From: Planctomycetota bacterium
GTDB lineage: Bacteria > Planctomycetota > UBA1135
Direction: 5' to 3'
Assembly: GCA_045047305.1 (NCBI GenBank)
Contig: JASFYO010000037.1
Coordinates: forward strand, 1 to 39,884
Length of the DNA stretch: 39,884 nt
Part shown: piece after piece, positions 1-39,884 of the stretch
How positions within the stretch are numbered: the stretch's first letter is position 1
How the letters are laid out: the number at the start of each line of letters is the position of its first letter
Notes under the pieces: generated by a model
Databases searched by the model: none
What the model saw: the letters and a program-made list of their open reading frames with translations, nothing else
What the model was told of the DNA's origin: nothing
Position numbers and translations under genes: made by a program

Positions 1-6
1 GTTGCC

Positions 7-54
7 GGGAATCCTACGCCCGCTTGGAGATTCCAAGCAGGCGTATCACTTCCC
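7..54 (-). promoter_or_regulatory. Stable RNA hairpin immediately 3' of atpE (intercistronic stabiliser or attenuator)
   Basis: The minus strand reads TACGCCTGCTTGGA-atc-TCCAAGCGGGCGTA (15..45), a 14-bp stem with one G-U pair that only forms on the minus strand. An outer GGGAA/TTCCC pair spans 7..54. No U-tract follows. Confidence 0.6.
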
Positions 55-62
55 GAAAGGGT

Positions 63-347
<285 letters not shown>

Positions 348-362
348 TTAGGAAGTGGATTG

Positions 363-1205
363 TTAGTGGTCAGGATGTAGGCACATGCCGACAAAGATTG
401 CCGACAGCAACGTAAAGACGTAAGCCTGCAAAAGGGCAACAAAGCCCTCGATGATCATCATGAAGACAGACATGGCGACGACGAGCGGGGATACCGCCCA
501 ACCGACAACATGGCTGCTCTGCCCGAAAAAGAACATCAGGCCGAGAAATGAAAGGACGACCAAGTGGCCTCCAGTCATGTTCGCCATCAGACGCATGGTC
601 AAGGCGAAGGGTTTAATAACGAGGCCGGCAACTTCAAGCACGAAGAGCAACGGCCACAATACGGCAGGGACACCAGATGGGACCAAGTTAATCCAGAACT
701 TCACTGGCCCTTGAACCATCATGCCGCCAACGAGCATGACAATCAGAGTCATAATGGCGAGACCAGCGGTTACATAAATACTGGCGGTCGCGGTTAGGCC
801 GAATGGAATCAGGCCAAACAAGTTCATAAAGGTAATAAAAAAGAAAATGGACAAGAAAAGTGGCAATAGCTTGCGGCCGTCCTTCTCACCGAGATTGGGA
901 TAAACAACCTCATCGCGCACCCAGGCTACCCAGCCTGCAAAGATTTTCGCGACGCGCCCACCACCGTGACTAACAATGGATTTACGCACTCCACCGAATA
1001 ACAAAAAGATCATCAGAATCGACAGGACTTGGAAAATTGTAACGTTCCAAATCTGGATACCAAAGACCGTAGGCAAGTGATACCCAAATAGTTCCGTCTG
1101 CGGAACTACATGGGAAAACAGATGGTCGAATGGATTCCCCTCACCACCCTCGCTGCTTGTGGCAGCCAGTGTGCTTGTGGATGTTTTTAGGAGGGACGAG
1201 ATCAC
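363..1205 (-). CDS. atpB: ATP synthase F0 subunit a
   Basis: Contains KPFALTMRLMANMTGGH (essential Arg), EGFVALLQAYVFTLL and NLFGLIP. Confidence 0.97.
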   Translation of the reverse strand: MISSLLKTSTSTLAATSSEGGEGNPFDHLFSHVVPQTELFGYHLPTVFGIQIWNVTIFQVLSILMIFLLFGGVRKSIVSHGGGRVAKIFAGWVAWVRDEVVYPNLGEKDGRKLLPLFLSIFFFITFMNLFGLIPFGLTATASIYVTAGLAIMTLIVMLVGGMMVQGPVKFWINLVPSGVPAVLWPLLFVLEVAGLVIKPFALTMRLMANMTGGHLVVLSFLGLMFFFGQSSHVVGWAVSPLVVAMSVFMMIIEGFVALLQAYVFTLLSAIFVGMCLHPDH

Positions 1206-1206
1206 T

Positions 1207-1599
1207 TTAACTAGGTGGAGTGGATTCGTTAGGCGAAGTTAGCGCCGAACGACGATGCCGCGTTGCTTGTGCAATTTGCGGCAAGGAAATGGCTTCGCCG
1301 ACGAAAATCGCGGCGAGAGCAGCAGCCAAGAAGAGTCCCTCAGAGTAGAGACCACTTTTCGCGCCAAGAATGGCACCGATGAAAAGCAAGCTCAGCCGGC
1401 CGAGAAAACCAAAAACCATGACAGCCAAGAACTGATGATTCTGAACTTGTTGCTTCACCACAGAAAGCCGGCGCCTAGCCAGCAACATTTCTGCCATCAG
1501 GCTGGGAACCCAACCAACAGCTAACGCCAAACGCCATTCCAATGGGAAAAGCATAAGGCTGAACAGGCCAAGGGCCAAGATGAGGAAAAACAGTTTCAA
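1207..1599 (-). CDS. ATP synthase protein I-like membrane protein
   Basis: About 4 hydrophobic segments. Sits between the atpZ-like gene and atpB, with an ATGA overlap with the upstream gene. Confidence 0.7.
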   Translation of the reverse strand: MKLFFLILALGLFSLMLFPLEWRLALAVGWVPSLMAEMLLARRRLSVVKQQVQNHQFLAVMVFGFLGRLSLLFIGAILGAKSGLYSEGLFLAAALAAIFVGEAISLPQIAQATRHRRSALTSPNESTPPS

Positions 1600-1910
1600 G
1601 ATTCGGGATCCTCAGACGAGGAATCATCATGCGACCTATCGCTGAGCTTTAATTGCATGCGATAAATCCCAAGACCTAAGCCGAGAAAAACCCCCAGCAA
1701 AAGAAATGCTGGGAAAGACTCGGAGAGGCCTGTCCACTCGTCCAAAAGCCAACCAAGCCAACCAAGTAACGCCACAGCAGCTGAAAATTCGAACCCCAGG
1801 CTACTGAGGCGCGCATATTCATGCATTTGGCGGTTACGGCCGTTTGGTTTTGGAGGCTCCTGGGGGGAGTTGTCGGACAAAATTCTCTTCCGTGGAGGGC
1901 GAAAGAACAT
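1596..1910 (-). CDS. AtpZ/AtpI family protein (ATPase gene 1)
   Basis: Two TM helices with the LGWLGWLLDEW...FLLLGVFLGLGLG pattern. First gene of the atp operon. Confidence 0.85.
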   Translation of the reverse strand: MFFRPPRKRILSDNSPQEPPKPNGRNRQMHEYARLSSLGFEFSAAVALLGWLGWLLDEWTGLSESFPAFLLLGVFLGLGLGIYRMQLKLSDRSHDDSSSEDPES

Positions 1911-2056
1911 GCTCGTGCCTAAGACTTCTTAGGAGCAAGCTGAGAATCGGGGCATATTCTAAAGTGGCCGCTGCATTCATCAATGCGGAAAGTGGCAAAC
2001 TTTGCGAGGAAATCCTATCCTTCTGCGCCCCGGAAACTACTGGGACCCTTTGAATC

Positions 2057-2509
2057 GTGGAAACTACACTCATTCTCCTTAAGCCTGATGCCCTGCATCG
2101 GGGACTCGCTGGCCGCATCTTGACTCGTTTCGAGGAAAAAGGGCTGCAAATGGTCGGGCTCAAGCTCATGACCATGACTCCAGAAATTGCCGCAAAGCAC
2201 TACGCAGAACATGTGGAGCGCCCTTTCTACAAGGGTTTGGTCGAATTCATGACTTGCTCCCCCATTATCGCTTTAGCTCTCCGCGGCCCCGGCGCCGTTG
2301 CTGTCTCGCGCAGCTTGATGGGCAAGACATTTGGGAATGAAGCCGATCCAGGAACCATCCGTGGCGACTTTGGCAATTCTCGCTCCTACAACCTCATTCA
2401 CGGCTCGGACAGCCTGGAAAGTGCAGAACGCGAAATTGGCATCTTCTTCCCCGAAGGCACCGAGGACTGGACCCCGATTACCGCACCGTGGCTCTGGGAC
2501 GGCGAGTAA
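2057..2509 (+). CDS. ndk: Nucleoside diphosphate kinase
   Basis: Contains TLILLKPDA, HYAEH, PGTIRGDF and NLIHGSDS (phospho-His). Confidence 0.98.
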   Translation: METTLILLKPDALHRGLAGRILTRFEEKGLQMVGLKLMTMTPEIAAKHYAEHVERPFYKGLVEFMTCSPIIALALRGPGAVAVSRSLMGKTFGNEADPGTIRGDFGNSRSYNLIHGSDSLESAEREIGIFFPEGTEDWTPITAPWLWDGE

Positions 2510-2538
2510 CCTAGAGAGTCTTTACGACTACTTGCACC

Positions 2539-3537
2539 ATGCCTACGCCCCGGTTTCAACTTGCCGTCCTCCTGCTCCTCGTCTTCACTGCATGCAGTGG
2601 CGCTGAAGTCGACAATGAAGCATCTCGCATCGAGGACTTTCGTAATCGAGCTGCAACCTATTTTAATTCGGGGCGTTACCTTCAGGCCTTTCAACAAGCG
2701 CAACTAGGACTCCAACTAGATGAGGACGATGGCGGGCTGAATCTGCTTGCCGGCCGCGCCTTAGTGATGCAACGCGACCTTGTCCAAGTTTCGCATGCGC
2801 TTCCTTATCTGGAAACGGCACAAGAAGAACTGGATAACTACAAGGCTGACTATTCTCTTGGCGAATTCCATTTCCGTTATGGCTCTATGCTCTTTTCGTT
2901 TGCTCACCACGAGAAGCAGAGCCTTCTGGAGTTTCCAGATTCCGATGTGGCCACCCAGGAGTCGCAAATCGCGCTGTGCGACATCCGGATTGCAAAGGCC
3001 AAAGCGCATTTCCAAACGGCAAATGAGCTATTCACTAGGGTTCTAAAAGTGGTCCCAGCCGATCTTGCCACTTTGGAAAAACGCGGGCAATCACTTGCCT
3101 TGCTTGGGGACAATGATGGTGCATTTGCCGATTTAAGCAGCGCAATCGACTCTTTAACAGAATCCAGGAAATACAAAAACCGGGTCCTTGCTACCGATTC
3201 CAAACTTACCGTTGCACAAGAAGACAGCGTGCGCAGAGACCTCAATGGCGATATTCAGCGCGAGGTAGCCATTCGCTTTCTCCTTGCTGGCATCCTCAAG
3301 CGCGAGAAAGATCCCCGCGCGGAAGAGGAGCAATACAACATCATCCTGGTGCTCGATCCGGATACAGAAGCTGCCTATCATTCTCGTGCGATGTGCCGCT
3401 ATCAACTTGGACGTATCGCAGAAGCATCCGCCGACATGCGCGCCTTTGTTGGACGCACCAACCTTGAGTTTGACACCCCCCAAGTGCGCGAAGCCATGCG
3501 CATTATTGAAGAGTACGACACCCTTCAGGGTGGCTAG
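2539..3537 (+). CDS. Putative TPR-repeat lipoprotein
   Basis: Lipobox-like LLVFTAC. Helical repeats of TPR type, e.g. AATYFNSGRYLQAF and AYHSRAMCRYQLGRIAEA. Confidence 0.7.
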   Translation: MPTPRFQLAVLLLLVFTACSGAEVDNEASRIEDFRNRAATYFNSGRYLQAFQQAQLGLQLDEDDGGLNLLAGRALVMQRDLVQVSHALPYLETAQEELDNYKADYSLGEFHFRYGSMLFSFAHHEKQSLLEFPDSDVATQESQIALCDIRIAKAKAHFQTANELFTRVLKVVPADLATLEKRGQSLALLGDNDGAFADLSSAIDSLTESRKYKNRVLATDSKLTVAQEDSVRRDLNGDIQREVAIRFLLAGILKREKDPRAEEEQYNIILVLDPDTEAAYHSRAMCRYQLGRIAEASADMRAFVGRTNLEFDTPQVREAMRIIEEYDTLQGG

Positions 3538-3583
3538 AACCTGCGCGTTAAAGTTTTTCGAAGCTTACTAGGGAAGCTCTGAT

Positions 3584-4720
3584 TTAGTTCTCGAACTCAA
3601 TAGGCAACTCTAAAAGCTCGCCTTTGCGTTCCACCACAACCACCGTGGACAAAGGCGAGTCGTGAATGGCCTGACCGAGGTCCTGTAAATCACGCGTCAG
3701 GACGCCATTAAGCCGGACCACGATATCGTCGGGCAAGATACCCGCTTGGTCTGCAGGACTACCGGGTGTCACACTGGTGAAGCGCAGTTGCCAGACGTAA
3801 CTAGGCTCCGAGCCCGCGACCTCAACCACGCGTATTTCGGAATTCACCATGACCCCCATCAAACGAATGGTTCCCGTGGAGGGGAAGTATTCAGGGAAGG
3901 AGTGAAAGACTTGCTCAATAGGAATTGCAAAGGAAACACCTTCCGAACGTTTCGCCTCGGCAGCTCCCAGCCCAAGTTCCTCGGCAACTGGAGACTCCCA
4001 TTCGCGGCGATGAACAAGATCGGACAGTGAGGTCATAAGAACCCCGATGACTTCCCCTCGGCGATTCGCTAAAAGGCCACCATTGTCCGCCAAGTTAATC
4101 GGATTGGTGATTTGGAGCAGGCCCTCAGCCTTATCGATAATCCGCCCACGGCCCGAAACTAAACCAAAGTTCATCGAGGACTGGAAACCAAACCCATTTC
4201 CGATACTTACCACAGGAGAGCCTTCCTGCATCCAGGTTCCATTCCAGAACTTCGGTGCCAAACCACGTAGTCCAGGAGCGCGTAATAAAGAAATCCCGTA
4301 ATCCTCATTCCAAGCAAGCAGAGTGGCCTCAAATGGATGGCCATCGACGCGGACAAGGCGAATTTCACTCAAGGAGACTTGGCGCTGTTCCTCGTTCAGT
4401 AAAATGGGCACCACCACCAGGCCATAATTATCCAATACCACACCAGAGGTCACCACCAAGCGCTCCTGGTCAGTGCCTGCCGCTAAGCGGAATTGGGCTT
4501 CCACCAAAGAAGGACTCAAGGTGGAATAAAGAGCCACTAACTCGGCCTCTAACTGCTCCAGGGCCCCCATGCGCTGGATTTCAATATGCCCCTTCCACTC
4601 TCCAATCACCGGCGATGGAACTTCCACCACCAGAATCTCAGCATTTTGCTCCGATTCTGGAGGTTGCGGTACGGGCTCCTGCGCGAACAGAATTCCAATC
4701 AAGGCAAGTACGCCAATCAT
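3584..4720 (-). CDS. HtrA/S1C-like trypsin-fold + PDZ protein, probably catalytically inactive
   Basis: Contains SGVVLD, VVSIGNGFG, GLVSG and LQITNPINLADNGGLL.N..GEVIGV, plus a PDZ motif (PGSPADQAGILPDDIVVRLNG). Triad residues are substituted. Confidence 0.85.
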   Translation of the reverse strand: MIGVLALIGILFAQEPVPQPPESEQNAEILVVEVPSPVIGEWKGHIEIQRMGALEQLEAELVALYSTLSPSLVEAQFRLAAGTDQERLVVTSGVVLDNYGLVVVPILLNEEQRQVSLSEIRLVRVDGHPFEATLLAWNEDYGISLLRAPGLRGLAPKFWNGTWMQEGSPVVSIGNGFGFQSSMNFGLVSGRGRIIDKAEGLLQITNPINLADNGGLLANRRGEVIGVLMTSLSDLVHRREWESPVAEELGLGAAEAKRSEGVSFAIPIEQVFHSFPEYFPSTGTIRLMGVMVNSEIRVVEVAGSEPSYVWQLRFTSVTPGSPADQAGILPDDIVVRLNGVLTRDLQDLGQAIHDSPLSTVVVVERKGELLELPIEFEN

Positions 4721-4747
4721 GACTCTATTTTACGCTTACCGTGAGCC

Positions 4748-5338
4748 CTAGTAAGAACCGCGGTTAGGATTGGTGAGAGAAACAGCAATCGGAGACTCCG
4801 GATCCTGAATCAAAACCTTACCTTGATTGCGATCCAAGAAGTCGAGGGTCTCTTGATCCGAAACCGTTTCCACCACTGGGCTCTCAAATTCGCCTGGTTC
4901 TGAGATAGCAATTGAATCACCATGACTACCCATGTTCAAATTGACCTCGGTCAAGCCAGCATGCTCAGCCAGTCCAGTTGAACTCACCCCATGGCTCAAA
5001 GAAGACCACCACAGCGGAGCGGTTACGCCCACCAGCAAGGCTGCTGCCATCGCCGTAGAGAACAGCGGATGACGATACCAAGCGCGGCCACCGGCAGTAC
5101 TGTGAACGGAAATAGAGCCTTCGCCTATTTGCTCTTCAATCCCCTCCCAGAGACTAGTGGAGCCTGAATACTCATCCTTTAGCAGGAAGAGAGCATCACG
5201 CGCGGAAGCGTAACTCTCGTATTCCGATTCACACAAGCTGCAGGTTTCGAGGTGTGCTTCAAGGGCGGGCACTTCGGAGGCAGGAAGATCGTCTCCGACA
5301 TGGAGAGAAATCTGAATGGTTGCTTCACGACATTTCAC
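4748..5338 (-). CDS. Zinc-finger (zf-HC2/ZAS) membrane anti-sigma factor
   Basis: MKCRE...HLETCSLC carries the HxxxCxxC motif. One TM segment. Overlaps the stop codon of the sigma gene. Confidence 0.9.
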   Translation of the reverse strand: MKCREATIQISLHVGDDLPASEVPALEAHLETCSLCESEYESYASARDALFLLKDEYSGSTSLWEGIEEQIGEGSISVHSTAGGRAWYRHPLFSTAMAAALLVGVTAPLWWSSLSHGVSSTGLAEHAGLTEVNLNMGSHGDSIAISEPGEFESPVVETVSDQETLDFLDRNQGKVLIQDPESPIAVSLTNPNRGSY

Positions 5339-5976
5339 AGGACTTCACCTCCTTCTTCACGACCGAGGGTACGTTCCCACTGATCACGAAAAAGCTTGCG
5401 TGCGTGGTGCAAGCGCCAACGCACAGTTCCGGGGGTAGCACCGACTCGTTCTCCGATTTCGGCACAGGAAAGTGATTGAAGATCACGCAGAATCAAGACT
5501 TCGCGGAACTGATGCGGGAGGGCATCGAGTACACGGCGAACTAATGATTTACGTTCGGTTTCTGATGCCGTAGCCACCGGGCCAGAATCAGAGGCGTTCC
5601 AGTCGCCGACGAGCTCAACAGTACCACCAGGAGTTCCAGGTGCGGTACGACGAACACGATCGACAGCTTGGTTACGCAAGATGCGGTAAAACCAGGTACT
5701 GAACTTTCGCTTTTGATCGAAACGTTCGCGGGCTGCATAGACCTTCAAGAAGGCGTCTTGTGCCACTTCGCGAGCAGTTTCATAACTGCCGACAATCGAA
5801 CGAGCGGTATGAATAGCCTTTCCCTCGTAGCGTTCTACGAGCAACTGGAAGGCATCGCGCTCACCCTCACAGGTGAGTGCAAAAAGTTCCTCGTCGGACA
5901 GGTTGTCCCAAGCGCCTTGTGCGGTTTGGGCCTCTTCTGCGGCGGGAGGGACTAAGCGAAATGCTGGAGCTGCCAT
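5335..5976 (-). CDS. ECF RNA polymerase sigma-70 factor
   Basis: Region 2 (AQDAFLK..FSTWFYRILRN) and region 4 (REVLILRD..LSCAEIG....PGTVRWRLHHARK). Confidence 0.95.
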   Translation of the reverse strand: MAAPAFRLVPPAAEEAQTAQGAWDNLSDEELFALTCEGERDAFQLLVERYEGKAIHTARSIVGSYETAREVAQDAFLKVYAARERFDQKRKFSTWFYRILRNQAVDRVRRTAPGTPGGTVELVGDWNASDSGPVATASETERKSLVRRVLDALPHQFREVLILRDLQSLSCAEIGERVGATPGTVRWRLHHARKLFRDQWERTLGREEGGEVL

Positions 5977-5986
5977 GGTTTACGAC

Positions 5987-6015
5987 AATTTACGCCGCGA
6001 ACCCCCAAGCGTTAG
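5987..6015 (-). promoter_or_regulatory. Putative ECF-type autoregulatory promoter (CTAAC-N16-CGTAAA)
   Basis: AAC-N16-CGTA spacing typical of ECF promoters, upstream of the sigma gene. A near-identical motif occurs at 4727..4755. Confidence 0.45.
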
Positions 6016-6044
6016 TGAGATAAAGCGGGAAAGTGGCGGACGGG

Positions 6045-7175
6045 TCAATTAACACCAGGTTCCCTGCTTGTTTCGGAAGATTCCGGCTCCTTTACCGCCG
6101 ATTCAGCCTTCCGAGACACATCGGTGGCCACCTCAGATGAGGGCATCGAAGTGCCCTGAGAGCTGGCTGGAGCTTCCGTTGCAGGTTTCAGTCCAGCCTC
6201 CACCTTGGCGATATTGCGAAATTTGGCCTCCCTTTGCCGCAAGAGTTCGTCTACCGGCAAAGCCATCAACTCCTCTAACCAACGACTAATCTGGTCACCC
6301 ACCATCTCGATCGCCTTCTCGAACTGGTTATGCGCTCCGCCTACTGGCTCAGGCAGCACCTTGTCCACAATGCCTAAACCAAGAAGATCTGGGCCAGTGA
6401 GACGCAGGGCGTCGGCCGCTTGCTCCTTACCTTCTGCGCTGCGCCATAAGATGGAAGCGCAACCCTCCGGAGAAATCACGGAGTACCAAGAGTTCTCCAA
6501 CATGCCAACCCGGTCTCCAATGCCGATGCCGAGCGCACCGCCGGAGCCGCCTTCACCAATCACGATGACCACAATCGGGACCTTCAGCGCAAACATTGCA
6601 TAGATGCTCTCTGCAATCGCACGGGCTTGACCGCGTTCTTCCGCTGCAACGCCGGGGTAAGCACCAGGTGTATTCACCAAACACAAAATCGGAAGCCCAA
6701 GATGTTCCGCAAGCTTCATCTTGCGCATAGCTTTGCGGTAGCCTTCCGGGTGTGCTGAGCCAAAGTTGCACGAGAGCCGATCCTTGGTATCGCGCCCTTT
6801 GCGGTGCCCTACCAGGAGAACCTTCTGGCCACGAATGGTGCCAAAACCGGTCACCATGGCGCGGTCGTCGCCGTAAACGCCATCTCCGTGCAATTCCACC
6901 CAATCTTGGCACAGGTGAGTAATGTAATCCGAGGTCAGCGGGCGATTAGGATGACGCGCAACCTGCACCCGATTCCAGGCGCTAAGGTCGGAGTAAATCT
7001 CATTGGTGAGACTCTCCAGGCGCTGGCGATAAAAGGCCAACTCCTCGCTGAGATCATGCGTGGTTTTTTCCGCAAGGGTCTCTAGCTCATCGAGCCGGGA
7101 ACGCACATCGTCGATGGGACGCTCAAAGGCAAGCGCCGCAGGACCAACAGGAGCAGATTTCTTCTTTTTCGCCAT
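6045..7175 (-). CDS. accA: Acetyl-CoA carboxylase carboxyltransferase subunit alpha
   Basis: Contains ARHPNRP, ELHGD, PEGYRKA, GEGGSGGALG and YSVISPEGCASILW. The ATG at 7175 is preferred over the GTG at 7184. Confidence 0.97.
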   Translation of the reverse strand: MAKKKKSAPVGPAALAFERPIDDVRSRLDELETLAEKTTHDLSEELAFYRQRLESLTNEIYSDLSAWNRVQVARHPNRPLTSDYITHLCQDWVELHGDGVYGDDRAMVTGFGTIRGQKVLLVGHRKGRDTKDRLSCNFGSAHPEGYRKAMRKMKLAEHLGLPILCLVNTPGAYPGVAAEERGQARAIAESIYAMFALKVPIVVIVIGEGGSGGALGIGIGDRVGMLENSWYSVISPEGCASILWRSAEGKEQAADALRLTGPDLLGLGIVDKVLPEPVGGAHNQFEKAIEMVGDQISRWLEELMALPVDELLRQREAKFRNIAKVEAGLKPATEAPASSQGTSMPSSEVATDVSRKAESAVKEPESSETSREPGVN

Positions 7176-7254
7176 GGAAACCACCTAGCAGCCGTGGTCG
7201 ACTGCCGTGAGACACTTTAGAATAACCGACAGATTCGGGGAAACCCAGACAATC

Positions 7255-10158
7255 ATGACATCAACTGCCTGGCGCATTGAGCTGGAACTGGAGCCCAGCC
7301 GTAAAGATCCCCTCGGAAATGCCGCTCTCCAGTCCTTAGCGGCCCGTGGACTCCCCTTGCAAAGCGATCTTCGGGTCGGCCGTGGCTATTTGTTGCCCGG
7401 AACTCTGAGTCGAGTTCAGGTGGAACAGATTGTAGACCGATTGCTCGCTGATCCAGTCAATGAGGTGGCCCGCATCCTGAGCCCCGACGATACCGATACC
7501 AACGGCGACCAAACCTTGCTGGTCCGACGTATGGCCGGTGTCTCCGACCCGGAGGCGATTACCGCCACCCGTGCTTTAGGTTTGTTGGATATAGAACTCC
7601 CTGAGACTGGTCATGTAGAAAGCTACCGCAGTTACCGCTGCATGGAGCCTGTCGACCCTGCTGCATTCTTGGAACACGGTGGTCGGGCGTTAGCCAACCT
7701 CACGATTGAAGAGGCTAGCCTAGGTAGCGCTCCGATTGGCTTGCATCCGAAGCCAACCGCGCGCAAAAGTGAACGCACCGAAATCCCCCTGCGGAACCTG
7801 GACGAGGCAGCGCTGAAGTCGGTTTCAGAAAGCATGTCGCTAGCTCTCACTTTGGAAGAGATGCAAGCGATTCAAACGTGGTATCAAAAAGCTGACCGCG
7901 AGCCCACCGACGTGGAGTTGGAGACCATGGCGCAAACCTGGTCAGAGCACTGCAAGCACAAGACCTTGACCGGGCCAGTCGAGTTCCAGCAGTTGGATGC
8001 CGACGGCAACGTTGTGGCGCAACGTCAATACCAAAACTTGCTCAAGCAAACGGTATTCGCTGCCACTCAGAAACTCTCTCCAGATTGGTGTTGGAGTGTG
8101 TTTAAGGACAATGCTGGGGTGATTGCCATGACCGACGAAATCGGCATTGCGATCAAAGTAGAGACCCACAACCACCCTAGTGCGCTTGATCCTTATGGCG
8201 GCGCTGGCACTGGAATCGGTGGCGTCATCCGTGACATTCTGGGCACCGGCCTGGGCGCTCGTCCGTTCGCATCGACCGATGTCTTTTGCGTTGGCACCAG
8301 CGACATGAAGGCTGAAGATCTGCCTCCTGGCGTGATGCATCCAGACCGCATCCTCGATGGCGTGATTGGCGGGGTGCGCGATTACGGCAACCGCATGGGC
8401 ATTCCAACGGTATGTGGCACCATCATTCGGCACCCTGGTTATGTCGCCAACCCGTTGGTCTTTGCTGGTTCACTTGGCGAAATCCCACGCAAGTACGTCG
8501 ACAAGGCTGCACGTCCTGGTGATTTGATTGTTGCCTTTGGTGGACTCACCGGACGCGACGGGATTCACGGAGCTACCTTCAGCTCCGAAGCCTTGCATGA
8601 GGATTCAGAAAGCGTGGATTCTGCTGCGGTGCAAATCGGTGATCCTATTACCGAAAAGAAAGTTCTCGATGTCCTTATCCAAGCGCGCGATCGCGACCTG
8701 TTCACCGCGGTCACCGATTGCGGTGCCGGTGGCTTTAGCTCCGCTGTGGGTGAAATGGGTGAAGAGATTGGAGCGGAAGTGGATCTCGACCGCGCTCCTC
8801 TCAAATACGCCGGACTCTCCTATTGGGAAATCTGGATTTCGGAAGCCCAGGAACGCATGGTCGCTGCGATTGATCCATCCAGTTTGGATGAACTGCAGCA
8901 ACTCTGCGACGTCGCCGATGTAAGCCTGACCGTATTAGGCACCTTCGCCGACCACAAGCGCCTGGTTTTGCGCTGGCACGGAGAAGTGGTGGCCGACATG
9001 CCTATGGAGTTCCTCCACGGCGGAGTCCCGCAACCCGTGCGTCAAGCTGTGGCGCAAGCGGCTCCTGCCAATGAAACCGCATGGCCAGAAAGCCCCGATG
9101 TGGAAGGCTTACTGTTGCAGGTTCTTGCGCATCCCTCGGTGGCCTCCAAGGAATGGATTGTGCGCCAATACGATCATGAAGTGCAAGGCGGCACCATGCT
9201 CAAACCATATCAGGGTGCCAATGGTCATGGCGCCGGAGATGGAACCGTCATCAAGCCTCGTCTTGATTTGCCACAAGGTGTCGCACTTGGCTGCGGCTTG
9301 TGGCCACGTCAGGCGGAGCTCGATCCCTATGCAGCCACTGCGAATGCCATCGATGAAGCAATCCGCAATGCCGTCGCAGCGGGTGGTAACCCCCATCGCA
9401 CGGCCATCCTCGACAATTTCTGTTGGGGCGATTGTCGCAAGCCGGATCGCTTTGGCTCCTTGGTTCTAGCTGCCGAAGCCTGCTACGACGCAGCAATCGC
9501 TTATGGCGCCCCTTTCGTCAGCGGTAAAGATTCCTTGAACAATGAGTACCGGGTCGGAGAAGAAGAGAAAGCGATTCCGCCCACCCTTCTCTGTACCGCC
9601 ATTTCGATTGTAGAAGACTGCTCCAAAACCGTTGGCACACCGCTGACCCAAGCAGGCAACTTATTGGTGTTGATTGGAAGCACTAGTGGCGATGGCGGCG
9701 CGTCGGTGGCCTCGGATTTGCTTGGTTTAGCCGATTCACGCGTTCCACGCCCAAACTTCGAAACTGCGCCAAGCATCTTTGCAGCCATGTACGAGGCGAT
9801 TCAAGCCAATCTCCTCCAAGCCAGTCACGACTTGAGCGAGGGTGGCCTTGGTGCCGCCGCGGCCGAAATGATCATCGGCTCTCCCGAGCTTGGCATCCAA
9901 CTCGACCTATCTCGCGTGCCATGTCAAGCCGGAGTCCCTTTACTCGGACGTCTCTTCGCTGAGGACCCCACGCGATTCCTAGTTGAGATTCATCCAGATA
10001 ACCTGGAAGCCTTCGGCATGATTTTCCGCACTCATCCATGGGCTACGGTCGGCAATGTCACAGAGAGTGGCATGTTGGTGTTGCTCGACCAGCGCGATCA
10101 ACTTTTAGCGCAAACCTCGGCTGCTCAGTTGAGCACCGCCAACGGAATCCTGGCATGA
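7255..10158 (+). CDS. purL: Phosphoribosylformylglycinamidine synthase PurL with N-terminal PurS-like domains
   Basis: Contains AQTWSEHCKHK, KVETHNHPS, DCGAGG, SEAQERM, QYDHEV, SGKDSLNNEY and HDLSEGG. Start placed at ATG 7255. Confidence 0.96.
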   Translation: MTSTAWRIELELEPSRKDPLGNAALQSLAARGLPLQSDLRVGRGYLLPGTLSRVQVEQIVDRLLADPVNEVARILSPDDTDTNGDQTLLVRRMAGVSDPEAITATRALGLLDIELPETGHVESYRSYRCMEPVDPAAFLEHGGRALANLTIEEASLGSAPIGLHPKPTARKSERTEIPLRNLDEAALKSVSESMSLALTLEEMQAIQTWYQKADREPTDVELETMAQTWSEHCKHKTLTGPVEFQQLDADGNVVAQRQYQNLLKQTVFAATQKLSPDWCWSVFKDNAGVIAMTDEIGIAIKVETHNHPSALDPYGGAGTGIGGVIRDILGTGLGARPFASTDVFCVGTSDMKAEDLPPGVMHPDRILDGVIGGVRDYGNRMGIPTVCGTIIRHPGYVANPLVFAGSLGEIPRKYVDKAARPGDLIVAFGGLTGRDGIHGATFSSEALHEDSESVDSAAVQIGDPITEKKVLDVLIQARDRDLFTAVTDCGAGGFSSAVGEMGEEIGAEVDLDRAPLKYAGLSYWEIWISEAQERMVAAIDPSSLDELQQLCDVADVSLTVLGTFADHKRLVLRWHGEVVADMPMEFLHGGVPQPVRQAVAQAAPANETAWPESPDVEGLLLQVLAHPSVASKEWIVRQYDHEVQGGTMLKPYQGANGHGAGDGTVIKPRLDLPQGVALGCGLWPRQAELDPYAATANAIDEAIRNAVAAGGNPHRTAILDNFCWGDCRKPDRFGSLVLAAEACYDAAIAYGAPFVSGKDSLNNEYRVGEEEKAIPPTLLCTAISIVEDCSKTVGTPLTQAGNLLVLIGSTSGDGGASVASDLLGLADSRVPRPNFETAPSIFAAMYEAIQANLLQASHDLSEGGLGAAAAEMIIGSPELGIQLDLSRVPCQAGVPLLGRLFAEDPTRFLVEIHPDNLEAFGMIFRTHPWATVGNVTESGMLVLLDQRDQLLAQTSAAQLSTANGILA

Positions 10159-10937
10159 AACCACGCGTTCTGCAGCTCTTCACTTCCGGCGTTAACTGCG
10201 ACCGCGAACTCCGCTTTGCCTTCGAGAGCGCTGGCGCTACGGTGCGTGAAATTCACATCTCTGAGTTGATCCAACAACCCGAAACCATACGCGACTGCGA
10301 TGTTTTCGCCATTCCAGGCGGATTCACTTATGGCGACGACCTCGGTGCCGGCCGTGTTCTTGCACTGGAAGTCGAACGATACCTCGCTACCGAACTGCAC
10401 GCATTGCACCAACGCGGCGGCAGTATCTTTGGCGTCTGCAATGGCTTTCAAGTTTTGGTGAAGGCGGGCCTGCTTCCTCAGGTTGAAGGCGTAAAAGCTT
10501 CCCTCACTTGGAATTCCAGCCACCGCTTTGAATGTCGCTGGTCGCGCCTCCTCGTGGAAGAACCCATGGGGCATATCCTGCCCGTTGGCTCTATCCTTCC
10601 TGCCGTCTCTGCCCATGCAGAAGGCCAAATCGTGCTCGCAGAAGGCGACGCCGACGTCAAACGCTTGCAAGATGCAGGCGTGATTGCCCTGCGCTACTGC
10701 GATGCGCAAGGCACACCCACCGAAGCCTGGCCCGATTGCCCGTCTGGCAGCCGGGGCGCAATTGGCGGTCTGATCTCCAAAAGCGGTAGGATTCTCGGCC
10801 TCATGCCCCACCCGGAGCGCAATTTGTCACCACTGCACCTCCCCGATCGCGGGCGTGGCGCATGGGGAGATGGCACCGAGGGCATTGCATTTTTCCGTGG
10901 TTTGCTGGCACCCTACTTAGCTGGCATTCCGTCCTGA
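10155..10937 (+). CDS. purQ: Phosphoribosylformylglycinamidine synthase glutaminase subunit PurQ
   Basis: Contains GVNCDRE, PGGFTYGD, GVCNGFQ (catalytic Cys), HAEG and MPHPER. ATGA overlap with the purL stop. Confidence 0.96.
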   Translation: MKPRVLQLFTSGVNCDRELRFAFESAGATVREIHISELIQQPETIRDCDVFAIPGGFTYGDDLGAGRVLALEVERYLATELHALHQRGGSIFGVCNGFQVLVKAGLLPQVEGVKASLTWNSSHRFECRWSRLLVEEPMGHILPVGSILPAVSAHAEGQIVLAEGDADVKRLQDAGVIALRYCDAQGTPTEAWPDCPSGSRGAIGGLISKSGRILGLMPHPERNLSPLHLPDRGRGAWGDGTEGIAFFRGLLAPYLAGIPS

Positions 10938-10981
10938 GTAGCTGCATATTCAGCTAAGCCCCTCCATCAGCCGAAAAGAGG

Positions 10982-12400
10982 TTGGTGGCGGAGAAACGCA
11001 ACAAATTGCAGACGGGCATGGCCCGCTTTGAGCAACGATTACGCAATGCGTGGTCGTTGCAAGTTCCATGTGTGCCACAACACTTGCACGCCTATCGTCA
11101 AGCTTGGCTAGATACCATGGAGCAACCAAGCACCGAAGCTTCTGTGGAAGAAATGGCTCGGGCTATGCGCAAAAGCGACTTGGTTCTCGTCTCTGATTTC
11201 CACCCCCTGCGGCGTTCCCGCACTGGCCTTGCAAAGTTAATCGCTGGCCTTCCCGACGACCGTCCCATAGTTTTAGGCTTGGAGTTACTCCCCTTCGGGA
11301 CCACGCTCACGGTTGGTGAGGCCATGCGCGGCAAGGATTCTGTTTTGGTCACCGGTCAAAGCCTGCAAGAAGCTTACGCGCCAGTTTTGCAAGTCCTTCG
11401 TCAACGCAAAGCGACCATTGTTGGTACATGGGTCGATGGAAGTGCTCATGCTCGCGACGAAGCAGCTGCAAAAGTCTGGGCGAAGATCAACCGAAAGAGC
11501 GGCTACTTCCGCGGAATCTTTCACTTTGGGGACTGGCATTTGGCCGAGAACCACCTTCCCGCCCGCATGAAACAGATGGGCGAGACTCCAGTGGTCATCC
11601 ATCAATCTCCAGAACCCATTTGGGAGCGTGCTGGATTATCTCCTAGCGGAAACGTTTTCCGCCTAGCGCAACAACATTGGGCATGGCTTCAAACACCACC
11701 ACTGGGCTTATGGGCCAACCATCTTCAGGACATCAACAATCAAGATGCGGAAAGCATCACCGAGGCGGCGGAACATCTTTGCGAAAGCGCCACCGAGCTT
11801 CTTGCCGACACCCTGGGTTTAGCACCACCCTCTTGCCGTCTCACAGTGGCTCCACGCGAAGCCTGGAATGAATTTTACCAGCATTTGCCGAATCACTTGG
11901 CAAGCACCTTCGCCGCCACCCAAGCTCCAAACATACCGGTATTCCATCCTCGGTTGCCGCTCATGTGGAGCCCAGAGCCCCTGGATTTAACACACCTCAT
12001 TGAAGGCGCGGCGCATTGCTTAAATTGCAGCAGCCCCTTCCAGCACGAAGTAGGCAAATTTCCCGAACTGCGGCGTCAAACATTCCGCCATCTCTGCGCC
12101 CACTTGGTGAATCCGTTTTTGGCGGTCCCTTCCTTGGAAGAATTAGCCACACAACTCTTACCTCCATCGAAGGCCGAAACCGCACAAAACCGTGTAGAGG
12201 AGACTTGGCGCGCCCCCGTTCTATGGCACCAACTGTCCAACTGCGAAGAAACTCTGCTGCTGGCCTACCTGGGACGCTTAGCTGGGCGCCAATTGGCAAC
12301 TCAGAAGGATCTTGATCTCGGGAATTTGCAGCAATTCCTTGAACCTGGAACTCAAGCCTTCGATTGGGATGCTCTCATGGCTACAATCTTGGTTGCTTAA
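10982..12400 (+). CDS. ChaN/EreA-like domain protein with a C-terminal extension
   Basis: DLVLVSDFH, VLGLELLP, ARDEAAA and FGDWHL resemble ChaN-family motifs. Start codon uncertain. Confidence 0.55.
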   Translation: MVAEKRNKLQTGMARFEQRLRNAWSLQVPCVPQHLHAYRQAWLDTMEQPSTEASVEEMARAMRKSDLVLVSDFHPLRRSRTGLAKLIAGLPDDRPIVLGLELLPFGTTLTVGEAMRGKDSVLVTGQSLQEAYAPVLQVLRQRKATIVGTWVDGSAHARDEAAAKVWAKINRKSGYFRGIFHFGDWHLAENHLPARMKQMGETPVVIHQSPEPIWERAGLSPSGNVFRLAQQHWAWLQTPPLGLWANHLQDINNQDAESITEAAEHLCESATELLADTLGLAPPSCRLTVAPREAWNEFYQHLPNHLASTFAATQAPNIPVFHPRLPLMWSPEPLDLTHLIEGAAHCLNCSSPFQHEVGKFPELRRQTFRHLCAHLVNPFLAVPSLEELATQLLPPSKAETAQNRVEETWRAPVLWHQLSNCEETLLLAYLGRLAGRQLATQKDLDLGNLQQFLEPGTQAFDWDALMATILVA

Positions 12401-12413
12401 CCGCAATCATGCC

Positions 12414-12818
12414 ATGAAGTCGCTCCGCCCAATTTTCCTTCTTTCCGCTCTACTGTTCACATCCTGTGTTGCCCCCGTTGTCCTCGTCGGCATGGGTGCC
12501 GCCGTCGGCATCTGGACCTACGACGACTACAGTCAGGACAGCGGCGAAATCATCCTGCGTGCTAGTGCCGAAGAAACCTTCGCAGTTGCCAAAAGCGTAA
12601 CTCAAAGCCGCACCGCTGCCGTCGCCTTTCATGTGGTCGAAGGCTCCATGCGCATTGAATTCAAAGAAGACAAGGCCGACGTCGTAGTTCAGGTATTGCT
12701 CATGCCTGAGACTCCTGAGTTCTCAACCTTACGCGTTTACGCTTCGGAACTGGGCCTTCGCGGCCGTTCGGAACTTGCACGCACCGTTGCTGAAGAAATC
12801 GCAAGCAAGCTGCGCTAA
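12414..12818 (+). CDS. Small lipoprotein, DUF3568-like
   Basis: MKSLRPIFLLSALLFTSC lipobox followed by a Gly/Ala-rich hydrophobic stretch (VGMGAAVG) and a compact alpha/beta domain. Confidence 0.6.
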   Translation: MKSLRPIFLLSALLFTSCVAPVVLVGMGAAVGIWTYDDYSQDSGEIILRASAEETFAVAKSVTQSRTAAVAFHVVEGSMRIEFKEDKADVVVQVLLMPETPEFSTLRVYASELGLRGRSELARTVAEEIASKLR

Positions 12819-13264
12819 GCGGTAGGCTGATCCGTCCTGCATTTGGGGCAATAACCCTCCAAACGCAGGACGTGATGCACCAGTTGGAAGTTGTTGCGTT
12901 CGGCAATCTCTTCCTGCAGCTTTTCAATTTCTTCCGAACGAAACTCGAGCACCTTATTGCAGCCACGGCAGATCATGTGATCATGATGCGTGTGTCCAAG
13001 AATGTGTTCATAAAGCTGCGTACCCTGCCCGTTATTCATCGAGGCTAAAAACTCTCCCTCGACCAAGAGATTCAAGGTGCGGTAAACCGTCGCCCGTGCG
13101 GCATTGGAATCGCGCTCCTGGACCCAGGAGAACATCTCTTCTGCAGTGAAGTGGCTATGGGTTTCCCAAGCAGCGAGCAAAATATCACGACGCGGTCGAG
13201 TCATGCGCAAATCTTTCTTGCGCAAAAACTGTTCGAACCGCTCCAGTGCCGCATCGGGTTTCAT
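12815..13264 (-). CDS. Fur family transcriptional regulator
   Basis: Contains HFTAEE, ATVYRTLNLL, HHDHMICRGC and GYCPKC (two CxxC). ATGA overlap with the purD stop. Confidence 0.93.
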   Translation of the reverse strand: MKPDAALERFEQFLRKKDLRMTRPRRDILLAAWETHSHFTAEEMFSWVQERDSNAARATVYRTLNLLVEGEFLASMNNGQGTQLYEHILGHTHHDHMICRGCNKVLEFRSEEIEKLQEEIAERNNFQLVHHVLRLEGYCPKCRTDQPTA

Positions 13265-14553
13265 CCCATATGCTCCAAGGCGCGCTCCGCTGCAAGACCA
13301 ATATCGGTGCGATACGTTTTGCCTTCGAAATCGATCTTGTCGACGGCCTCGTAAACCATGCGACGCGCTTCAGCCAAGGTATCGCCACGCGCTGTCACAG
13401 CCAAAACACGTCCACCATTGGTTACCAGTTCGCCATCCTTCATCGCTGTACCAGCATGGAAGACTTGAAGATTTGGGCCTTCTACGACGTCTTCTAGCCC
13501 GGTAATGCGGATTCCCTTTTGGTAATCACCAGGGTAGCCCCCGGAAGCGAGAATAACGCAACAGGCTGGTCTTGGATCCCAATCTGGGGCCTCGAGCTTA
13601 TCCAGATCCCCTTGACTGCAGGCCATAAGGTATGGCAGAAGGTCGGAATCAAAACGCATCATGAGCACCTCACATTCTGGGTCTCCAAAGCGCGCGTTGT
13701 ACTCCAATACTTTGGGCCCACCCGCCGTCATGATGAGGCCTGCAAAAAGAACCCCTTGGAAAGGGCGACCTTCGCGAACCATGCCGTGCAGGGTTGGCAA
13801 TAAAACCTGACGCTCAATTAAGCTGTAAGTGCGTTCACCAATCTCTGGGTTCGGGCTAATTGCCCCCATGCCGCCGGTGTTCGGCCCTTCATTGCCCTCA
13901 AGCAAAGGTTTGTGATCCTGACAAGTAGCTAGCGGCACAAAGGTGCGGCCGTCGGTCAGGCAAAACGCCGAAGCTTCAGGGCCGACAAGGAACTCTTCCA
14001 CCACAATGGTGCTTCCTGCTTCGCCAAAACGATTGCCTTCGAGCATGTCGCGAGCGGCACCAATCGCGGTTACCGCGTCCTCGCAAATGATCACACCTTT
14101 GCCTGCCGCTAGGCCCGAGGCTTTCACCACCAAGGGGTAACGCGCGCCACCTTCTAAGTAGGAAACTGCATGGGACAAGATTTTAAAGGAACGGAAAGCC
14201 CCCGTAGGGATCCGGTGCCGCACCAATATTTCCTTACACCAGGCTTTCGAGCCTTCAAGTTCCGCGGCTTGGGCATTGGGGCCAAAGGCTGCGATTTCCT
14301 TTTCCTGGAGGAGATCCACCAGGCCGTTTACCAAAGGAGCTTCAGGGCCAATGATGACCAAGTCCATACGGTTGCGTTCGGCGAAATCAGCGATGGCTTT
14401 GACATCGTCCGCCGCTATGTCGACATTTTCACCGTGCTTTGCCGTACCTGGGTTTCCAGGCGCGGTCCACAGAGAAGTCACATCTGAAGATTGTGAAAGT
14501 TTCCAAGCTAGAGCGTGTTCTCTAGCCCCTGATCCAATGAGGAGAATGCGCAT
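13261..14553 (-). CDS. purD: Phosphoribosylamine--glycine ligase
   Basis: Contains MRILLIGSGAREHAL, GPEAPL, LEGSK, GLAAGKGV, QDHK, GPNTGGMG, RFGDPE and TNGGRVL. Confidence 0.98.
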   Translation of the reverse strand: MRILLIGSGAREHALAWKLSQSSDVTSLWTAPGNPGTAKHGENVDIAADDVKAIADFAERNRMDLVIIGPEAPLVNGLVDLLQEKEIAAFGPNAQAAELEGSKAWCKEILVRHRIPTGAFRSFKILSHAVSYLEGGARYPLVVKASGLAAGKGVIICEDAVTAIGAARDMLEGNRFGEAGSTIVVEEFLVGPEASAFCLTDGRTFVPLATCQDHKPLLEGNEGPNTGGMGAISPNPEIGERTYSLIERQVLLPTLHGMVREGRPFQGVLFAGLIMTAGGPKVLEYNARFGDPECEVLMMRFDSDLLPYLMACSQGDLDKLEAPDWDPRPACCVILASGGYPGDYQKGIRITGLEDVVEGPNLQVFHAGTAMKDGELVTNGGRVLAVTARGDTLAEARRMVYEAVDKIDFEGKTYRTDIGLAAERALEHMG

Positions 14554-14572
14554 GTTCCGGTGTATTCTAAGT

Positions 14573-17179
14573 TCAGCCTTTGAGACACAAAGCGATGATT
14601 TCGCCAGTATCCTTCGACAAGTTTGCAGCAGCGCCAATGCGCTCCATTTCGGTCTTCATCAGACCTTGGCGAGAGGCGTCGAAACGACGCCATTGGGAGA
14701 AGGCTCCGGCAATGCGGGCAGCCAACTGTGGGTTCAATGCATCGAGCTCAATCACGCAATCTGCGATAAATTGATAACCAGCACCATCGGCAGCGTGGAA
14801 ACGCAGTTGGTTTCCGGCAAACACACGAATCAACGAACGGACCTTGTTGGGGTTCTTGATGTCGAAGGCAGCGTGTTGCATCAAGGATTTCACTTGTGCC
14901 AAAGTGTTTGGATGCGAGGAAGATGCTTGCACCGCGAACCATTTATCCACCACCAAAGCATCCTTTTGATACCGCTCGAAGAAGGATTGCAGACTTGCAT
15001 CGCGACGCTCAGTGTCATGATTCACTTGGCAAACAAAGGCAGCCATAAGCTCGGTCATGTTGTTGGAGGATTCAAACTGACGTGCAGCCAACTCCAAACC
15101 AGGCTCTTGTTCAAGGCTGCACAGGTAGCTTAAGCAGAGATTGCGCAGACGTCGACGACCTACTGCGCGTAATTCAAACTGGTATGGCCCAAGGTCTTCC
15201 AGGCTGCGGTACAAGCTTGAGAATGAATCCTGTAATGCCTTAGCGATGCCTTTTACACACAACTTGCGCGCCTCATACAGGGCGTCTGGGTCGATGACAT
15301 CCATTTCCGCCCCGAGGGTGGAACTGTCAGGCAAACGCAAGGCATAGGCCTTCAACGAAGGATCAAGTTCTAAATCAGAAAGCACCAAACGCATGGCGTC
15401 GATGAAATGCTGCGGAACTTCTGGTGTGGCTCCAGCCTGAATCGCCTCTACCATTTGCAGAATGACACGCGCTCCCAACCGTTGGCCGGCATCCCAGCGG
15501 TTAAAACTATCGCGGTCGTGCGCCAATAAAATGGCTAACTCTTCATCGGATTGTTCCAGCACCAAACGCACCGGGGCCGAAAATCCACGCAGGATCGAAG
15601 GGATGGGTTCCTCTTCGATATGATCGAAGTGGAACTCTTGCTGACTCGATTTAAGCTCCAAAATTTGAGTTGCAGCGAGCTCCTTGCCATCCTTGGAAAG
15701 AAGACCAACCGAAACGGGAATGTGAAATGGCAGCTTGGTCACTTGTCCCGGGGTTGCAGGGCAGCTTTGAGACAAGGTCAAGCTATAACGGGACGATGCT
15801 GAATCGAAGCTGCCTTCTGCCACCACCACCGGCGTGCCTGCTTGCGAATACCAATTCTCAAACAAACTGAGGTCTACCTGGTTGGCATCGGCCATGGCTG
15901 CGCGGAAATCATCACAGCTCACCGCGTGGCCATCATGACGTTCAAAGTAAAGATCCATGCCCTTGCGGAATCCATCCACCCCAACCAAGGTGTGCATCAT
16001 GCGTATGATTTCAGCACCCTTGCTATACACCGTGGAGGTGTAAAAATTGTCCATCGCGATATAGGAATCGGGCCGAATAGGATGCGCCATCGGGCCAGAA
16101 TCTTCGCGAAACTGAACCGCCCTTAAGCTTTGCACATCTTCGATGCGCTTCACTGCGGCGGAACCCATATCGGCACTAAACTGTTGGTCGCGGAAGACGG
16201 TAAGGCCTTCTTTCAGGGTCAACTGAAACCAATCCCGGCAGGTCACACGATTCCCTGTCCAGTTGTGAAAATATTCATGACCAATTACGCTTTCGATGCC
16301 TTCGAAATCAGCATCGGTTGCTGTTTCAGGCTGGGCGAGAACATAAGCCGTGTTGAACACATTAAGGCTCTTATTCTCCATCGCACCCATGTTGAAATCG
16401 CCAACCGCAACGATGTTGAATATGTCTAAGTCATATTCAAGACCAAAAACATCCTCATCCCAAGTCATTGATTTCTTCAAGGACTCCATAGCGAAGTCCA
16501 ACTGTTTCACATTTTCATGTTCCGTAAATACGTGCAAAGCGACTTCCCGGCCGCTGGCTGTAGTGAAGGAATCGGAGATGGACCCGAGATCGCCTGCGAC
16601 CAACGCGAATAGATAACTGGGCTTTACAAATGGGTCTTGCCAAACCGTGTAATGCATCCCATGGTCTAAATCTCCAGAAGCAATGCAGTTGCCATTTGAT
16701 AGCAGTACAGGGAAGTCTTGCTTCGCCCCTTCAATCCGTACCGTATAGGCAGACATGACATCTGGGCGGTCAAGGAAAAAGGTAATACGACGGAATCCTT
16801 CTGCCTCACATTGCGTGCAAAACATTTTACCCGAACTGTACAAGCCAGAAAGCTGGGTATTGTCCTGCGGCCGTAAACGCACTTCGGTTTGCAAGATGAA
16901 GGAATCTGGCACAACCGCGATGCGTAACTGATTGTCTTCGTGGGTGTAGCGCGAAGGATCCAAAAGATCTCCATCCAAGGTTACGCTCAGCAGCTCCAGA
17001 TCTTCGCCATCCAGAACCAACGGTTCCTGGTTGCCTGATTCTCGGCGCTTCATCTCAAGCCGGGAGGTCACCAATGTGGCCTCTTTGCCCAACTTAAAAT
17101 CTAAAGTTACACCCTCGATTTGGAAATCGGTTGGGCGGTAATCCTTGCGGAATTTCTCAACGGGAGTGGCCGTTTTCAT
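14573..17179 (-). CDS. pepN: Aminopeptidase N (M1)
   Basis: Contains RKDY, TQCEAEGFR, GAMENK, HEYFH...E (zinc site), VYSKGAE and NPNKVRSL. Start placed at ATG 17179. Confidence 0.97.
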   Translation of the reverse strand: MKTATPVEKFRKDYRPTDFQIEGVTLDFKLGKEATLVTSRLEMKRRESGNQEPLVLDGEDLELLSVTLDGDLLDPSRYTHEDNQLRIAVVPDSFILQTEVRLRPQDNTQLSGLYSSGKMFCTQCEAEGFRRITFFLDRPDVMSAYTVRIEGAKQDFPVLLSNGNCIASGDLDHGMHYTVWQDPFVKPSYLFALVAGDLGSISDSFTTASGREVALHVFTEHENVKQLDFAMESLKKSMTWDEDVFGLEYDLDIFNIVAVGDFNMGAMENKSLNVFNTAYVLAQPETATDADFEGIESVIGHEYFHNWTGNRVTCRDWFQLTLKEGLTVFRDQQFSADMGSAAVKRIEDVQSLRAVQFREDSGPMAHPIRPDSYIAMDNFYTSTVYSKGAEIIRMMHTLVGVDGFRKGMDLYFERHDGHAVSCDDFRAAMADANQVDLSLFENWYSQAGTPVVVAEGSFDSASSRYSLTLSQSCPATPGQVTKLPFHIPVSVGLLSKDGKELAATQILELKSSQQEFHFDHIEEEPIPSILRGFSAPVRLVLEQSDEELAILLAHDRDSFNRWDAGQRLGARVILQMVEAIQAGATPEVPQHFIDAMRLVLSDLELDPSLKAYALRLPDSSTLGAEMDVIDPDALYEARKLCVKGIAKALQDSFSSLYRSLEDLGPYQFELRAVGRRRLRNLCLSYLCSLEQEPGLELAARQFESSNNMTELMAAFVCQVNHDTERRDASLQSFFERYQKDALVVDKWFAVQASSSHPNTLAQVKSLMQHAAFDIKNPNKVRSLIRVFAGNQLRFHAADGAGYQFIADCVIELDALNPQLAARIAGAFSQWRRFDASRQGLMKTEMERIGAAANLSKDTGEIIALCLKG

Positions 17180-18797
17180 CGGGCAAGATTCTACCCTGCA
17201 ATGCGGCCTCAGGATAGCCGCGTTGCAATAACTCCGCATGAATGGCATCGGCCTCGCTGAATCGATCAAGCGAGTCCAACTCCAGGATCATGTCCCGACG
17301 CACATCCAAATATCGAGGATCTTTCGGACTCACTTGCCTCCAGGACGCCACGGCATCCTCTGAGCGGCCCATGAGAGACTGGTGCCGCCCGAGCTGAAAG
17401 AGGACTTCACCGAAGCCAGGGCGCTGCTCTAGCACCTTCAGGAGGCCCTTCTCGAAGCCCTCGACGTCGCCTTGAAAGAGATTGTTCCAAGCAAACACGA
17501 AGGAGTCTCTGGGATCAGAAATCAATCCGTAGGACTCCATGAAACGGGCGGCGGTCACCGCATCGGATGAAAATTCACGAATAAAGTCGGGCGCAGGTAG
17601 TGGAGCTTGGCCCTGGAGCCACGCATTGCGAAAGCCAATGGTCTTATCAAAGGCTTCATCTCGGTCCAGCGCGTGCAACTGAATCCAACCAGAATGCAAA
17701 ACAAGAAGTAAAACGCCGCTCACCATAAGCACTTTGAAAACACCATGCCGTAGCCACTTCCCCTGATGCCGCCAAGCCTTCGGTCCCGGGCGGTAATTCT
17801 GGCTAGTGAAAGCCCGCTTTAACTGCAAAGCGAAAATAGAGGTAACCATGCCAATGGCCAAGGCCAGTAAAAACGAAACCTTCCCATACAAACCGGTGGT
17901 AGCGAAAAATCCGAATGCAAAAAACACCGTTAGAAATATTTCTTCTGGCCAGGTTGGGATACCAACCTGGGATTCCTTGCCCTTGGCTCTACGCTTCTTG
18001 AAAGATGCCGGGACGCCAAAGGAATATTGCAAGGCATCGTTGGGACATGCCTCGATGCAATCCATAGTCTTCATGCAGTCGGTCGAAATCACCATGCCAA
18101 AGTCGCGCACCTCTTCATGCACCCGCACCGAACTACTGCACACAGCAGTGCACTTCCCACATTGGCGACAAGCATCCGTCACTCGAATGCTGCCCGGGGA
18201 AAAGGCATCGGCCACAGAAAGAACAGCACCATACGGACAAGCAAAAGTACAGAATGCCTTAGGTCCCATCACTTGAACCACATACAACCCCGCCAGAAAA
18301 AAGGTTAGAAGACCATCCCATAAACCAGGGAAAGTTTGCCAAAAAGCGGTGGTCGTCATATTGACTTCCGAGAATCCTGGATGCGGGATATGGTTCTGCA
18401 TCCGAAAGAAATACGGCCATAGAAACATGTACACGAAAGCAGCAATGGGAACCAAGCGCAACAATCGCGGGCGAAAAGGGCGCACCGGGATATGCATCCG
18501 TTTTAGTAACCATCTGTAACCATCCTGCATGCCAAGCAAGTGACAGCCCCAACCACAGAAGAAACGCCCGAAGATGAGGGTCGCCAAAATTGCGAGGGCG
18601 AACAAAATAAAACCAGGGTTTACAATTCCCTCTTTAGCAAAGGCCATCGCCTCGGATGGCTCCAATGGTGCCAAGGTTCTGCCAAAGAAAATCCACCAAA
18701 GGACATGCAACAGGATGAACACCTGAACCCCAAGCAAAACCCATGCACGACGTTTCCCCATCCGCGCTGGTTGAAAGTTTTTTTGCGTTTTCGCCAT
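17157..18797 (-). CDS. Membrane 4Fe-4S binding protein (NapH/MauN/YccM-like) with C-terminal TPR-like region
   Basis: Contains GRFFCGWGC, FCTFACPYG, CRQCGKCTAVC and CMKTMDCIEACP. Multiple TM helices and a TPR-like tail. Confidence 0.85.
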   Translation of the reverse strand: MAKTQKNFQPARMGKRRAWVLLGVQVFILLHVLWWIFFGRTLAPLEPSEAMAFAKEGIVNPGFILFALAILATLIFGRFFCGWGCHLLGMQDGYRWLLKRMHIPVRPFRPRLLRLVPIAAFVYMFLWPYFFRMQNHIPHPGFSEVNMTTTAFWQTFPGLWDGLLTFFLAGLYVVQVMGPKAFCTFACPYGAVLSVADAFSPGSIRVTDACRQCGKCTAVCSSSVRVHEEVRDFGMVISTDCMKTMDCIEACPNDALQYSFGVPASFKKRRAKGKESQVGIPTWPEEIFLTVFFAFGFFATTGLYGKVSFLLALAIGMVTSIFALQLKRAFTSQNYRPGPKAWRHQGKWLRHGVFKVLMVSGVLLLVLHSGWIQLHALDRDEAFDKTIGFRNAWLQGQAPLPAPDFIREFSSDAVTAARFMESYGLISDPRDSFVFAWNNLFQGDVEGFEKGLLKVLEQRPGFGEVLFQLGRHQSLMGRSEDAVASWRQVSPKDPRYLDVRRDMILELDSLDRFSEADAIHAELLQRGYPEAALQGRILPDENGHSR

Positions 18798-18853
18798 GAG
18801 GTTGGACTTCTAACGAACCCAAGGAATAGGTTAACGTCTGAGCTTGTTGGAAC

Positions 18854-18888
18854 AAAAAAAGAAGGCCTGGGCAATCAAGCCCAGGCCT
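18854..18888 (-). terminator. Rho-independent terminator
   Basis: The minus strand reads AGGCCTGGGC-ttgatt-GCCCAGGCCT followed by TCTTTTTTT, about 20 nt after the stop at 18908. Confidence 0.9.
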
Positions 18889-18907
18889 GGAACAGGTCTT
18901 TGGAGAC

Positions 18908-20134
18908 TTACTGTGGGACGTCAGCGCTGACGAACAACAAAGACGAGCCAGCACCTGGCTTGAACAGGATCACACCTAGGTGGGCGGCAACAGGTGCCGT
19001 ATCCGAGTGGATGTGGAAGCTGTACGAGGTACCCCAGCGCAAAGCATTGGCATTCTCGTTAGCACTGCATGCGCCACCAACCCATGCTTGTACACGTTGG
19101 GTGGTGCCTGGATAAAGGCCATCGTAGGAAAACCAGTCGGTGTTATCGTAAACTTCACCACTATGGTACTCAGGGTCCACAAAGGATCCATTGCTCAAGA
19201 CGGTGCTGCTACTGACAGGAATCGCGATGGCGCGAGCACTGCGGTCGGAGTCACGGTTGTAAAGGGTGTAGTCGTAATCCCAACCACCACCGGCTGCAGC
19301 AGTTGCCTTGTATGCAAGGTACATGCTGCCATCATTTGGCACTGGAATCTCAACAATCGTCACCGAAGGATCCGCGACTTGCCACGCCACGATGGCTGAA
19401 TCTTCGCGCATCGTCGAACCAACAAAGTTCATGTTGTAAGGAGGGTTCGCACCACTGATGCTGACCTCGCGGTAGCTCACGTTGTTGAAACCATGGCCAA
19501 GTAATGCGCTGTCATCGTTAGTGACATACTGCGACTCGGCGAAATAACGAGCACCAGCATTCAGGGCTGGGTCCACATCTACATTGTCTACTACAACCCG
19601 ACGGGCGAGTGGGCCACTCGTCGATCCACCGAGGACTGGTGGATAAGGGAAGAAGCCAGTGTAGGCATTCACTTCTGAGCGAGCGGCCAAGTCACTTTGG
19701 AATCCGTTGAGCCACGCGCTATACGGATCCGAACAACCTGGGCTGAGGTGGTTGCCGCCAGAGCCAGTACAGGTGTTACATACGGAACCCGTAAGAGCAG
19801 TGAAACCGTGTTTCAGCCAGCTCATGCCAAGCATTTCAAAACGGCCGTCCTTTAAACGATAAAGGTTGCTGCCAATAACCGGATGGTCAGGGGTAGATGC
19901 AACCCAACTTAGGTTGGCATTGCCAATATTGCAGGATGTGGTGCCAAAACTGTAGGCGCTTTGACCATTCTGGGTTCCGTTCTCAGCGAGATCATGGATA
20001 TCACCGACGATGACATCTGGGAAGCCAGCGACAAGTGAAGACGGGCCTGGAGAGGCCTGAAGGTTATGGCCAAAAATGGCGAGACAGGTGCCGCCAATTA
20101 GGGCAACGGGGAGAAGGAATCGAGTCTGCAACAT
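18908..20134 (-). CDS. Secreted Cys-containing hypothetical protein
   Basis: Signal peptide, 408-aa ORF with its own terminator. Motifs include PDVIVGD, GTTSCNIG, HPVI, SWLKHGF and GCSDPY. Confidence 0.8.
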   Translation of the reverse strand: MLQTRFLLPVALIGGTCLAIFGHNLQASPGPSSLVAGFPDVIVGDIHDLAENGTQNGQSAYSFGTTSCNIGNANLSWVASTPDHPVIGSNLYRLKDGRFEMLGMSWLKHGFTALTGSVCNTCTGSGGNHLSPGCSDPYSAWLNGFQSDLAARSEVNAYTGFFPYPPVLGGSTSGPLARRVVVDNVDVDPALNAGARYFAESQYVTNDDSALLGHGFNNVSYREVSISGANPPYNMNFVGSTMREDSAIVAWQVADPSVTIVEIPVPNDGSMYLAYKATAAAGGGWDYDYTLYNRDSDRSARAIAIPVSSSTVLSNGSFVDPEYHSGEVYDNTDWFSYDGLYPGTTQRVQAWVGGACSANENANALRWGTSYSFHIHSDTAPVAAHLGVILFKPGAGSSLLFVSADVPQ

Positions 20135-20254
20135 GGTGCTATGAAAAGGGAGAGCGAACAGGGCCGGTTAGGAGCCTGGAGAATCGTAAGGGGACACCCT
20201 AAGGTACAACAGGAACCCAGCCCGCACACACAAAAAGCCCTATTTATTAGCCAT

Positions 20255-20527
20255 TTAGACGGTTTTGTCTATTTTTGCAAGCATCCGGTCTGCGCCCTTC
20301 TTGCGTTTAAACACAGCTTCTGCTTGCTGGGCTTCACTCCGATTTGGAAACATTCCAAGAACTGTATGCAGCTTCCAGGGCCGGCCTCGACGGGTGGCTT
20401 TGGCCCCACCAAGCTGTTCACCATTGTGTTGCCGCAACCTTCGATCCACGTCTAACGTCACCCCGACATAGGTGCGTTCCTCCACCGTGGAGATCAATAG
20501 ATAAAGACTCCAAGGCGTTTCAGGCAT
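20255..20527 (-). CDS. GIY-YIG nuclease, SLX1-like
   Basis: LYLL...TYVGVT.DVDRRLRQHNGE..GGAKAT..GRPW...A.QAE. Start is 20527 or 20542. Confidence 0.9.
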   Translation of the reverse strand: MPETPWSLYLLISTVEERTYVGVTLDVDRRLRQHNGEQLGGAKATRRGRPWKLHTVLGMFPNRSEAQQAEAVFKRKKGADRMLAKIDKTV

Positions 20528-22976
20528 AGCCCTTAGACTCATTAGTGAAGGCCGTTTTGGAATTTGAGACTTGCCTGGCGACGGGGAAATAGAGCTTTAC
20601 TGCAGTTCCCTTGCCAACACTAGATTCCACCGCGATGGCCCCACTGTGACCGTGCACAATTCCAAGCACCCCCGAGAGACCTAAACCGCGGGAGCCTGGA
20701 CGACGGGTGAAAAATGGCTCAAAGTTTTGCCGCACTTCCTGCTCCGGGATGCCCACTCCATCGTCAGTAATATAAATTTCAACCAAGTCGCCTTGAGTCG
20801 GCCCCAAAGCCAAAAAGGACTCCATAAAATCAGGTTCTGATGCGCGCACCAAACGCGCACCAACCCAAACTTCCCCACGCTTTTCACCAAGCGCCTGGGC
20901 AGCATTTTGAACCAAGTTCACAATGGCTTGACGAACCTGCGCGAGATCCAGGAGTACTGGAGGTAGGGATTCTTCAAAACTAGTGCGTAAACGAATGTGA
21001 CGCGGCAGAGTTAACTCTAAAAGTCTTCGTATGTCTAAGACAAAAGGCTTTACCTCTGTCAGCGCCTTTTCGCCCGTACCAAATCCAGAATACACGAACA
21101 ATTGTCGGCACAACTCAGAAGCTTCGCGCGCAATTCGAATCGCGCGGTCCAGAGCTTCTACCGCATGGCTTGGATCCTTCATCAAATCCTGGCGAGCCAT
21201 ATCGGCATGCCCAAGAATGCCGCACAAGCGGTTGTTGAACTCGTGCGCGATTTTCCCTGAAAGTAGGCTGAGACTATCGAGCTTTTGCGTTTGTAAAACT
21301 TGAGTTTCGAGTGCAATCCTTTCTTCCGAGTCAATGCGGTATTGGGTGATATCAGTGCAGACAGAAAAGAATCCGCGCACCTTACCGGTCGCGTCAATAT
21401 CGGGAAGTAAAGAACGGTCCAGGTCGTGAATTTCACCATCCGGCATCCGCATCACTTCAAGAAAACTCACCGGAATCCCAGAACAAACTTTTTCAAGATT
21501 AGGGAAAATACGTTCCCAGTCTTCGGGCGTCACCATTTCGGAAACGTGAAGCGGCAACTGAGTATCCGATAAATGGTTTGAAGTGAAAAAGGCTGGGTTC
21601 CCGTAAAGGCATTCCATCTGCACGGAGTAGTAGGAAATGGCTTGAGGAATAACCTCGGCCACGGTTTGAAAACGTTGCTCGCTCTGCTGGAGTTTTATTT
21701 TCGCAGCCTCACGATCAGTAACGTCCTCCACCATAGCGGCCATCCCTACCACTCGATTACGCTCATCGAAAATAGGAGAGCCGTACCAATCACAAAGAAT
21801 GGTCTCTCCGGACGCTGTCAGATTATGGCTGGTGGTCCGTACTCCTTTTTCTCCCCCGAGCACTTGCAACCACTGATCAGAAACCCTAATCCGATCTTCT
21901 ACTGGTACTAGCAGGGTCATTCCCGAAGCGCCTACAGCAACATCTTGACTGTATCCAAATATATCCTCTGCCTTCCGACTCCATACACGAATATGAAAAT
22001 TCAAATCCCATTCTACTAAAGCCAGCGGCGAGTTGCGCACAAGCAATTCCAAGCGATTTCGCGCGGCAGAAATATTCCGTGAGAGTGCAACCGCTCGGGC
22101 ATTTAGGACCGAAAGAGTGATTCCACCCAGGGCGCAAAGATTGAGCATAAACCACCAGAGCACACGCAAGTCACCCTCAGCTATGCGCGAGATAATTGAA
22201 CTCTGATTCAAAGCCGCAAAACTTGCCGCACCCAAAACAAAAACAGATAGGTGGGTCGTCAGAAAAATCCCACACCGAGAACCAGACCACACAAGAAAAA
22301 ATCCAGCAAGCAAACCAAGCCAAATAGGCGCCGGTACCAAACCAAAAAAATCTGAAAAGCAAAATAAGGATATGTCAATCGTGCAAGCGGTCACGATCAA
22401 ACCTTCCACCTTATTCGGCCCCCAAATCTCCTTGGGTCGTAAATTCCACGCGCCAATCATTGGTGCAAGCACCACAAAGCCGATGACCGAGCGCAGCCAC
22501 CAGCGGAAAAAAATCCAGGCCAATTTCGATACAGGAATAACGCCAAAACCAGCACTGACCGTAATTGCAAAAGTCCCCAAAGAAGCGCCTACGATTGGCG
22601 CAATCAGGGCCACTTGCCAGCCACGCCTCATTTGCTGGATAGTGTGAAATCCTTGACTCCAATCCATAGAGTAACGAAGGAGATAGCCGCCTAGAAGAAT
22701 TTCTCCGGCCTCGCCGGCAGCAAAAATAAATCCAACGGGATTCATTGGATTTAGAAATCCAACTTGGAAAATGACAGCTGACAATAAAATCGCCCACCAA
22801 ACTCTCAACCCCCAAAGGGCTAGAAATGCGGACCCAACGCCAATCGCAGGCCAACCCAGAGCAACAAAATCTTGACTTTGATAAAAGTGAAACCCGAGCA
22901 GCCCAAGTGCAAAATGGCTGAGGCCAGCCACCAGGTATTGCCAAAAGACGGCAGTGTTTTCAGTTTTCTTGGACAC
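20520..22976 (-). CDS. MASE1-PAS-PAS sensor histidine kinase
   Basis: N-terminal multi-TM region (GWPAIGVG), two PAS domains, H-box IAHEFNN, N-box NLVQNA, then DDGVG, FEPFFT and GLGL. No receiver domain. Confidence 0.92.
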   Translation of the reverse strand: MSKKTENTAVFWQYLVAGLSHFALGLLGFHFYQSQDFVALGWPAIGVGSAFLALWGLRVWWAILLSAVIFQVGFLNPMNPVGFIFAAGEAGEILLGGYLLRYSMDWSQGFHTIQQMRRGWQVALIAPIVGASLGTFAITVSAGFGVIPVSKLAWIFFRWWLRSVIGFVVLAPMIGAWNLRPKEIWGPNKVEGLIVTACTIDISLFCFSDFFGLVPAPIWLGLLAGFFLVWSGSRCGIFLTTHLSVFVLGAASFAALNQSSIISRIAEGDLRVLWWFMLNLCALGGITLSVLNARAVALSRNISAARNRLELLVRNSPLALVEWDLNFHIRVWSRKAEDIFGYSQDVAVGASGMTLLVPVEDRIRVSDQWLQVLGGEKGVRTTSHNLTASGETILCDWYGSPIFDERNRVVGMAAMVEDVTDREAAKIKLQQSEQRFQTVAEVIPQAISYYSVQMECLYGNPAFFTSNHLSDTQLPLHVSEMVTPEDWERIFPNLEKVCSGIPVSFLEVMRMPDGEIHDLDRSLLPDIDATGKVRGFFSVCTDITQYRIDSEERIALETQVLQTQKLDSLSLLSGKIAHEFNNRLCGILGHADMARQDLMKDPSHAVEALDRAIRIAREASELCRQLFVYSGFGTGEKALTEVKPFVLDIRRLLELTLPRHIRLRTSFEESLPPVLLDLAQVRQAIVNLVQNAAQALGEKRGEVWVGARLVRASEPDFMESFLALGPTQGDLVEIYITDDGVGIPEQEVRQNFEPFFTRRPGSRGLGLSGVLGIVHGHSGAIAVESSVGKGTAVKLYFPVARQVSNSKTAFTNESKGYA

Positions 22977-23001
22977 TTAAGAACAGTCTATCATCTGACC
23001 G

Positions 23002-23030
23002 TTGGGCTTTCGCCTGCTCAACGCTAGACT
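23002..23030 (+). promoter_or_regulatory. Putative sigma70 promoter for tRNA-Arg
   Basis: TTGGGC-N17-TAGACT, 11 nt upstream of the tRNA. Confidence 0.5.
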
Positions 23031-23041
23031 GCCCCACAGCC

Positions 23042-23118
23042 GCGCCCGTAGCTCAGCTGGATAGAGCATCGGACTTCTAATCCGACGGTCGGGGGTTCGA
23101 ATCCTCCCGGGCGCGCCA
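23042..23118 (+). tRNA. tRNA-Arg(UCU)
   Basis: Acceptor stem GCGCCCG/CGGGCGC, anticodon arm TCGGA-CTTCTAA-TCCGA, GGTTCGAAT T-loop and encoded CCA. Confidence 0.97.
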
Positions 23119-23131
23119 TTTCCCTGGCATC

Positions 23132-24037
23132 ATGCAGCAATCCTTCGACCAACGGAATCGTGATCTCCTCATCAACATCAACGGTGAGCTCCTGCATCGC
23201 GATGTCGCTGGCATCAGTCCATTTGACTCCGCCGTACAGGGCGGGGATGCGGTATGGGAAGGCCTTCGCGTTTACTGCGGACGTATTTTTCGCCTAGACA
23301 CCCACCTCGACCGCCTATTTCATTCCGCCAGAGCTTTAGGCTTCCTCGAGGTGCCCAGCCGCGCATCCATCAAGCATGAAATCAAGCGCACCTTGAAAGC
23401 TAATCAAATGCGCGATGGCTGCCATATCCGCCTGACTCTGTCCCGTGGGAAAAAATTGACGTCGGGGATGGATCCGCGGCTGAACACCGAGGGCCCCACC
23501 CTTATCGTGCTAGCCGAATGGAAGGCTCCGGTTTATGCCACCGATGGATTACGCTTGATCACTAGCAGCGTACGACGTTTTGCCCCTGACATGATGGACC
23601 CCAAAATCCACCATGCCAATCTTATCCAGTCCATCATGGCCAAGCTGGAAGCGAATCAAGCTGGTGCCGACGACGCCCTGATGTTGGATGCCCAAGGTTT
23701 CGTTGCTGAGACCAACGCAACCCACATTTTCTTAGTGAAAGATGGTGCAATTTTCACCCCCTTCACCAAAGCATGTCCCGAGGGCGTCACCCGCGACTCG
23801 GTACTGAAATTATGTGCCCAACACGGTATTCCGGCCACTGTCGCCGACCTCTCGCGTACCCAATTCTTCGCCGCGGATGAGATGTTCTGCACCGGCACCA
23901 TGGGGGAACTTGCTGCCGTGGTGGAGCTCGATGGCCGCTGCATTGGAGATGGCGAGCCTGGGGCCATGACTGCACGTCTTTCCGAGCTATTCCAGGACTT
24001 CGTAGCCAATCACGGTGACGAAATCCTAGTCGACTGA
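23132..24037 (+). CDS. Aminotransferase class IV (IlvE/Dat-like)
   Basis: Contains FDSAVQGGDAVWEGLRVY, HLDRL, KIHHANL (PLP Lys), GVTR and ADEMFCTGT. Confidence 0.92.
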   Translation: MQQSFDQRNRDLLININGELLHRDVAGISPFDSAVQGGDAVWEGLRVYCGRIFRLDTHLDRLFHSARALGFLEVPSRASIKHEIKRTLKANQMRDGCHIRLTLSRGKKLTSGMDPRLNTEGPTLIVLAEWKAPVYATDGLRLITSSVRRFAPDMMDPKIHHANLIQSIMAKLEANQAGADDALMLDAQGFVAETNATHIFLVKDGAIFTPFTKACPEGVTRDSVLKLCAQHGIPATVADLSRTQFFAADEMFCTGTMGELAAVVELDGRCIGDGEPGAMTARLSELFQDFVANHGDEILVD

Positions 24038-24040
24038 GTC

Positions 24041-24069
24041 TTTTCAATCACCGCCGGGGCAGCTAAACT
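24041..24069 (+). promoter_or_regulatory. Putative sigma70 promoter for tRNA-His/tRNA-Leu
   Basis: TTTTCA-N17-TAAACT upstream of tRNA-His. Confidence 0.4.
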
Positions 24070-24085
24070 CTTCGGCTTGCTGAAT

Positions 24086-24163
24086 GGTGGATGTAGCTCA
24101 GTTGGTTAGAGCATCGGTTTGTGGTACCGAAGGTCGCGGGTTCGAGCCCCGTTATCCACCCCA
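24086..24163 (+). tRNA. tRNA-His(GUG)
   Basis: Encoded G-1 pairing with C73, anticodon arm TCGGT-TTGTGGT-ACCGA, and a CCA end. Confidence 0.97.
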
Positions 24164-24176
24164 GCAAACTTCACTT

Positions 24177-24261
24177 GCGAGAGTGGCGGAATTGGCAGAC
24201 GCGCTAGATTTAGGATCTAGTGTCTTAGGACGTGGGGGTTCAAGTCCCCCCTCTCGCACCA
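24177..24261 (+). tRNA. tRNA-Leu(UAG)
   Basis: Acceptor stem GCGAGAG/CTCTCGC, anticodon arm CTAGA-TTTAGGA-TCTAG, long variable arm and CCA. Confidence 0.97.
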
Positions 24262-24272
24262 AGTGACCATCG

Positions 24273-25292
24273 ATGGATGATTCCCGCTATGCACGCCAAG
24301 AGCGTCTCCCCCAAATCGGGGCATCGGGGCAGCAAGCCCTGCGCGATCAAACTGTAGGCGTCATCGGCCTTGGAGCTTTGGGCTCAGTTGGGGCCGACCT
24401 GCTCGCACGCGCCGGCGTTGGACGCCTGCTGTTAATCGACCGCGACATTGTGGAGACTTCCAATCTTCAACGCCAAACTTTGTACACCGACGCGGATGCA
24501 CAGCTAGGTTTGCCTAAGGCCGTCGCGGCGCAACAACGCTTAGCGCAAGTCAATCCTGAGATCGACTTGGAAGTCCATGCCGTCGACCTTACCGCGGAAA
24601 ACATTCAAGGCATTTTGGCGCAAACCGATTTGATTTTAGATGGCACCGATAACTTTGCTACGCGTTATTTGCTCAATGACTACGCGGTCTCCCATCAAAC
24701 TCCATACATTTATGCTGGTGTGGTCGGGACCTATGGCATGTTCGGCGCGATTCTCCCGCAAGGACCATGCTTGCGTTGCACTTGGCCGGAACCGCCGGAC
24801 GCTGCGGAATCACCAACTTGTCGCTCGGCCGGAGTGTTGGGCCCAGCTGTCTCCGTAATTGCTGGATGGGCGGCAGCGGAAGCAATCAAATTTATGGTTG
24901 GCAAAGCGGAGGAAGTGCATCAGGGTTATCGCTACCTAGATGTCTGGCAAGGAACGCATCAAGCGATTCGTGCCAAGCTGAATCCCGATTGCCCGTGTTG
25001 TGTTAAAAAAGAATATCCGTGGCTATCCGGTAGTCGCGGAACTTTGGCTGCGCAAGTCATCTGCAGTGGTGGTGCAGTGCAAGTTCCAGGGATTGGCCAG
25101 CCTAGTGATTTGCCCGCCTTAGCCGCACGGCTGGAGGGATCGGTGCAAAATCTAATACTGGCCGACGCCTTCCTCCGCTTTTCCTTTGAGCAACTAGATA
25201 TCCTCCACTTTTCTGACGGACGCTCCTTGGTCCGAGGCACCGAAGACCCTGCCCGCGCACGTGCCATCCTCACGCGCACTTTAGGCGGATAA
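24273..25292 (+). CDS. ThiF/MoeB family adenylyltransferase (E1-like)
   Basis: Contains RYARQ, GLGALGS, DRDIVETSNLQRQ, DGTDNF and CLRC...CPCC zinc ligands. Long C-terminal form. Confidence 0.93.
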   Translation: MDDSRYARQERLPQIGASGQQALRDQTVGVIGLGALGSVGADLLARAGVGRLLLIDRDIVETSNLQRQTLYTDADAQLGLPKAVAAQQRLAQVNPEIDLEVHAVDLTAENIQGILAQTDLILDGTDNFATRYLLNDYAVSHQTPYIYAGVVGTYGMFGAILPQGPCLRCTWPEPPDAAESPTCRSAGVLGPAVSVIAGWAAAEAIKFMVGKAEEVHQGYRYLDVWQGTHQAIRAKLNPDCPCCVKKEYPWLSGSRGTLAAQVICSGGAVQVPGIGQPSDLPALAARLEGSVQNLILADAFLRFSFEQLDILHFSDGRSLVRGTEDPARARAILTRTLGG

Positions 25293-25343
25293 TTTCCTTT
25301 AGCATTAAGCGTAGAGGAAACGGTCACCTCCGCTTAAACTTCG

Positions 25344-26486
25344 GTGGTGAAAGCTAGCCTCAATTGGAACCGCGCCGCCACCTGTGCCGACCCTTTTCCT
25401 GGGGTAGAAAAAGCCATGGTGGAAGGCTTGCACGCTTTACCTGCGGACCGAGGTTCTAATGGGCAGTCGACTAAGGAGCGGATTTTTGCTGCTCGGGTAC
25501 GCGCGGCAGAACTGTTCGGCTTTTCCTACCCCGAGCGCGTCATCTTCACCACCGGCGCAACCTACGGATTAAACTTTGCGGTTCGTCAGGGCATTGAAGA
25601 CGGCGCCCATGTACTCGCCTCTGCCGTGGAACACAACTCCATGCTGCGTCCACTACATCATGCCAAGGAGCGTGGCGTAAGTATGCAAATTATTCCTTTT
25701 GGCCATAACGGCCAGCTAGATCTTGGCGTTTTGGCTACGGCCCTCGCAGAAGGAAAAGCGAGTTGGTTTACCTTGTGCGTTGCGAGCAACACCATGGGCA
25801 TTGTGCAGCCCTATGCGGAGGCTTGTCACATGGCACGCAAAGCTGGTGTCTCGGTAATATTGGATATGTCGCAGGGAGGAGGTCAAGTGCCGATTGATTT
25901 GGATTCTCTTGGAGTCGCGTATGCTGCCATCGCCGGACATAAAGGCCTGCACGCGCCACGTGGTATCGGCTTAATGTTCGTTGCCAAGAATCAAAACCCC
26001 AAAGCATTCCTCCACGGCGGCACTGGAACCGAAGGCACCCTACTTGAAATGCCCGCAGAATTGCCTGGCTGCCTGGAAGCTGGAACCTCGAACTATCCAG
26101 GCATTTTTGCCATGGGTGCGGCCTTGGATTGGCTTGCGATGCACCCACAAGACTTAAACCCAGTGCGCCAAAAGCTCGAAACTTTGGAAACTTGGTGCCG
26201 CGCCCAACCAGGCATCCAAGTCTTTCCGCAGGCGCCTTGTGCGTGGAAAAACCGCCTGGCTGTCCTAACCCTCAAACCAATCGACTTCCCTGCAGAAATG
26301 ATGGCTCAGTTCTTGGCACAAATGGGAGTGATTGCCCGCGCAGGATCCATGTGCACAACACAGGTCTTGCCCGCTGTAGATGCGGAAGATGGATTATTGC
26401 GCCTCAGCCCCCCATTGGATGCAAGTGACGATGACTTCGAACGCGTTCGCCTTGCCCTTGAACAATCGTTGGCTGCTTTCGCCTAA
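25344..26486 (+). CDS. Aminotransferase class V, cysteine desulfurase/selenocysteine lyase-like
   Basis: Contains NRAAT, EHNS, DMSQ, GHKGL (PLP Lys), GGTG, EAGTSN and RAGSMC (persulfide Cys). Start is GTG 25344 or 25347. Confidence 0.88.
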   Translation: MVKASLNWNRAATCADPFPGVEKAMVEGLHALPADRGSNGQSTKERIFAARVRAAELFGFSYPERVIFTTGATYGLNFAVRQGIEDGAHVLASAVEHNSMLRPLHHAKERGVSMQIIPFGHNGQLDLGVLATALAEGKASWFTLCVASNTMGIVQPYAEACHMARKAGVSVILDMSQGGGQVPIDLDSLGVAYAAIAGHKGLHAPRGIGLMFVAKNQNPKAFLHGGTGTEGTLLEMPAELPGCLEAGTSNYPGIFAMGAALDWLAMHPQDLNPVRQKLETLETWCRAQPGIQVFPQAPCAWKNRLAVLTLKPIDFPAEMMAQFLAQMGVIARAGSMCTTQVLPAVDAEDGLLRLSPPLDASDDDFERVRLALEQSLAAFA

Positions 26487-26488
26487 AT

Positions 26489-27106
26489 ATGTATTCCCAA
26501 CCCTACCCATGTGATGCAATTTTGCTCGCAGCCGGCTCAGGCCGACGCTTGGGCATGCCCAAGGCATTCCTTGAGCTCAAAGGCACATGGATGCTCCCGC
26601 GTCTGGTCGAGGCCCTTCACCAAGGGGGCTGTCGCAATATTCATGTTGTAGTGCGTGAACAAGATGTTGTGCAGCTGAAAAGGCGCAACGACTGGAAGCA
26701 TGCGAGTTTCGTGGTGAATCCAGATCCAAATGCAGGACGCACTGGTAGCGCACTTTGTGGACTCGCTGCTCTTAATCATGCCGACGCAGTCATGGTCCAC
26801 TCCTGCGACATCCCCTTACTCAGCGCAGATGCGGTTGCACAACTCCTCCATGCCTGGCGTCAATGTGATCAGCCCGATCGAGCGCTCGCTCGCCTAACGA
26901 CTCCGGGAGGGAAAGGTGGACACCCTCTTTTGCTTGGAAAAAACCAAGTACAAACCTTACGTGATTTCGAATTAAAACAATCGATGCGCGATTTGTTGCG
27001 CCAGGACCCAACTTCTGTCTTAAACGTAGTCCGACGTGGTGATCCAGGGCCGTTTTTCGACGTCAATACGCGAGAGCAACTAGAACTCTTAGAGTCCCTG
27101 CTCTAA
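26489..27106 (+). CDS. MocA/YgfJ-like nucleotidyltransferase (NTP_transf_3)
   Basis: Contains ILLAAGSGRRLGMPKA, NPD...G...S, CDIP, GGHP and DVNT. Confidence 0.88.
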   Translation: MYSQPYPCDAILLAAGSGRRLGMPKAFLELKGTWMLPRLVEALHQGGCRNIHVVVREQDVVQLKRRNDWKHASFVVNPDPNAGRTGSALCGLAALNHADAVMVHSCDIPLLSADAVAQLLHAWRQCDQPDRALARLTTPGGKGGHPLLLGKNQVQTLRDFELKQSMRDLLRQDPTSVLNVVRRGDPGPFFDVNTREQLELLESLL

Positions 27107-27116
27107 TCCAGCTAAC

Positions 27117-28064
27117 TTATTGCACCACTGCAGAGACAGGGTCTGTAATTCGCGCAGTCAACCCATCAATCTCAATACCTTGAGCAAAAATGGTGCGGCC
27201 AAGACTAGCCGGTGGCAGGGTAATCGTTAGAGAGACAAGCCCACCGGGATCCGCAACCAACGGCAAAGGCGGAATAATAAAAACCGGACTCGCCAAGCCT
27301 AAATCACCAAAAACAGAAGGAGTCGTGCCAAGCCCCGCAATCGATAGAGCGAAATGAGCAAGAGTGCCAACGGTAACGTTAGTCATTTCGAATGTTCCGT
27401 ATTGCCCCGCCTGAAGGCTTACAATATTGGCCGACGGCGCTGCGGGAGTGTAATACAAAGTTCCATTCCACTCACGAAAGTAAAAGGTACTAGCCCATGT
27501 GGATTTCCCAAAGTAGGTTTCCAAGCTGAGGTCTGCATTGGAAAAAATAGTCGGGCCACCATTGGTATAAGAAACTGAGTTGGTCGGTACGTCGACAAAA
27601 ATTCCATAGACCACACCAGCTTCAAAAACCACGCCATTGCCGGCAAAGCTCACATTGGTTGGAAAGCCGAGACCAGCCCCCACACCGCTCGCAACACCAA
27701 GCAAAGTCCAGGCAGTAGAGTCCGATTCAAATCCATCACATGTGCCAACCTTGTACCACAGGTTCACGTCGACAGGAAAGCCCGTGGTCGAAATGTGAAT
27801 ATCAAGGCATTCAATAAACATATTGATGTTGGGCGTGATGTTGAACATATTACCACCAGAACCATTACCAGCAAGGTAGTGGGTGGTCAGGAATGTATTG
27901 GTGCATCCCGTTCCAAGACTAAGCGTGTTTCCGCTTGCAAGCATGGGAGAGGAAAGCTGACCATCGTCTTGGCGCTTAACGGTTTGCGCCGTAAGGCTTG
28001 ACAAACCAATAAGGAATGCGAGACAAAGGGCTGGGGCGTATATCAGTGTTGGGGGGAGCTTCAT
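27117..28064 (-). CDS. Secreted beta-rich protein with conserved C-terminal domain
   Basis: Signal peptide (LTA|Q), passenger domain GNGSGGNMF...YTNG...REWNGTLYY, and a C-terminal domain homologous to that of 31711..32574. Confidence 0.8.
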   Translation of the reverse strand: MKLPPTLIYAPALCLAFLIGLSSLTAQTVKRQDDGQLSSPMLASGNTLSLGTGCTNTFLTTHYLAGNGSGGNMFNITPNINMFIECLDIHISTTGFPVDVNLWYKVGTCDGFESDSTAWTLLGVASGVGAGLGFPTNVSFAGNGVVFEAGVVYGIFVDVPTNSVSYTNGGPTIFSNADLSLETYFGKSTWASTFYFREWNGTLYYTPAAPSANIVSLQAGQYGTFEMTNVTVGTLAHFALSIAGLGTTPSVFGDLGLASPVFIIPPLPLVADPGGLVSLTITLPPASLGRTIFAQGIEIDGLTARITDPVSAVVQ

Positions 28065-28131
28065 GACGCTTAGAACGGTTTATCAACCATACGCGACAAA
28101 GCCCCCTCATTTTCAGCAAAAACCAAAAAAA

Positions 28132-29532
28132 TCACTTATCCCAGCCGTAATCAGAGCTGAGCAGAAACTCAGCGAGATCGCGATAAAGAACATGGTCCAA
28201 GGCATAATCCTTGGGCAAGCCTTCCAGGCCTGGATAGGAGGTGGAAAGGCTAACACGGTTTTTCGCGGCAAGAGAATTACCGACTAAGACGTAGGCTGTC
28301 CATCTCGCCCCTTCAGCATCCAAGTATCCTCTCCAGCCTCCTCCGAGATCACGCACCCAAATTTTGAGCCAGTGCTGTCGCAGCCCGGGAGATTCAAGTC
28401 CATGGTTTGCAAATTTCCAGATTGGCACCAACCGATGCCGTTCCACGGCTGAAGCATTTTCAAAGGATTTTTTAATCAAATTCCGATCAGCTTCCATTCC
28501 CCCTAGAGCAAGAACTGTGGCCGCGGCCCAACGATCTTGAAAGGAAACTGCGGTTTGAAAAGTACTTCGAGCAGCCATGAGATAGTTTTGCGCGGCCGTT
28601 TTGGCTTGCTTCCAATCTCGATTTGCAAGACTCAGAATGCCACAAACCTGGTAAGTGGCTAACTTCGCTGAATTGGGTGGCGGAAGTTCCAGACCTAGAT
28701 CACCGGCAGCCCCCCATAACCATTTTCGTTCCAAAGCGCCCACCGCCCGAGTTTGGAAATGAAAAAACAAACCTTGACGTTGATTTGCCGGAACTTCATA
28801 CAAGGAAAGAACCATGCCAATCTGTTCACCGACCAAAGCCATGCTTTGAATCGCCTTTCGCGGCCGGGGTGGTGCACGCCTTGCTGTCATAAACCACATT
28901 GCTGGAAAATCAAAATTGGTTTGATTCATGACCAAATCAGTGGGCACTGATGCTTTGCTCGGGTCAGCGGCAATGAGGAATCGTAAGCCAGCTGAAATTT
29001 GCGAAGATCCAACCATCGGATTCCCAGTCAGGGCTAGGGCAGCATCCAAAAAAGAAGTCAAAGACGATTCCTTGTCCGCCACCAAGAGAGATGGCCACGG
29101 AGCCACGGTCAGGCGCTCTGGTCGAGTTAATAATCCAGCAAGAAGACATCCCTTTTCAAAGGGTGTGGAGCCACGCGACCAATCCTTATCAGCATCTACC
29201 CCAGCAGTAGGATGAAAGGAACCATAAAGCAAAAGTGCGAAAGCGCGTTGAGGATCTGCTTTGCGGCCCTTGCGCGCTGCTTTCTCAAGAACAGCATAAG
29301 TTTGAGGAGTCCCCATAAGGCCAGCCGCCAATAGAATGGCACGTTGCCGTTGCGCAGTCCCTTTCCCTGCCTTGGCTAACAACCAAGCCTCGGCGCGTTC
29401 ATCGCCGTTAGCAACTTCATGCGCTGCGGCAAAACGCGTAAGCACATCATCGGAGTCCAATGCTCGCTGCAATGCTTGCGTCGGTTCCTGCAGACAAGTA
29501 AGCAGGAGAAGGGAGAAGGTGGAAAGAAACAT
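28132..29532 (-). CDS. Exported alpha-helical (HEAT-like) hypothetical protein
   Basis: GGAG RBS before ATG 29532, short hydrophobic N-terminus, and a HEAT-like segment ALDSDDVLTRFAAA. Confidence 0.7.
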   Translation of the reverse strand: MFLSTFSLLLLTCLQEPTQALQRALDSDDVLTRFAAAHEVANGDERAEAWLLAKAGKGTAQRQRAILLAAGLMGTPQTYAVLEKAARKGRKADPQRAFALLLYGSFHPTAGVDADKDWSRGSTPFEKGCLLAGLLTRPERLTVAPWPSLLVADKESSLTSFLDAALALTGNPMVGSSQISAGLRFLIAADPSKASVPTDLVMNQTNFDFPAMWFMTARRAPPRPRKAIQSMALVGEQIGMVLSLYEVPANQRQGLFFHFQTRAVGALERKWLWGAAGDLGLELPPPNSAKLATYQVCGILSLANRDWKQAKTAAQNYLMAARSTFQTAVSFQDRWAAATVLALGGMEADRNLIKKSFENASAVERHRLVPIWKFANHGLESPGLRQHWLKIWVRDLGGGWRGYLDAEGARWTAYVLVGNSLAAKNRVSLSTSYPGLEGLPKDYALDHVLYRDLAEFLLSSDYGWDK

Positions 29533-29581
29533 GGTGTTCTCTCCACCTAGCATAACGGACGGACTTTGAGTTTCCTTACTA

Positions 29582-30769
29582 TTACTCCACTCGAATAGCG
29601 ACTGGAGAACTCCAACCCATGCCATGCGCAAAAACTTGATACCAAAGCATGACAGAAGTCATGCCTGCAGGCAGGCTAGGAGTCCGTGCCATATAGGATG
29701 CCCCACCATTGCTATCAGCAAACAGAGGACTTGCACTAGGGGCCGGCCAACGGTGAATCGGTGGCACCCCTAAATCTAGAACTGCATAGCCCACTCCCCC
29801 CCTTGTACTCGTCACGACTTGGTACTGAGGTCCAGCCATACCACTAAGTCGAGTGCCCGCCGCAGCATGACGCACGCGTAGTTGAAAGGATTCACCCGGA
29901 TGCAGGTAGTTTACGTCGGTGGACAGAATGACGGGTTGTTCCAATTCTGCAGGAATAAAACTTAGGGCATCAATCTCTGTAGAAATCTGGAAACCCCAAT
30001 CATCTTCTTCCCAGCCAACAAGGATAGTTCCGTTTTGATCCGCTGCGAAAACGGTGGCGTCAATGGAACTTGGTGATTGAACGGTGAATAACATCTCACC
30101 AGTCACAGGGTGAAATGAAAGCGCCTTCACATCGCCGATTGCTGAAGCGGAACCAGTAGCGTTAGTTACCCATGCCTGCACTTCCGCTTCGGTGGCAATG
30201 AGACTTATGCTTCCTGCAGAAATATCCCACTCCAGGACATCTCCGTCCGACAAGTCCCCCAATACCGTGCCCACGAGGCCATCTTTCAATGAAAAACGGT
30301 AAACCGAAGCAGACACAAAGGCCAGTGCGTCGATATCAAGGCTACCACTACTAGGAAGCAAAACCGCCTCCAGCTCCGTTTCGCTGTGCAAGACTTGCAT
30401 CCCACCGTTTCGTGAGAGATGCAAAATATCGCCATCTTGAAAGCCAAGAAAATCCCGGTCGGAGGAAAAGGCGAGGTCAAAAATGCTTGGAGTTTGAGTC
30501 CCGACGCTTGGGAGATAGGTCACGGCATCAATCCCATCCGGCAAGTCAAAGACGCCATCGGCATTGCTGTCGCCCATGTGACTCATCCAGGTCTGTTGCG
30601 GTGCAAACACCCTGGCCCAAAGGTCTGTATCAGAGCGACGGAGAATGGCTTCATCGCGACATATATTGTCTTGAGGTAGCCGAGAATCAGCGCTGGTCGA
30701 CGCCAAGGCTTGCAAAGAGGGAGCTTGGCCCTGACTTGCAAAAAGAAGTACGAGTGTTGTGACAATCAT
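29582..30769 (-). CDS. Secreted protein with internal IDAL/DGD repeats and C-terminal domain
   Basis: Hydrophobic N-terminus MIVTTLVLLFASQ, repeats IDAVTY/IDALAF/VKALSF/IDALSF, and a DSNADG motif. Start moved to 30769 to avoid overlap with the divergent gene. Confidence 0.75.
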   Translation of the reverse strand: MIVTTLVLLFASQGQAPSLQALASTSADSRLPQDNICRDEAILRRSDTDLWARVFAPQQTWMSHMGDSNADGVFDLPDGIDAVTYLPSVGTQTPSIFDLAFSSDRDFLGFQDGDILHLSRNGGMQVLHSETELEAVLLPSSGSLDIDALAFVSASVYRFSLKDGLVGTVLGDLSDGDVLEWDISAGSISLIATEAEVQAWVTNATGSASAIGDVKALSFHPVTGEMLFTVQSPSSIDATVFAADQNGTILVGWEEDDWGFQISTEIDALSFIPAELEQPVILSTDVNYLHPGESFQLRVRHAAAGTRLSGMAGPQYQVVTSTRGGVGYAVLDLGVPPIHRWPAPSASPLFADSNGGASYMARTPSLPAGMTSVMLWYQVFAHGMGWSSPVAIRVE

Positions 30770-30822
30770 GACACGCTGAAGACGGCGTCGCCATCCCGGA
30801 GGCACACTGATATCCTGCCAAT

Positions 30823-31620
30823 ATGTTGTTGTCGCTTCTCCTGCAGATTGCCACCTTGCTGCCGCCCAGCCCGACTTGGAACACAGAGGCAAAGGTTGAT
30901 TATCTTCAAGCGGTGCAGCAGTTGGCACGCATGGAATTGTGGAAGGAAGAAGCCACCGACTCCCTTCATGCAATGACTTTGGACCAACAAGCCGGATTAA
31001 GATGGTTGCTGCAATCAGGGACCGATGCCGAAGTTCGACTCAGCACTATTTTGGCCGCAGGATGTAGCGGTGATTCCACTCTTGGTTACAGTTTATGGCG
31101 TCGCGCTGGCATGGAGCAGAATGAAACGAGAACCATTGCATGCCTACTTGCCCCCAAGACCGTCCCACCAGATGTCCTACCCATGCTTGCGTGGATAGCT
31201 GCCGACCCCCAACGTAGTCTTCCTCAACGCGCCACAGCTCTCGCACGTTTACTCGATGCAGATCAATTCGCAACCTGGCCCATGGTGCGCTCCATTCTGC
31301 GCACCGGCACTGCTGCAGACGTAATGGCGCCAGGCGCCGATTGGAAACGTGATGGTCGCTATGAACTACCCAAACGTATATTGCTGCTTTCGATCCAACA
31401 CCTACTACAACGTCATGGGTTTGATGAAACAAGTTTTGAACCCAATTCAGCATGGCCTAAACAATTGTCCCAGCTAGCCGACTTAGAGAATTCCATGCAG
31501 TCCATGGCGTCAACCAAAAGGTCGGTAGCCAGCAACTCCGCTGCCACATGGCAAAGGTTGCAAGACTTACATGCGGACGGTAACAAACTTGCCACGATTG
31601 CCATGAGTCTCTTAGATTAG
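30823..31620 (+). CDS. Exported helical hypothetical protein
   Basis: 265-aa ORF with a short hydrophobic N-terminus and HEAT-like segments. TATCCT lies 6 nt upstream of the ATG. Confidence 0.65.
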   Translation: MLLSLLLQIATLLPPSPTWNTEAKVDYLQAVQQLARMELWKEEATDSLHAMTLDQQAGLRWLLQSGTDAEVRLSTILAAGCSGDSTLGYSLWRRAGMEQNETRTIACLLAPKTVPPDVLPMLAWIAADPQRSLPQRATALARLLDADQFATWPMVRSILRTGTAADVMAPGADWKRDGRYELPKRILLLSIQHLLQRHGFDETSFEPNSAWPKQLSQLADLENSMQSMASTKRSVASNSAATWQRLQDLHADGNKLATIAMSLLD

Positions 31621-31657
31621 GTCGCTCACGTCAGGCGAGGCGGGCCAGTGCAGTACG

Positions 31658-31690
31658 AAAAAGGCGGCCTCCCCTTTCGGAGAAGCCGCC
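31658..31690 (-). terminator. Rho-independent terminator
   Basis: The minus strand reads GGCGGCTTCTCC-GAAA-GGGGAGGCCGCC-TTTTT, 20 nt after the stop at 31711. Confidence 0.9.
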
Positions 31691-31710
31691 AAGTTGAGAA
31701 CTATCTTCTC

Positions 31711-32574
31711 TTACAGAACCAACTCAGCCAAGGAGTTGCTCAAACCTCCGGATGCAAGGTCCAAGCACTGGGTGTAAAGGGTCAAACCAGCTGCCGAACC
31801 AGGTACGGTTGGGGAGAAGCTTGCATCGCCTGCACCGCTTGCAGTGATGGTTGCCAGAGTGTTGATTGGAGCACTCATGTCTACCATGCCGTAAACCGTG
31901 CTAGTTGGGCCAGCACCGGTGAGCGAGTAACCAATAATGACACTGCCGCCAGCAGAAGCTCCAGTTACGGAGAATACAGCTACTTGGCCTGCAACAAGGT
32001 TGGTGATTGCGTAGGTAAGTCCACCACCGCCACCGCCACCTGGCTGATCATCAACCACGATGTTATCTACGAGCCAATCCTGATCGTAGGTCCCGTAAAG
32101 GTGCGCACCAAGTTGCACGTTGGCCATGCCAGCCCATGCGGAGAGGTCCACATCGACGGAAATGAGAACATCATCCACCGTTGCCACATCAATCCAAACT
32201 TGAGTCCAGGTGAGGCCTCCATCGGTGGTGATTTCCATAGTGGAAATGCCATCGCCAATGCTGTTGGGGTGATTCGCCATCCACATGGTGTAGTGAGTTT
32301 GGCTGTTAAAGTGCAAGTAGGCATTGGTGAGTCCGCTAAGGTCCATGACTGGAGTCATGAGGGTGTTATCGGAATCGGCAATGAATTCATCATCGTGCCA
32401 AGCGTTACCCAAGCCGTCTGCTTGCCAACCAATGGTTGGAAGGCCATTGTTATTTACATTGGCCCATCCGGCTGGAGGAACAATACCAGCGTTGAAGTCC
32501 TCAGAGAGGATCGTGGTTTGGGCAGAAAGGCTGCCTGCGAATGCCAAAATGGCAAGGGATGTTAAAATTTTCAT
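31711..32574 (-). CDS. Secreted cleaved-adhesin/choice-of-anchor-J-like protein with Gly7 linker and C-terminal domain
   Basis: AGGAGA RBS and signal peptide (LSA|Q). The pattern SEDF..GI.P.GW, LMTPVMDLSG, TDGG.TWT, VDLSAWAG and WLVDNI is typical of cleaved-adhesin/MAM-like domains. Confidence 0.8.
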   Translation of the reverse strand: MKILTSLAILAFAGSLSAQTTILSEDFNAGIVPPAGWANVNNNGLPTIGWQADGLGNAWHDDEFIADSDNTLMTPVMDLSGLTNAYLHFNSQTHYTMWMANHPNSIGDGISTMEITTDGGLTWTQVWIDVATVDDVLISVDVDLSAWAGMANVQLGAHLYGTYDQDWLVDNIVVDDQPGGGGGGGLTYAITNLVAGQVAVFSVTGASAGGSVIIGYSLTGAGPTSTVYGMVDMSAPINTLATITASGAGDASFSPTVPGSAAGLTLYTQCLDLASGGLSNSLAELVL

Positions 32575-32813
32575 CACTAAATTCTCCTGGAGAGACTGGG
32601 GAAAGGGGGTAGTGGCTATTGAGGCATGAGCCACAACGCAACCGAGACTTGTATTGAGGTTACTGGGGTTTTGGAGTTTTACCAACTTCAATCTTCTCCA
32701 ATCAAGACGAAAGACGCCTGAAACCCCTTTGAAAGCCATAGCCTAAAACGATTCGGCACCATGCCTCCCCATTCACGAGGAGGTTCGCAAGCCAAATCGA
32801 CCCTCGATAAGAC

Positions 32814-34109
32814 TTAGGGCATCAATCGAGTCATCGTGCGTGGGAATGGAATGCACTCCCGCACGTGCTCGACACCGGTAATCCAAGAAACGGTTCTTTC
32901 CAATCCAATTCCGAATCCGCCATGCGGCACACTGCCATATTTGCGCAGATCCAGGTACCACTTAAAAGCTTCTTCGGGAAGCTCATGCGCATGGATCCGA
33001 TCAAGAAGAACTTGCGCGTCTTCTTCACGCACCGCCCCTCCCACGATTTCTCCAGCCGTCGGCGCAATAATGTCGACGCCAAGCGCATGGCCTTCCCCAT
33101 CTTGTTTCATGTAGAAGGCTTTCACTTCAGCGGGCCAATGGGTCACCATGACTGCGCACCCAAAGTGCTCGCCCAACATGGTTTCATCGGGTGCACCAAG
33201 ATCATCTCCAGGGCGGAAGTCGGATTCATACTTTCCTTCTTCCTGCCACTTCATGAGCATGACGGCAACATCATCGTATTTAAGCCGTGGGAACTCACGG
33301 TCCCATGCGCGCAATTGCTCGGGGTCACGTTCTAGGTCCTCAAGGTCTTGCATGTTGTGCTCCAGCACCTGTTGCAAGGTGTAGCGCAGCATGTTCTCCG
33401 CGACATCACAGACCTCGTCTAAATCAGCAAATGCAATCTCTGGCTCTAACATCCAGAACTCGGTCAAGTGACGGCGGGTTTTGGATTTCTCCGCGCGGAA
33501 AGTTGGACCAAAGCAATAAACCTTGCCCAGGGCCATGGCACTAGCCTCAGCGTAAAGCTGCCCAGACTGGGTCAGGTAGGCGGTTTCGTCGAAGTACTTG
33601 GTTTCGAATAGAGTCGACGTTCCTTCACAAGCGTTGGGCGTAAAGATCGGCGAATCGACGCAATAGAAGCCGTCGTTATCTAGATAATCGCGAAAGGATT
33701 TCAGGATTCGATGGCGAATACGCAGAATCGCCATTTGACGTTTACTCCGCAACCACAGATGACGATGATCCATCAGGAAACCTGGGCCATGCTCCTTAGG
33801 CGTGATGGGATATGGATCAGCCACGTGGATGACTTCCAAATCAGTGGCCACCACTTCGACGCCGCCTGGTGCGCGGTCGTCCGCCTTTGCGATGCCGTGG
33901 ATGATGATGGACGATTCTTGAGTGAGCCCCTTCGCGGCTTCAAAGGCCTCTTCCGATACCTGGTTTTTCATCACCAGGCACTGGCAAATGCCACTTCCGT
34001 CACGCAACAACAGGAAAAGCATTTTGCCTTTCCCGCGTTTGTTGTAGAGCCAACCTTTAAGAGTGACGGCTTGGCCGTCTTGGGATTTCAGATCTTTTAC
34101 GCGGACCAC
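32814..34109 (-). CDS. asnS: Asparagine--tRNA ligase
   Basis: OB fold [18 protein letters not shown], motif 2 [21 protein letters not shown], and motif 3 [10 protein letters not shown]. Confidence 0.95.
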
Positions 34110-34114
34110 GGTAT

Positions 34115-34609
34115 TTAGGGGAAGGTTGAGTAGGAAGGATCGAGGTTGATTTCGGCAACATGATTGTCCACCACCTCAACGGTGCCTTGAACCAGCACAC
34201 CTTTGCGCATAGCGTGAATGGAAACCGAAACAGGGTTTTCCTGCAAATCGGAATCTTCACTTACGATGACTACGGAGAGATAGCCTTCTTCGCGCAAAAA
34301 CCGAGTGACTAAGGCGCGCACCATTTGAATGCGCGAAGGTGGCTCTGCTGGGGCCACAACAGGCACAGAGATTACATCTTCGAGGCGCACCAAATCTTGG
34401 TGGAGTTGTTCAAGCTCAGCGCGGACATCGTCCACGGCTAAGGCCTCCAATTCTTTGGCCAAGGCTTGCACTCGGTCGGGCAAAAAGGCTAACGAACCAA
34501 GCTCCTTCAATCTTTCCTCCGCACCGGCCATGCGACCATGCACGCGCCAAATCAGAACCAAACAGGCTCCAAGCAGCAAAAGGACGAGGACAAGAAGGAT
34601 GATTTCCAT
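34115..34609 (-). CDS. Membrane-anchored coiled-coil hypothetical protein
   Basis: N-terminal [16 protein letters not shown] followed by a heptad-like segment. Ends 5 nt upstream of the asnS start. Confidence 0.7.
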
Positions 34610-34699
34610 GGTGTGTTGTGCAAGGTTGCGGCCCAAAGGATACCGTTCTCTCCATCCAGGCTCCAGAGCAGTCCCCCGAACGTCTAGGATAAGGCACTC

Positions 34700-36955
34700 A
34701 TGCGTGCCCGACTCCTCTTTAGCGCTGCCTTCGCCCTGCTGTGCCTCCCCCTTTTCCTGCTTCAAGCCGATGAGGTGCAGCTCGAGGCCCAGGCTGTCCA
34801 AGTATTGCTCGGTAAACTGAATTTGGCTGAAGATGGCAGCTTGGAAATCCATTGGCCAAGTCCGAACGAAGAGCGCATGGAGGGACAAGAATCAGCCATT
34901 CGTGCCGCTATCCGCCTAAAACAAGACAAGGCCATCACGCACGATGCGCCAAGCCAATTATTTACGCTTGTTTATCAAGAGGGCGGCCCCATCACCCGGG
35001 TGGAAGTTGTCGCCGCTCATGGACAATTAGTGCTCGAGACGAACAAAACTTTACACCTAGCCGCCGCGACCTTCTCTTTTCCAGAGGACGCCTCTTACCT
35101 GTTCCAGTTGCCAGCCGGTTTGGCGCAAGGGAAGACTCAGCAATGGGAAACCATTAGGAGCGCATTCACCCTGCCTGCTAAAAGTAAGCTTGGTTGGGAT
35201 TCGAAGCTCGAGCAAGCCACGATAGAAATTGGCGATGGCAACGTCCTTTCAACTCTGATCCTCACCGCGGAAAACGGCCTGCTTAAGGTCGAGAGTGAAA
35301 AGCGTGCTGGTTCCACTCACATGGGATCCAAGCTGTCCCTGATTCCTCCACTTTTGGCCATCCTGCTCGCCTTCCTCACGCGACGCACCATCCTGTCCTT
35401 AGGTTTAGGAGTTTTGATTGGTGGCTTCATTGCGGTCAAAGGCGCTGGGGCCAGCAACCTGTTCACGGGCGTCTTTCATCTCCTCTTTGGGCAGATTTTA
35501 TGGGATGGAATCCTTAACGATTCTTTCCACCTGTATATTCTTGGCTTTGTCCTATTGTTGTCTTCCACAGTCGCGGTTATTACACGCATGGGGGGAATCG
35601 ACGGAATGGTCCAGTCTCTGGTTCGATTCGCTAAGAGCTCGCGCAGTGTTCAAGCAGTGGCCTACTTCCTGGGTCTAGGTATTTTCTTCGACGACTACGC
35701 CAACACCATCGTGGTAGGAAACTCTTGTGGACCTCTTTTTGATCGCCAGAAAATCAGCCGTGCGAAGTTAGCCTACATTGTCGATAGCACCGCCGCACCG
35801 GTGGCTGGAGTGGCCGTCCTAAGCACTTGGGTTGCTTATCAAATCAGCACTTTTGCACCGCAACTGCCTACCGTAGGAATGAAAGAATCCGATGGCTACA
35901 CCTTATTCCTTGAAACCATTCCATATCGTTTTTACTGCCTGCTTGCCATTTTGGTCGTTGGCCTAATCATTCTTCTGCAGCGCGATTTTGGACCGATGCT
36001 CAAAGCGGAACGCTCGGCACGCGGCAGCGATGGAGACGCCGTCGACAGCTCCGCGATTGACGATGAACGCATGGAGGCCAAGACTGGCATCCGTGCCCTC
36101 GCGCGTAACGGCCTTATCCCGCTCGCCACGATGATTTTCGGTACTGCGATTTTGATTTACGTATACGGAGCCTCGGCTGCGAATGCGTTGATTGCGCAGG
36201 GCGATGTCGATGCCCTTGCCGCCAAAACCGCGGGTGGTTTTGTTTGGGTGCGCAAAGTTCTAGGTGAATCGGATAGCACCAAAGCAATTTTCGTGGGTTC
36301 GCTCACAGCTTTTATCCTAGCCGTAGTCATGGCGCTTACCCAGCGCCTACTCACCGTGACAGAGACTGTAGTCACCGCAACCAAGGGTATTAAGATTCTA
36401 TTTAAGGACGCCGTCTTGGTCCTCATCTTGGCGTGGTCGATTGGCGCCATTTGCGTCGAGGTCGGAACGGCAAACTACTTGGTGGCTCTTTTCCAAGACT
36501 TGATGTCGCCGCAATGGCTACCCGTAATTCTGTTTGTCACAGCATGCTTTGTTGCCTTCGCCACCGGAAGCTCATGGACCACCATGGCCATCCTGCAACC
36601 CAACGTCGTTTTACTTGCTTACCATTTAGGTGAACAGTCCACTCTCGGCGGGCACACGCTTCTAGTGCTTTCGATTGGCGCTGTCTTGGAAGGTGCGATT
36701 TTTGGGGACCACTGCTCTCCGATCTCTGACACCACAGTGTTGAGCTCTACTGCTTCACGCTGTCAACACATCGAGCACGTACGTACGCAGGCTCCTTATG
36801 CACTGATGACGGCTGGCGTTGCCATTTCCTTTGCCTATGTCCCCGTTGCCCTGTGGAATGTAAGCCCTTACACCTGTCTCGCAATCAGTACTGTCGCTCT
36901 TTTCGCCATCTTACGCTTCTTCGGTAAGTCTCCCGATTCTCCAGTGAAGGCATGA
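34700..36955 (+). CDS. Na+/H+ antiporter NhaC family protein with N-terminal extracytoplasmic domain
   Basis: Contains SLIPPLLAI, IFFDDYAN, KLAYIVDSTAAP, ATGSSW, GAIFGDHCSPISDTT and HVRTQAPYA. Confidence 0.92.
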   Translation: MRARLLFSAAFALLCLPLFLLQADEVQLEAQAVQVLLGKLNLAEDGSLEIHWPSPNEERMEGQESAIRAAIRLKQDKAITHDAPSQLFTLVYQEGGPITRVEVVAAHGQLVLETNKTLHLAAATFSFPEDASYLFQLPAGLAQGKTQQWETIRSAFTLPAKSKLGWDSKLEQATIEIGDGNVLSTLILTAENGLLKVESEKRAGSTHMGSKLSLIPPLLAILLAFLTRRTILSLGLGVLIGGFIAVKGAGASNLFTGVFHLLFGQILWDGILNDSFHLYILGFVLLLSSTVAVITRMGGIDGMVQSLVRFAKSSRSVQAVAYFLGLGIFFDDYANTIVVGNSCGPLFDRQKISRAKLAYIVDSTAAPVAGVAVLSTWVAYQISTFAPQLPTVGMKESDGYTLFLETIPYRFYCLLAILVVGLIILLQRDFGPMLKAERSARGSDGDAVDSSAIDDERMEAKTGIRALARNGLIPLATMIFGTAILIYVYGASAANALIAQGDVDALAAKTAGGFVWVRKVLGESDSTKAIFVGSLTAFILAVVMALTQRLLTVTETVVTATKGIKILFKDAVLVLILAWSIGAICVEVGTANYLVALFQDLMSPQWLPVILFVTACFVAFATGSSWTTMAILQPNVVLLAYHLGEQSTLGGHTLLVLSIGAVLEGAIFGDHCSPISDTTVLSSTASRCQHIEHVRTQAPYALMTAGVAISFAYVPVALWNVSPYTCLAISTVALFAILRFFGKSPDSPVKA

Positions 36956-38886
36956 AAATCTTCCTCCTACTACGTCCGCTTCCTGCTGTCCTCGGCGGTT
37001 CCTTTTGCGCATCCTTGCTACTTGGAAGCCTCCTACGCATCCAGGGTCTAGGCGATGCCACTTGGCTTCATTTGGTAGGCGTCATACAAGTTCTAGGCTT
37101 GCCAATGACCGTCCTCTGCGCTGTCATCAGTGGTTTGCTTTGGAAAAAGGAAAAAGCCTCGCATATGGGTAGCCTTGGCTTTCTACTAGGTGCATGGGTG
37201 ATTTTGGCACCTGAATTGGCTTATCGCATTCTGCCTGAGTCGATGACCCAATTTACAGGTTATGCCCTTGTCCTCCTTGGCTTATGTTTTTTAGGATTTA
37301 TTAAACCCAAACTGAGTCTCCCTTTCGCCAAGGGTATACCGGGCTTGGGGGCCTTAGCTGTGCTTTGGATTGGCGCCACTTTCTTAGTTTCTGGTCCACC
37401 GCCACATATGGGTGGATTGAGCGCAGAGAAAACCTCCGCTACTTCTGCCAACTCACCCAACCTTGCCTTAATCGTTCTCGATACTTTGCGTGCAGATCAC
37501 CTCGGATGTTACGGCTATGAGCGACCTACCTCGCCGAACATAGATCGGTTTGCTGCAGAGGGCATGCTTTATCGCTATGCCAATTCCGTTGCCACTCATA
37601 CCGGGCCCTCCCATGCATCCATGTTTACCGGCATGATGCCGTCCGAACATGGCTTGATGAGTGCAGTTTCTGGAATGCCTACACGCATGCCAACTTTGGC
37701 TGAAACTCTAGGCGATGGCGGCTACAGCACTGCAGGACTCACCTCGAATTTTGTGTTACGCAGCCGCAATGGTTTTGATCGCGGTTTCGATATTTACGAC
37801 GATTCACTTGTCCTCGCTAACGCTCTCGGGCGTGCAGCCAGGCTGCTTGCAGATTCCAGTGGCGTTGGCTTAACCTATGGCGCAAGTGGCATCCGCAACT
37901 CAGACATGAATCATGCCTTTGGCCATTACACGCGTCCACATAGTGTCAAGGGTAACGCTACGACGATCCATGCAATCCAGCTAGTAGACCGTATGGCCGC
38001 AAAGGAAGCTCCGTTCTTCCTTTTTGCCAATTACATGGATGCACACACACCCTATCAAGCTCCTGGTGAATTTTTGGATCGGTTTTTGGAGCACGATCCA
38101 GGTCGCTTCAAGAACCGACTAAGCAACCTTGGATTCCAGAATCGTTTCGACCAGTTACAAAATCAAATCGAGCAAGGGGACGATGTTACCGAGCAAGTGG
38201 CCGCTTTAATGGATCGCTACGATGGAGAAATCGCCTTCCTCGATGAACAACTTCCTGCGCTCTTGGAACACATGCAGGAAGTCAGTGACGCACAGGGCAG
38301 AGAATTGCTCGTCGTCATCACTGGTGATCACGGTGAGGGATTTGCAGAGCATGAAATCCTGGCCCACGGGCGCGAACTGTGGCAGGAATGCCTGCATGTA
38401 CCACTAATCACTTGGGGAAGTTTCTCGCCACAAGGTGTTGTCGAGCAAGATGTCAGTTTGATTGATTTGGCTTCAACGTTTACGGCAGCTGCTGGGCTCA
38501 AGCCTATGGGCCGCAGCCGAGATTTACATGCTGGCCTAGAACGAGATTTAGGGCATTTGCTTGCCGAGGAAGGCCCCTCGCGCAGCTTGACTCACTTCGC
38601 TCCCCTGCAACGTGTCGCGGTTTATAGCCAAGGGCGAAAGATCATTTTGGATCTTGACGAAAACGAGCAAAGCTTCTCACCGATTGGCTTCTTCAATTTG
38701 CGTACGGACCCCCTAGAGCAAACTTCATTAGCTGATTCCGAAGTCACAGCCTTTTTTGCTCAACTCGAAACTTGGTCGGAAACCTGGTGGGGAATTTATC
38801 TAGTTGGCCGAGAACTCGAATCCGGCTCCAACCTTAACTCCGTGGATGCTGCCACCTTAGCCGAATTAGGCTATACCTCGGAATAG
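36952..38886 (+). CDS. Membrane-anchored sulfatase-like (AlkP superfamily) hydrolase/transferase
   Basis: About 5 N-terminal TMs, then PNLALIVLDTLRADH, TGPSHASMFTG, YMDAHTPY, YDGEI, GDHGE and HVPLI. ATGA overlap with the NhaC gene. Confidence 0.9.
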   Translation: MKIFLLLRPLPAVLGGSFCASLLLGSLLRIQGLGDATWLHLVGVIQVLGLPMTVLCAVISGLLWKKEKASHMGSLGFLLGAWVILAPELAYRILPESMTQFTGYALVLLGLCFLGFIKPKLSLPFAKGIPGLGALAVLWIGATFLVSGPPPHMGGLSAEKTSATSANSPNLALIVLDTLRADHLGCYGYERPTSPNIDRFAAEGMLYRYANSVATHTGPSHASMFTGMMPSEHGLMSAVSGMPTRMPTLAETLGDGGYSTAGLTSNFVLRSRNGFDRGFDIYDDSLVLANALGRAARLLADSSGVGLTYGASGIRNSDMNHAFGHYTRPHSVKGNATTIHAIQLVDRMAAKEAPFFLFANYMDAHTPYQAPGEFLDRFLEHDPGRFKNRLSNLGFQNRFDQLQNQIEQGDDVTEQVAALMDRYDGEIAFLDEQLPALLEHMQEVSDAQGRELLVVITGDHGEGFAEHEILAHGRELWQECLHVPLITWGSFSPQGVVEQDVSLIDLASTFTAAAGLKPMGRSRDLHAGLERDLGHLLAEEGPSRSLTHFAPLQRVAVYSQGRKIILDLDENEQSFSPIGFFNLRTDPLEQTSLADSEVTAFFAQLETWSETWWGIYLVGRELESGSNLNSVDAATLAELGYTSE

Positions 38887-39833
38887 GTAAGCTTGGACGA
38901 GGCTGACAACTGCCACCACGCTACTACCACGCTAAAGACTCCTAGCCAAAGCGCTCCGAATAGCCATAACGGCAAGCCTCGAGGCACCTCGCTAGGCTGG
39001 CGCAGAAAGTCATTCGCATCTAAATCGGAAGGTAAAAGTCTTGGCATGTACTCTCTTATGTCTCTGGGTGGAGCAGCCAGCTGAGCAGTCGCGCGTATGT
39101 CTTTTGCAAGCGTGCCAATCCCCTGCGGTTGCGGTTCCAATTGCCATTCCAGCTCCTGCAAGGAAGGCGATGGTGGCTGAAACACCCCTTGAACGAGCAC
39201 CCCAGCAGACTCGGCATAAGAAATTCCAATACTGGGCCAAGCAGCAAGAACTGCATCTTTCCACGCGGGGTGAGCACTGTTGGGGATTTGGAATTCCAAT
39301 TCCAGACTTGGCCAAACACTCCCCCAACTTGCTCCGTTGGTTGAAGCCTGCTGGACGAATTCTAGCCTTAGGTCGGAGCCAGGATCCGCGACCTCAACCA
39401 GAGTCACCCCCGCTAAGCCGCTCAACGGCTTAGAACTCCAATCGCCACAGGTAATCCTAGCGGAGACATTCTCGCTTAAGGCCCAAGACACATTCCAGTG
39501 GGATGCATCGACCGGTAAGGCTTGAAGGATGACCCCCGAAAGAGCTTCCGTGTGCAAAAAATCTTGATTTCGCCAATCCACCCAATCTGGCAAATGAGAT
39601 GGCACTGGTTGATCCGTCCACACAACAACTTCGCGGCCGGGACGTACTTGTTGCAATGCCACGAGGATTTCCCTTTGCCCGATAGACTCAACTTCACTTC
39701 CGAGGATTCTTTGTTCATCAAATCCAAGCGGTATCGGAGCTTTCGCGTGTAAGACGGAGATGCTCTGATCCAAGAGAAGCAAGGAAGGACTGTGATTAGA
39801 AATGGGCTTACACAACGCAAAAGCGGCAATCAA
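38871..39833 (-). CDS. Membrane hypothetical protein (BatA/vWA-like N-terminus, C-terminal TM); 5' end uncertain
   Basis: A hydrophobic segment ending ALCKP followed by LLLLDQSIS resembles the BatA + vWA junction. C-terminal TM LWLFGALWLG. Confidence 0.55.
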   Translation of the reverse strand: MIAAFALCKPISNHSPSLLLLDQSISVLHAKAPIPLGFDEQRILGSEVESIGQREILVALQQVRPGREVVVWTDQPVPSHLPDWVDWRNQDFLHTEALSGVILQALPVDASHWNVSWALSENVSARITCGDWSSKPLSGLAGVTLVEVADPGSDLRLEFVQQASTNGASWGSVWPSLELEFQIPNSAHPAWKDAVLAAWPSIGISYAESAGVLVQGVFQPPSPSLQELEWQLEPQPQGIGTLAKDIRATAQLAAPPRDIREYMPRLLPSDLDANDFLRQPSEVPRGLPLWLFGALWLGVFSVVVAWWQLSASSKLTYSEV

Positions 39834-39884
39834 AAAGGCTAATAAGAAAAGCCAAAAAGAAAGCTCTCCTCAACATTAAACTGC

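Follow-up and report, generated by a model that had tools for sequence, protein, structure and literature searches.

A recurrent terminal domain on unrelated secreted proteins of Planctomycetota, tentatively read as a surface anchor

Three secreted proteins encoded in the window, a 39,884-nucleotide stretch of a 2.8-Mb Planctomycetota genome (G000; assembly GCA_045047305.1, contig JASFYO010000037.1), end in divergent copies of a single domain. Sequence profiles support a lineage-restricted, terminal module that is carried by tens of signal-peptide proteins per genome. Our best explanation, held tentatively and with a little less than even confidence, is that the domain may act as an anchor at the cell surface, uncleaved and non-covalent, by analogy with CBM37 or dockerin; the export of the anchored proteins probably runs through a type II secretion system.

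The three ORFs had been predicted to encode signal-peptide-like N termini, one Gly7 linker and three related tails, and all of these translate as claimed (Table 1). Signal-peptide calls, here and below, combine sequence with an in-house heuristic in place of a dedicated predictor. The passengers differ, as predicted, and are mutually unrelated (best pairwise E 0.27). Residues 23–174 of P0001, which has full-length homologues, match NF038128 at E 1.2e-5, under the family cut-off; Pfam and NCBIfam searches with P0002 gave no match; and P0003 has 38 homologues, mostly of 392–422 aa.

Table 1. Features of the three domain-bearing proteins, in positions of the window.
Feature	Position	Strand	Composition or basis
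Secreted protein P0001, 287 aa	31711..32574	-	Signal peptide, choice-of-anchor-J-like passenger, Gly7 linker, terminal domain
P0001 predicted Sec signal peptide	32521..32574	-	Sequence and in-house heuristic; predicted mature start Gln
P0001 Gly7 linker	32020..32040	-	Translated sequence
Terminal domain copy 1, 102 aa	31714..32019	-	Genome HMM E 9e-21; AlphaFold2 pLDDT 97.7
Secreted protein P0002, 315 aa	27117..28064	-	Signal peptide, passenger, terminal domain
P0002 predicted Sec signal peptide	27987..28064	-	Sequence and heuristic; predicted mature start Gln
Terminal domain copy 2, 106 aa	27120..27437	-	Genome HMM E 2.6e-16
Secreted protein P0003, 395 aa	29582..30769	-	Signal peptide, repeat passenger, divergent terminal domain
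Terminal domain copy 3, 117 aa, divergent	29585..29935	-	hhalign probability 97.2%, E 3.7e-11

The tails of P0001 and P0002 align at 27% identity over 86 aa (pairwise E 5e-12). The more distant fit that had been proposed for P0003 is weak when its tail is taken alone (E 0.19 against the genome HMM, 0.0033 against an expanded HMM) and is borne out by its homologues: 14 of the 38 match at E ≤ 1e-3 against models built without the third tail, and their profile aligns with the family in a profile–profile comparison (copy 3 in Table 1) in which a passenger control reached a probability of 0.2%. On these profiles, the third tail is a true, divergent member of the family. With reversed ORFs as a control, the best E of the domain HMM was 0.14. 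Two smaller expectations did not generalize. Val at the penultimate position does not hold across the family (of 62 tails, 25 have V there, 14 have I and 8 have L), and the Gly7 linker, although present in P0001, is not general, the domain mostly abutting its passenger in the 48 proteins listed.

The anticipated novelty against catalogued sorting domains held up: 57 tails searched against Pfam and NCBIfam fell into no family (best single match E 0.002), and no family is common to more than 2 of the 57. For copy 1, the AlphaFold2 prediction is a sandwich of the fibronectin-III/Ig type with seven strands, into which a beta-hairpin is inserted, in line with the beta-sandwich of the original prediction, which had likened it to the C-terminal domains of type IX secretion (T9SS) substrates; the best 50 structural matches listed are generic Ig/Fn3 domains and include no T9SS tail. 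Foldseek gave no match at E ≤ 0.001. Sequence matches in the PDB to the C-1027 apoprotein (E 8e-4) and to antibody light chains were set aside as generic Ig matches, not relatives.

The profile matches 68 ORFs in G000, including the three window proteins: 61 at the C terminus, 2 at the N terminus, 3 cut by contig ends and 2 fragments. The complete carriers thus number 63, the two N-terminal copies following directly on the signal peptide, and almost all carrier proteins have a signal peptide by the heuristic. Their passengers fall into 28 unrelated clusters, some with ‘choice-of-anchor’ domains, and together the domain-bearing proteins make up about 4% of the coding capacity (35,939 of 884,947 residues). 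In the distant carrier genome G177, 28 of 29 matches are C-terminal (2.0 Mb examined), and a single-contig carrier genome, G157, holds at least 76 copies. The profile search thus returned what had been foreseen, tens of matches per genome, nearly all terminal and on signal-peptide proteins; the expected C-terminal position stands as a strong bias with exceptions, since 3 of 19 foreign loci also have an N-terminal copy right after the signal peptide.

Beyond this genome, the domain was found in 57 of 301 genomes of the phylum, which agrees with the proposed lineage restriction, and about 8,600 protein clusters carry it. Thirty clusters of the ESM Atlas, all unnamed, match, their commonest taxon, where known, being Planctomycetota; plasmid and phage collections gave no match. 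Gain or loss of the domain looks sharp because close non-carriers exist (G034, G024, G025 and G040, with 0 matches each). Tandem copies occur in 15 of the best 150 matches, and one protein, P0005, consists of a signal peptide and three copies with no passenger. Two- and three-copy forms also occur outside the phylum (P0009, named Thermodesulfobacteriota), and such copies suit a module that needs no lineage-specific machine.

Several features point to an anchor. Repetition is a typical trait of binding modules, and the tandem copies, including the passenger-free protein, would favour this reading, as would the terminal position at either end. In the 48 proteins listed, no shared motif, and in particular no shared cleavage motif, was seen upstream of the domain, which suggests that an anchor would stay uncleaved. 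The domain also appears to fill the slot of an anchor in its carriers: lipoboxes are few (one among 60 carriers, against 94 among the 663 remaining proteins with signal peptides; p 0.002, by a heuristic with an inflated background of 921 in 2,313), a membrane helix occurs in 1 of 67, and a scan of 64 carriers from outside this genome showed no other named sorting signal. Conversely, large lipoproteins and membrane-tail-anchored proteins, judged by eye, lack the domain. Dockerin expansions (12–66 matches) occur in 4 of 40 non-carriers and 0 of 40 carriers (maximum 5), a contrast that rests on four related genomes and that counts for an anchor too. In one protein (G018:C85), a dockerin is directly followed by the domain, and the two modules are not always alternatives. 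A membrane-anchored C-terminal sorting signal, marked by a short motif, a transmembrane helix and a basic tail, was considered and rejected: no carrier matches the PEP-CTERM, GlyGly-CTERM, MYXO-CTERM or LPXTG motif patterns, the membrane helix is nearly absent as given above, and the predicted fold is all-beta. Against an anchor, the strong C-terminal bias is also expected of a secretion signal.

Under the anchor reading, the proteins would be exported by Sec and lose their signal peptides. They would then fold in the periplasm, a step suggested because the passengers include haem, copper and PQQ-type proteins, and would leave through a secretin, the sole exit for folded proteins found to be common to G000 and the distant carrier. 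The terminal domain would finally bind one common surface partner. Since the tails, which are slightly acidic (mean 2.9 K/R and 5.2 D/E per 100 aa), have no conserved aromatic residues, a sugar is a less likely partner than a lineage-specific scaffold protein or lipid. One candidate is a family of large Ig-repeat lipoproteins encoded near gspC; a single-sequence query found this family in 14 of 36 carriers and 0 of 25 non-carriers, and its presence in only that share of carriers counts against the anchor reading.

Machinery genes were compared in a panel of 63 genomes (37 carriers, including G187 with one to two copies, and 26 others, including G116 with one match) and in a panel of 80 (40 versus 40, with both G187 and G116 counted as carriers); because the queries were built from carriers, all contrasts are biased towards carriers, and related genomes are not independent. 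The genes gspD-E-F-G-H-I-J are syntenic in G000 and G177, with gspD identified by Pfam and E-F-G-H-I-J and K read by eye. A gspC-like gene, below the TIGR01713 cut-off, occurs in 36 of 37 carriers versus 12 of 26 non-carriers, and a short secretin in 37 of 37 versus 13 of 26, a count that depends on the cut-off (a stricter one gave 3 of 61). Five to eight secretins were found in each of five genomes. Type II secretion genes are thus near-universal among carriers, yet common in non-carriers too.

The closest functional likeness is to CBM37 of Ruminococcus albus, described in PMC4081043 as a module with 51–102 copies per genome in one lineage, including tandem repeats, that replaces dockerin, binds the cell wall and anchors enzymes at the cell surface. 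As in that account, the present domain has many copies in one lineage, lies at the termini of unrelated secreted proteins and is sometimes tandem; CBM37, as described there, differs in its monoderm host and cell-wall carbohydrate ligand, whereas the present domain occurs in diderms and is slightly acidic. Pfam and NCBIfam searches of the tails gave no sequence link to CBM37. Dockerin-like tails (PF00404, a duplicated calcium-binding motif) likewise serve for docking at protein termini, and in certain genomes of the phylum they have expanded to many proteins. They differ in fold and motif, the present tails have no match to the dockerin HMM, G000 has 0 dockerin matches, and the expansions lie in non-carrier genomes.

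A second possibility, held as doubtful, is a general folded signal for type II secretion (or an undescribed route) that acts at either end, on any periplasmic protein, tens to hundreds of times per genome and across a deep planctomycete clade. Somewhat less probable is its specific form, the chief alternative to the anchor, in which the domain would be, by analogy, a portable folded tag recognized by GspC or the secretin, so that any attached passenger is exported. A precedent is the Fn3 domain of the type II substrates PelI and Pel3, which bears secretion-signal loops (PMC7949064) and which resembles the present domain in its seven-stranded Fn3 fold (predicted here), its place at a protein terminus and the type II system in the cell. 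These Fn3 domains (PDB 3B4N and 4U49) belong to the best-scoring structural matches (Z 8.9, rmsd 2.5 over 82 aligned residues; Z 8.3). Unrelated Ig and Fn3 domains score equally well, however, and the identity is 11–12%; as far as the account in PMC7949064 goes, PelI requires signals in both of its domains instead of one portable tag, its Fn3 domain being confined to a single family of enzymes and supplying just one portion of a composite signal. A folded tag could act at either end, and the near-universal gspC-like gene and short secretin, with several secretins per genome, are what a tag would need; the same genes in about half of the non-carriers speak against it. Conservation is likewise divided: among P0001 homologues the tail is better conserved (69–78%) than the passenger (53–64%), but among P0003 homologues it is no better conserved. 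The Ig-repeat lipoproteins, seemingly surface-exposed, lack the domain, and a tag role alone would hardly explain the three-copy protein that has no passenger.

It is improbable that the domain is a generic Ig-like accessory that binds food polymers or particles, or that spaces or stabilizes its passenger, and has no sorting role. The structural matches are indeed generic (best Z 9.3–9.5, many ties), and the profile also picks up P0013, an Ig-repeat adhesin that is unrelated, and gives weak matches to antibody chains and enediyne apoproteins. But the domain is almost never internal, the passengers have no common substrate (plastocyanin, cytochrome c peroxidase, peptidases, propellers), and presence is all-or-none within the 30 families itemized. 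Moreover, 8 of 27 G177 carriers had a G000 homologue, and in 8 of 8 the best match also carries the domain.

Slightly more improbable still is the proposal, made in the original prediction, of a signal for a dedicated, undescribed outer-membrane export or sortase-like system. In architecture and cargo the resemblance to T9SS is close; T9SS tails are described as C-terminal seven-stranded Ig-like sandwiches on Sec cargo (PMC11285876): the present proteins likewise combine a Sec signal peptide, a variable passenger of the same kinds and a predicted terminal sandwich. The predicted mature start is Gln in 51 of 60 carriers versus 213 of 569 in the background (heuristic), and the close non-carriers named above would fit a dedicated system. 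Against it stand the N-terminal and tandem copies and the outcome of co-occurrence profiling, in which none of six candidate genes was both confined to and universal in carriers. By eye, no large beta-barrel candidate was seen among the 22 longest G000 proteins, and one of about 15 barrel-like G000 proteins matched in the 2.0 Mb of G177, where BamA was missed as well; G000 is 88% complete, and a missing machinery gene could lie in the remainder. Other candidates were dropped: paired TPR-secretins around ExbB/ExbD (40 of 40 carriers, also 32 of 40 non-carriers), their 949-aa TPR neighbour (17 of 40 versus 0 of 40 with a single, distance-limited query; not specific), a small Skp-like protein (33 of 37 versus 7 of 26; not specific) and a FadL-like barrel adjoining an N-terminal copy (no match in 2.0 Mb of G177). 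The lineage-restricted terminal module of that proposal stands; its own machinery finds no support, as none of the candidate translocons, shuttles or peptidases tracked the domain, and surface attachment, its other option, fits the data better.

A highly diverged T9SS signal served by diverged T9SS genes is already largely refuted and seems extremely unlikely: despite the shared sandwich and a C25 peptidase match in 3 of 5 carrier genomes (none in G157, for all its copies on a single contig, or in G105; PorU-level identity is not implied), 0 of 57 tails match TIGR04183 or the Pfam T9SS models (PF18962) at E ≤ 0.1, 0 of 5 genomes score above the cut-offs of these models, and PorV (PF19572) is found in 0 of 5 (88–94% complete; control matched). 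The SprA translocon and PorP/SprF were also found in 0 of 5 genomes each, in a search in which no control matched either. The domain is almost certainly no T9SS signal, as had been foreseen; it further differs from the type A CTD in its length of about 100–125 aa with a hairpin or helix insert, its N-terminal and tandem copies and the lack of any sign of cleavage.

Thousands of metagenomic protein clusters carry the domain, but no family has been named for it; a profile would mark out the proteins that probably lie at the surface in a large clade of planctomycetes, most of them uncultured. To our knowledge, no shared type II secretion signal has been found in model bacteria, and a general type II signal, if true, would supply it; if the domain is a type II tag, the long-open question of how folded cargo is selected would become testable with one small domain. 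Should it prove to be an anchor, as we favour, it would stand as the diderm equivalent of CBM37 and dockerin, with a receptor that is new.

The terminal domain, a predicted FnIII/Ig-like module of ~100 residues at one end of exported proteins, is a real, large domain family, hitherto uncatalogued. Translations of the three window genes match their original description, and the C-terminal likeness claimed for P0001 (31711..32574) and P0002 (27117..28064) holds, with 31714-32019 and 27120-27437 sharing 27% of positions across an 86-residue alignment (pairwise E 5e-12). The tail of P0003 (29582..30769) is, as proposed, a more distant relative: a profile of its homologues matched the family with a probability of 97.2% (E 3.7e-11), a passenger control in the same comparison reached 0.2%, and 14 of its 38 homologues pass E<=1e-3. 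The passengers of these three proteins, a passenger being the rest of a carrier protein, are indeed unrelated, giving no alignment (best E 0.27). The window corresponds to contig C37 of G000, a genome of 2.83 Mb that is 88% complete, and named relatives are from Planctomycetota. Between the three domain-bearing genes lie two signal-peptide proteins with neither a Pfam family nor a convincing NCBIfam match, and an exported window protein of 408 residues has 43% identity to a protein of the distant carrier genome G177.

Eight rounds of HMM searching over 21,537 six-frame ORFs of G000 yielded 68 matches at E<=1e-3, a total still growing by one per round; the best E among reversed ORFs was 0.14, and several further, more remote members are recognisable by eye. 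The domain ends at most seven residues before the stop codon in 61 of the 68 and near the N-terminus in two, with three cut by contig ends and two fragments. By our own heuristic, signal peptides occur in 60 of 67 called carrier genes and in 921 of 2,313 other genes; the expectation of tens of C-terminal matches on signal-peptide proteins was borne out. A lipobox and a membrane helix each occur in a single carrier. The passengers (n=61) fall into 28 clusters, the biggest with 21 members; Pfam names among 48 scanned carriers include FG-GAP propellers, S8, M10, M14 and M28 peptidases, glucose/sorbosone dehydrogenase, di-haem cytochrome c peroxidase, plastocyanin, lectins and ASPIC/UnbV. Differing passengers, some labelled by eye, mingle inside well-supported groups in a quick tree of the tails, which indicates that the domain moved among passengers by domain shuffling.

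Heuristic prediction across the genome places Gln at the start of the mature chain in 51/60 carriers, compared with 213/569 other signal-peptide proteins, resembling the pyroglutamate rule of Bacteroidetes. Three exported G000 proteins lacking the domain bear other tails: by eye, we take one, which is glycine-rich with a cysteine, a hydrophobic stretch and basic residues, to be MYXO-CTERM-like and two to be CFI-box-CTERM-like. The gene with an N-terminal copy at L051 is convergent with a FadL-like barrel gene.

Across the phylum, 57 of 301 genomes have matches to the profile, all-or-none in each of the 30 families itemised. In a single-contig relative, 150 scored candidates include at least 76 copies, and four genomes near by secretin similarity hold none. 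The domain is C-terminal in 28 of 29 matches in G177 (2.0 Mb of 2.4 Mb searched) and immediately behind the signal peptide at 3 of 19 foreign loci. Among 1.84 billion cluster representatives, 8,581 match at E<=1e-3; the best 150 comprise 118 proteins with a single C-terminal copy, 15 whose multiple copies include a C-terminal one, 2 with an N-terminal copy alone, 14 short fragments and 1 unrelated Ig-repeat adhesin. One multi-copy protein has Thermodesulfobacteriota as its named source, and another representative, P0005, consists of a signal peptide followed by three copies.

AlphaFold2 models the domain as a sandwich of seven strands into which a hairpin is inserted (pLDDT 97.7). In structural comparisons it resembles generic Fn3/Ig domains, many of them tied (best Z 9.3-9.5). 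None of 57 tails has a convincing Pfam or NCBIfam family. A literature search of mostly open journals found no published account of the domain, and the words 'secret' and 'signal peptide' are absent from the main text of the Saltatorellota preprint (10.1101/817700).

The original prediction gave the domain its own machinery; no dedicated machine was found, and the type II and cassette genes named below are shared with many non-carriers. For T9SS, PorV was found in none of five carriers with a working control, SprA and PorP searches gave no match without one, and C25 peptidases are patchy among carriers. G000 has six secretins. Its gspD-E-F-G-H-I-J cluster keeps its synteny in G177, and in a separate cassette the gene for a small Skp-like protein is grouped with a short secretin and a GspK-like gene (most names by eye in both). 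The small Skp/OmpH-like protein occurs in 40 of 63 genomes tested, mostly adjoining the secretin, and the cassette is possibly an accessory module, so far undescribed, of type II secretion in planctomycetes. A GspC-like PDZ protein has a prepilin peptidase nearby, as well as large Ig-repeat lipoproteins (most names again by eye); this GspC-lipoprotein proximity recurs in G138, G174, G004, G053 and G105, and the lipoproteins are candidate surface scaffolds. Paired secretins around ExbB/ExbD are phylum-wide in Planctomycetota and do not track the domain; a similar TPR-tolQ-tolR-tolR arrangement is described for the PVC group (PMC12204202).

Features of the window and of carrier genomes, with locus labels in brackets
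Feature	Location	Strand
Signal-peptide protein, 466 aa, no Pfam family	window 28132-29532	-
Signal-peptide protein, 265 aa, no Pfam family	window 30823-31620	+
Exported protein, 408 aa, no Pfam family, without terminal domain	window 18908-20134	-
N-terminal copy, ahead of Kelch propeller	G000:C2:62355-64082 (L051)	
Other N-terminal copy	G000 C87:13429-13947 (L052)	
Other tails, exported proteins	G000 C88:13754-16117; C49:23013-25082; C4:74507-76633	
Skp/OmpH-like exported protein, short secretin without detected N-domains, GspK-like gene	G000:C2:81601-85003 (L068)	
Matching cassette, distant carrier	G177 L161:11354-14390	
Several Ig-repeat (Big_5) proteins, 1,050-1,200 aa, mostly with lipobox; prepilin-peptidase-like and GspC-like genes	G000:C5:42560-67087 (L067, L229)	
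Two ~900-aa lipoprotein secretins around TPR protein, second exported protein, ExbB/MotA, two ExbD genes	G000:C5:7942-21048 (L065, L066)	
580-aa frame, dockerin then terminal domain directly after	G018:C85:4500-6250 (L087)	

Because carriers have signal peptides and cofactor-bearing passengers, the cargo would be exported by Sec and fold in the periplasm. Exit is probably through the type II secretin, by exclusion: type II genes are near-universal in carriers, so this route is open to essentially every one of them, yet many non-carriers have the same genes, which leaves type II secretion without a specific tie to the domain. The domain is likely a surface anchor of exported cargo, which it would hold there by binding one common surface partner; CBM37, as portrayed in PMC4081043, is the closest working analogue. 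Against an anchor stand the strong C-terminal bias and the G018 protein that combines a dockerin with the domain. The main rival, a folded recruitment tag for type II secretion, has a precedent in the Fn3 domain of PelI/Pel3 as presented in PMC7949064, and the two roles are compatible rather than mutually exclusive. Over a cleaved signal, the anchor is favoured by occurrence at either end, repeated copies, anchored proteins that lack the domain and the absence of a cleavage motif. Terminal targeting modules are already known as a kind; this one lies outside every named family testable by sequence, and it occurs in diderms without detectable T9SS.
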